Source of the DNA: Pristiophorus japonicus
Lineage: Eukaryota
DNA: 64,000 nt
Direction: 5' to 3'
Assembly: GCF_044704955.1 (NCBI RefSeq)
Contig: NC_091987.1
Coordinates: 117,304,001-117,368,000, forward strand
A model generated the notes under the pieces. It had not been told where the DNA came from and did no database searches. It saw only the letters and a list, made by a program, of their open reading frames with translations. A program made the position numbers and the translations under genes. This document shows positions 1 to 64,000 of this stretch, in pieces (position 1 is the stretch's first letter; the number at the start of each line of letters is the position of its first letter).

Positions 1-1599
1 TATATTTCCATGGATCAGTACACTGGGTAGACTGGAGGTTTATGCATTAAGAAGAACCTTTATTTGGCTTTTAGTGGCAGTAACATACCGTCATTTGATA
101 ACTAATAGAGGGCACTGTAAGGTTCTCAACTCTGATAAGAGTTTATATTACAACAGGGAGTTCGAGATTGTCCTCGCCAATGGAATTTAAATGGCTCTGT
201 GCGTGTTCCCCTCCCCCAACCATGGACTATGTCGTCTATTTGTATGGGCAAAATAATATTAGGCATCAAACCCTAAATGAGCATAATTCTAACTCTTGAG
301 ATGGTGGAGGGGTGGGTCAGTAATTAGTTGTAAAATAAAAGGATTCATACAGTTTTACATCACTTGTTCTAGTCACAGATCAGGGAAATGTGATCTGTAC
401 ATGGACAAGGTCACTGGTGCAAATACCCATGAATAACTTCAAGACAAAAAAAGCTCCACAGAAGCCATGAATAATTAAACAGAACTATTGATTTTTTTTT
501 CAAACATCATTAACACTGAATGATATAAAATCCTCGGTACTTTTATAGACACCAGAAAACCCTTGTAGTAATATCTAGTAGCACTGGAGACTATAAATAC
601 TGCACTGGGAAAAACTGCTCAAAACCAAACATTTTCTTGATTCAAATTTTTGAAAAAAATATTCTGGGTTATCTACTTATAAGGCTGGATAAAATAATAC
701 AGAAAGTAATATGGAGGTTTGGTTGACTTGGTGAGTTAGAAAGTTGTGTTGACTTGGTGAATTAGTAGGTGGTGTTGACTTGGTGGACAATAGTATTTTG
801 AGGGGGGGCAACTTATTGTCCTTATTTTAATCTATTCACTTATTATTGGCAATTTAGAATTTCATTAAGAAGACACTCAAGAACAAATGCCAGCCCCTTA
901 ATGCATTTAAAGAATAGGCCCCTCCTCTCTTTATTTACTAACATATCCAGGGTGTGGGCATGAAAATGGCGTTGATCTTGAAAATGTTCCCCAAATTATC
1001 TTGAGTGTACTTTGGGGTCCAGGGCACTTCCCTGGCCTAGGCCTCATTGGCAGTTTCTACATCCAGCCAAATGGCAGCCAATACACCAAACTTCAACAGG
1101 TGATTCTTTACCACTCCTACGCTCGGTCCTGATTGAACCACGGGAGCGGGAACTCCCATTTGTCTTGTAACGGTCAGACAGAGGCTCTGGCCCTGACAAG
1201 GTGAAGAAGAAAATCCCAGAAATGGTAGCGACCTGGTGCAACCAAGTTTTCACTCTTTTACGAGGAATTGTGCTGCAGTTACGGTTAGGGAGACAGTGGA
1301 ATTCCTGAGGAATTTGTTCTCCCCTCCCCTGCTTGCAAGGGTTGAAGTTGCACCGGGTGATATTAGTGACAAATGCATCAACTTTTTCATAGTCTTTATT
1401 AAAATACTGCAAAGAGGAATTTCATATGAATGTGTTAAAACATTCGTTATCAATATTGCTTGGTTCATTTCCAACCCATATTAATTAATACCTACTGTCA
1501 AAACTGATCCTGAAAGATGGAGGAGATTGCCTTTTTTCAAAATTTAGAATCACTGCCTGGAACCAGAAGCTTTCAGACTCAAGGCCCAGGGCTTGACTG

Positions 1600-2060
1600 C
1601 ATCATAGCTGAAGGTTATGTTGTCACCATACAAGGTCGTAGACAGACCCCAGCTGGACTACTACGGCCAGTTGTGTTCACCTGAAAACGAATTGTAGGAT
1701 TTTACAGCATAGAAGGGGACCATTCAGCCCATCACACTGATCATCAGAAGGATATGATGAGGCATTATAATGATTCCGAGTATCAGGGATTTAATTTACG
1801 GAGAAAAGGTGAGGATGTTGGGTTTTTTTTCTTTTGGAGAAAAAAAGAGATTCTGAGGTGGATGAATTGAATTTTTCAAGATTATGAAAGGGGTCTGACA
1901 AATTCTGCACTCTGGCAAGGGGTTCAAACTTCAGAGGAGACAAGTAAAAATATATAATAAATTAGAAGTAAGACAAAAAGTCAGGTAAAAATGTTCACCC
2001 AAAGCATAATGCAATTGTGGTGTAAGTTATTCAGGCCATTGAAACAGACATTGTTGGGTA
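1600..2060 (+). mobile_element. Old, decayed CR1 LINE 3' fragment
   Basis: Degenerate match to the CR1 RT C-terminal region seen elsewhere in the window (GTTATGTTG..CCCCAGCTGGACTAC; TTTTTCAAGATTATGAAAGGG). Confidence 0.55.
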
Positions 2061-3887
2061 ATTCTAGTGAGGCTTTCCTTCCAGGGTAGAGCCTTGCTTG
2101 CGGGTGTGTGGAAAGAAGAATCAGGTGCTGAGGTAAGCACTCCACATTTATGGCCCTGACAATGTTCCTGCGATTTAATCAAATATATTATATGAAATTA
2201 AATCAGGATTCATTAATTTAATTAAATTAGAAGCGCCTATCTCAAAACTCTATCTCCGATTCGCATTCCTGTTGAGGAAGCCTCCTTTTGCAATAGTTAT
2301 CACCATAACGGGGTCCCAGAAGCATTAGGGAAATAGGCATTGAGGAAGAGAATAAGAAGGTGGGTAAGTGCAGTTGAGACCAATCAAAAAGAGAGGTGAA
2401 AGTACTGATTACAGCTTAGAATTATGGGTAAACTAGAGGAATCCTGTACAGCTCTTAATTCACGTACAAGAGATTGGATGGGTTCTTATAGTTACAGGGC
2501 CCGAAGATGCTGGGGCTAAAGAAGGTGTAAGTTGTATTTGAGTCAGAGGGGCAGGGTTGGAATATGGTTAGCTCCTCCGCGAATCTGCTCCTTTTGGGCC
2601 TAAACTTAAAATTCCGCTGGGTGAAAGGGAGAGGTTTGTGGACAAATGTTCTGCCTGCACCCCCTCCCCGCCCCACCCGACCCCCCCCACACCTACTTCA
2701 ACAGGTTATGTCAGGGAGAGTTCCTGGCCTTCCTGCAGAAAATTCCTCCCTTTATACCCTTAAAAGGCCTCAGCAAAAATCACACCAGTTGGGACCCATG
2801 CAAGTCTATGTGAGATGTACTAAAGACCTCACACCTTTGTTAGAGCACAGTAATTGATTCTGGAGGGGATTGATTACCTTCTCTAGTTGGAGCGGCTCCA
2901 CTGGAAGATGAAAAGTTTCAAAAACAAAGATATTTCTTCAGGCCATTTGACTCCACGGAAAGGAAATTCGGGAGCGATGTATAACGGGCAGCGATATACT
3001 TTTGCCCGCTTTACACTAGAGTACAAAGTCAACATTACACACAAGCTGTTCTTCTTGTGTGAATCTTTCACTTCAGAGCAGGCCGAAACATGTCACAGAC
3101 CCATAGGGAATTTTTTGGTGATTTGTCTCGATTATAGTTATGGCATGTAAAGAACTGAGAACTAAATATATTTGCGACTTCTTGATTTTAGTAACAGTGC
3201 ACAGTGTATGCACTGTGTTACCTAACTTAATATCAAAGTCTGTATAAGTGGAAGTATTGATTTAAAGATCAAGGACTAAATAAAATAATTCTTCAGTATT
3301 GCATTAATTGCAATCAGTGACCTAATGTAATATACAATTAGACTGAGTTGATGCTCAAGAAAGAGCTTTCTCCAATAGCAATATAGCAGGACATTACCTG
3401 CAGTTCCTTTTGATTGGAGTTTTTTACTAGTATTATTCCACAGTCAAATACTTATAACAATGTGCTATTGGTAATGTCTTGTCATAAAAGATTAAAGAAT
3501 CTTGGTAATTTCTTGCATAGATCAAAAGTGTATCTTTTGGCACTAAATTTCCAAGACTTTGGACTAGATTTTGCACTTTTGTGCTTATCGCCCAAAAATG
3601 GGCATTATTTCCGGTGTGGATGGTAAAAAAGGGTTTTCAGATCGCCGGCTTCTCCCCCATTCTCAAAGCACCTAGTCTCCATTTTTGAAAATGGGCATTA
3701 CTGCGAGCGATATGAAATGGGCGGTAGCGTTAAATTTTTTTGACCTTCTGCCATAAAGTTTTGCCGTCCTTAGCAATGGCATGACAACGCTTGATTCCCA
3801 TGATTCAGGAGGTCTAGGATCATCATGACATGCGCAGAAGAGGAGACAGAGAGAGAGGGAGCTGAGAGGCACTGAAGGTGTGTCTGG

Positions 3888-5299
3888 GTGTGGTGTGGCT
3901 GCTTTGGGAGGAAGGAGGGAGATTTTAGAGCTTCACAGCAAGTAGGGAAACAAAAATTAGCAGATACCAGCCACATATTTGCCCGAATTTGGCCTATAAT
4001 CGAGAGAGAAGAGGAGGCATCACAGCCTGCTGTGGAGACTGACGCTGGAGAGAGCAGTGAGGTGGGAAAGGAGTACATTGGAGGGTACAAAAGAGCGAGG
4101 AGGTTCGCGGATGAGGCAACTGCCTCCCTCCTGCAGAAGGTCGAGTTACACTGGGGTGATTTGACACAGGGATGGCGTGGGAAGCCCACCCCAAAGGCCT
4201 ACCAGAGGATATGGACCGAGATAGCAGAGGTGGTCTCGTTGGCGACCAATGAGGTTCGTGAGGGCAACCAATGCCGCAAACGATGGAACGATCTTGAGGG
4301 ATCCGCAAGAGTAAGTATTACATTTATTTACATGTACTTATGTATTTATATAATTTGATTTGTAACAGTCATGAGTGACTATCAGCAGATGTGAGGTCTT
4401 TCACTTTTACCGGGAATGTTTTACTCAAAGCCTGCGGTCACGGTGTACGTCTTTAGGTAAAGAATGATAATTTTCATAATAATCATGATTACATCTGTCG
4501 GTTATGTGTTGTATCAGCTCTGTGACAGTACATAGCAATGATATCATGCAATGATCTCATGCCATGTCATGCAGAAGAAGCTATTGACGATGAGGTCTGT
4601 GCGGAGGCGAAGGAGTGGGGGGGCCACCAATCCCCAGCGCCATCACTGAGATGGCAGAGCGTGGACTTCGAAGAACCTGCATCGCCACGCTTCAGAGGTC
4701 ATTCCACCCCAAGGCCATCTAGTGGTCCTCCGGTCATTCCCACCTCCACTCTGGAGGTGCCAGCCCCAAGCACCTCCCCACAGGGCACCCCATTTGTCCC
4801 CAGGACGGAGCCGACCCTGCGGAGGCCTCGTGGACATGGCAGGGCTGTTCCACGAGCGCCACATAACAGCGGAGAGATGATACATTTGTCCAGGAGGACT
4901 GTAGACATTGGTGACCAGTGCATAGAAGCATTTGGGGGCATATCCCGACAGCTGGCCACCATGACTGAGTACATTCCGCGGATGGCGGAGGCCCTGGATG
5001 CGATAGCCAGGAACACTGCTGGCGCAGTCCTCCCAGTGGTCCCAGAGCGCGGCACTCCACCAGTAGGTTCCGCACCACCACTGCGAATGACAGATGAGAG
5101 CAAGGACCAAGATCCTGCTTCTGCATCAGAGAATGTTGCCCCCTCGGCACCCCCCGCTCCCATACCCGTGCAACCAACGCATCTGCCTTCATCCCCCCAA
5201 ATGAGGCACCACCTGAGGAGCTCCCCCGTCAGGTGCAGTGGAGCAAGGAGGGGAAGGGGTAGAGGTGGGAAGAAGAAGGGGAGGGGGGAAGGAAAGTGA
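3888..5299 (+). pseudogene. Harbinger Myb/SANT-like DNA-binding protein, spliced (donor GTAAGT at 4311, acceptor CAG ending 4574), frameshifted in exon 2
   Basis: ARRFADEATASLL..IWTEIAEVVS..QCRKRWNDL is a Myb/SANT (MSANTD-type) motif; exon 2 starts KKLLTMRSVRRRRSGG and is followed by a Pro-rich region ending in a basic RGRGRGGKKK tail. Confidence 0.75.
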
Positions 5300-5710
5300 G
5301 GTGCATGTCTTCAGGTGATAGCTGTATTATATCTCCATCTTGTTGTAATGTATGAGGGCTGGGGTCCATCCTCCTGCTTTGCCTTTGTATTCTGTGTTGC
5401 TGGACATGTTGAACATTTGATTAATGTCAATGGTGGAAAAAATGGGGTGTCGGCTGGGGTTGGCCAGTGATACTTATGATTTCAGACCAATGTTGGTATA
5501 AACATTTTTTTATTGAACATAACCTTGTTGCGCATCGTCTCAGATAGCTGGACCGTTACACACTGGTGATTTCTTAACATGAAAGGGTTAAATACAACTT
5601 AACTTCAATCAACGTAAACTTTAACTGGCACCAAGATGATGGGCACCATTGATGTCTGAGCTGCACACACACAGCAGTGTGTCAGCGTTGTCATTCACAT
5701 CAACGTTCTT

Positions 5711-6040
5711 TCAGGCAAATCGTTTAGATATCAGCTCCTCACTTAAGAGTCTTGCAGCTATGTAGCCACCACGGGCCCTTTCCTGTGGTCTGGAGGGGTT
5801 CGTGGGCATGGTTGCATAGCCAGCCTGATTGTCTGGCCCTAGGTCAGCATCCAGCCCCTCGTCGTCCTCTTCCTCTCTCTCCTGAGGTGGAGCATCAGTC
5901 CCTTCTGGCAATTCTCGGCCCCTCCTGATAGCCAGGTTGTGCAGCACGTATTTACCTACTTTCTCAGGGTTGTATTGTAGTTCCCCTCCCGAGTGGTCAA
6001 GACATCTGAAGCGCTGCTTAAGCACAGTTATTGTTTGCTG
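5711..6040 (-). pseudogene. Harbinger (HARBI1-like DDE) transposase C-terminal remnant
   Basis: [31 protein letters not shown] followed by an acidic stretch; the catalytic N-terminal part is missing. Confidence 0.85.
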
Positions 6041-7257
6041 GCCCCATTGCATTGAAAATATAGTAGCGATTGATCAGAAGCAATGATTTCTTCACTAAAA
6101 TACACCAACAGTAAACCCCCAATAGTCCAGGATCTGAAAATATGTCTGTTGAGATGTTCACTTCACCTGAGAAGAACTCCAGAGTCAATGCAAACTCCCC
6201 CAAAGTTGAAGCAGCCTTTTGAATGAAGCAACCTGCGATTTTTAAAATGGCAGCACACTGCTGGCGTCATTCAGAACAGTTCCACTTTTTCTGGGCATTT
6301 TTTTGGCAAGCAATATTGTGGATGATATGTGTGCAAAGTGATGAAAGTGATGGTGGGTGATCTCCTGGGCGTTAGTTTCGCCAAATGTGCTCTTTATGAC
6401 AAAAATAGTGGGCAGGAGGTATTATTAAATCTCGGCGATAATTCGCGCGGAAAATAACGCCGGGTGATATTATGGCTGTTGATTTCGCCCATTCTGATGA
6501 TTCTGTCCAAAAAAGTTGGGCGGGCGATAATATTTTTTCCCGGAGTTAAGCACACGGAGAAAGTAACGCTCGGTGATAAGTTTCCTAAAAATCCCTGTCA
6601 TTGTGCCAAATTGGGCAATATTTGGGCATTAGATGTCATTTCAGCAGTAAAATGGGCGTTAAGTGGGCGTTAAGCATGCAAAAAAAGTGGAAGTTCTAGT
6701 CAATTAATTTTTACTAGAAATTGTGTTTTATGGTGAACACCAGGGGTTAATAAATGTTGTTTTAAGCCTTATTTGATGTTGGTTGAGCAACTATTGATAC
6801 TCAAGTTTATCTACACATTGAGTCAACTTTGGTTTGATAAATCTGGATGGAAAACCTGAACTTCAATATCAGAGATTATATTGTCCAGATGCATTAAATT
6901 GGGACTGGATCAATGAAGGGGGCAGGAACTCATCGGAAGTAGGAGATAATAGCTATTGATCAATTGTGTAGCTGTAATTTACAATTTAATACGGTACCAC
7001 AGTGCTGCAGTTAAGCTAAGTGATAATCCTCCATCTGGTTGAGAAGTCGGAGCACTGCCAATTTAAGCAAACCAAAGGTGAAGACATTCTCGGCAACCAT
7101 TAACAAATTAATTAGACATTGACTTGTCTGCACAATGTCATCAAAAAGGTAAGGAATGTGAGAATATCAGCTTTTAATTATTTAATTAATGCAAAACATA
7201 GTCACAGTAATAAATAGCAAACTAAACATTTCCCTTTCTGACATAAATTACTGAAGA

Positions 7258-7716
7258 CATGAATGATTCCAGGAGTGAGGGATCTCAGTTACATTGATAG
7301 ACTGGAGAAGCTGGGCTTGTTCTCTTATTGCAGAGAAGATTGAGAGGAGATTTGATAGAAGTGTTCAAAATCATGAGGGGTCTGGATAGGGTAGATAGAA
7401 AGAAACTGTTCCCATTGGCGAAAGGGTTGAGAACCAGAGGATACAGACTTAAGGTGATTGGCAAAAGAACGGTGACATAAGAAAGGCGACATTAAAAAAA
7501 TCTTTAACACAGCGAGTGGTTATGATCTAGAATGCACTGTCTGAAAGGGTGGTGGAGGCAGACTCAATTTTATCTTTCAAAAGGGACTTGGATAAGTACC
7601 TGAAGGAGAAAAAAATTGGACGGCTACGGCAAAAGGGCAGGGGAGTGGAACTAGCGGAGAGACGGTATGGGTTCGATGGGCCGAATGGTCTTCTTCCGTG
7701 CTGTAACCATTCTATG
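7258..7716 (+). mobile_element. CR1 LINE 3' fragment
   Basis: RT C-terminal motifs (LEKLGLFS..RRLRGDLIEVFKIMRGLDRVD..FTQRVV) and a CATTCTATGATT tail. Confidence 0.85.
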
Positions 7717-9139
7717 ATTGTGTGTGCATTTCTATGTGGCAAAGCTAATTCACTGTGGAGGTAAGTTGATGAGATCAAAGATTTTCCATTTGGTTGCATC
7801 ATTGCTGATTTGTCGGTGATCAATGGAGAAAATAAATTCTCCTTTTTTGAGCCGTTTGATCAACAGTGGAGAATCCCTACATCCCTACATCCTGGTATTA
7901 AACCTCAGACATTGTCTCACTTGGTTTTCTGTTTCCAAGCAGTTGATGGTGGTTCAGAGAAAGGTCATTTCTGGTAATGAAAAGACTTAGACAGTTTTCA
8001 GTGTCTCCCCAGGTTACCATTGTGTCCCACAACAGCCCTCAGATAAAATGTGGTAACATCTGCAACAGAAATTAAACACACATCTAAAAACTGCCCTCCA
8101 GTCCCAAACCACTTTTCTGAAACACTTGCACATTGCTCTGTTTATGTATTTTATGAACGGAGATTTTTATCAGCTATTGGATTTCCCCAGATGAAGAACA
8201 GTATGAAACTACTTGACATCAAGTATAAATAATAAGTACTCGCATTGATAACATAAATTAATATGTGTTTTTACAAAAACAAATGTTATTCTCTGACAAC
8301 ATGAAAAAAATGTTTCAAAGTCCTAAGGAGAATTACAAGGTTATTTGGACTACTGAAAAATCAATAATCTTGGCTTAAATTCCTGATTATCCACCAAAGC
8401 TTCAGCCTTTGAGCCTTAACTAGGATGTCCGGTAGATTCATCAAGAAACACTGGAGCGAATGATTTGGCAAAAGAAATAGTTCTGAATGTGCTGGGGTTG
8501 AAGTAATATTTGAATAGACAATGATGGTGCATCTTGTGGTGGGAGAAGTCTTTAGAAACATTTCCAAAGTAAATTCACAAATATTGCATGAGGCCAGTTA
8601 GTTTTTATGGTCCTGAGTGTAAGGAGGGAGAGGCCTTAGTCTATGTATAAATGACTTTTTACAGACTCTACCCATTCCATTTTAATCTCCTAAGGAAAGG
8701 TTTCTCAGACTTTCTCTCTGACCCCTCCATAAATAAAGCAAAACTTCAGAATATTTGTCTACCATTACATCCTACATGAAGCTAACTTGAATTCAGGAGA
8801 AGAGATTGAGTTCCATGTGTCTGTCAGCTGTAATAGTTTACTGACAGCACATATGCCAACCATTTGCATTTCACATGGACATTCAGCATCTTGGAGTCAT
8901 TATCCAAGTCCCCACATTCATAGATTTAAAAAATAGCATTGCTCCCAGCTCTGTCCCTCATTGCTGCTTCCAACCCAGGCATACATTTCTGCCGGCCACA
9001 GCTACTCCAGGGAATGGAACATGCTGAAATTGCCGCAATAGCTTTACGAGATCAAGAATTCCCACCACAGAGTGCAGCAGAGTTCCTTCCTCTGTATCAA
9101 CAACAGCCAATAGGAGCTGGGAGTGGTGAGGGGGTATAA

Positions 9140-9316
9140 ACTTGCAGAATGGGCATGAAATTGTAAAATTAATTTCAATACAGATAAGGGTGAGGTGATG
9201 CATTTTGGTAGGCAGAGTAACAAGGCCGCATACTGCTTGGAAAACAAGAGTCTAAATAGGGTAGAGGAGCAAAGGGATCTGGGGATACAGACACACAAAT
9301 CATTAAAGTAGAGAAG
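9140..9316 (+). mobile_element. CR1 fragment abutting the next Harbinger element
   Basis: GAGGTGATGCATTTTGGTAGG..GAGCAAAGGGATCTGGGG (EVMHFG..EQRDLG). Confidence 0.65.
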
Positions 9317-9319
9317 TAG

Positions 9320-10972
9320 GGCTGAATTTTCGGCTTTTTTCATTTTTGCCCGTTTCCTGGCGCAATTTGCAGCGGAGCCAAAAATTTAACGCCGGGTTAA
9401 TGTTAGCGGTAGAGCTAGGAACTTTCACCGAACGAAAGTTCACGAGGAGCATTAGTGTTAACCCCGGTGTTGCACCACACACTTTGCGCGCCGGAGCTGA
9501 AAGTTCCGGCGCTGAAAAAAAATTGGCAAATCCGCAAATGTTTTTTTTTCTTCCCGCGCTTCTGGTCTGGTCTTCAGTCGCAAATGCTAATGCAGGGCGC
9601 GGCCGCGCGCATGCACTGTACAACCGGGGCTGAATCAGCCATTTTACAATTCGATTTTGATCATGGAGGACTACGATTCCAGACAGCGTGCCAGGCGATT
9701 CTCCTGAACTGGTCCTGCAGTCCTCATTGGCAATTCCTGTCCCCTCATGATGGTAAGTTGTGCAGCATGCAGCACACCACAATAAACTCAGAGACCTGCT
9801 GAGGGGAATATTGCAGGCAGCCTCCAGAGTGGTCCAGGCATCGGAAGCACTGCTTGAGCACTCCAATTGTCTGTTCAACGATGTTCCGTGTGGCTGCATG
9901 GCTCTCATTATAGTGATGCTCAGCTTCTGTCTGAGGGTTCTGGAGGGGGGTCACGAGCCAGGTGGCGAGGCCATAACCTTTGTCCCCGAGCATCCAGCTC
10001 TGGCCTTGTGGTTGACGCTGGGGCATTATGGATGCTCCATGGATATTGGGCATTGACTCCCACGATGCGCTGAGTATGGTCGCAGATGATCTGTACGTTC
10101 ATGGAGTGGAATTCCTTTCGGTTTCGATAAACCTCTGGATTATGTAAAGGTGCTCACAGGGCAAAGTGCGTACAGTCAAGGGCACCCTGAACCTTGGGGA
10201 AGCCAGAAAATAATCCAAAACCCACAGGGCTCTCGTTTTGGGTCTCCCTGGTCATTGGTAAGTTTATGAAGTCCATTCTGCATGTATACAGTGCATTAGT
10301 CACCTGGTGAATGCAGCAATGTGTAGCATGCTGCGAGATGGAGCATATGTGCCCCGCTGATGCCTGAAAGGAGCCGGAGGGATAGATGGCAAGTGCCACA
10401 GTCACGTTCACCTCAACAGGCAGTGCAGTCCTGTTGCCGCTGGTAGGCTGCAGGCCTGCCTGTATGAGCTGGCATATCTCTGTGACCATCTCTTTTGGAA
10501 GGGCAGCCTTCTAACATACTGTGCCTCAGAGAGCTGCAGGTATGAGCGATGTACCCTGTAAACTCATGGATTCCTCCTCCCCATACATCTGTGACCTCTT
10601 CGATTAAGTTGCAAATGATCAACAATAAGCCTTCTTCAAGCTTGAACCCAAATGAATATGGCAGCCAGGATTACTGGCTCCCAACCTAGCATGGCTCCCA
10701 CCTAAACTGTCCCAAAGCATCCTTTATAAAAACAAAATAGAAACTCACATAAACTTCACAATTAAAAGTATGCAGTAACGCAGCGTTCTTCTCCCAATCC
10801 TTTTAATCACTCACAACTGTGACAGGGCGGTAAGTTTTAATGCCGCTACAAAACCATTGGCGGAAATTCCGCCCGGGTGCAAAATCTTGTGCATCTCGTT
10901 TCACGTTCCAAAAATCATTTTTGCGCCCCACTGAGGTGCTAAATGGGCCGCGAATCAGCTGAAAATCCAGCA
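9320..10972 (-). mobile_element. PIF/Harbinger element carrying a degenerate transposase only
   Basis: TIRs GGCTGAATTTTCGGC and GCTGAAAATCCAGCA; 3-bp TSD TAG on both sides. Confidence 0.85.
9745..10560 (-). pseudogene. HARBI1-like DDE transposase pseudogene (frameshifted)
   Basis: Motifs spread over three frames: [65 protein letters not shown]. Confidence 0.9.
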
Positions 10973-11242
10973 TAGGATAATGAAGAAAAAAAGAAAGACA
11001 TGGATTTATATAATGCCTTTCACGACCACCGGACATCTCAAAGCACTCTACAGCCAATGAAGTACTTTTGAAGTGTAGTCCCTGTCGGAAATGCGGCAGC
11101 CAATTTGCGCACAGCAAGCTCCCACAAACAGCAATGTGATAATGACCAGCTAATTTGTTTTTCTGTTATGTTGATTGAGGGATAAATATTGCCCAGGACA
11201 CCATGGATAACTTCCCTGCTCTTCTTCGAAATAGTGCCATGG

Positions 11243-11760
11243 GAGTAGGAGAATAGCAAGGGGCCAGAATTGGAGGAGCGGGGCGGGGGAGCGGGAGCAG
11301 TCGTAGGGCTGGAGGGGGTTACAGAGATAGGGAGGGGTGAGACCACGGAGAGATTTTGGAAAGAAGAATTGTAAATCGGGCGATGCCAGAGGCCGCAGAG
11401 GTTTAGTGAGAGGTGGGTGCAGAACGCGTGACATCAGCGTAAATATGGAAGGTGACCCCACTTCTGTGGGTGAGCTCACCAAGGGGCTGCATGCACATGA
11501 GGAAAGGGCTCCCAGGATAGAGCCTTGGAATGCTCCTGAGGGGATAGAAGTGCTCGCGCTACAATCAGATAGGTTGCCGTTTACCTCCTGCCTCCTTCGG
11601 TCTTCAGACCCATTCTCAACCGAGATAGGGAACTCATCAACTGGCTGCCAATCCTGAAAGGCCAACAAGAGCCAACAGATTGTCGTGGTGTCAAAGTTGG
11701 CTTGGAGCATCTGCAATTTGGCAGCTGCCCCCAAACGTGGAGTCAGTGTGCTACTCGAAC
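11243..11760 (-). mobile_element. L2 LINE RT fragment
   Basis: Minus strand reads SGAFQGSILG (PQGS-type motif) and FHIYADVT (YADD-type motif). Confidence 0.6.
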
Positions 11761-11814
11761 TCTGATTGCAGGTATATATAGAGAGCATACTAGATATATA
11801 CTAGGGTATATACT

Positions 11815-12050
11815 AGAGAATCATAGAATGATACAGCACAGGAGGAGGCCATTTAGCCCATCTTGCTAAAGAACTATCCAATTAGTCCCACTCTCCCTTG
11901 CTCTTTCCACACATCCCTGAACATTCTCCCCCTTCAAGTATTTATCCAATTCCCTTTGGAAAGTTACTATTGAATCTGCTTCCACCGTCCTTTCAGGCAG
12001 CGTGTTCCAGATCATAACAACTCGCTGCGTAAAAAAATGTGTCTTCATGT
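11815..12050 (-). mobile_element. CR1 3' end fragment
   Basis: FFTQRVVMIWNTLPERTVEADS; AGAATCATAGAATG tail. Confidence 0.8.
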
Positions 12051-12159
12051 CTTCATGTGCTCAAGTCTCTGGAGCGGCACTCAAATCCATGACCTTCTGA
12101 TTCAGAGGCAAAAGTGCTACCCACTGCACCACGACTGACATAATGTGATGGTGGGGATC

Positions 12160-12870
12160 AACATAGGAAGAGGAGGAGGCCCATTCAGCCCCTCGGGCCT
12201 GTTCTGCCATTCAATTAGATCATGGCTGGTCTGTACTTCAACTTCATTTCCCGCCTTTGGTCCATATACCTCGATCTCCTTATCCAACAATAATCTGGCG
12301 ATCTCAATCTTGAAAGCTCCAATTGACCGCCCAGAATCCACAGCCTTTTGGAGAAGAGAGCTCTGGATTTCCACTCCCCTTCGTATGAGGAAGCGCTTCC
12401 TGACATCACCCCTGAATAGCCTGGCTCTATTTTTAAGGTTACGCCCCCTTGTTCTGGACTCCCCCCGTCAGAAGAAATAGTTTCTCTCTCTCGACCTCAT
12501 CAAATCCCTGGAATACAAAGGGGAGGAAGTGATGCTTCAGTTGTACAGAGCTCTGGTCAGACCACATCTGGAGTAACTGCGTCCAGTTTTGGGCACCGCA
12601 CCTCGGGAAGGCTATGTTGGCCTTGAAGGGTGTGCAACGCAGATTCACCAGAATGATACGGGGCTAAAAGGGTTAAATTCTGAGGACAGGTTGCACAGAC
12701 TAGGCTTGTGTTCTCTCCAGTTTAGAAGATTGAGGGGTGATCTAGTCGAGGTGCCTAACATGTTAAAAGGATTCGATAGGGTTGATAGATAGAAACTATT
12801 TCCTCCGGAGCAGCTGGAACGAGAGGCTGAATGACCTCCTTTGGTCCTAAAGTTCCTATGTTTTTAGATC
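12160..12870. mobile_element. Back-to-back CR1 3' fragments (- strand 12160-12505; + strand 12506-12870)
   Basis: Minus piece runs from FDEVEREKLF to the 3' tail; plus piece reads EYKG.EVMLQLYRALVRPHLE..RRLRGDLVEV..FDRVD. Confidence 0.75.
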
Positions 12871-13254
12871 ACATCTCAGGATGCCAGACTAGAGAAAGAA
12901 TCAAGCTTACTGGAAGAGGGGCTGCAACCTCACACACTGTACGCACACATCGAACACGGACTCCTCCAGACCGTAGAAATTGCAGGCAGCCTGGGAGTCT
13001 GTGAACCACCTTAAAAACTTATTGCACATGACTTCTCCGTGCAACACCCTCCAGGCTAAGTCCCCAATAAATAGAGGGAGGACTCCCGCGTAGAGAGCCC
13101 TCTGAACAGCTTTACAAACCTGCGAGCATACTCACAGGTGCAAACATTACATGTGGTTCCTCCAGCCTCTTTTCTCTTGCCCGCTCTATGCTTGGCTATG
13201 CCTCTTTGAAGGAAAAAACTATGCTATAAAATAAGGCTACGGAAAGCAAAAATA

Positions 13255-13813
13255 ACACTGGGGGATAGAATTGAAAAGTAGTGAAGTTATGTTAAACCTT
13301 TTAGAACCTTGGCTAGGCCATACTTGAAGCACATATTATAAAAAAGAACATAGAAGCACTGGAGAAGGTGCAAAAAAGATTTACTAGAATGATTCATGCC
13401 TAGCATGAAAGATTGAACAAGCTGAGGCTCTTTTCTCTAGAAAAGAGAAGGCTGACCTGATAGAGGTCTTTTAGATTATGAAAGCGTTCGATAGGGTAGA
13501 CGTAGAAAAAAAATGTTCACTTGTGGAGGAGTCCAAAACTAGGCACCATGAATATAAGATAGTCACCAATAAATCCAATAGGGAATTCAGAAGCAATTTT
13601 GTTACCCAGGGAGTGGTGAGAATATCGAGTTCGCTATCACATGGAGTAGTTGAGGCGAATCCCATTTAAGGGAAAGCTAAATAAACACATAAGGGAGAAA
13701 GGAATAGAAGGTTGTACTGATACGGTTAGCTGAAGAGGGGTAAGAGGAGGCTCATGTGGACTAGTTGAACCTAATGGCATGTTTCTGTGCTGCAAATTCT
13801 ATGTAATTCTATG
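13255..13813 (+). mobile_element. CR1 3' fragment
   Basis: MKAFDRVDVEK..TRHHEYKI..FVTQGVV; ATTCTATG tail. Confidence 0.8.
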
Positions 13814-13814
13814 A

Positions 13815-14209
13815 TGGTGGTGGCACTCTCGTCTCTGAGTCAGAAGCTTGTAGGTTCAACCCCAACTCTAGAGACTTGAGCACGTAATCGAGACTGACAC
13901 TTCAGTGCAATACTGAGGGAGTGCTGCATTGTCGGGAGATGCCATCTTTTGGATGAGATATTAAACTGAGGTCCGGTCTGCTCCCATAGCCAATATCCCG
14001 ATCAATATTTATCCTTCAACCAACATCACTAATGCAGAATATCTGGTTATTTATCTCATTGCTCATTGGTTTGTGGGGCCTTGCTGTGCACAAATTGACG
14101 ACTGTGTTTTGACTACATTACAATAGTGAAGTAATTCACTGGATGTGACGTGCAATGGGATATTCTGAGGATGTGAGAGACATTATTTGAATACAAGTAT
14201 TTTCTTTCT
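13815..14209 (+). mobile_element. tRNA-derived Deu-domain SINE (SacSINE1/AmnSINE1-like core)
   Basis: tRNA-like head (GGTGGCACTCTC..GAGTCAGAAG..GGTTCAA) followed by CTGACACTTCAGTGCAATACTGAGGGAGTGCTGCA..GGATGAGA. Confidence 0.75.
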
Positions 14210-14494
14210 GGTGTGAATTGAACAATAAAAAGGATAGAATTGCCAGCATTAACTAGGTGGGAGGAAGGGAAGAAGACTGGTAATGTGAACCAAGGAGGTG
14301 AGGGGGATGAAGAGTGCCTCCATGAACTGGGGAAGATTGGGAGAATGAGTGCCATAATCCTTCACTGTACAAATGATGATATGTTGGTTACAGCTGCAGC
14401 TTATGCTAAGAAAAGCTTGAGTTCCACTGCACTTTCAGTGTAACGACATGACCTGGGCCTATATTCAGTGCTGTTTCCGAATTGGTAGCTGTTG

Positions 14495-14564
14495 GACCCT
14501 CTTACTGTCCCACTCACACCAATCTGGAAAACCAGATTGGTGTGAGTGGGACAGTAAGAGGGTC
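14495..14564. repeat. Perfect inverted repeat: 33-bp arms, 4-nt AAAA loop
   Basis: GACCCTCTTACTGTCCCACTCACACCAATCTGG-AAAA-CCAGATTGGTGTGAGTGGGACAGTAAGAGGGTC; the arms are exact reverse complements. Confidence 0.95.
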
Positions 14565-17500
14565 TAAAATCACGATGAAGCAAAAGTCTGAATAGACTGA
14601 CAGAAAGTGCACAAGAATAGGAGTGAGGAACAGAGAATGAAATGGAAAAACATCCAAACAAAAATTCTTCTTAACATTTCTGTTTTGTGAAATATTGACA
14701 TCTCAAAAATCTTTTGTCTCAACTTGGTTTGTTTGGTCGTTTCCTGCTTTTTGACTAATCATAATTACAATTCTCATCTTCCTCACAGGGGTAGAAAGAT
14801 TGTTCTCCTGATTATTCATCATCCAAAGGCATACTGTAAAAAATGATCATCAATAGACCTAAAACTATGCACGCAGACTCAATCCAGAATACTTTATGTA
14901 CTCTTGTAAAAATGATGTTGATTATCAGTTAATCTATAAAGATCATTTACAGAAACAGAGTTGAATAAAAAGAAGAGAAAGACTGAGGCTCCTTGATTTT
15001 GGAAATATAATTTAGCTGACTTTTCTGATCATTGCTATGAGGAAATGCCAATGCTAAGTAGTACAAGGAATGGAACATTATCTGCCTTTTGCCTATTTAA
15101 AATTGTTCAAACCTGTTGTAGAAGAAGGACTTGGATTTATATAGCGCCTTTCACCGGACATCTCAAAGCACTTTACAGCCAATGAAGTACTTTTTGAAGT
15201 GTAGTCACTGTTGTAATGTGAGAAACGCGGCAGCCAATCTGTGCACAAGCAAGCTCCCACAAACAGCAATGTGAAAGAAACATAGAACATAGAAATATAG
15301 AAATTTACAGCATAGAAGGAGGCCATTTGGGCCCATCGTGTCCACGCCGGCCATCAAAGAGCCGCACGGCCCTCAGTCAGCAGCCCTGAAGATTACATGT
15401 AAACGCATGAACAATGAACAATGGCGGAAAGGTAAAGAGCACCCAACCTAACCAGTCTGCCCCACACAACTGCAACACCTCTTATACTGAAACATTCTAC
15501 ACTCCACCCCAACTGGAGCCATGTGATCTCCTGGGAGCGGCAAAAACCAGATAAAAACCCAGGCCAATTTGGGGGGGAAAAAAATCCAGGAAAATTCCTC
15601 TCCGACCCATCTAGGCAATCAAAACTAGTCCAGGAGATCACCCTGGCCGTATTTGATTCCCTGCAGTACTTACCATCATATCTGCACCGGCCAACAAGAG
15701 GTTATCCAGTCGAAACCCAATTACCAGCTCTAGCTCCGTAATCCTGCAGGTTACGGCACATTAAGTGCCCATCCAACCATCTTTTAAATGTGGTGAGGGT
15801 TTCTGCATCCACCTCTCTTCCAGGCAGTGAATTCCAGATCCCCACAACCCTCTGCGTAAAGAAGCCCCCCTTCAAATCCTATCTGAACCTTCCACCAACC
15901 ACCTTAAAACTATGCCCTCTTGTAATAGACCCCTCCACCAATGGAAATAGGCCCTTGCTATCCACTGTATCCAGGCCCCTCAATATTTTGTACACCTTAA
16001 TGAGGTCTCTTCTCAACCTTCTCTGTTCCAATGAGAACAAACCCAGTCTATCCAATCTGTCCTCATAACTAAGATTCTCCATTCCAGGCAACATCCTAGC
16101 AAATCTCCTCTGCACCCTCTCTAGTGCAATCACATCCTTCCTATAATACGCTGACCAGAACTGCATGCTGTGTTCCAGCTGTGGCCTAACCAAAGTATTA
16201 TACAATTTAAGAATAACCTCCATGCTCTTATATTCTATGCCTCAGCCAATAAAGGCAAGCATTCCGTATGCCTTCTTAACCACCTTATTCACCTGGCCTG
16301 TTACTTTCCGGGATCTGTGGACAAGCACTCCAAGGTCCCTTTGTTCATCTACACTATTAAGTGGCCTACCGCTTAATGTGTATACCCTTTCCTTATTAGC
16401 CCTCGCAAAGTACATTACCTCACACTTCTCTGAATTAAATTCCATTTGTCACTGCTCTGCCCATCTGACCAGTAGACCAGTATCCTTCAGCAGCCCATGA
16501 CTTTCCACTTCATTATCAACCACACAGCCAAATTTTGTTGATTATATACCACAAAAAGCAAGGGACCCAGTACTGAGCCCTGCGGAACCCCATCTTTCCA
16601 GTCACAAAAACAGCCATTACCCTTTGCTTCCTACCTCTAAGCCAATTTTAGATCCAACTTGCCACTTTGCCCTGGATCCCATGGGCTTTAACCCTCATGA
16701 CCAGTATACCATGTGGGACCTTATCAAAAGCTTTGCCAAAGTCCATATACACTACATCATATGCACTACCCTTATCAAACTTCTTGGTTACCTCCTCAAA
16801 AAGTTCAATCAGGTTAGTCAAACACGATCTTCCCTTAACAAATCCGTGCTGACTGTCCCTAATTAATCCTTGCCTTTCCAAATGTAGATTTATCCTGTCT
16901 TTCAAGGCTTTCCCAATAATTTTCCCACCACTGAGGTTAGGTTGACAGGCCTGTAATTACTCGGCCTATCCCTTTCTTCCTTCTTAAACAAGGGTACCAC
17001 ATTAATAGTCCACCAATCTTCTGGCACCATACACAAATCCAAAGAGGACTGGAAAATGATGGTCAAGGCCTCTGCTATTTCCTCTTTTACTTCGCTCAAC
17101 TGCCTGGGATGCATTTCATCCAGGCCTGGGGACTTATCTACTTTCAAAGCTGCGAAGCCCCTTAATACTTCCTCTCTCACTTTGTTTATTTCATCCAGAA
17201 TATCACACTCCTCCTCAATAGCAGTATCTACATTGCCCCTTTTGTTATGTATTTAACCCCTCGCAACCTGTATTACACTACACCAGAGCACCTAACTGTT
17301 CGAGTCCCAAGGGATCCTAGCATCCCTTGGGAGCATGATATATAAGCAGGCCACCCACGAGGTACCTGCACTCTGGAGTCTTATTAAATGAGCTAAGGTC
17401 ACACTTGTTCATTGTACTCAGTACTCAGTTTCATACTTTATTATGCACGCATCAATTGGCGACAAGGTAACAAACAACCACGCGAAAATGCAAAGAACAG

Positions 17501-19280
17501 TTGTTATCCTGGAGAAGTTCTCAGAAGGGGATGATTGGAAGGCCTTCATGGAGAGATTCGACCAATGCTTTGTGGCCAACGAGCTGGAAGGGGACGAGAA
17601 TGCTGCCAAACGAAGGGCGATCCTCCTAACTGTCTGTAGGGCCTCATGAAGAATCTCCTAGCTCCGGTAAAACCAACAGCTAAATCCTATGAAAAATTGT
17701 GTACGCTGGTCCGGGAGCACTTAAATCCTAAGGAAAGCGTTTTGAAGGCAAGATATCGGTTCTACACGTGTCAACAGTCGGAGAGCCAGGAAGTGGCGAG
17801 CTATGTTGCCGAACTAAGGCGCCTCGCAGGACATTGCGAATTTGAGGGATTCCTAGAACAAATGCTTGGAGACTTTTTTGTACTGGGCAGTGGCCATGAG
17901 GTAACCCTTCGCAAACTGTTGACTGTTGAAACTCTGAATCTGAGTAAAGTCATAACGATAGCCCAGACATTTATGTTCACCAGCGACAACACCAAACAGA
18001 TTTTGCAAAGTAAAGAAGTTTTGGCCAGTACTGTGCATAAAGTAATGTCGTTTTCGAGCAGGAATATACATGGCAGAACGAACACGCTGGCTGCTGCTGC
18101 CCGACCTCAGATAACCCAGAGTCCGCCATCAATCGTTAATGCGAGGTAGTTAACAACTTGTTGGTGCTGTGGAGGTGACTATCGGCCCCATCAATACCAC
18201 TTCAAGCACTATGCGTGCAATGGTTGCAGAACAATGGGACACCTCCAGCGAATGTTCAGGCGAGCTGCAAACCCTACAAAACACCACATTACAGAGGAAG
18301 ATCGATCCACTGTGGATCAGGCTGAATTGGAGACTCGTACCGAGGAGGCAGCAGTGTACAGGGTACACACATTCACCACGAAATGTCCAACAATAATGTT
18401 GAAAGTTGAACTGAACGGAATTCCAGTATCTATGGAACTGGACACGGGTGCGAGTCGGTCCATAATGAGTAAAAAGGTCTTCAACAGGCTGTGGGGCAAC
18501 AAGGCACACAGGCCCAAGCTCAGCCCCATTCACACCAAACTAAAAACTTACACCAAGGAGCTAATCCCTGTAATTGGCAGTGCAGAAGTCAAGTCTCCTA
18601 TGATGGAACAGTACACGAACTCCCACAGTGGATTGTGCCAGGGGATGGCTCCACATTGTTTGGCAGAAGCTGGCTGGCAAAAATCTGCTGGAACTGGGAC
18701 GACATCCGAGCGCTTTCATCTGTCAACAACGCCTCATGTGCCCAGGTTCTGAGCAGGTTTCCATCGTTGTTCGAGCCAGGCATTAGAAGCTTCTCCGGGG
18801 CGAAAGTGCAGATCCACTTGGTTCCCGGTACGCGACCCATCCACGACAAGGCACAGGCGGTACCATATATGATGCGTGAGAAAGTGGAAATTGAGCTGGA
18901 CAGGCTGCAGCAAGAAGGCATCATCACGCCGATGGAATTCAACGAGTGAGCCAGTCCGATTGTCCCGGTACTTAAAGAGGACGGCATGGTCAGAATTTGT
19001 GGGGACTATAAAGTAACGATTAACCGTTTTTCGCGACAGGACCAGAACCCGCTACCCAAGGCAGACAACCTATTTGCGACCCTGGCTGGAGGGAAGACGT
19101 TCACCAAGCTGGACCTGTCCTAGGCCTACATGACGCAGGAGCTGGAGGAGTCTTCGAAAGGCCTCACCTGCATCAACATGCACAAAGATCTGTTCATCTA
19201 TAACAGATGTCCGTTCGGGATTTGGTCGGCCCCGGCAATCTTTCAACGGAACATGAAGAGCTTGCTAAAGTCGGTTCCTC

Positions 19281-19528
19281 GTAATATGTCCTTACTTTAC
19301 AGTATAAATGCACACGGGGCCCATACTTGAGAGAAGATCACTCTGTGACCAGCTACCTTTATTACCAAGACCTCAGAAGGCAGACGGTGGGTGGCGCTTC
19401 CCCTTTTATACCGGAAAGTCCAGGTTAGGAGTGTCTCCTACAAGTTCGCCCCCTGTGGTCAGTGTTCTCAAGATGTATAACTTAGGTCAGCTTATACATG
19501 GGTTACAATGACAGTTGAATACATGACA
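19281..19528 (-). mobile_element. Solo LTR of a different family, inserted in the Gypsy RT
   Basis: GTAAT..TGACA ends with TSD CCTC; removing it restores KSVPHTVVFQDD; AATAAA and TATA-like signals lie on the - strand. Confidence 0.8.
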
Positions 19529-19809
19529 CCTCACACCGTGGTTTTCCAGGACGACATACTGGTTACAGGTCGGGACACCATTGAGCACCTGAAGAATCTG
19601 GAAGAGGTTCTTAGTCGGTTGGATCGCAGGTTGAAACGCTCGAAGTGTGTTTTCCTGGCGCAGGAGGTCGAGTTCTTGGGAAGAAGAATCGCAGCAGACG
19701 GCATCAGACCCAATGACGCCAAGACGGAGGCCATCAAGAACACCCCGAGACCACAGAACATGACGGAGCTGTGGTCGTTCCTGGGACTCCTTAACTATTT
19801 TGGTAATTT

Positions 19810-20698
19810 CATAGAAACATAGAATGGCGGTGCAGGCTCATTCAATGAGTTCATGGCTGAACATGCAACTTCAGTACCCCTGCTTTCTCGCCATACCCCT
19901 TGATCCCCCTAGTAGTAAGGACTACATCTAACTCCTTTTTGAATATATTTAGTGAATTGGCTCAACAACTTTCTGTGGTAGAGAATTCCACAGGTTCACC
20001 ACTCTCTGGGTGAAGAAGTTTCTCCTCATCTCGGTCCTAAATGGCTTACCCCCTATCCTTAGACTGTGACCCCTGGATCTGGACTTCCCCAACATCGGGA
20101 ACATTCTTCCTGCATCTAACCTGTCTAAACCCGTCAGAATTTTAAACGTTTCTATGAGATCCCCTCTCATTCTTCTGAACTCCAGTGAATACAAGCCCAG
20201 TTGATCCAGTCTTTCTTAATATGTCAGTCCCGCCATCCCAGGAATCAGTCTGGTGAACCTTCGCTGCACTCCCTCAATAGCAAGAATGCCCTTCCTCAAG
20301 TTAGGAGACCAAAACTGTCCACAATACTCCAGGTGTGGCCTCACCAAGGCCCTGTACAACTGTAGTAACACCTCCCTGCCCCTGGACTCAAATCCCCTTG
20401 CTATGAAGGCCAACATTTGCTTTCTTAACCACCTGCTGTACCTGCATGCCAACCTTCAATGACTGATGTACCATGACACCCAGGTCCCGTTGCACCTCCC
20501 CTTTTCCTAATCTGTCACCATTCAGATAATAGTCTGTCTCTCTGTTTTTACCACCAAAGTGGATAACCTCACATTTATCCACATTATACTTCATCTGCCA
20601 TGCATTTGCCTACTCACCTAACCTATCCGAGTCACTCTGCAGCATCATAGCATCCTCCTCGCAGCTCACACTGCCACCCAACTTAGTGTCATCCGCAA
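19810..20698 (-). mobile_element. Young 5'-truncated CR1 inserted in the Gypsy pol
   Basis: Near-identical to the 3' ~0.9 kb of the intact CR1 at 50905-55064; removing it restores NYFGNFLPG. Confidence 0.92.
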
Positions 20699-21280
20699 AT
20701 TCCTACCTGGGTTAAGCACTCTGCTAGAACCCCTATATGCGCAAGGGAGATGACTGGGTATGGAGGAATTCACAAGAGGCTGCCTTTAAGAAAGCCAGGA
20801 ATCTGTTGTGTTCAAACAAACTGCTTGTCCTGTATAACCCTTGTAAACGATTGGTGCTAGCTTGCGATGCGTCGTCATACGGGGTTGGGTGTGTATTACA
20901 ACAGGCTAACGAATTGGGAATTTTGCAACCGGTCGCTTATGCGTCCAGGAGTTTGTCCAAAATTGAAAGGGCCTACAGCATGATTGAAAAAAGGCTCTCG
21001 AGTGCGTTTACGGGGTAAAGAAAATGCACCAGTACATATTTGGCCACAAGTTTGAGCTTGAAACTTACCACAAGCCGCTCACAACGCTGTTCTCTGAGAG
21101 CAAAGGGATTAATACCAATGCCTCTACCTGCATCCAAAGATAGGCGCTCACGCTGTCGGCATACAACTATGTAATCCGCCACTGACCGGGCACAGAGAAC
21201 TGCGCTGATACTCTCAGTCGGCTGCCATTACTCATCACCGGGATGAAAATGGCACAGCCTGCGGACTTGCTCATGGTAAT

Positions 21281-21492
21281 TGTTATATATGTAAACCTGT
21301 AAATACCTCGTGTAGCCAACAGAGATCTCTTCCCCTGGAGTCCCAAGGGATCACACAATCCCTTGGGAGCACCTGTACTTAAGGAGGCCACACAGGCTGG
21401 AGAGGCACTCTGGAGACCTTTAATAAAAGACTACGGTCACACTTTACTTTGAACTCACAGTATCTGGTCAGACTCTTTATTCATACATAACA
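21281..21492 (+). mobile_element. Solo LTR, same family as the LTRs of the 49396-58434 Gypsy
   Basis: TGTTAT..ATAACA termini; 5-bp TSD GTAAT; reverse complement of the 49396-49607 LTR. Confidence 0.9.
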
Positions 21493-24284
21493 GTAATGGA
21501 TGCATTCAAAATTGAAAAGTCACCCGTTACGGCCTGCCAGATCAGGACCTGGACCAGCCAGGATCCTTTACTGCGCTTGGTAAAAAATTGTGTCCTCCAT
21601 GGGAGCTGGTCCGGTGTCCCAGTGGAGATGAAGGAGGTAATTAAGCAGTTCCACAGGCGCAAATGCGAAATGTCCCTGCAGGTTCTGGGGCAATTGCGTG
21701 GTCTTGCCCTAGAAAAGCAGAGATACGTTCATTTGTGAACTGCCCAGCACCCACCCAGGCATTGTAATGATGAAAGTCATAGCCAGATCCCATGTGTGGT
21801 GGCCCGTCATCGACTCAGATTTAGAGTCATGCGTGCACCAGTGCAACACTTGCTCTCAGCTGAGCAATGCACCCAGAGAGGCACCGCTACGTTTGTGGTT
21901 GTGGCCCTCCAAACCGTGGTCAAGGATCCACGTGGACTCTGCGGGCCCATTTCCAGGCAAAATGTTCTTGGTTGTCGTGGATGCTTTCTCAAAATGGATT
22001 GAATGTGCAATATGTCTGTAAGCACGTCCATGGCCACTGTTGAAAGCCTACGAGCCATGTTTGCCACGCATGGCCTACCTGATGTCCTAGTCAGCGACAA
22101 TGGGCCTTATTTCACCAGTGCTGAATTCAAGGAATTCATGACCCCCAATGGAATCAAGCACGTCACATCTGCCCCGTTCAAGCCCGCATCCAACGGCCAG
22201 GCAGAACGGGGAGTTCAGACCATCAAGCAAAGCTTATCCCGACTACCCCAAGTGCGGCTCAGCTACCGCACAAGACCCCACTCGCTCACCGGGGTTCCCC
22301 CAGCCGAGCTGCTCATGAAAAGGGCGCTCAAAACAAGGCTCTCTCTTGTCCACCCTGATCTCCATGGTCACGTGGAGGGCAGGTGGCATCAACAAAGTGT
22401 GTACCATGACCGCGCAAATTTGTCACGCGATATTGAGGTCAAGGACTCTGTGTTTGTACTCAGTTTCGAACATGGTCCCAAATGGCTCGCTGGTACGGTC
22501 ATAGCCAAAGAAGGGAGTAGGGTGTTTCAGGTCAAATTGGCCAAAGGACTAATGTGATGAAAGCATTTGGACCAAATCAAATTGCGGTTCACCAACAGCT
22601 ACGAACAACTCGAAGAAGACACCACCAACTGTGACCCTCCAACACACACACAAGTGGCAACTGATATCATGGTTGACCACAAAGCTGAACTCACCATCTC
22701 CAGCAGCCCGGCAAGGCCAGCTACCCAGCAGCCCAGTGAAGAACCAACCAACTTTGAATTACCCGCATCTGTACCGAGATGATCGACAAGGGAGCGAAAA
22801 GCCCCAGATTGTCTCACCTTGTAAATAAATGTACTATTGACTTTATGGGGGAGTGATGTTATGTATTTAACCCCTCACAACCTGTACTACCACCAGAGGA
22901 CCTACCTGTTGGAGTCCCAAGGGATCCCAACATCCCTTGGGAGCATGGTATATACGCAGGCTACCCACGAGGCACCTGCACTCTGGAGTCTTATTAAAGG
23001 AGCTAAGGTCACACTTGCTCATTGTACACAGTACTCAGTTTCATCCTTTATTATGAACGCATCACTTTTTCTTTGTGAAAACAGATGCAAAGTATTCATT
23101 AAGAACCTTACGAACATCTTCTGCCTCCACACAAAGATTACCCTCATGGTCTCTAACAGGCCCTACCCTTTCTTTAATTACCCTCTTACTCTTAATATAT
23201 TTATAGAACATTTTTGGATTTTCCTTAATTTTAGTAGCCAAGAATTTTTCATGCTCTCTCTTAGCATTCCTAATATCCTTTTTAATTTTGCCTCTTAACT
23301 TTCTATATTCCTGCAAAGATTCTATAGTATTTAGCCGTTGGTATATGATAATGACCAGATCATCAGTTTATGTTGATAAATATTGGCTGGGACACCGGGC
23401 TTTACTCCCCTGCTCTTCTTCAAAATAGTGCCATGGGATCTTTTACGTCCACGTGAGAGCGCGGATGGTACCTTGGTTTAACGTCTCATCCGAAAGGTGG
23501 ATCTGTAAGCTGTAAGTATTCCCATATCAGGGGAAACATGGCCAAATAACCAAATATGTTTCACCCCAACCTAGAAGAAGCAGTTCTACTCTTTGTGATA
23601 CCTTTAATTCCCAAATCAGCCACCCTGTGTCATCTCTGAGTGAAATGATCAGACTAATAATGAAGTGTGGATCGGTTTATATTTTGTTCTTCTAGCCACT
23701 GGGAGCCGAGTTGAGACTTCCCAACCCTATTTCACGTCAGATAAGTTACCGCCAGCAGAGAGCGGCGACTTTTATTCTTCCAGTCTGGGTTGGATCTGTT
23801 TCAGTTCCCTCAGGCTGTATTTCACTGCGCCACCCAATTACCTCAGCAGTTTGTCTTTTTTCAGATGATGATTAATTGCAGATTCATGTTGTGTTATATT
23901 TCTTAATCACTGTTTCCTGTTATTTACAAATCAAACTACAAAGGGAGCATTGTATGGCCTGCAAACTTACACAGATGAGATTAATGGCTTGGAGCAGCTA
24001 GGGCTAAAAATTCGCTTTCCCCCAAAAAACAGGCGTGGGGATCGCAATGCGCAATCACCCTGCGCCCGTTCAAATGAATGCACGGAGCACACTAACTGTG
24101 TGCTGCCTGCTGATTACCATGATTCAAAAATGTAGATTAATAATAGATATTTAAAAGTATTTCGATTGAGAGTCTAAAATGTAAGTTTTAAAAGTTCTTC
24201 CAAATTGTTTAATAAGTTTAAAAGTTGGTTAAAAATGTAAAAATTAATTAAAAGTTGGTTGGGAGTATGAGACGACGCCACGCC

Positions 24285-24420
24285 TCGGTCCCTTCGGCTG
24301 GTTCGACGTTCCTCGAATCCAGTGCAGAGTCCTTTCGGCCCGGGATGGAAACGGCCGGTACAGGGTCCCTTCGGCCAGGGACAGAAGTGGCCGGTATGGG
24401 GTCCCTTCGGCCAGCAACAG
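24285..24420 (+). repeat. Degenerate ~31-bp GC-rich tandem repeat (GGTCCCTTCGGCC core, about 4 units)
   Basis: GTCCCTTCGGC/GTCCTTTCGGCC recurs near 24287, 24329, 24364 and 24401. Confidence 0.7.
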
Positions 24421-24682
24421 AAGCTGCTGAGTGTACTCTCAGGCCTCCAGCGGTGTCCAGACCTCTCCCCAGCGGCGTCCAGGTGTTCACACAGATCGGG
24501 GCGGCCCACCCAACACGCCTGTCAGGTAAGGCCAAGCTCACCCGCCCAATTGCTCGCGCTTCTTACTGAGGGGCGGGGCTCAGTGGCGCACGCGCACTTT
24601 TAGAAACTTTTTAAATTGGGGTAACTTTTATAATCTAATATTGATTTACAGCTTAGACTTTTAACAACTCTTAGAAACTTTT

Positions 24683-25356
24683 TAGAAACATAGAAAATAG
24701 GTACAGGAGTAGGCCATTCGGCCCTTCGAGCCTGCACCACCATTCAACAAGATCATGGCTGATCACCCACCCCAGCACCTCCCCCTCTACACCCCCCGAC
24801 CCCCCCCAGCCGCAAGGACCACATCTAACTCCCTCCCGAACACATCCAATGAACTGGCATCAACAACTCTCCGCAGCAGGGAACCCCACAGGCCAACAAC
24901 TCCCCGAGTGAAGAAGTCTCTCCCAATCACAGCCCCAAACAGCCCACCTCCCCATCCCAATCCCCACCCCCCACCCCCCCGGCTCCGGACCCACCCAACA
25001 CCGGGAACACTGCCCCCCGCACCCAACCCGCCCCATCCCGTCAGAATCCTTCCCAAATGCCGAACACCCCCGGATGTTGAGCCCCCAGCCCCGGCCACCC
25101 CGGAGCCACGCCCCCGCGACGCCAACCACACCACATCCACCAACCGCCATCTGCGCAGTCAACCCGTCCACCCCACTCTGAACACTCCCCGCATCGAGGC
25201 ACAGAGCCCCCAGGCCCGCCCCTCCAACACACTTCGCCCCCCAGACCTCCGCTGCAATGTGACCCCTCCTGTCCCTCGCCCTGGGTTTCTCCGCCCCCCA
25301 CCTCCACCACTCTCCCCTCCATCCCCCGCCCCCGTCTCTCCTCAACTTCCCTCTGT
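24683..25356 (-). mobile_element. Internally deleted CR1 with massive A-to-G hypermutation (3' end joined to the start of ORF2 near 25048)
   Basis: Aligns to the reverse complement of 48280-48650 and to 53641-53950; differences are overwhelmingly T-to-C on the + strand. Confidence 0.9.
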
Positions 25357-25717
25357 ACGCAATCAATAAGGAAGGCAAATGGTATGTTGTCCTTTACTGT
25401 AAGGGGTTGGAATACAAGAGTAAGGAAGTCCCGCTACAACCGTATAGGGCCTTGTTGAGACCACACCTGGAGTACTGTGCACAGTTTTGGTCTCCTTATC
25501 CAAGGAAGGAAATACCTGCCTCGGAGACGGTGCAACAAAGGTTCACAAGATTGATTCCTGGGATGAGGGCTGTCTTATGATAAGATAGCGTGTAGAATGG
25601 GCCTATACGCTCTCAAGTTCAGAATAATGAGGTGTGATCTCATTGAAACATACAAGGTTCTGAAGGGGATTGCAGGTTAGATGCTAAGAGGCTGTTTCCC
25701 TTGGCGGGAGTGTCTAG
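25357..25717 (+). mobile_element. CR1 RT fragment in inverted orientation, adjoining the hypermutated copy
   Basis: AAGGCAAATGGTATGTTG..AGACCACACCTGGAGTACTGTGCACAGTTTTGGTCTCC..GATCTCATTGAAACATACAAG. Confidence 0.85.
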
Positions 25718-25911
25718 TTTTAAAACTTTTTAACAACCCTTAGAAACTCTTGCAATAAATTGGGAATTTTTTTCAACTTTTAACTTTTAAAATAACTTTG
25801 GAAGTCACCTTCCTAATGCCTGCCCCCAACCTAGCCTCGGGCCATTTACCATCAATGGCGCTACCCGGCGCCGAGCTCGCAGCCAACACTTCGCAGTAGG
25901 CAATTAGGCTT

Positions 25912-28900
25912 ATAGAGCTGTGCCTGGTCTCCAGTTGTCTTGGACCCCCTTGCCACTGGACCAAGAATGTGTTCAGCTAAGCCTGTGTGGTTGCGGGTGT
26001 GCAGCGGCCACCCCACGTTAAAAGAACTCACGCACAGGCATCTTCCACTTCGTCAGTATGAAGTTCGGGACCTGGAATGTCAGGACCCTCATGGACAATC
26101 CTAACAGCAACAGGCCGGAACGCCGCACCGCCTTAGTTGCCCAGGAACTCAGCCATTTTGACATTGATGTCGCCGCCCTAAGCGAGATCCGGCGGGCAGG
26201 GGAAGGCCAATTGAAGGAACATGGTGGAGGTTACACCTTCTTCTGGAAAGGGAAACCAGAGGCAGAACGCCGCCTTCATGGAGTCGGCTTTGCCGTCAAG
26301 AATGAGCTGGTTGACCGCCTCAAAGACTCCCCCTGTGGGGTTAACGAATGCCTCATGACTCTCCGTATCACTCTATCTCGGAACCAATGTGCCACAGTCA
26401 TCAGTGCGTACGCCCCTACACTCGATGCAACGGATGAGACCAAAGAGGGTTTTTATTCCAATCTCGAGACATCTTTTTCCCGAGTCCCCACGGGCGACAA
26501 ATCGATCCTCCTGGGAGATTTTAATGCCAGGGTTGGCAAAGACACAGCCCTCTGGGGAGGCGTGATTGGCAGAGAGGGGGTAAGGAAAGCCAACTCCAGC
26601 GGTACCCTACTCCTGACAAAATGTTGAGAACATGAACTCCTCATCACCAACACCCTGTTCCGCCAGAAGGACAAATACAAGGCATCGTGGCAACACCCTC
26701 GCTCTATACACTGGCACCTGCTTGACTATGTCATCGTCCAAGCCAGGGATCACAAGGATGTACGCATCACCCGTACCATGACAGGAGCTGACGACTGCTG
26801 GACGGACCACCGCCTAATCCGATCCATCATCAATATAAACATCGTCCCAAAGCAGAGGGGATAGCAGAAGCAGTTCCACAAAAAGTTAATGCCGGGGCAC
26901 TTAAAGACCCAGCTAAGAGAGCCCTATACAGCCAGCGCCTCACAGCCAATCTGGCGTGCCTTGATGACCCTGAGATGCTGAATCCCCATAGCGCTTGGTC
27001 TGCCCTCCAGGCCTCTATAACTAGTGCCTGTGAAGAGACACTTGGTCACTCAACCAGAAACTACCAGTTCTGGTTTGATGAAAATGATCAGGAGATCGAA
27101 GAACTAATAGATCGCAAGCGCAAAGCATTTCTGAGCCTCAAGCAACAGCGCAACGCGGGAGCTGCAAAACAACATTACAGATGGCTCAAGGCTCAGGTCC
27201 AACAAAAAACTTGGGACCTAAAGAACAGGTGGTGGATGGAGATACAACAACTGGTCGACAGCCATGATCTGCGAGGATTCTTCGCTGCAGTCAAGGCCAC
27301 CTATGGTCCAAACTCCCAAGGACCCACCCCACTCCTGGCCAAGAACAGGGAAACACTCATCAAGGACACCGAGGCTGTCAGGACCCGATGGAAGGAGCAC
27401 TTTGAAGATCTCCTCAATCGAGACTCTGCCTTTGACTCGAGTGTTCTCGATTCCATCCCGTAGAATGCGACCCGCCACCAACTCAGTGAAACTCCAACGT
27501 TGCACGAGGTAGGCAAAGCCATACAACAGTTTAAGAAAAACAAGGCTATGGGTGCGGATGGAATCCCTGCTGAGGCGCTAAAATTTTGCGGAGAGGCACT
27601 GTTGGCGTGGATACATGACCTCATCTCTCTCATCTGGAGGGAGGAGAGCATGCCGGGAGATCTGAGAGAAGCAGTGATTGTAATCATTTTTAAAAAGGGG
27701 GACAAGTCCGACTGCGGCAACTACAGGGGAATCTCCCTGCTTTCAGAATCTCCCTGATTGAGTTCTTCTCCCTGTGGCCGAGGAGCTCCTCCCGGAATCA
27801 CAATGCGGATTTCGTCCCCTATGGGGCACAACAGACATGATCTTTGCAGCGCGCCAGTTGCAGGAAAACTGCAGGGAGCAGCGCCAGCCCTTATACATGG
27901 CCTTTTTAGATCTTACAAAGGTCTTTGACATGGTCAACCATGAGGGTCTATGGAGCATCCTCCTCTGTTTCGGATGCCCCCAAAAGTTTGTCAACATCCT
28001 TCGCCTGCTTCTCGATGACATGCAGGCTGTGAGCCTTACCAAGGGATCCATTACAGACCCAATCCATGTCCAGATCGGGGTCAAACAGGGCTGCATTATC
28101 GCTCCAACCCTCTTCTCAATCTTCCTTGCCGCCATGCTCCACCTCACAATCAACAAGCTCCCCGCTGGAGTGGAATTAAACTACAGAACCAGTGGGAAGC
28201 TGTTTAACCTATGCCGCCTCCAGGCCAGGTCCAAGATCACCCCAACCTCTGACGTTGACCTGCAGTATGTGGACGACGTATGCGTCTGTGCACATTCAGA
28301 GGCTGAACTCCAGGATATAGTCAATGTATTCACTGAGGCAAATAAAAGCATGAGCCTTACGCTTAACATCCGTAAGACAAAGGTCCTCCACCAGCCTGTC
28401 ACCGCCGCACAGCACTGCCCTCCAATCATCAAGATCCACGGCGCGGCCCTGGACAACGTGGACCATTTCCCATATCTCGGGAGCCTCTTATCAACAAAGA
28501 CAGACATTGAGCGGAGATTCAGCATCGCCTCCAGTATGCCAGCGCAGCCTCCGGCCATCTGACGAAAAGAGTGTTTGAAGACCAGGCCCTCAAATCTACC
28601 ACCAAACTCATGGTCTACAGGGCTGTAGTAATACCCGCCCTCCTGTATGGATCTGAGGCATGGACGATGTATAGAAGGCACCTCAAGTCACTGAAGATAT
28701 ACCACCAACGATGTCTCTGCAAGATCCTGCAAATCCCCTGGGAGGACAGGCGCACCAACATCAGTGTCTTCGACCAGGCTAACATCCCCAGGATTGAAGC
28801 ACTGACCACACTCGATCAGCTTCGCTGGGCAGGCCACATAGTACACATCCCAGATACGAAACTCCCTAAGCAAATGCTTTATGCAGAGCTCCTTCATGGT

Positions 28901-29232
28901 AAATGAGCCAAAGGAAGACAGCGGAAACGTTATAAGGACACCCTCAAAGCCTCGCTGGTAAAGTACGACATCACCACTGACACCTGGGAGACCCTGGCCG
29001 CAGACCGCCCGAGGTGGAGAAAGTGCATCCGGGCGGGCGTTGAGCTCTTCGAGTCTCAACGCAAAGAGCATGAAGAGGCCAAGCGCAGGCAGCAGAAGGA
29101 GCACATGGCAAACCAGCCCCACCCACCCCTTCCCTTGACGAATGTCTGTCCCACCTGTGACAGGGTCTGTGACTCTTGTATCGCACTGTTCAGCCATCAA
29201 AGAACTCACTTCTCAATACCTATGATGATGAC
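25912..29232 (+). mobile_element. Near full-length RTE-clade LINE with one disrupted ORF (starts 26058)
   Basis: APE motifs MKFGTWNVRTL, SAYAPT, LLGDFNA; RT motifs ESQCGFR, GVKQGC, QYVDD; C-terminal C2H2 CPTCDRVC..HQRTH; (ATG)n tail; several stops and frameshifts. Confidence 0.95.
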
Positions 29233-30261
29233 CATGATTGCAGTGGTCAGCCCACCTCTGAATGCTCTGCTGAGTGGCTGAACGCTCAGCGGGGTCCTAA
29301 ATTCGTGCAAGGCTAGCACCAATTAAAGCTAGCCTGCACTACTTAAAGGCAGTTCGCACTTCTTAAAGGGAAGGTGCATTCTGTCTGCAGAAGCTTATTC
29401 AACTGGCTGGCAAAGAGAGTGTGAGGAGGAAAAAACACCAATGATATCACAACAGGGGAGAGAACTTACGCCAAGGTTCTTCGATGCAGCACTGAAGGTC
29501 TTTGTGCAGGAGGTCAACTCAAGGAGAGAGATCCTCTTTCCACAGGGCCCAGGAGGACTTTCAGGCAAATGTGTAAAATCCAATGGGAGCAGATAGCCGC
29601 TGTGGAGAATGCCAGCAGTATAGCCCCGAGATCTTGGATGCAGTGCAGGAAGAGGTTTAATGACCTAACATAAGTGTCATGATCAGTGAATTCATCTTCA
29701 CTTCTCCTGCCTAAAGAAAGTCTGTGATCTCTCTTATGCAGCAGTGAACAGCATATTGGGAGATGTTACAGATGTTATCTGCTCCAACCTGGAAGGATCC
29801 TGACGCAATGAAATTCAGGGCCATGGTCACCTTCGCAGTCGCTGGCAGCACTGTCCTTACTCTGGTGTGTGGCTGCAGGTCTGGTTGCAAGAGATGGCAG
29901 AGTTCTGTGAGCACCTTCTTCGTAAAGCAAAGACACGGCACACTGCTCCTGGCTCAGACTGAGGTAAGATAATTGCTCTCAGAAGACCCTAAGTAGGTAA
30001 GGCCTCCTGCTGAGAGTCCTTCTCCCCATCTCCTCTTCCATCTGTGAGCAGCTTGTCCTCTTCTTCACTGCCTCTGCTCTCGCTCCCTGTCATGCTGCAG
30101 GCTAAGGGGGATGACAATGAGAGCCCCCATGACTGGGAGCAAATGGTCTGACCAGAACTCTTGAAGTCAGAACAAAGGCCTTCTCCACTTATACTCCCTG
30201 TCACCTCACCAACTTTAAACAACTCTAGAAAGCTCCAACTCTTCCACAAAGTTGGCTGGTG

Positions 30262-30661
30262 CAGATATGATGGTAAGTACTGCAGGGAATCGAATACAGC
30301 CAGGGTGATCTCCTGGATTAGTATTGATTGCCTGGATGGGTCGGAGAGAAATTTTCACAGATATTTTTTTCCCCAATTGGTCTGGGTTTTTATCTGGTTT
30401 TTGCCTCTCCCAGGAGATCACATGGCTCCAGTTGGGGTGGAGTGTAAAATGTTTCAGTGTAAGGGGTGTCGCAGTTGTGTGGGCGGACTGGTTGGGCTGG
30501 GTGCTCTTTACCTTTCTGCCATTGTTCATTGTTCATAGGTTTATATCTAACCTTCAGGGCTGCTGACTGAGGGCCGTGTTGCTCTTTGTCGGCTGGAGCG
30601 GACGCAATGGGCCGAAATGACTTCCTTCTGCACAGTAAATTTCTATGTTTCTATGTTTCTA
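30262..30661 (+). mobile_element. CR1 long-3'UTR fragment (same subfamily as 15274-15680)
   Basis: Reverse complement of about 15280-15680; ends TTTCTATGTTTCTATGTTTCT. Confidence 0.85.
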
Positions 30662-30984
30662 AACTTGCCCAGAGCCAGTAGAAATTAATCAGCAACTAGC
30701 CTTAGAGTGATTGCTTACCCCTTTAAATATCATTGGTGGGGGGGGGGGTCCTTGCTGCTGCTGAACGCATGTTCAGCTGTGCGAGGTTAAGACAGGGCGT
30801 TAGCTCCTGCGATGAGGACAAAATTGCACGCTGATTGACGTCACAATCTGCCCATTCAACATACTTCCAGTGCACCCTCCTAACCCCTCCCTACCGTTCT
30901 CACCAAGATGGCGTCTGGCACTGCATGCAGCAGAAGTGTGTGCGACACGGACACCACTTTCATCACAAAACCTTTGTTGGATCC

Positions 30985-31435
30985 TTGGAGGGAGTGCAGC
31001 GTGGATTTACCAGAATGATACCTGGACTCCAAGGGTTAAATTATGCCGAAGGATTGCACAATTAGGGTTGTATTCCTGGAATTTAGAAGGTTAAGGGGTG
31101 ATTTGATCGAAGTTGTCAAGATAGTAAGGGGAACTAATAAGGTAGCTAGAGATAAACTATTTCCCCTGGTAGGGGAGTCTAGAACTCGGGGGCATAGTAT
31201 AAAAATTAGAGCCAGCCTTTTCAGGAGTGAAATTAGGAAACACTTCCACACGCAAAGGGTGGTAGATGTTTTGGACTCTCTTCTGCAAGCAGCAATTGAT
31301 GCTAGGTTAATTGTTAATTTTAAATCTGAGATTGATAGCTTTCTAATAACCAAAGGTATTAAAGGATATGGGGTAAAGGCAGGTATATGGAGTTAGGTCT
31401 TTGAATGGCGGAACAGGCTCGAGGGGCTCAATGGA
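30985..31435 (+). mobile_element. CR1 3' fragment
   Basis: LEFRRLRGDLIEVVKIVRG..FHTQRVV..IKGYG. Confidence 0.85.
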
Positions 31436-31669
31436 TTAGACTTCATCCTATAAGGAGGCAGTTGTTTTAGCCAATAGTGACTGGCAGGAGAGCGCATCCT
31501 TTAACATGCATAGGAAAAAAAAAACGAGATTCGGTGTAAAGTGAAAATTGCATTGTCTCTACGCGTATTCCACTAGCAGAAGCAACAAAGTGATCATGCC
31601 GGTTTTCTTGAAAAGTGTCCTGTGCTCCTATCCTGTGTGTCCCCAGATTAAGTTTAGCATATATGGTCA

Positions 31670-31965
31670 CCCTACTATGAATATATATTTATATATTCTC
31701 ATTATATATTTGTATGTGTATAATATATCCACTGTGTGTAGTATAAATCTAGTCTATGTATCTATGTATATTGAGTATTTATATATACACATAAGAAAAG
31801 CTTATATTTATATTTCACTTCCTCAGGGGCTCCAAAGTGCTTTACAGCCAATTAAATACTTTTAAAATGTTGAATATATGTTAACATACAGATTTTATAC
31901 ATATATCTTAAATATATATAATATTTATTAGTTTATCTAGTATACAATCTAGTTTATATAAACTA
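31670..31965. repeat. AT-rich low-complexity tract
   Basis: TATA-rich sequence with almost no CpG. Confidence 0.7.
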
Positions 31966-32239
31966 TTCCATGACTCTACCTTTTCAGACAAGCACCAGAT
32001 TCCAATTGTAAGTGGATTCCTGTAGCAAAGTTGTCAACAGTTCATGTGCCTCATTACAACAATGACTACACTTCAAAAAGTCATTCATTGGCTGTAAAGT
32101 GCTTTGAGACATCCAGTGGTAGCGAACGGCGCTACATAAATGCAAGTCTTTCTTTCATCCTTTCCGATGATAAAGAAATTGGTAACCTGATCAATGGCTC
32201 TCCTTCTGTGAAGATGCTTTTATGTTTTTTTTCCCTCTC

Positions 32240-33760
32240 ACACTCGCGTAAGCTGCAGTTTGGGGAAACAGCCAACCCATTGTGTGTACGGGTGGGACTC
32301 AACTGTTGCACATCTGTCAACCGGGAAGTTGCAAACCTGGCCACAGTCTGGCTGGAGGCAGGCGAGCTTGGAATGAGGAACTTATTGTCAATCTGGGACC
32401 GGCTCTAATCAATTTCAATCAGAGTCAGTTTCGTGACAGGAGGGATCAGCGGGGATCCTCTTCTGCTCGTCATTGTCACGCGAATATACAGAGAGATCCT
32501 GAGACTGCCGATTTATTGACAGAAAGAACCCCAGGCTGCTGACTCGATACAACTCACCCCGTGTATGTGACCAGAAGCTGTCACCTCCCGATCCTGTGTC
32601 TGACCTGGCAGTCCCCCAAAACACACTCAACAGCGAAACATCGACTGCGAACAAATCGAAACGAGGAAGAAAGTCCGGCCGGTCTCAGCACGGTGCATCT
32701 ACAGGATAAAACCTCAGCGCGAACAAAAACAAACTTACTCTCCCTTTGACACTTTCAAGACAAACGCAGCGGGATGGATGGTCCCTGACACCGGCGAGGA
32801 TTCCTTCAAATGAAAGAATTAATTTTAAACCTTTCAGATCCCAAAGTAATAAACCCCGACAGGTAAGTGTGGGGTAGTTGGCGGGGTGGTGATGAGGGGT
32901 GGGGGGGGTTGGTGATGAGGGGGATGTCGAGGGTCTTTCATCTTTGGATTCATCTGTTCCTGATGTGATTGATTGAATTGCAAATATATAAGACTCCCTG
33001 ATTTTCAGAGACTGATTCAAGAACAGTTCCTTATTGGAAAACAAATGGTTATGCTAAATTGATGCATATTTTTCACACACACTTGACACTGACACATTCA
33101 GGCACGCACCCACACACACTTGACACAGCACCCGCCCACCCACACACACACACACACACGACACAGCACCTACACACACACACTTGACACAACACACACA
33201 CATGACACAGCACACACACACACACTTGACACAGCACACACACATGACACAGCACACACACACACACACTTGACACAGCACACACACATGACACAGCACA
33301 CACACACACACACACACTTGACACAGCACACACACACACACTTGACACAGCACACCACACAGCACCCACACGCACAAACATACACAGGGCGGTGGGGGTA
33401 CTTTGATCATCGAACCGTACATTCCCCACGCTACCGTTCTGAGTGTATCGATCACTGCCTAGGAGCTGAGCTTCCAGGACGCTCTCCTACTGGACAGAGC
33501 TGGGCTGCTGCTCTCGCTGTAGCTCGGGTCTCAGATGAACTATTCAACAGCCTGTCCGCTGCTCCTGGAAATATGGAGACGTTGCCTTTTTAAAAAGCAG
33601 TAATTCGATGATAAAATCGTTAAAGTTTCTTTATCGATGAGGAGGATGGGGGAGGGCGAAGAAGCTTTTTATCTCTCATCGATTACAATGCGGAGTGATG
33701 TTGGTGAGATGGGCCCTTGCTGCTGTTCAGTGGCACGCATCCAGCAGAGGATCGTTACAA
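32240..33760 (+). promoter_or_regulatory. CpG-rich unique region; candidate promoter and 5'UTR exon of the ADGRG4-like gene (donor CAG|GTAAGT at 32862/32863)
   Basis: Clearly higher CpG density than the flanks, with no recognisable TE; consensus splice donor upstream of the acceptor at 40596. Confidence 0.45.
33075..33385. repeat. Compound (CA)n minisatellite (units like CACACTTGACACAGCACACA)
   Basis: Direct inspection; it produces the Cys/Val and His/Thr junk ORFs. Confidence 0.95.
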
Positions 33761-33993
33761 GGTGTCCCCAGTCCCTCTCTTAGTCCCACTGAAATACTGT
33801 ACGTTTTTTTTAAAAGAGATTCCATCTTAATTAAAATGTGACTCCACCCCCGCTACACATACAAAGATCAGGGGATTTTCTCGATTAGTTATTTGGTAGA
33901 GAATTCATAAGCACATGAAGCGAGACAGACTGGCATTTATCCATTGCACTGTCACCTCTCTAAAGGTACATTTGCTCTATAACTGTAGCATCA

Positions 33994-34610
33994 TCATCAT
34001 CATCATTGGCAGTCCCTCGGAATCGAGGAAGACTTGCTTCCACTCTTAAAATGAGTTCTTAGGTGGCTGAACAGTCCAATACGAGAACCACAGTCCCTGT
34101 CACGGGTGGGTGGAACTGGTTTGCCACACGCTCTTTCCGCTGCCTACGCTTTCTGCATGCTCTCGGCAATGAGACTCGAGGAGCTCAGCGCCTTCCCGGA
34201 TGCACTTCCTCCACTTAGGGCGATCTTTGGCCAGGGACTCCCAGGTGTAAGTGGGGATGTTGCACTTTATCAAGGAGGTTTTGAGGGTGCCCTTGTAATG
34301 TTTCCACTGCCCACCTTTGGCTCTACAGGCTCTACAGGATCATAGTCTACAGGGCTGTAATAATACCCGCCCTCCTGTATGGCTCAGAGACATGGACCAT
34401 GTACAGTAGACACCTTAAGTCGCTGGAGAAATACCACCAACTATGTCTCTGCAAGATCCTACAAATCCCTTGGGAGGACAGATGCACCAACATTAGCGTC
34501 CTCGACCAGGCCAATATCCCCAGCATTGAAGCACTGACCATACTTGATCAGCTCCGAAGGGCAGGCCATATAGTTCGCATGCCAGATACGAGACTCCCAA
34601 AGCAAGTGCT
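33994..34610. mobile_element. RTE LINE 3' fragment with a 5' inversion; TSD CTGTAGCATCA
   Basis: The (CAT)n tail and 3' part lie on - (to about 34321); the upstream segment VYRAV..LPKQVL lies on + (34345-34610); 11-bp direct repeat at 33983 and 34611. Confidence 0.9.
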
Positions 34611-34894
34611 CTGTAGCATCAGTGGCAATGCTGGAGATACAATAGTCTACAGGCAGCCTGAAATCCAGTGTTGGAGCCTGATTTGACCCTGAAGCCAACT
34701 GTGTAAAATTCCCTGGAGGAGAGGGTTTCATTTGGTTTTGCTGGGGGGGGGGGGGGGGGCGGAGGAGTTTGGGCCTGGACACTGGATTTACACAGCACAC
34801 TTTCAGTGCCAACACAGAGCTGCAACCACTTTACATCAACACTCATGTAAATGCACAGTCAGACACATTCTAGTATCCTGAACAACATTTTTCC

Positions 34895-35075
34895 TTCAAA
34901 CCAACACCATTAAAACAAATTTACCTCACTGCTGTTAGTGGGACCTTGCTGTGCGCAACTTGACTGTGCGTCTTATCTACAGTACAATAGTGATTACACT
35001 TCAATTGTAGTTCATTGACTGTGATGTTCTTTGGGATGACCTGAGGATGTGAAAGGGGCTATATAAATGCAACTT
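34895..35075 (+). mobile_element. Deu-SINE 3' fragment
   Basis: GTGGGACCTTGCTGTGCGCAA..TGAAAGGGGCTATATAAATGCAA. Confidence 0.65.
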
Positions 35076-35734
35076 TAAAAAAATTCTCATGAGATTTCAT
35101 TTATGCCCCTTATATTGCAGAAGAGCATCTAGTAGAAGTGTTGTGAGTTGTGATTCTTGATGCTTGGATTCTGCCCCATTTATATCACAGGGCGGGTTTC
35201 AGAGCACCAGTGGCCCAAAGAAACAGCTGTGCTAACACCTTTAATGTCTTTAGCTGCAGGCCTTCCCTGATGTCAGGGAAAGTTCATGTGGACCTGCAGT
35301 GCCAAACCTGTGACCTGCAGGGGCTTGCATGTTCATTTGTGTTTAGTGTTGGCTGCGCTATACCATTGGGGGCACTGGTAAATCACCTTTTGATTTATCT
35401 TGATCTCAATGCTGCCCCATTTATTGGACAGTGTTGCCTAAGGTTGGGCTGCCATTGGTGCCAGCACTGGAATATATAGAGGTAATTGGATCACTGCTTG
35501 GACCAAGATTCAAGTGACAACTACCCATGGGGCTAGAGCCTGCAACCAACCAAGTGGGGGAGAGAAAGAAAGACTTGCATTTATATAGCGCCTTTCACAA
35601 ATTCAGGACATCCCGAAGTGCTTTACAGCCATTTAACTACTTTTGAAGTGTAGTCACGGTTGTAATGAGGGAGGGAGGTAGGCCTATCATCATATGGAGG
35701 AGGATGCAGTGCAATTCATCATCCAAAAGAACCA

Positions 35735-36426
35735 GGGGGTGAACTTGCCCTGAGCCCCGATTGGGGGTGGTAACCTGCTGGGGCCGGGACTTCCTGCACC
35801 TGGGGCAGAAGTCCTGCCCCCACCGCTGAATTGGGCAGGTCCCGGGGTGCTACTGGGGCGAGGACTGCAGTGCCTCGCAGATGTTCCACGTAGCACTGAT
35901 GCGCTTCAACACCCCTCTCCTAGGCCATCAGGGCAGCATCGCACCGGACCTGCAACCCGGCACCCAACACAGCAAGCTGGGATGCACGATGCTCGGGAGC
36001 TGACCCGAGAGTTGGCAAACCAATTAAGATGCCAGTGCGGGGATCTGGCGACCTCCCCTTTAACTTCCACCTCGTGAGCGGATGTCGGCCAGCGTTGTGA
36101 CCTGTGACGCCGCCGTTGATATCCGATCATGCCAGCTTCGTGGGCTGCGGGGCAATTTCCCCCACGGTGTTGAAAAGGGTAGGTGCGCGGTGATGAGGGG
36201 TTGCCGTGCATAATGATGAGATCATCACTGGTTGTGCAGCGGCCCGGGGCACTACCCATGGAGTGTGGTACTGCTATGGCAGTGCCTCTGCAAACTCCCG
36301 AGAGCCAGTAGGAACCTCCCCCTCCCCTCCCTATACAACCCCCCGGGGGGAAATTTCTCTTCCGCCCCGTTAGTGCATCCCCCAGAAGCGCTAACGGGCC
36401 TCTAAAAAAGTGGCAATTTCGCGCCC
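35735..36426. mobile_element. Non-autonomous TIR element (Harbinger-like MITE), related to 38194-38967
   Basis: TIRs GGGGGTGAACTTGCCC and GGCAATTTCGCGCCC; internal similarity to the second copy (GAGCTGACCCGAGA.TTGGCAA). Confidence 0.7.
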
Positions 36427-37155
36427 GCCCCCCCCAGGTCTTCTGCCAAACCCATGCTATTCTGCCTCACAAAGGCCATAACTTATGTTGCTTTGTGTCA
36501 CTTTACAAAACTGTCCAAAAACAAACTGCGTCAGAATTTAAAACAAATCCCAACTATAACATAAGAAATATTGATTGGATGGCAGTGTAGTTAGTCAGTC
36601 GTTTAGTTGCTTACCTAACTGCTCGAATTTCATTCGCTTTGGTTACAATGATACATGAACCCCTTGATTTCCATACTGCCCAGCAATCTGACACTGCCTC
36701 CACTTTAAATTAATTCTAGATTATTTCCTTGTACAGTAATAGTTCCTAATTTAGCACATTATATAAGATGTGTTTGATACCATTAATGTCATGTCGCCAC
36801 AGCGCCACATACTTATTACCTTAAATGTAGCTACAATAATAGTTGTATTGTGCGAACTATTGTAATTTTTAAAGTACCACAATGAAGATTGCGTTGTTTT
36901 GACCATAATACCCTTACTTTTGTTTACAATTGGATCCACCAAATGGTCTGGAGGATGGTGTGGGCAGGATAGGTTATGAATCACATGGACAAAAGCTGCA
37001 GCAAGAATTTTGCCCCAACAGGGAGGGATTTGCATCTTTGCTGAAATCCTGGTGATGCCAGTTGCTTTGGTTCCATTTTTGAAATGAGTCAAAATAAATA
37101 AATAAAACAAATATCACCCTCTACCTTTTAGCTATACCCAAAATATGGGTTGTAA

Positions 37156-37565
37156 TCATAGAATGTGACAGCATAGAAGCAGGCCATTCAACCCGTCAAG
37201 TATGTGCCAGCTTTTTGAAAGAGCTACCCAATTAGTCCTACTCCCTTTCCCATTGCCCTGCAAAATTTTCTTTTTCGGGTATATATCTAATTCCTTTTTG
37301 ATAGTTACTGTTGAATCTGTTTCCACCACAATTTTCAGCAGTACATTCCAGATCATAACAATTCACTGCATAACAAATGTCTTCCTCAGCTCCCTCTTGG
37401 TGCTTTTGCCAATTATCATAAATCTGTGTCCTTTGATTATCAATCCCCTTGCCACTGGAAACAGTTTCTCCTTATTTACTGTATCAAAACCCTTCATACT
37501 TTTGAATACCTCTATTAAATCTCCCTGAACCTTCTCTGCTCCAACCAGCTTCTCTAGTGTTGCCA
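37156..37565 (-). mobile_element. CR1 3' fragment
   Basis: GDLIEVFKSMKGFDTVNKEKLFP; AATCATAGAATG tail. Confidence 0.8.
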
Positions 37566-38193
37566 TTAATTACAAGGATTAGTGATTTAGTAGGATTTTG
37601 GCAAGTATCATCTTGAGTTAAGTTGCACCCTGAAATTGGCTTGTTTTTCCAGAGGAAAGGATGGAGTCCATAAAGAAAAATATACCTGAGAACATTGACT
37701 AAATCCTGCCCATCCGCCCTGTCCCCTCATTTAGTTGTATTGTATAATATATTCCTCTAAAGTTGTTGTTTTACTGGTGGTGCCAACGACATCATTAGTG
37801 CAGCAGTGTGAGTTATCCTGCCTGCTCTGTCTGCGACAGTGTGAAGTTGGGTCAGGGCACATGACAGGCACCGTCAGTGTGTCTTCTATTGAAAGTTAGC
37901 GCTTTTCAATTAATAGGAAATACAATGGCAACACAGGAGACTACTTAAGTTTTCAAACAGGCAGAAATGGTTTATGTGCTGTCTTCAGTTACACTGTTGC
38001 TGATTTGAAGCAAAATTGATGTGAGACCACCTCTGGGATGTCACTTCACTTACATTGATCCGTAGGAGGTCTTTGTTGTCAAGATAAACAATTCTGAAAC
38101 ACATTTTATTTATGGAGAGAAGGGTATGCCGACGTGATCAGTGACACAATTGTATCACCACTAATATCGGCGATGCAGCAAGCGATGCTCTGT

Positions 38194-38967
38194 GAGGGCG
38201 AAATTGCCCTGCGCCCTGATTGGGAGCGGTAATCATCTTGGGCCGGACTTTCTGCACTCGCGCAGATGTCCTGCCCCCGCCGCTGAAATGATCTTTCTGC
38301 CCCTCAAAGGAAGCAGAGCGCAATCTCACGCGCACCACTTCGTTTTGGGGTGGTTACTGGAGCAATACTGAAACGGTGAATCAAGTGTCACGCGGATGCT
38401 CCATGTAGCGCTGATGAGCTTCAACGCCCTTCCCCTTCACTTAAAGGGAGGGCCGCTGTGCACTCTGCAAGGCCTCTAATGGCCTCCATTAGGCCACCAG
38501 GGCACTGTGCTGGGCTGCACACTGGCGGCACGGGCCAGACTAGGGCCACCATCATAGAGCTGACCCGAGAATTGGCAATCAAAAAAAGATGGCGGCCCGG
38601 GGCACTGGCGCCCTCCCCTTTAAGGTGCGTCCCAAGAGCGGATATCAGCCAGCTTCATGAACGGGGAAGCAGGCATTGACATCCGCTCACACCAGCCTCA
38701 TGGCCCATGGTGCAATTTCCCCCGTTAAGGGGTTGGCACGGGGTGCTGAGAGGTTGCCGCACACAGCGATGATGTAATCGGCAGTTACCCTGCGGCCCGG
38801 GGCGCTAACTGCAGGATGCGGTGCTGCCATGGCAGCGCCTCTGCAAACTCCCAGCCAATTTCCCAGGAACCGGTAACGCCACCCTTCCCCAGGTGAAAAT
38901 TCTCCTCTGCCCTGTTATTGCCTCTGGGGGCGCTAATGGGGCTATAAAAAGGGGCAATTTCACCCCC
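38194..38967. mobile_element. Non-autonomous Harbinger-like MITE with 3-bp TSD TGT
   Basis: TIRs GAGGGCGAAATTGCCC and GGGGCAATTTCACCCCC, both flanked by TGT. Confidence 0.8.
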
Positions 38968-39229
38968 TGTGTGATTTAGTGTGAACTTAACACAACTCTT
39001 CTTAAAAAAGCCTTTGAAGTGACAATTCCCCCTTAAAAGACAAATAGTTAGTAGACTCTCTGGTATTTCAAAACTGAGATTGATAGGTTTGTGTTAGGCA
39101 AAAATATTAAGAGTTACAGAACCAAGGCGGGTAGATGGAGTTGATTTAGATCAGCCATGATCGAATTGAATAGTGGAACAGGCTTGAGAGGCTGAATGGC
39201 TTACTCCTGTTTGTATGCTCCTAGTACAA

Positions 39230-40007
39230 TTGAGAGAGATTTTTGCCCAAACATGATGGCCGAGAAATGCCGGTCGAATGCTTCCCGCGGGCGGTCGATT
39301 AAAATAGGGAAAAAAGATGTGCACTTACTTGAACCTGCTGCACCCACGAGAGATCCCAGTCCTGAGGCCTTCACTCACTGCACGTCGGGACGTCCGTAGA
39401 GTTGGAGCTGCAGTCACATGGCTCTGGGCAGCCAATCCAGGTACAGTATTTTCTCATTCATAATAATGGAAACTCTGTAATTTGGAGTTCCCGTTATTAT
39501 GATTGAGAAACCCGCCCCCCCCAACACCCAAAACACTAATAAAAAATAGAAAAAAATACACCACATATTTAATATTAATTTAAATTAAAGTTATTTATGT
39601 CTTATAAAGAAGATATATTTTTCTCATTTTTTAAAAAGTTTGTTAAATTATGGTTTAAAATAAACTTAACATAGTGGGGAGGGTTTTTAACAATAACATG
39701 TATTTTTAAATTTTATTTTATTATGTTTTTTTGTGTTTTAAAACTCTTACACCTGTAAAAGTAGGCTATGCGCCTGCTTTTATCAGGTGCAGAGTTTTCA
39801 GGACATTTGCTGGGCAAGATATGGGTAAATACCGCAATCTTGTCCTTGCAAATGTCCTCGCTTCCGAGATGCGGAGGATCTGTCAAGCTCATCGGAAAAG
39901 CCGTTTTCAGCGCATGCACATTGTGCGCTGAAAACCAGCTTTTGCGATGCCTTCCCAGGTCCGTACACACTCCGTACAGACCCGAGGGGACCGGGATTTC
40001 TGGGCCA
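39230..40007. repeat. Probable non-autonomous DNA-transposon-like repeat (GC-rich ends, AT-rich core)
   Basis: Right end GGGATTTCTGGGCC resembles the GGGC..AAAT termini of other elements here; the left TIR match is poor. Confidence 0.4.
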
Positions 40008-40597
40008 ATATTTAATATATAGCAATCCAGTTTGTATATCACATAAGGACAATCTACACTCTGTTTCTATCAATGTGTCTTTTTAATCACTGCAGAGTTA
40101 GGTACTAAGTTTCCCCCCACAAGCTGTACAGCTCCATGACCAATAAAGCAGGGCTTCAGGCCTCTATCATTTCCATGGTGTAGCTGGCTTTTAGGCAATC
40201 AATGAGACTGGTATTACTCTCAGATATTCACCATCTCCCTGAAATGAAGCATATCTCTCTGTTCCTCCAACTCTTGTCTCTTTGTGCATCCCCCACTCCC
40301 TTTGCCCCATCATTGGTGGCTCTGACTTCAGCCCAGGCTCCATGCTCTGGGATCCTCCATAAATCTGTCTGCCTGCCCATCTCTTGCTCCTCCTTTAAGA
40401 CCTTCCTTAAAAACCATCTCTTTGACCAATTTTTGCTCTGTGTCCATTGTTTTGATTATGCGCCTGTGAAGTGCTTTGGGACCTTTGTCAATGTCAAAGG
40501 TGCTATATAAATGGAAGTTGTTGTTTTGCTTGTTGTTTAATTAATTGAGCAAAATGCCCTGAGTCTGTTTCTATTTTAATTGATTTTGCTTTCTAGA

Positions 40598-40709
40598 ATG
40601 ATTTCCTGTGGAACACGGTACTACAGCTCAAGCAGTTGGATGTTTTCAAAAGCTCGCATTTCCTTCTTCCCTGCAGTTCTTCTCTTTATTCTGGTCACTG
40701 TACACCAAG
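40598..40709 (+). CDS. ADGRG4: Signal-peptide exon of an ADGRG4/GPR112-like adhesion GPCR
   Basis: Acceptor TTTTGCTTTCTAG ending 40596; ATG at 40598; MISCGTRYYSSSSWMFSKARISFFPAVLLFILVTVHQ has a hydrophobic core; phase-1 donor G|GTAAG matches the phase-1 acceptor of the pentraxin exon. The paralog assignment is tentative. Confidence 0.7.
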
Positions 40710-41039
40710 GTAAGAATCAACGGTTGTGTGTTAGTAATGACACAATTTCTACTGAACTGGATCTGTCAAACACATCGCAGGTTAGGAGGTCAACTTCAAA
40801 TCTGAAATCAAATGGTATTCCACCTGGCAGTGTGGTGGACCCACCCCCAGACGTAGACACTGCAGTGGTTCTAAGAGAATCCTTTCTGTTAGTTGATTCA
40901 GACACAATTGTTTTCTTTTCATTTTCTCTCCAGTGGAGTGTAAATATTAAAACATTTAAAAGTTTAAACCGTGGCCATATCAAAAAATTGGCTCATAAAG
41001 ACGACTCATGATGGAACAACAACTTGCATAATACGGCTC

Positions 41040-41830
41040 TCCTCACATTACAACATCACCAAGCACCAAGAGAGGAGAATACAATGACCACCAAGTAGGA
41101 GAGAAATAAGAGGCAGAATGGAGTTAGGGGCAAGGCCAAAAAAGTGCTTGAAGAGAAAAGTCTTATACGGAATTTTGAATGCAGGAGGGAGGAGGCAGTG
41201 TGGAAGGGCTTTTCAGAGTAATTTTTATAGGACAGGAGTTTGGTACTGAAAGTCTGGCCATTAATGGTGGACTGAAGAGAATTGAACCAGTGTTGGAGGA
41301 GCAATGATTTGTACTTAGTTTCCATTTCAGCTCAGACTGCTTCTACTAATCAGTGTCCATGGCAGATACTCCACTTCATAGGCTGCTAAAATGGTCACAA
41401 ATTTGCATATATTTACAAGGATGCCATCTGACTCAGGTGGTTACCTCAACAGCCCAGGAAAATAGTGGGATAAAAAGGCCACGGGTTGGAAATATAGTAG
41501 TAACTGCAACGCTTTCAGAAGCAAGGGCAAGGTTTCCACCAGGCGGAAGGAGTTAAAATCCCCCTTTTAATGTCAACCATTTGAGCAAGGATCAAGATGG
41601 GGCAAGGAAAGGTAAAACTAGCTGTCCTCAGCATAAATACGGAGCCTGATTCCAAGCTTCCGGATGATGCCATCAAGGGGAGACATGTAAATAATGAAGA
41701 GGATGGGGCCAAGGATTGGTGCCTGGGTAGGCATAGGAAGAGAAACCATTGGCGGATACGAGACTTCAAGGTCTCTCTCTGCTGCAGCTCTATTCCCCAC
41801 ACCTTTTACCTAACTTACCTTTTTCTTTTT
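41040..41830 (-). mobile_element. Old L2 LINE fragment
   Basis: PTQAPILGPILFIIYMSPL..IYAEDS (PQG and YADD RT motifs). Confidence 0.65.
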
Positions 41831-41934
41831 GTCTTCCCTTGCTCTTTTGTACTCTCCTATTTGTTTTTCTATTCTCTCATAGCAACTGTATTACCTCATG
41901 TGAGTGGAGCAAGGATTTCAGTGCCTCCTAGTAG

Positions 41935-42240
41935 GGAGTGGAGCAGGGATCAAAATAACTAGTTGTGGGTGGGGCAGGGGGGAGTAGGTTAGAGCAGGGA
42001 TCTCACCTCATAGTTGGGAGCTTGACCAGAAATCAAGTTACTTTGTTTGTGGGAGGAGGGGAGTTAGGGATCTCACTGCTTTGTGGTGAGGAGGGTAGGG
42101 TTGGAGCAACATCTTGCTGCCTTGAGCTGGGGGTGAAGCAGGAATCTGACTTCCTTGTAGTGGGGTCGGAGCAAGGGTCTTGCTGCCTTGAGCTGGGGGT
42201 GGTGCAGGAATCTTGGTGCCTCATCTAGGGAGGTGGGGCA
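41935..42240 (+). repeat. Degenerate G-rich tandem repeat with a duplicated TCTTGCTGCCTTGAGCTGGGGGTG unit
   Basis: The unit occurs near 42111 and 42178; GAGCAGGGATC-like motifs recur. Confidence 0.55.
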
Positions 42241-42454
42241 TGGAAGAGTTCTAGTAGGGAGAACACAGGCTGCTGAAGCTGCTACAGGGTACTTCCACAA
42301 TCAGGTGCTGTGCAGGGAGGAGACAGCGCTATATTGTAGCCCTGATTCTGTGATCCGTGCTCCCTGTAAACACAGTGGAATTATCCCTATAAGTCTTTAA
42401 AAAAATCTTTTACTCTGTCAATTTTCAACTCTAACCTGAATGTATTGATTCTCA

Positions 42455-42815
42455 GGCACTGGCTGCCCTCCCGCATCTTGGCCAAGTGACCTTTATTCAT
42501 ACATGAGCTTTGACTGTAAGTAATAGCAGGTAATTCAACAGCATGGGGACATCACGGCCAAGCTTGCTTCTTTCCTCACCCTGTGATCCCCCCAACGTAT
42601 ACTTCTAGCAAGAGTCACTGGATACAAATCGGGAAGGTGAATCCTGGCATGAATGTCTTCTCCTTATCCTGGAAATAAAGATACTGAGGCCAAATATTGT
42701 GCCACTGCTGTCATACCAGCTAAGATCAGCTGACAGGGGATGAAACTTGGGTATGTATCCCTCCTCTATATGGCTCAGGTGCCCACTGGGCAGACTCACT
42801 GAGCCATTGGGGGAG
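42455..42815 (-). mobile_element. Ancient tRNA-derived SINE (related pieces near 43780-43990 and 60795-61140)
   Basis: Minus strand starts TCCCCCAATGGCTCAGTGAG..CTGAGCCATA (A-box-like); ATGGCTCAG and CACTGAG motifs are shared with 61020-61140. Confidence 0.5.
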
Positions 42816-43487
42816 TCACATTGCATTATCAATGTTTATGACATCGACGCTTCATGTTCATAAACTAAGGAATTAAGATCTAACAAGTAATTTTTTTATG
42901 AGAGCCGTGTCCCTTTAAAAGACTTCTTCAGCTTATAAAGCATTGTGTAGCATTATCACAGAGCGAATGATGTTTCAATTAAATCCTACCTTAATGTTAA
43001 CAAGGCAGTTAACACAAATGTTTGTTTATAGGGATCATGTTCCTTCCTCTCTCAAGCAATACACACCCATTTCAACCTGAGGTTATCATTGGTTTTGACT
43101 TGATATGCTATGGCTAACGTAATGCTGACCGATTGACTGGTAAAATTAAGGAGTGTTTCCACCCACGCCCTGTACACAATCTACAACTGATCCATGTTCC
43201 ACCTTATCTGCTAACTTTTGAGTCAAATGGCCTGAAGCAAGTTGTCATAGTCACACAGCAACAATCATAAACAAAGTAGAATAGAAGGACCACAGCTTTC
43301 ACAATGTAGCATATTTTGAGAGATCACCAGAGTACAAGTGATCAGCTGGCACAGAAGTATCTTGCAACCAATCCACTCGCAGTTGGTTTGCCACTTACCT
43401 TGAGTTTCTAAACGCTCAAATTTAGCAATGAAGTGGTGTGGACAAATGGCTAAAATTGTTACTTTTTCCTCTTCTGATTGCTTATCA

Positions 43488-43655
43488 GCTGGGCTCAGTT
43501 GGTAGCACTCTCCCATCTGCGTCAGAAGGTTATGGGTTCAAGCTCCACACATAAAAAAAGTGATTGGCTTCAAAGAATAATTAAAAGATTGAGAAACTCT
43601 TTGGGGTGTCTTCAGATCATGAAATGTGTGATATAATACAAGTCCTTTTGTTTCC
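43488..43655 (+). mobile_element. Internally deleted tRNA SINE (head plus tail)
   Basis: GGCTCAGTTGGTAGCACTCTC..GTCAGAAGGTTATGGGTTCAAG, followed by the SINE tail. Confidence 0.6.
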
Positions 43656-44629
43656 TTCGTAGAATCATAGCAACTCCAGCCCAGAAAGAGGCTGCTATAT
43701 AAATGCACGTTGTTGTTGTCTGGCCATTGTACCTGTTTTGGTGCTAGCTCTTAGTGCAATTACACAACATTGTCTGGGATGCTACTGAAACATGTCATAC
43801 TGAGAGGTCACAAGTTAATTTTATGGGCTGTATTGAGGTTGATGACTTCAGTCAGGGTGCCATGTAATCTTTCAGCATTCCTGGGCTAAGAATGGGAAAA
43901 AATCAGTCAGGATTCCTGTCATCCAATTAACCCCTCCCAGGAAGTGCATGTCTGTAAACATGGTCGTGTCAACAAGATCAGGCTGGGTTAATACGAACCC
44001 CTGGCTACACAACTTGGTGACACATTTATCGATCGGAAGTTTGCTTAGCTCACTTATACTACATTTCTCTTTGTGCCATTAATAACTCGTTTATTTTAAA
44101 TGGGTTAATGTCTGCTTAAAACTAACGCACAGAGAACGTATTACAGTGCATTAAGAGTTTGGATATGAACACCCCCGATTGGAAAATATTTGGCCTCTCG
44201 AGCAAGTACCACATCCCAGTGAATCTCTGCTATTGGGATGGGGGAGAAAATCAGTGAAATCAAAAATTAAAATTAGAACTTTAACATTTTATATAAGCTG
44301 CTGTAACATAAGAATGAGTGAAAGACTGTCAGTAATGTTAGCTGAAAGCATTCATATCGAAGTCCTCTCTGCTATTTTAATGAATGTATTAGCCTACTTT
44401 GTTTAAACAGGGTTAAGCATTTCCAGGCTTATATCACAGGAGAGACCTGAAAATGGTAGCGACATTTATGAACAGCACTCGACCACCTCTGTGCTATCAG
44501 ATTATCTGTCTGACATCAACTTGCAGACAAATCAAAAATTCCTCCAACTGAACAGTGGGAAAACCAATTGTTGGTTTAAACTGCTAAATGCTACACTCTC
44601 CATGGACATGAGCCTTCTTACTTGCTTAG

Positions 44630-45295
44630 GCTGAACCAGATCATCTGAAACCTTGGTTACTTGTTTGACCTAGAGTTGAGCTTCACACGCTCTCTTCACA
44701 ACCACATAATGCATAATTCCATCTCCACCACACTATGGTCTCTGTCCCTACCTCATCCCCACTGCTGCTAAAACACTTAACCCTGTTTCTGTCACCTCGA
44801 GACTAAACTTCTCCAATCTTCTCATTGCTGGCCACCTTCTACAAAGTTGAATTCATTAAAAATACAGCCACCGTATTCAGTTGTACACGATGTCTCGCTC
44901 ATCCATCAACACCTTCATTGACCCTGTTCCCCAATGCATTTAATTAAAAACTCTTGTCTTCATCTTTTAGTCGCTCCATGGCCTCGTCCCACCCCATCTC
45001 TGAAACCTCCTCCAACCTTATGCCCTCTCCCACACTCTTTTGTCTTCCATCCCTGGCACCATGTGCATCTCCCCTCCCTTTGTCTCACCATTCGGCCTCA
45101 CCATCTTGCACCCCCTACCTAAAGGCCTCTACTTCTTCACCTTTCTGCTTTAAAAACAACCTTCTCGACTAAGTTTTCAGTCACCACTCTTAACTTTCCT
45201 ACTATGGCACACTTTCCATTCCTATATTCCTATTACCTATTTTTCCCTCCTCTTCTATGTTAAAGATGTTCTACAAATAAAAATGATTGTTAAGT
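44630..45295 (+). mobile_element. Old L2 LINE 3' fragment
   Basis: GAAACCTTGG..TTTGACC..GAGCTTC, GTCACCTCGAGACTAAAC and TTAAAAACAACCTTCTCGAC are typical of L2 3' regions. Confidence 0.55.
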
Positions 45296-45543
45296 GACAC
45301 ACTGGAAGTACTTGCAGAGCTAGTGGTTCATTTGGTTGATAACATTCAGTTCCAGTATTGTTTCTTTTCCACTGTGTATTTATTCAGTATCATTGATTTG
45401 TGGATGTTGCTTTTTTCATTTTTCAAGAAGTGTGTACTGTTGCTAAACACATTGGAGTAAAATGTTTGTAGATTATCCACAAGTTCAACCCCAGTCTTAG
45501 TCAATCCTATATTTATATAAATAAATATCTTTAAAATCAGTAT

Positions 45544-46678
45544 GGGCTCAAAATCGGCCCATCCGTTTTTTTCGGCGCACACACCAGAGATGCACCGAAT
45601 TTGTGGGCTGAAAACGGCGCCGAAAAGATGTCTGTGGATTCTGGCCGCTCTGCAGCCTCTCCTATGGCTTGGCAAGGCGTGCTCTTTCGATTAGGGGGTG
45701 GAGCTAGGGCCCTGCGCGAAAAACAGTGCCGGCAGCTTAATGCATGCACACTAGAAGTTTCGCGCATGCGCAGTAGCTGCTGCCCCCCAGCTGCGCTGCA
45801 GCATAGGACCCGATGCCTCCTGCCCCTATTCCAGGCCAAGTCACTTCTCAACGCGCGCCGGGCTGCTGGAATAGTAAGAGAGAGAGAGTCAGATCGCTGG
45901 AATAGTCAGAGAGAGAGAGAGAGAGAGTCAGTCAGAGAGAGTCAGTCAGAGAGAGTCAGTCAGAGAGAGAGAGTCAGAGAGAGAGTCAGAGAGAGAGTCA
46001 GAGAGAGTCAGAGTCAAAGAGAGAGTCAAAGTGAGAGTCAAAGAGAGAGTCAGAGAGAGAGTCAGTGAAATATCCAGTGGAAGTAGAGGTTCCATGTCTC
46101 CTTTGGCAGGTTGGCAGTTTATCTTAGAAGTCATTTGCTGCTTGGATGTCGGCGGCCTGTGCACTCCCCATCGTCCCGCACCTATCCCCGGCCGAGTGGC
46201 CTCCCACACCGGCCGGCCCGCTGACTTCCCGGGCCAAGTTTTGATAGGAAGGTAGGACTTAGTTTTATTTTTTATTTCTTCTTGAATGTTTTTATGCTTC
46301 TTGAATGTTGTTGTGCTTTGTTTAGTGCTTTGCAAGGTCCTCTCTACTTCCCTTCCCTCCCCTATCTCTGGCCAAATGGTCTCAGATGTACCTAACTGCG
46401 CTGATTTCTTAAATTTCCGCAAGGGTTTTCTGTGGCCACACATGCTGGCCTAAGTTAGTTTGGAGCAACTATTATAGCTGTCCAAAGTGGCCTATATGGC
46501 CAAAACGGGCGTAGGTGGCTAGTAACGCCTCCTTTTGAAAAAAACAAAACAAAAAAAAATCCTAACTATCTCACTTAACTGGTGCAAATTGAATGTACAA
46601 AATGGGGATTTTTAAGATACTCCAGAAAAATCAAGTTGCTTCAAAAAAATGGAGCAACTCCTGCCCAATTTTGAGCCC
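45544..46678. mobile_element. Non-autonomous TIR element containing a (GAGAGTCA)n microsatellite at about 45875-46066
   Basis: TIRs GGGCTCAAAAT and ATTTTGAGCCC, flanked by AT on both sides. Confidence 0.75.
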
Positions 46679-47811
46679 ATTATTATTATTGTTAAAGATA
46701 GTATAAGATCAAAGGAAGAGGCTTATAATGTTGCCAAAAAGAGCAGAAGCCTGAGGATTGGAAGGATTTTAGAATTCAGCAAAGGAGGACCAAGAAATTG
46801 ATAAAGAAAAGAAAAATGGAATATGAGAGTAAACTAGCGAGAGACATAAAAACACACTGTAAAAGCTCCTATAGGTATGTAAAATGGAAAAGAGTAGCAA
46901 CAGTAAATGTGGGTCCCTTACAGGCTGAGACAAGAGAAATTCTAATGGGGAATAAGGAAATGGCAGAGAAATTAAACAAATACTTTGTGTCTGTCTTCAT
47001 GGAAGAAGACACAAAAAACTTCCCGGAAATAGTGGAGAACCAAGGGTCTAGCCAGAATGAGGAACTGAAAGAAATTAGTATTAGTAAAAAAAAGTACTGG
47101 AGAAATTAATGGGACTGAAAGCTTATAAATCCCCTTGACCTGATGGTTAACACCATAGGGTTTTGAAAGAGGTGGCTATATAGAAAGTGAATGCATTGGT
47201 TGTTACCTTCCAAAATTCCAAAGATTCTAGAATGGTTCCCGCAGATTGGAAGATAGCAAATGTAACTCCGCTATTTAAGAAAGGAGGAAGAGAGAAAATG
47301 GGGAAACTACAGATCAGTTAGCCTGATATCACTAGCAGGCAAAATGCTAGAATTTATTATTAAGGACGTGGTTAAAGGGCACTTAGAAAAGAAAAATATG
47401 TTTGGGCAGAGTCAACACAGATTTATGAAATGGAAATCATGTTTGGCAAATCTGTTAAGAGTTTTTTGTGGTTGTAACTAGCAGAATAAATAAGGGGAAA
47501 CCAGTGGATGTGGTGTATTTGGATTTTCAGAAGGCTTTCGATAAAATGCAACTCAAGAGGTTATTAAACAAAATTAGGGCTCATTGGATTGGGGGTAATA
47601 TATTAGCATGGATTGAGGATTGGTTAACGGACAGAAAATAGAGAGTAGGAATAAACGGATCATTTTCAGGTTGGCAGGCTGTAACTAATGGGGTACTGCA
47701 AGGATCGGTTCTTGGGCCCCAGCTTTCACAAACTATATCAATAATTTGGATGAGGGGACCAAATGTTTGCTGAGGATACAAAGCTTGGTGGGAATGTAAG
47801 TTGTGAGGAGG

Positions 47812-48651
47812 ATGCATGGCAGATGCAGTATAATGTGGATAAATGTGAAGTTATCCATTTTGTGGCAAAAACACGAAGGCAGAATATTATCTGAATGGCG
47901 GCAGATTAGGAAAAGGGGAGGTGCAACGAGACCTAGGTGTCATGGTTCATCAGTCATTGAAAGTTGGCATGCAGGTACAGCAGGCAGTGAAGAAGGCAAA
48001 TGGCATGTTGGCCTTCTTAGCTAGGGGATTTGAGTATAGGAACAGGGAGGTCTTACTGCAATTGTACAGAGCCTTGGTGAGGCCTCACCTGGAATATTGT
48101 GTTCAGTTTTGGTCTCCTAATCTGAGGAAAGATGTTCTTGCTATTGAGCGAGTGCAGCGAAGGTTCACCAGAATGATTCCAGGGATGGCTGGACTGACAT
48201 ATGAGGTGAGACTGGATCAACTGGGCCTTTATACACTGGAGTTTAGAAGGATGAGAGGGGATCTCTTAGAAACGTCTAAGATTCTGACGGGACGGGACAG
48301 GTTAGATGCGGGAAGAAGGTTCCCGATGTTGGAGAAGTCCAGAACCAGGGAACACAGTCTTAGGATAAGGGGTAGGCCATTTAGGACTGAGATGAGAAGA
48401 AACTTCTTCACGCAGAGAGTTGTTAACCTGTGGAATTCCCTGCCGCAGAGAGTTGTTGATGCCAGTTCATTGGATATATTCAAGAGGGAGTTAGATATGG
48501 CCTTACGGCTAAAGGGATCAAGGGTATGGAGAGAAAGCAGGAAAGGGGTACTGAGGTGAATGATCAGCCATGATCTTATTGAATGGCGGTGCAGGCTCGA
48601 AGGGCCGAATGACCTACTCCTGCACCTATTTTATATGTTTCTATGTTTCTA
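47812..48651 (+). mobile_element. CR1 copy B (young 3' fragment) nested in copy A
   Basis: ORF 47921-48559 (QRDLGVMVHQSLKV..FFTQRVV); ATGTTTCT tail. Confidence 0.9.
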
Positions 48652-49968
48652 AGAGGCTTCAGGGAACAAAGACAGGATAAATGAGTGAGCAAGAAAATGG
48701 CAAATGGAATATAATGTGGAGAAATGTGAAGGGATCCACTTTTGTAGAAAAAATAGAAAAGCAGAGCATTTTGTAAATGTTGAGAGATTGGGAAATGTTG
48801 GTGTTCAGAGGGACCTGGGTGTCCTTGTACACGAATCACTGAAAGTTAACATGCAGGTACAGCAAGCAATTAAGAAAGCAAATGGTATATTGGCCTTTAT
48901 TAGAAGTGGATTTGAGCACAAGAGTAAAGACGTCTTCCTACAATTAATTAGGGCCCTGGTGAGACTGCATACCTGGAGTATTGTGTACAGTTTTGGACTT
49001 ACCTAAGGAAGGATATACTTGCTATAGAGAGAGTGCAATGAAGGTTCACTAGAGTGATTCCTGGGATGGGGGACTGTCCTATGAGGAGAGATTGAGTAGA
49101 TTAGGCCTATATTCTCTAGAGTTTAGAAGAATGAGAGGTGATCTCATTGAAACATACAAGGAGATATTTCACAACTCTCAAGAAAAATATATTCCTGCGA
49201 GGAGGAAAGGGTGTAAGGGAAAAGATAGCCATTGTGGCTAACTAAAGAGATAAAGGACGGTATCCAATTAAAAACAAGGGCATACAAAGTGGCCAAAACT
49301 AGTGGGAGTACAGAAGACTGGGAAACTTTAAAAAGCCCCAAAAAAATGATTAAGAAAAGGAAGATAGACTATAAAAGCAAACTAGCACAAAATATTGTTA
49401 TGTATGGAGAAAGAGTCAGACTGAACACTGTAAGCTCAAAGTAAAATGTGACCTTAGTCTTTTATTGCAGGTTTCCAGAATGCCTCTCCAACCTGTGAGG
49501 CCTCCTTATATACCTATGCTCCCAAGGGATTATGGGATCCCTTGGGACTCCAGGGGGTGAGCCCCCTGGTGGCTGTACAGAGTAAATACAAGTTAACATA
49601 GATAACAACACTCGCCCCGCAAAGTCAATAGTGTAACTATTTACAATGTGAGTCGATCTGGGGCCCTTCTTGCCCTGGTTGATCATCTCGGTGTGAAAGC
49701 TGGTATTGTTGAATCATTTGTTGGGCCCTCGCTGGGCTGCCTGGTGTGTTGGGTCCTGCTGGGCTGCTGTGGAAGATGGGTTCTGCTTCGTAGTCAACTG
49801 TGGTGCCGGTTGCCATTGGTGTGTATGTTGGGGCATCAAAAAAGGTAGGGTCCAAGGTGGGTTGCTCAGGGTAGTTTGTAAATCTGAGTTTGATTTGGTC
49901 CAAGTGTTTCCGGTGAATGAGTCCATTTGAAAGTTTGACCCAAAACACCCTGCTCCCCTCTTTGTCCA

Positions 49969-50330
49969 AGATTAGGCCTATATTCTCTAGAGTTTAGAAG
50001 AATGAGAGGTGATCTCATTGAAACATACAAGGAGATATTTCACAACTCTCAAGAAAAATATATTCCTGCGAGGAGGAAAGGGTGTAAGAGAAAAGATAGC
50101 CATTGTGGCTAACTAAAGAGATAAAGGATGGTATCCAATTAAAAATAAGGGCATACAAAGTGGCCAAAACTAGTGGGAGTACAGAAGACTGGGAAACTTT
50201 AAAAAGCCCCAAAAAAATGATTAAGAAAAGGAAGATAGACTATGAAAGTAAACTAGCACAAAATATTGTTATGTATGGAGAAAGAGTCAGACTGAACACT
50301 GTAAGCTCAAAGTAAAATGTGACCTTAGTC
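49969..50330 (+). repeat. 362-bp duplicate of 49098-49459 inserted into the Gypsy integrase tail
   Basis: Constant 871-bp offset (ORFs 49144/50015 and 49232/50103); about 5 substitutions. Confidence 0.93.
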
Positions 50331-50996
50331 GGGAAGCCACTAGGGACCTTGTCCATAATTCAATACAAATACAGAGTCATTGATTTCAATCTCGTGTGAC
50401 ACATTTGCGCTATCATGGTATGTAATTTGTTGAAGCCACCTGCTCTCTACCTGTTCATGCAGATCAGGGTGAACTAACGAGAGCCTTGTCTTAAGTGCTC
50501 TTTTCATGAGCAGTTCAGCAGATGGGATCCCAGTGAGCGAGTGGGGTCTCGTGCGGTAGCTAAACAGGACTTGGGATATGCGAGTCTGCAGCGAGCCTTC
50601 AGTTACCCTCTTAAAGCCTTGCTTGATGGTTTGTACTGCTCTCTCTGATTGACCATTGGATGCTGGTTTAAACGGGGCAGATGTGACATGTTTGATCCCG
50701 TTACGGGTCATGATTTCTTTGAATTCAGCACTGGTGAAACATGGCACGTTGTCGCTCACCAGGACATCGGGTAAGCCGTGAGTGGCAATCATGGCCTGCA
50801 GGCTTTCAGTAGTGGCAGCGGACATGCTAGCCGACATTATCTCACATTCAATCCACTTGGAATACGCATCTACAATCACTAGGAACATTTTACCCAAGAA
50901 CGGGCATAGAAACATAGAAACATAGAAAATAGGTGCAGGAGTAGGCCATTCGGCCCTTCTAGCCTGCACCGCCATTCAATGGCTGAACATTCAACT

Positions 50997-53903
50997 TCAG
51001 TACCCCATTTCTGCTTTCTCGCCATACCCCTTGATCCCCCTAGTAGTAAGGACCTCATCTAACTCCTTTTTGAATATATTTAGTGAATTGGCCTCAACAA
51101 CTTTCTGTGGTAGAGAATTCCACAGGTTCACCACTCTCTGGGTGAAGAAGTTCCTCCGCATCTCGGTCCTAAATGGCTTACCCCTTATCCTTAGACTGTG
51201 ACCTCTGGTTCTGGACTTCCCCAACATTGGGAACATTCTTCCTGCATCTAACCTGTCTAACCCCGTCAGAATTTTAAATGTTTCTATGAGGTCCCCTCTC
51301 ATTCTTCTGAACTCCAGTGAATACAAGCCCAGTTGATCCAGTCTTTCTTGATAGGTCAGTCCCGCCATCCCGGGAATCAGTCTGGTGAACCTTCGCTGCA
51401 CTCCCTCAATAGCAAGAATGTCCTTCCTCAGGTTAGGAGACCAAAACTGTACACAATACTCCAGGTGTGGCCTCAACAAGGCCCTGTACAACTGTAGCAA
51501 CACCTCCCTGCCCCTGTACTCAAATCCCCTTGCTATGAAGGCCAACATGCCATTTGCTTTCTTAACCGCCTGCTGCACCTGCATGCCAACCTTCAATGAC
51601 TGATGTACCATGACACCCAGGTCTCTTTGCACCTCCCCTTTTCCTAATCTGTCACCATTCAGATAATAGTCTGTCTCTCTGTTTTTACCACCTAAGTGGA
51701 TAACCTCACATTTATCCACATTATACTTCATCTGCCATGCATTTGCCCTCTCACCTAACCTATCCAAGTCGCTCTGCAGCCTCACAGCATCCTCCACGCA
51801 GCTCACACTGCCACCCAACTTAGTGTCATCCGCAAATTTGGAGATACTACATTTAATCCCCTCATCTAAATCATTAATGTACAGTGTAAACAGCTGGGGC
51901 CCCAGCACAGAACCTTGCGGTACCCCACTAGTCACTGCCTGCCATTCTGAAAAGTACCCATTTACTCCTACTCTTTGCTTCCTGTCTGACAACCAGTTCT
52001 CAATCCATGTCAGTACACTACCCCCAATCCCATGTGCTCTAACTTTGCACATCAATCTCTTGTGTGGGACCTTGTCGAACGTCTTCTGAAAATCCAAATA
52101 TACCACATCAACTGGTTCTCCCTTATCCACTCTACTGGAAACATCCTCAAAAAATTCCAGAAGATTTGTCAAGCATGATTTCCCTTTCACAAATCCATGC
52201 TGACTTGGACCTATCATGTCACCTCTTTCCAAATGCACTGCTATGACATCCTTAATAATTGATTCCATCATTTTACCCACTACCGACGTCAGGCTGACCG
52301 GTCTATAATTCCCTGTTTTCTCTCTCCCTCCTTTTTTAAAAAGTGGGGTTACATTGGCTACCCTCCACTCCATAGGAACTGATCCAGAGTCAATGGAATG
52401 TTGGAAAATGACTGTCAACGCATCCACTATTTCCAAGGCCACCTCCGTAAGTACTCTGGGATGCAGTCCATCAGGCCCTGGGGATTTATCGGCCTTCAAT
52501 CCCATCAATTTCCCCAACACAATTTCCCGGCTAATAAGGATTTCCCTCAGTTCCTCCTCCTTACTAGACCCCCCGACCCCTTTTATAACCGGAAGGTTGT
52601 TCGTGTCCTCCTTCGTGAATACCGAACCAAAGTACTTGTTCAATTGGTCCGCCATTTCTTTGTTCCCCGTTATGACTTCCCCTGATTCTGACTGCTGAGG
52701 ACCTACGTTTGTCTTTACTAACCTTTTTCTCTTTACATATCTATAGAAACTTTTGCAATCCGTCTTAATGTTCCCTGCAAGCTTCTTCTCATACTCCATT
52801 TTCCCTGCCCTAATTAAACCCTTTGTCCTCCTCTGCTGAGTTCTAAATTTCTCCCAGTCCCCAGGTTCGCTGCTATTTCTGGCCAATTTGTATGCCACTT
52901 CCTTGGCTTTAATACTATCCCTGATTTCCCTTGATAGCCACGGTTGAGCCACCTTCCCTTTTTTATTTTTATGCCAGACAGGAATGTACAATTGTTGTAG
53001 TTCATCCATGCGGTCTCTAAATGTCTGCCATTGCCCATCCACAGTCAACCCCTTAAGTATCATTCGCCAATCCATCCCAGCCAATTCACGTCTCATACCT
53101 TCAAAGTTAGCCTTCTTTAAGTTCTGGACCATGGTCTCTGAATTAACTGTTTCATTCTCCATCTCAATGCAGAATTCCACCATATTATGGTCACTCTTCC
53201 CCAAGGGGCCTCGCACAACGAGATTGCTAATTAATCCTCTCTCATTACATAACACCCAGTCTAAGATGGCCTCCCCCCTAGTTGGTTCCTCGACATATTG
53301 GTCTAAAAAACCATCCCTTATGCACTCCAGAAAATCCTCCTCCACCGTATTGCTTCCAGTTTGGTTAGCCCAATCTATGTGCATATTAAAGTCACCCATT
53401 ATAACTGGTGCACCTTTATTGCAGGCACCCCTAATTTCCTGTTTGATGCCCTCCCCAACATCACTACTACTGTTTGGAGGTCTGTACACAACTCCCACTA
53501 ACGTTTTTTGCCCTTTGGTGTTCTGCAGCTCTACCCATATAGATTCCACATCATCCAAGCTAATGTCCTTCCTAACTATTGCCTTAATCTCCTCCTTAAC
53601 CAGCAATGCTACCCCACCTCCTTTTCCTTTTATTCTATCCTTCCTGAATGTTGAATACCCCTGGATGTTGAGTTCCCAGCCCTGATCATCCTGGAGCCAC
53701 GTCTCCGTAATCCCAATCACATCATATTTGTTAACATCTATTTGCACAGTTAATTCATCCACCTTATTGCGGATACTCCTTGCATTAAGACACAAAGCCT
53801 TTAGGCTTGTTTTTTTAACACCCTCTGTCCTTTTAGAATTTTGCTGTACAATGGCCCTTTTTGTTCTTTGCCTTGGGTTTCTCTGCCCTCCACTTTTCCT
53901 CAT
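50997..53903 (-). CDS. CR1 ORF2: APE endonuclease plus reverse transcriptase (968 aa)
   Basis: LNARSI, ITETWL, VYRPP, MGDFN, SDHN; RT motifs SQHGF, GVPQGSVLGP, KFADD. Confidence 0.96.
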   Translation of the reverse strand: MRKSGGQRNPRQRTKRAIVQQNSKRTEGVKKTSLKALCLNARSIRNKVDELTVQIDVNKYDVIGITETWLQDDQGWELNIQGYSTFRKDRIKGKGGGVALLVKEEIKAIVRKDISLDDVESIWVELQNTKGQKTLVGVVYRPPNSSSDVGEGIKQEIRGACNKGAPVIMGDFNMHIDWANQTGSNTVEEDFLECIRDGFLDQYVEEPTRGEAILDWVLCNERGLISNLVVRGPLGKSDHNMVEFCIEMENETVNSETMVQNLKKANFEGMRRELAGMDWRMILKGLTVDGQWQTFRDRMDELQQLYIPVWHKNKKGKVAQPWLSREIRDSIKAKEVAYKLARNSSEPGDWEKFRTQQRRTKGLIRAGKMEYEKKLAGNIKTDCKSFYRYVKRKRLVKTNVGPQQSESGEVITGNKEMADQLNKYFGSVFTKEDTNNLPVIKGVGGSSKEEELREILISREIVLGKLMGLKADKSPGPDGLHPRVLTEVALEIVDALTVIFQHSIDSGSVPMEWRVANVTPLFKKGGREKTGNYRPVSLTSVVGKMMESIIKDVIAVHLERGDMIGPSQHGFVKGKSCLTNLLEFFEDVSSRVDKGEPVDVVYLDFQKTFDKVPHKRLMCKVRAHGIGGSVLTWIENWLSDRKQRVGVNGYFSEWQAVTSGVPQGSVLGPQLFTLYINDLDEGIKCSISKFADDTKLGGSVSCVEDAVRLQSDLDRLGERANAWQMKYNVDKCEVIHLGGKNRETDYYLNGDRLGKGEVQRDLGVMVHQSLKVGMQVQQAVKKANGMLAFIARGFEYRGREVLLQLYRALLRPHLEYCVQFWSPNLRKDILAIEGVQRRFTRLIPGMAGLTYQERLDQLGLYSLEFRRMRGDLIETFKILTGLDRLDAGRMFPMLGKSRTRGHSLRIRGKPFRTEMRRNFFTQRVVNLWNSLPQKVVEANSLNIFKKELDEVLTTRGIKGYGEKAEMGY

Positions 53904-53980
53904 CTCCTTTCTGTCTTTTGTTTTTGCCTCCTTTTTGTTTCCCTCTATCTCCCTGCATTGGTTCCCATCCCCCTGCCATG

Positions 53981-54928
53981 TTAGTTTAACTCCTCCCCAA
54001 CAGCACTAGCAAACACTCCCCTGAGGACATTGGTTCCGATTCTGCCCAGGTGCAGACTGTCCGGATTGTACTGGTCCCACCTCCCCCAGAACCGGTTCCA
54101 ATGCCCCAGGAATTTGAATCCCTCCCTGCTGCACCATTGCTCAAGCCACGTATTCATCTGAGCTATCCTGTGATTCCTACTCTGACTAGCACGTGGCACT
54201 AATAGCAATCCTGAGATTACTACTTTTGAGGTCCTACTTTTTAATTTAGCTCCTAGCTCCTTAAATTCATTTCGTAGGAACTCATCCCTTTTTTTACCTA
54301 TGTCATTGGTACCAACGTGCACCACGACAACTGGCTGTTCTCCCTCCCTTTTTAGAATGTCCTGCACCCGCTCCGAGACATCCTTGACCCTTGCACCAGG
54401 GAGGCAACATACCATCCTGGAGTCTCGGTTGCGGCCGCAGAAACGCCTATCTATTCCCCTTACAATTGAATCCCCTATCACTATCGCTCGCCCACTCTTT
54501 TTCCTGCCCTCCTGTGCAACAGAGCCAGCCACGGTGCCATGAACTTGGCTGCTGCTGCCCGCTCCTGATGAGTCATCTCCCTCAACAGCACTCAAAGCAG
54601 TGTATCTGTTTTGCAATGGGATGACCACAGGGGACCCCTGCACTACCTTCCTTGCACTACTCTTCCTGCTGGTCTTCCATTCCCTCGCTGGCTGTGGACC
54701 CTTCTCCTGCGGTAAGACCAACTCGCTATACGTGATACTCACGTCATTCTCAGCATCGTGGATGCTCCAGAGTGAATCCACCTTCAGCTCCAACTCCGCA
54801 ACGCGGACCGTCAATAGCCGGAGGTGGACACACTTCCCGCACATGTAGTCGTCAGGGACACTGGTGTTGTCCCCGTGTTCCCACATGGTACAGGAGGAGC
54901 ATATCACGTGACCGAGCTGTCCTGCCAT
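53981..54928 (-). CDS. CR1 ORF1: zinc finger/coiled coil plus SGNH esterase-like domain (315 aa)
   Basis: CSSC..CGKC; IVIGDSIVR, CLPGA, HVGTND and DSLHL blocks. Confidence 0.92.
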   Translation of the reverse strand: MAGQLGHVICSSCTMWEHGDNTSVPDDYMCGKCVHLRLLTVRVAELELKVDSLWSIHDAENDVSITYSELVLPQEKGPQPAREWKTSRKSSARKVVQGSPVVIPLQNRYTALSAVEGDDSSGAGSSSQVHGTVAGSVAQEGRKKSGRAIVIGDSIVRGIDRRFCGRNRDSRMVCCLPGARVKDVSERVQDILKREGEQPVVVVHVGTNDIGKKRDEFLRNEFKELGAKLKSRTSKVVISGLLLVPRASQSRNHRIAQMNTWLEQWCSREGFKFLGHWNRFWGRWDQYNPDSLHLGRIGTNVLRGVFASAVGEELN

Positions 54929-57900
54929 GACTTAACCCTTAGATACACTTAAATTGCCGACAACAATGTTAAAAGTTACTGACTAATAAAGAAAAAGAAA
55001 AACTACTCACCAATCAGCAGCCAATCACTTACCACGTTGGCTGTGACGTCACCTTTTGATTGACGTGTATAGTTGACGTGTACCCTAGACCACGGTTTGG
55101 AGGGCCAGGACCATAAACTTAGCGGCGCCTCCCTGGGTACATTGCTTAACTGCGAGCATGTATTACATCTGTGAATGCAGGACTCTAAGTCCGCATCGAT
55201 ACCGGGCCACCACACGTGGGATCTGGCTATTGCTTTCATCATTATGATGCCTGGGTGGGTACTGTTGATGAAGGTGTCTCTGCCCTTCTTGGGGACCACT
55301 ACTCGATTGCCCCACAGAAGGCAGTCTGCTTGTATAGACATCTCATTTTTGCGCTGCTGGAACGGCTTAATCTCTTCCTGAATTTCCACTAGGACACTGG
55401 ACCAGCTCCCGTGAAGCACACAGCTTTTGACTAGAGATAATAAGCGGTCCTGGCTTGTCCAGGTTTTGATCTGCCGTGCAGTGATGGGTGATTGCTCACT
55501 CTCAAATGCTTCCATAACCATGGTTAGATCTGCGGGCTGCGCCATTTCCACCCCCGTGGTGAGCAATGGCAGCCTACTGAGAGCATCGGCGCAGTTTTCT
55601 GTGCCTGGCCTGTGGCGGATGGCGTAGTTGCATGTGGACAACGTGAGTGCCCATCTCTGGATGCCGGCTGATGCGTTGGTATTTATCTCTTTACTCTCGG
55701 AAAACAGGGATATAAGTGGCTTATGGTCAGCATCCAATTTGAATTTTAGCCCACACAGGTATTGATGTAATTTCTTTACCCCATAGACACACGCTAACGC
55801 TTCTTTCTCAATCATGCTGTAGGTTCTCTCAGCCTTAGACAGACTCCTGGATGCATAAGCAACCAGTTGCAGTTTCCCAAAATCATTAGCTTGTTGCAAT
55901 ACACACCCGACGCCATATGACGATGCATCACATGCTAGCACCAAGCGCTTACATGGATCAGACAACACAAGCAATTTGTTTGAGCATAACAATTTTCTCG
56001 CTTTTACAAAGGCATTTTCTTGGCTTTTGCCCCAAACCCATTCGTCCCCTTTTCATAGTAAGACATGCAGTGGTTCTAACAGTGTGCTAAGACCCAGTAA
56101 GAAGTTGCCAAAGTAGTTCAAGTGTCCCAGAAACGACCGCAGCTCCATCACGTTCTCGATTGCCACCGTCTTTGCATTGGTGGGTCTGATACCATCCGCC
56201 GCAATCCTCCTTTACAAGAACTCCACTTCAGGCTCCAGGAAAATGCACTTCGAGCATTTTAATCTGAGCCCCACGTGGTTGAGTCGACTAAGAACCACCT
56301 CCAGGTTCTGCAGATGCTCAACTGTGTTCCGACCAGTGACCAAGATGTCGTCCTGGAAGACCACAGTGTGCGGAATCTACTTCAGTAAGCTTTCCATGTT
56401 TCTCTGGAATATCACTGCCGCTGATCAGATGCCAAATGGGCATCTGTTATAAACAAAAAGACCTTTGTGCATGTTGATGCAGGTGAAAGCCTTCGATGAT
56501 TCCTCCAGTTCGTGCATCATGTAGGCTGAAGTCAGATCCAGCTTCGTGAACGTCTTTCCTCCCGCCAGCGTTGCAAAGAGGTCGTCGGCCTTTGGTAGTG
56601 CGTATTGGTCCTGCAGGGAGAAACGATTGATAGTTACTTTGTAATCGCCACAGATTCTGACAGTGCCATCTCCCTTGAGGACTGGGACGATAGGACTGGC
56701 CCACTCGTTGAACTCGATCGGGGAAATGATGCCCTCTCTTTGCAGCCGGTCTAGCTCGATCTCTACCCTTTCTCTCATCATGTACGGTACTGCTCTCGCC
56801 ATGGGATGGATGGGTCGCGCCCCCGGAATTAGATGGATCTGCACTTTTGCTCCTTGGAATTTCCCGATACCTGGTTCGAACAGCAAAGAAAATTTGTTTA
56901 AGACGTGGGCACACGAAGTGTCATCAGCGGGCAATAGCGCTTAGACGTCGTCCCAGTTCCAGCGTATCTTTCCAAGCCCCAGCGTATCTTTCCCAGCCAG
57001 CTCCTGCCAAGCAGCACGGGACGATTGGCCAGTACCACCCAGAGTGGTAGCTTGTGCACCGCTCCATCGTAGGAGACCTTTACGGTAGCACTGCCGGTAA
57101 CAGGAATCAGTTCTTTTGTGTAAGTTCTTAATTTCGTGCGAACTGGAGTTAAGACTGACCTTGAGGCCTTGTTGCACACAATCTTTCAAAAGTCTTTTTG
57201 CTCATGATGGACTGGCTCGTGCCAGTGTCCAGCTCCATTGACACTGGGAGTCCATTTAGTTCAACATTCAGCATTATCAGGGGACAATTCGTGGTGAATG
57301 TGTGCACCCCATGTACCTTTGCCTCCTTCGTCTGAGGCTCTGGTTCGTCGTGATCCTCCGTGGATCTGTCCTCCTCTGCAACTTGGTGGTTTGCAGGTTT
57401 TACAGGATTTGCAGCTCGCCTGCACATGCTTTGGAGGTGTCCCATTGTTCCACAGCACTTTCCAACGTACCCTTTGAATCGGCATGAATGGAAACGATGA
57501 TCACCCCCGCAGCGCCAACACGGTGTTAATGGCCTTGCATTCATCACCCTTGATGGTGGACTCTGAGACATCTGCGGACGTGCAGCTGCAGGTATATGTG
57601 ACCTGCCCTGTACGTCACGATTCGAAAACAACATCACTTTATTCACAGTACGTGTAGCAGCACTTGTGTACTGAGAGATTTGTTTCGTATTGTCACTGGT
57701 GGCAATGAACACCTGGGCTATCGCTATGACCTTACTCAAGGTTGGGGTCTCTACAGTCAAAAGTTTGCGAAGTATGGTTTCGTGGCCAGTGCCAAGTATG
57801 AAAAAGTCTCTGAGCATGTGCTCCAAATGTCCTTCAAATTTGCAATGTCCTGCAAGGCGTCTTAACTCGGCGACATAACTCACCACTTCCTGGCCTTCAG

Positions 57901-60900
57901 ACCTTTTGTAGGTATAGAATCGGTACCTCGCCATCAGAATGCTTTCCTTCGGGTTCAAATGCTCTCGGACCAGTGTACACAAATCGTCATACAATTTCTC
58001 CGTGGGTTTCGCTGGAGTGAGCAGATTCTTCATGAGGCCATACGTTGGTGCCCCACAGACAGTGAGGAGGATCAGCCTTCGTTTGGCAGCGTTCTATTCC
58101 CCATCCAGCTTGTTGGCTACAAATATTGGTCGAGTCGCTCCACAAAAGTTTCCCAATCATCTCCCTCTGAGAATTTCTCCAGGATGCCCACTGTTCTCTG
58201 CATCTTTGGGTTCACTATCTGTATCTCGTCGCCAATTGTTATGAATGGAGAAAGAATCAGACTGAACACTGTGAGCTCCAAGTAAAGTGTGACCTTAGTC
58301 TTTTGTTGCAGGTCTCCAGAGTGCCTCTCCAACCTGTGAGGCCTCCTTAAATACCTGTGCTCCCAAGGGATTATGGGATCTCTTGGGACTCCAAGGTGGC
58401 TGTACAGAGTAAATACAAGTTCACATGTATAACAAATATAAAAACAGATAGCAAGAGTATCTCTAGGTATATAAAAAGGAAAAGGGTGGCTGAAGTAAAT
58501 GTTGGTTCAGTAGAGGACGTAATCGGGGAATTAGTAACGGGGAACATGGAGATGGCAGAAACTCTGAACAAATATTTTGTATCAGTCTTTACGGTAGAGG
58601 ACACTAACAATATTCTGACAGTGGATAGTCTAGGGGCTATGGGGGGGAGGAACGTAACACAATCACAATCACTAAGGAGGTGGTACTCAGTAAGATAATG
58701 GGACTAAAGGCAGATAAATCCCCTGGACCTGATGGCTTTCATCCTAAGGTATTAAGAGAAGTAGTGACAGGGATTGTGGATGCATTGTTTGTAATTTAGC
58801 AAAATTCCCTGGATTCTGGGGAGATCCCAGCATATTGGAAAACGGCAAATGTAACGTCCCTATTTAAAAAAGGAGAGAGACAAAAAGCAGAAAACTATAG
58901 ACCAGTTAGTCTACCATTTGTGGTTGGGAAAATGTTGGAGTCCATTATTTAAGAAGCAGTAGCAGGACATTTGGAAAAGCAAAATTTGGTCAGGCAAAGT
59001 CAGCATGGATTTATAAAGGGGAATCATGTTTGACAAATTTGCTGGAGTTCTTTGAGGATGTAATGAACGAGGTGGATAAAGTGGATGTGGTGTATTTGGA
59101 CTTCCAGAAGGCATTTGACAAGTTACCACATGAAAGGTTACTGCACAAGATAAAAGTTCACGGGGTTGGGGGTAATATATTAGCATGGATAGAGAATTGG
59201 CTAACTAACAGAAAACAGAGAGTCGGGATAAATGGTTCATTCTCTGGTTGGCAACCAGTAACTAGTGGGGTGTCGCGGGGATCAGTGATGGGACCCCAAC
59301 TATTTACAATCTATATTAAAAACTTGGAAGAAGGATCTGAGTGTAACGTAGCCAAGTTTGCTGATGATACAAAGATGGAAGTAAAAGCAATGTGTGAGGA
59401 GGACACAAAAAATCTGCAAAAGGATATAGACAGGCTAAGTGAATGGGCAAAAATTTGGCAGATAGAGTATAATGTTGGGAAGTGTGAAGTCATGCACTTT
59501 GGCAGAAAAAATCCAAGTTATTATTTAAATGGAGAAAGATTGCAAAGTGCCGCAGTACAGCGGGACCTGGGGGTACTTGTGCATGAAACACAAAAGGATA
59601 GTATGCAGGTACAGCAAGTGATCAGGAAGGCCAATGGTATCTTGGCCTTTATTGCAAATGGGATGGAGTATAACAGCAGGGAGGTCTTGCTACAGCTATA
59701 TAAGATATTGGTGAGACCACACCTGGAATACTGTGTGCAGCTTTGGTTTCCATATTTACGAAAGGATGTACTTGCTTTGGAGGCAATTCAGAGAAGGTTC
59801 ACTAGATTGATTCCGGAGATGAGGGGGTTGGCTTTTGAGGAAAGGTTGAATATGTCGGGCCTCTACTCTTTAGTATTCAGAAGAATGAGGTGATCTTATC
59901 GAAATGTATAAGATTATGAGGGGGTTTGACAAGGTGGATACAGAGAGAATGTTTCCACTGATGGGGGAGACTATAACTAGAGGGCATGATCTTAGAATAA
60001 GGGGCCGCCCATTTAAAACAGAGATGAGGAGAAAGTTCTTCTCTTAGAGGGTTGTTAATCTGTGGAATTCGCTGCCTCAGTGTGGAAACTGAGACATTGA
60101 ATAAATTTAAGACAGAAATAGACAGTTTCTTAAACGATAAGGGGATAAGGGATTATGGGGAGCGGGCAGGGAAATGGAGCTGAGTCCATGATCAGATCAG
60201 CCATGATCTTATTAAATGGCAGAGCAGGCTCGAGGATCCGTATTGCCTACTCCTGCTCCTATTTCTTATGTTCTTATGTTCTTAAATTCTTACAGGGCTT
60301 GACAGAGTAGATGCAGGGAGGATGTTTCCCCTGGCTGGTGAATCTTGAATCAGGGGTCACAGTCTCAGAATACGGGGTCGGCCATTTAGGACTGAGATGA
60401 GGAGAAATTTCTTCACTCAGACGGTGGTGAATCTTTGAATTCTCTACCCCAGAGGAACTCAGTTGTTGAGTGTATTCAAAGCTGAGAGCGATCGATTTTT
60501 GGATATTAAGGGAATCAAGGGATATGGGGATAGTGCAGGAAAGTGGAGTTGAGGTAGAAGATCAGCCATGATCTTACTGAATAGTGAAGCAAGCTCAAGA
60601 GGCCGAATGGCCTACTCCTGCTCCTATTTCTTATGTTCTTATTATTATCTTTACGTCTGATCTGGCCTTTCTGCTCTGCTGAACTCCACTCTGACTCAAC
60701 CCCAACTCTCTCTCCTACCTGAATCGATCCTAGCAGACCTCTACCCCTTTCAACCAAGGGGTTATCATAACCAAGTTGCATCCTGACTTTACTTTCACAA
60801 GCACACTTTCCAGCAGAGGTGACTGGGGAGAAAATGGCTGCTGGAGTTCTCCCAACCTTTTGGCATTACTTTGAAGGCGTTTCTCTGGGGTTTCCACTAA

Positions 60901-61173
60901 AGTTATCGCAGGAAATTGGAAGAAATTCCATGGAAATTTTATAACCCCCCCACTCCGCTCCCCAGAAATAAATCAAGAATGGGAATTTTGATTATTCATT
61001 CCCCCCTCCCTTGTCCAAATGCACTGAGATCAAATGTAGCTGCTCTACCACCAAGTATGACTGGGGTTCCTAGTTAGGACTTCCCTGGCCTGTATGGCTC
61101 AGTTTCACATTGGACAGTGCTGTTATCTATCGATTGGTGTAGGCATTGACAACTCAGACAAAGCCTCTTTTAT

Positions 61174-61637
61174 AAAGAAAGAAAAGAAAGATTCACATTT
61201 ATGTAGCATCTTTCACCAGACATCTCAAAGCGCTTTACAGCCAATGTCGTACTATTGAAGTGTAGTCACTGTTGTAATGTGGGAAATGCGGTAGCCAATA
61301 TTCACCCAGCAAGCTCCCACAAACAGCAATGTGATAATGACCAGATAATCTGTTTTTGTTATGTTGATTAAGGGATAAATATTGGCCAGGACACCGGGGA
61401 TAACTCCCCTGCTCATCTTTGAAATAGTGCCATGGGATCGTTTACGTCCACCTGAGAGAGCAGGCAGAACCTCAGTTTAAAGTCTAATTTGAAAGATGGC
61501 ACCTCCGATAGTGCAGCACTCCCTCAGCACTACACTGGAATGTCAGCCTAGATTTATGTGCTCAAGTTCCTGGAGTGGAATTTGAACCCACAACCTTCTT
61601 AGAGGCGAGTATGCTACCCACTGAGATACAGCTGACA
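61174..61637 (-). mobile_element. Full-length Deu-domain tRNA SINE
   Basis: Minus strand: TGTCAGCTGTATCTCAGTGGGTAGCATACTCGCC..GGTTCAAATTCC tRNA head, Deu core and CTTT tail. Confidence 0.85.
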
Positions 61638-61813
61638 TAAGGGATGATAACTGTATCCAGAAACAGCATTTATATCTCCAACAGTTGATTCATATGAAAT
61701 AGAACATTTTCTTCATAGGCTTTTGACAGTTGAACATTCAGACTTGTTTCTTCTTTGATCTTGAACTCAAATGGCAATGAGCATATACTAACTTTATTTT
61801 CCAATTCCTTTAG

Positions 61814-62446
61814 CAACAAGCACTTCTCTCAAAGGTAAAAAAGCAGTATTCCAGCCTGATGCACGCAATGAATACGGGACGCTGTCGCCAGGAACAAACA
61901 TTCCTTCGCTTGGCAGTTTTACTCTCTGCATTGACATGAGATTCAAACAGAATACTAAAAAGGGAATGGTAGCATTTACCTACAACACTAATGCCAATTC
62001 CAATCCCCACCATGAACTTGGCATCATGGTGAAAGAGAATAAACTGACAATCTGGTTGTTTCTTAAGAAGCTTGAAGTACATAAAGGTCTTTCCTTAGAT
62101 AACTGGCACTCTTTGTGTTTAACATGGAATGGGCAAACTAATGAAGCACTTGTCTATGTGAATAAATCAATGGTGTTTAGAGAAACACTGAAACAAAATC
62201 ACAGACTTGGTCAAAATGGGAGCCTAGTGCTTGGTCGAAAGCACAAGCAAAAGGCAGACCGGTTGGAGGTGGACTTTAAGATGGCATTTGTTGGAGACTT
62301 GTACTTGTTCAGATTGTGGGACCATGCAAAAGGAGTGCAGTCAATATCTAGGCTGAACTGCGAAGATGGGAATGTCATCACCTGGGACAGCCAACAATGG
62401 GACTTCAGGGGATTAAACTTGGAGAGTGACGCCTCGCTGCCTTGCT
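61814..62446 (+). CDS. ADGRG4: Pentraxin/LamG domain exon (phase 1-1) of an ADGRG4/GPR112-like adhesion GPCR
   Basis: Acceptor TTCCTTTAG ending 61813; donor T|GTAAGT at 62447; open frame TSTSLKGKKAVF..IPSLGSFTLCID..AFTY..WHSLCLTWNG..GSLVLG..FVGDLYLFRLWD..CEDGNVITW..SLPC contains the pentraxin HxCxTW motif and resembles the GPR112 N-terminus (SLKGKK, FTACID, WHTICLIWDG) as recalled. Confidence 0.85.
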
Positions 62447-64000
62447 GTAAGTATCACTGCATTCATTAAATAAGTTGTTTAAGGAATGGTCTTATCACCA
62501 GTTTGAAAGAAACAGAATTGTATTTCATAGTCATAACATTACAGTGATAAAATTATATGACAAAGTGCTTTCATTCTATTTCCTTGGAAAAAAGAGTTAC
62601 ATAAATCTCTATTATAATATTTCTTGTGCCATTGCTTAAGTATTGACCATCACGTCTAGTTGCAATTTTCTTCTTCCTCGTTTGTTAAGTATAGGAGATT
62701 TTCTCCTTTCTAATTTGTTATATTGGCTAATTTCTATCAATCATATTGCACAAAATCTTTTGCCCAAATTTTAATTCACACTCTACCTAAAAGTTCTACG
62801 CATCACATTTCACCCCTAAAATTCTGCCATTATACATTCAAGAAAACAATTCTCTGAGATACAGTCACAATGCTTACCTGACTTACCTCATCAAAAAAAA
62901 ATTATTCACATAACAAACACACAAAAAGAAAAGCACAAACCTACTGATAAACTACACTTCAACAGCTTCCCTCTTCCACAAACATTGCGATTCACTCCAC
63001 TAGCCCCTGACCATATTGGCCTTCGGATTCATCATTTCACCCCATATTGCACAATCTTCATCTGGCCAGCTGACTTCTCACATTTGGAGGTTCAGTAACC
63101 ATCCTGATGTAAACAACCAAAATCCATGTGCACAGGAGTCTGTCTCCAATACAAATGATGACAATTGCCATGACTGTAAAGCATGTGGAAAGGGAAGTGC
63201 TTCTTTCTTCATACAACCAACATTATTCCTGAAATGCAGATGCTAACATATGAAAATAATGGGACAGGAAAATACTGGCTTGTCCATTGGGCCAGCCCTA
63301 TGCATGATGTCTTAACCATCATGGTTCACGACACCCTGTAAGATAATTCAAATCCGACAGCCAAATATGATTTGCAACTTAAACCATTTATTATGTTCGA
63401 CTAAATCTTTGGCACACGCAATGTCTCTAAGCAGTAGACATACAGAGAAGTAAACAATTTTACCCCATTTTTCTCCGGATAAAGATGTAAACTTCATCGA
63501 TGCTTTCGATCCTGACTCTCTCTACACATTGTTAAGGAAAGCTCAAGATCTTTATAGACTTCTAGTTAGGCACACTCTCCTTGCTGATGCATTATTTCCT
63601 GATAACAGTTATTGTGAACAAACCCCGCAGAAATGAGATTGTTCCTACAAAACTTTCAGATGACCAATCTGTTTGCCATTAAGCATGTAACTAATCATCT
63701 TAGCCCCATTGCCAATTTTTTTAAATCTCAAGACAATCAAGGCTATCTCATTTCACAATGTGGTAACAAAAAGAAGTCAGCAGGCACGAATTACACATCC
63801 TGCACTCACATCTGGCACATTCAGCAGAAGCTAAACAGCACAGTGAGCTCAATTGGACCCTGACACATTAAACCCTAAAGTATCTTGTGAATGAACAACT
63901 CTAACCATGTCATTGTTTCTAGCTTCAGTACAAATCTGCAAGCTATCTATAAGTAAAAAATAAAGCAAAAACTTTAATCATATGAGATTAAACCAAATCC

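Follow-up and report, generated by a model that had tools for sequence, protein, structure and literature searches.

A CR1-derived, SVA-like retroelement family of Pristiophorus japonicus with the probable imprint of A-to-I RNA editing in its founder and in later copies

The C-rich stretch at 24683-25356 of the window (the whole 64,000-nucleotide stretch of Pristiophorus japonicus DNA analysed here) belongs to a non-autonomous retroelement family that is SVA-like in layout and is built on an internally deleted CR1. From the sequence comparisons below it is very probable that ADAR edited the RNA that founded this family and later edited separate transcripts of a donor copy, and that the CR1 reverse transcriptase (RT) fixed inosine as G. 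The initial annotation had proposed that an ADAR-edited CR1 RNA was retrotransposed to give a single edited insertion at this site, and that many genomic copies would instead point to inheritance from an amplified subfamily. The mechanism is supported by spectrum, strand, context and codon blindness, but its placement at this insertion was wrong and the many-copies test came out against it, since all 133 A>G changes of the window copy (24683-25356) are present in the family consensus and the flagged interval was therefore edited before amplification. The element is also longer than had been annotated, with a true span of 24683-25717, and it continues not into the variable number tandem repeat (VNTR) but into a segment C (25356-25717) that had been missed. 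This adjoining piece is the stronger evidence, as it brings an unedited likely donor, an inverted repeat and differently edited daughters. The features of the window are as follows.

24600..24682, no strand: left host site, an AT-rich multi-copy repeat; empty-site joint 24678/25717 in run X3 contigs
24683..24747, minus strand: 3' end of CR1 without edits, made up of a stem-loop and a microsatellite tail of (TTTCTATG) type; 0/13 parent A edited, hairpin -23.7 kcal/mol
24748..25048, minus strand: edited segment A, CR1 ORF2 end and 3' UTR; A>G 58/98, other changes 8
25046..25355, minus strand: edited segment B, CR1 ORF2 frame start (leader and first endonuclease strands); A>G 89/134, other changes 22
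25356..25717, minus strand: segment C, flank of L032 (likely donor) gained by 5' transduction and consisting of antisense CR1 RT sequence; relative to L032, A>G 10/94 and T>C 0/94
25718..25800, no strand: right host site; empty-site joint 24678/25717 in run X3 contigs
48270..48655, plus strand: comparison copy, a CR1 3' end without edits from the parent subfamily nearest to the element; 40 places at 95-100%, 20 of the 39 others fetched
50907..54931, minus strand: near-intact full-length CR1-type LINE; ORF1 of 316 aa with PF13472 esterase, ORF2 of 1002 aa with PF03372 and PF00078

The tail at 24683 lies on the minus strand, so that T>C in the window corresponds to A>G on the RNA strand. Segments B and A are joined with a 3-nt overlap across a deletion of about 2.4 kb (size taken from the window parent, 53637 to 51272), and the segment B parent has an open frame with a PF03372 match. 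CR1-type LINEs have an ORF1 with an esterase, an ORF2 with endonuclease and RT and a 3' microsatellite tail, and in CR1/L2-type LINEs the 3' end serves as the recognition signal for the RT; the stem-loop and tail at 24683..24747 are likely to be the signal read by the CR1 RT. We take the parents to be CR1 from their domain layout and microsatellite tail. The matches to PF13472, PF03372 and PF00078 were located within 51000-54931 of the window, the 1002-aa ORF2 of the 50907-54931 LINE is open and stop-free with both endonuclease and RT, and such an element would be the kind of autonomous partner able to mobilise the family. Inspection of the window copy flanks gave no clear target-site duplication, and none that was consistent was found across the family loci. 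The plus strand at 25920-26500 holds the start of another LINE, presumably similar to RTE, and pieces of this same repeat flank L002, L003 and L008.

The replacement of T by C on the plus strand, originally counted by hand over a short alignment, was borne out when window 24668-25050 was compared with the reverse complement of 48270-48670 (T>C 54/104, A>G 0/92, other substitutions 22), and the same bias was recovered in the second segment, 25046-25356, against 53620-53980 (T>C 82/127, A>G 9/55). For the full substitution table, the family consensus was compared with a parent consensus, from 31 family and 21 parent copies for segment A and from 24 family and 6 parent copies for segment B; the latter parent consensus rests on 6 copies only, 83-100% alike, because a genome search for segment B parents gave 0 candidates and they were taken from fetched flanks. 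The direction is read as parent to family because both parent pieces retain an open frame. In RNA sense the table is as asymmetric as had been expected, with A>G at 147/231, T>C at 6/151, G>A at 2/210 and C>T at 6/109, and with 30 non-A>G substitutions in all. The changes are confined to the part upstream of the last 72 nt, where 147/218 A (67%) are G in the family; inside the last 72 nt 0/13 parent A are changed. An APOBEC-edited retroelement was considered and rejected, the sense-strand G>A clusters being absent.

The founder changes depend on the 5' neighbour in the order U>A>C>G (U 29/30, A 61/78, C 26/40, G 31/66), and adenosines with a 5' G, which had been predicted to be spared, are the least edited (31/66 against 116/148 of the others, p=1e-5). 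The 3' neighbour has a flat profile (G 47/66, A 55/76, C 18/28, U 27/44), and the changes are blind to codon position (63/87, 48/67 and 32/53 at positions 1, 2 and 3). Passages of PMC3113232 describe an ADAR preference for U and A as 5' neighbour, with C and G less preferred, a weaker 3' preference, and a ceiling of 50-60% editing for one reaction. With 67% overall and 47% at 5'-G adenosines, the founder is set above that quoted ceiling, which calls for either several rounds of editing or the selection of a molecule that was already saturated.

Other parts of the element are unaltered. Compared with homologues, the 175-bp repeat piece shows no bias (A>G 6 with T>C 6 in one comparison, A>G 2 with T>C 2 in the other); it is unedited, as are the consensus of the VNTR units and the 3' hairpin, which has a predicted fold of -23.7 kcal/mol in the family. 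From parent to family the GC content rises from 46% to 67% and the number of CpG from 14 to 39, in agreement with the earlier suggestion of a route to GC- and CpG-rich sequence. The family consensus has 4 G-quadruplex-type motifs and the parent 0. A duplex of the edited core with the antisense parent stays strong through G-U pairs (-1233 against -1440 kcal/mol), and an escape from pairing is therefore unsupported by energy alone.

That the C-rich form is an assembly error can be set aside, as a genome search with the window stretch gave 40 places at 90-100% from 1849 candidates, and the form also occurs in contigs of runs X5 and X6 (another study) and X7 (another organism label), the X7 record of 268 nt over 24977-25242 having 3 letters differing. 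The deletion-junction pattern gave 468 exact genome matches and the VNTR-junction pattern 437, each with 0 for the reversed control; with exact-match rates of 13/58 and 19/54, respectively, in copies found otherwise, the copy number is estimated at about 2,100 or about 1,240 (1,200-2,100), both samples being biased toward well-kept copies. The unedited deletion junction gave 0 exact genome matches, and its 48 one-mismatch matches were all family-type junctions. In all of 100 full-core copies, 56-62% of the unmasked parent A read G; no intermediates were found among these 100 or among 100 listed of the 468 junction matches, and nested, progressively edited core subfamilies were not seen among the 100 full-core copies. 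After removal of re-fetched loci and of the segmental duplicates L017, L021 and L130, 114 distinct copies were analysed, and these diverge from the consensus by 2.2% outside CpG. Since amplification, CpG sites have decayed by 6-8%, while C>T and G>A changes elsewhere stand at 1.6-1.8%, a difference that would fit germline methylation of the copies.

The common layout on the RNA strand is VNTR, 175-bp repeat piece, segment B, segment A, hairpin and tail, the tail being an octamer microsatellite. The VNTR units are of 37/38 bp and number 1 to 105 per copy, L147 having about 105 (3.9 kb), and every examined 5' end lies inside the VNTR or further in. The 175-bp piece is 75-80% like window 38220-38370 and 35761-35834. 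Nine extended loci have no sequence in common 5' of the VNTR, and neither L126 nor L032 gave an Rfam match at gathering score that would indicate a small-RNA head (tRNA, 7SL, 5S); a master copy outside those examined may still carry a head 5' of its VNTR. Ongoing editing in the main family was also considered, as rare variants are skewed (A>G 101/10142 against T>C 69/15132), yet it was not counted because unedited paralogues have a comparable twofold skew. In L132, the VNTR units differ from the unit consensus by A>G 18/64 and T>C 0/40, with 1 A>G in the core, possibly through a further editing event or through the spread of one edited unit by tandem duplication. L093 and L134 have 573 bp of 5' flank in common at 97.9%, but not the 3' flank, and are without clear editing; they are a possible second 5'-transduction pair.

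The junction with segment C was found at nine loci, which form a 5'-transduction group that includes the window copy. One of these, L032 on contig C9 (G000:C9, about 201.9696-201.9717 Mb), is flanked left and right by the host repeat, of which about 3-4 nt are duplicated, and its segment C piece is unedited relative to 25 paralogues of the host repeat; the non-donor loci are at unrelated sites and carry 22 to 539 nt of segment C, and 28/34 donor-specific states are common to the daughters. Because it has the host repeat on both sides, is unedited and shares its states with daughters elsewhere, L032 is the likely source. Its core differs from those of the daughters at several family-polymorphic sites and shares 10/17 non-consensus states with L016, 11 Mb off on contig C9, which suggests later gene conversion and leaves room for an unseen sister donor in place of L032. 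The cores of L017 and L021, on the same contig (the four loci lie at 202-217 Mb), take part in this sharing of 10/17 states, again pointing to gene conversion.

At L032, segment C is one arm of an inverted CR1 pair of about 700 bp, the arms of which are 71% alike. The pair has a predicted fold of -757 kcal/mol against about -400 in 5 shuffles, with 76% of the donor arm in long-range pairs. A CpG island with CCAAT- and GC-box-like motifs (G000:C9:201964000-201965000), possibly a promoter, precedes the donor by about 6.5 kb on the RNA strand. The host repeat itself extends over at least 4 kb in at least 25 copies about 95% alike (L036-L060, on contigs C20, C23, C25 and small contigs); each copy bears the same tail-to-tail inverted CR1 pair, and these pairs are a possible standing source of dsRNA.

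In the daughters this arm carries a second layer of changes. Only sites at which donor and outgroup agree were counted, with L159 (sister of L155) and L156 (too short) dropped, and the six remaining daughters differ from the donor by A>G 123/549 and T>C 4/567 (p=6e-36), while the seven daughters known earlier together give A>G 130/569 and T>C 4/590, and the 25 unedited paralogues A>G 56/3555 and T>C 29/3557. A held-out daughter, L210, with 64 nt of segment C only, gave a weak result in the same comparison (A>G 3/16, T>C 0/20). ADARs favour G as 3' neighbour. The daughter changes follow the 5' neighbour (U 36/125, A 50/152, C 35/175, G 9/102), with 5' G avoided (9/102 against 121/452) and 3' G favoured (44/130 against 86/424, p=0.002); these p-values are optimistic because site counts recur across daughters. 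By predicted structure, A:C mismatches are edited in 13/19 observations (5/5 sites, few in number), A-U pairs in 104/440 and loops in 6/56; taken as a whole, A in pairs (104/435) and A outside pairs (25/119) have similar rates. Hot spots of the daughters lie at segment C offsets 58, 74, 75, 142, 254 and 261. The core of these same daughter molecules gained A>G at 5/525 (1%), against 22% in the hairpin arm.

Five daughters have 59 shared sites with nine informative patterns. Six site patterns (8 sites) are common to 4 or 5 of the five, L003 and L004 are sisters, and gene conversion is indicated in the family, all of which would fit a history in which editing by ADAR was limited to the founder and a single intermediate, and the daughters came to differ by inheritance, recombination or gene conversion; such a history is nonetheless unlikely, given that 11 sites are private to one of the five, that 21 of the 36 pattern pairs are incompatible with one tree, that A>G totals in segment C range from 10/94 to 31/102, and that the changes remain almost only A>G. 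Nor were the changes copied from the other arm, because an A-U pair is broken by 104 of them. In the window copy, each of the 10 edits in segment C is also present in one sister or more, and none of these is proven private.

The reading in which separate donor transcripts were edited by ADAR also fits better than a different deaminase route, by ADAD1/2, by ADAT or, during integration, by ADAR on an RNA:DNA hybrid. PF02137 exons, of one subfamily or several, are present at six loci, a point in favour of ADAR and of such a route alike, but the context matches the ADAR preferences given in passages of PMC3113232, and deamination of A in first-strand cDNA would give sense-strand T>C, which is at background in founder and daughters (6/151 and 4/567); we hold it improbable. 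A little less credit still is given to error of the RT or second-strand polymerase under a nucleotide-pool imbalance, placing G for A without a deaminase. This too would be strand-specific and tied to retrotransposition, and runs of A are heavily altered (5' A 61/78); however, the changes end at the boundaries of CR1-complementary sequence, sparing the 175-bp piece and the last 72 nt, they differ in rate, at 22% and 1%, between hairpin arm and core of the same molecule, and 5'-G avoidance and A:C preference would, in our reasoning, be unexpected. A gradual drift of the subfamily, gene conversion biased toward GC, or selection favouring a G-rich RNA, to which the G-quadruplex-type motifs of the family lend weight, is scarcely credible with T>C, which a GC bias would raise along with A>G, at 6/151, with founder and parent separated by 30 non-A>G differences only and with intermediates lacking among the copies inspected.

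The course of events favoured here, editing by ADAR of the founder and later of donor transcripts, would begin with a CR1 that had lost about 2.4 kb of ORF2 and lay behind a VNTR and the 175-bp repeat piece, as the copies now do. Its transcript may have paired with antisense CR1 RNA and been edited, possibly in more than one round, at the 147/218 A outside the last 72 nt. The edited founder, with its 3' end kept, reached an estimated 1,200-2,100 sites, presumably copied in trans by CR1 machinery, each arrival bringing a 700-bp, 67% GC, CpG-rich block. One 5'-truncated copy appears to have landed directly downstream of the inverted CR1 pair at L032, where read-through transcripts, if made, would fold into a 700-bp hairpin; separate molecules, differently changed, probably by ADAR, were then retroposed with part of the arm, and the window copy would be one of these L032 daughters. 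Reverse transcription reads inosine as G (PMC526178). Evidence that tells against this course is that human ADAR1 and ADAR2 left L1 RNA unedited in culture (PMC5224506, PMC8677026).

No further clearly edited family was found among 1207 scored of 2036 non-family 300-bp tiles from the fetched loci, and five of the seven most skewed tiles (ten were shown below p=0.012) were segment C daughters. Read on the antisense strand, an RTE-like LINE piece at L079:4500-4800 differs by A>G 17/66 and T>C 4/75, which may be a subfamily difference. The minus strand at L152:1756-7231 holds a further non-LTR element, which we take to resemble Tx1 and whose reading frames are gag-like, endonuclease and RT.

The nearest parallel is the G-to-A editing by APOBEC that became fixed in endogenous retroviruses (ERVs). 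As described in parts of PMC4866542 and PMC2873906, the edited LTR retrotransposons and ERVs likewise carry clustered, strand-biased changes of one substitution type that were fixed at integration and detected against a subfamily consensus; those changes are G-to-A, in LTR elements and by DNA deamination, whereas the changes here are A-to-G, in a non-LTR element and in ADAR context, and, unlike those ERVs, the present family was founded by an edited copy. The screen in these sources was filtered for G-to-A, not for A-to-G. In inverted Alu pairs of human RNA (PMC526178, in part) there is a similar foldback with edited A-U pairs and A-C mismatches and with CpG creation, but there the edits are differences between cDNA and genome, whereas here they stand in genomic DNA. 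In the open literature, a search turned up no account of a non-LTR family in a germline that descends from an RNA with A-to-I editing; repeat libraries (Repbase, Dfam) or subscription papers may already contain the present one.

In structure the family resembles the bipartite non-autonomous LINEs (Bov-A, RTESINE, Vingi), which are likewise internally deleted with the 3' end kept; in the parts of PMC5786205 concerned these belong to the RTE, Ingi, Vingi and R2 clades only and consist of a 5' end and a 3' end, whereas the family here is CR1-derived and its retained 5' piece is the start of ORF2, not the 5' end. It also resembles the SVA/LAVA composites, described in passages of PMC5753468 as non-autonomous and trans-mobilised with a 35-50 bp VNTR and a GC-rich body, and including 5'-transducing groups with the 5' flank of one source locus. 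It does not share the SVA hallmarks of an Alu-like part, HERVK/SINE-R, hexamer head, poly(A) and mobilisation by L1, its VNTR is 5'-terminal in all examined copies, and its body and tail are CR1-derived and of independent origin, so that it is of similar design and not a member.

Avian retroviral proviruses with A-to-G hypermutation occur in culture. A-to-G hypermutated genomes are likewise reported for sigma virus (PMC5630973) and rubella (PMC7531822). In such cases inosine is read as G by the polymerase and passed to progeny genomes; these are viral populations or cultured cells, not a germline repeat family of a host.

Passages of a 2016 review (PMC4982230) called the role of ADAR editing in Alu subfamily evolution, and with it the writing of ADAR edits into the germline by non-LTR retrotransposition, not determined. 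Differently edited sisters from one likely source would make a heritable record of RNA editing, and as the second episode has its unedited likely source, predicted hairpin and differently edited daughters all in one assembly, the question becomes directly testable. From a founder in which two-thirds of the A had been edited came a family of at least a thousand copies, and CpG-rich and G-rich sequence can be dispersed by this route. On balance, we lean toward the view that non-LTR retroelements of this lineage are repeatedly mutated in the germline by A-to-I editing, that it made a successful SVA-like family (a mobile CpG island with a G-quadruplex-rich RNA escaping further editing) from a broken CR1 with an A-rich ORF2 remnant, and that donor and daughters together preserve, molecule by molecule, a fossil record of what ADAR did to one defined hairpin in the germline. 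Families of this kind would escape ordinary homology annotation because their identity to the parent is 60-78%, and a three-letter scan may therefore find more of them in other genomes.
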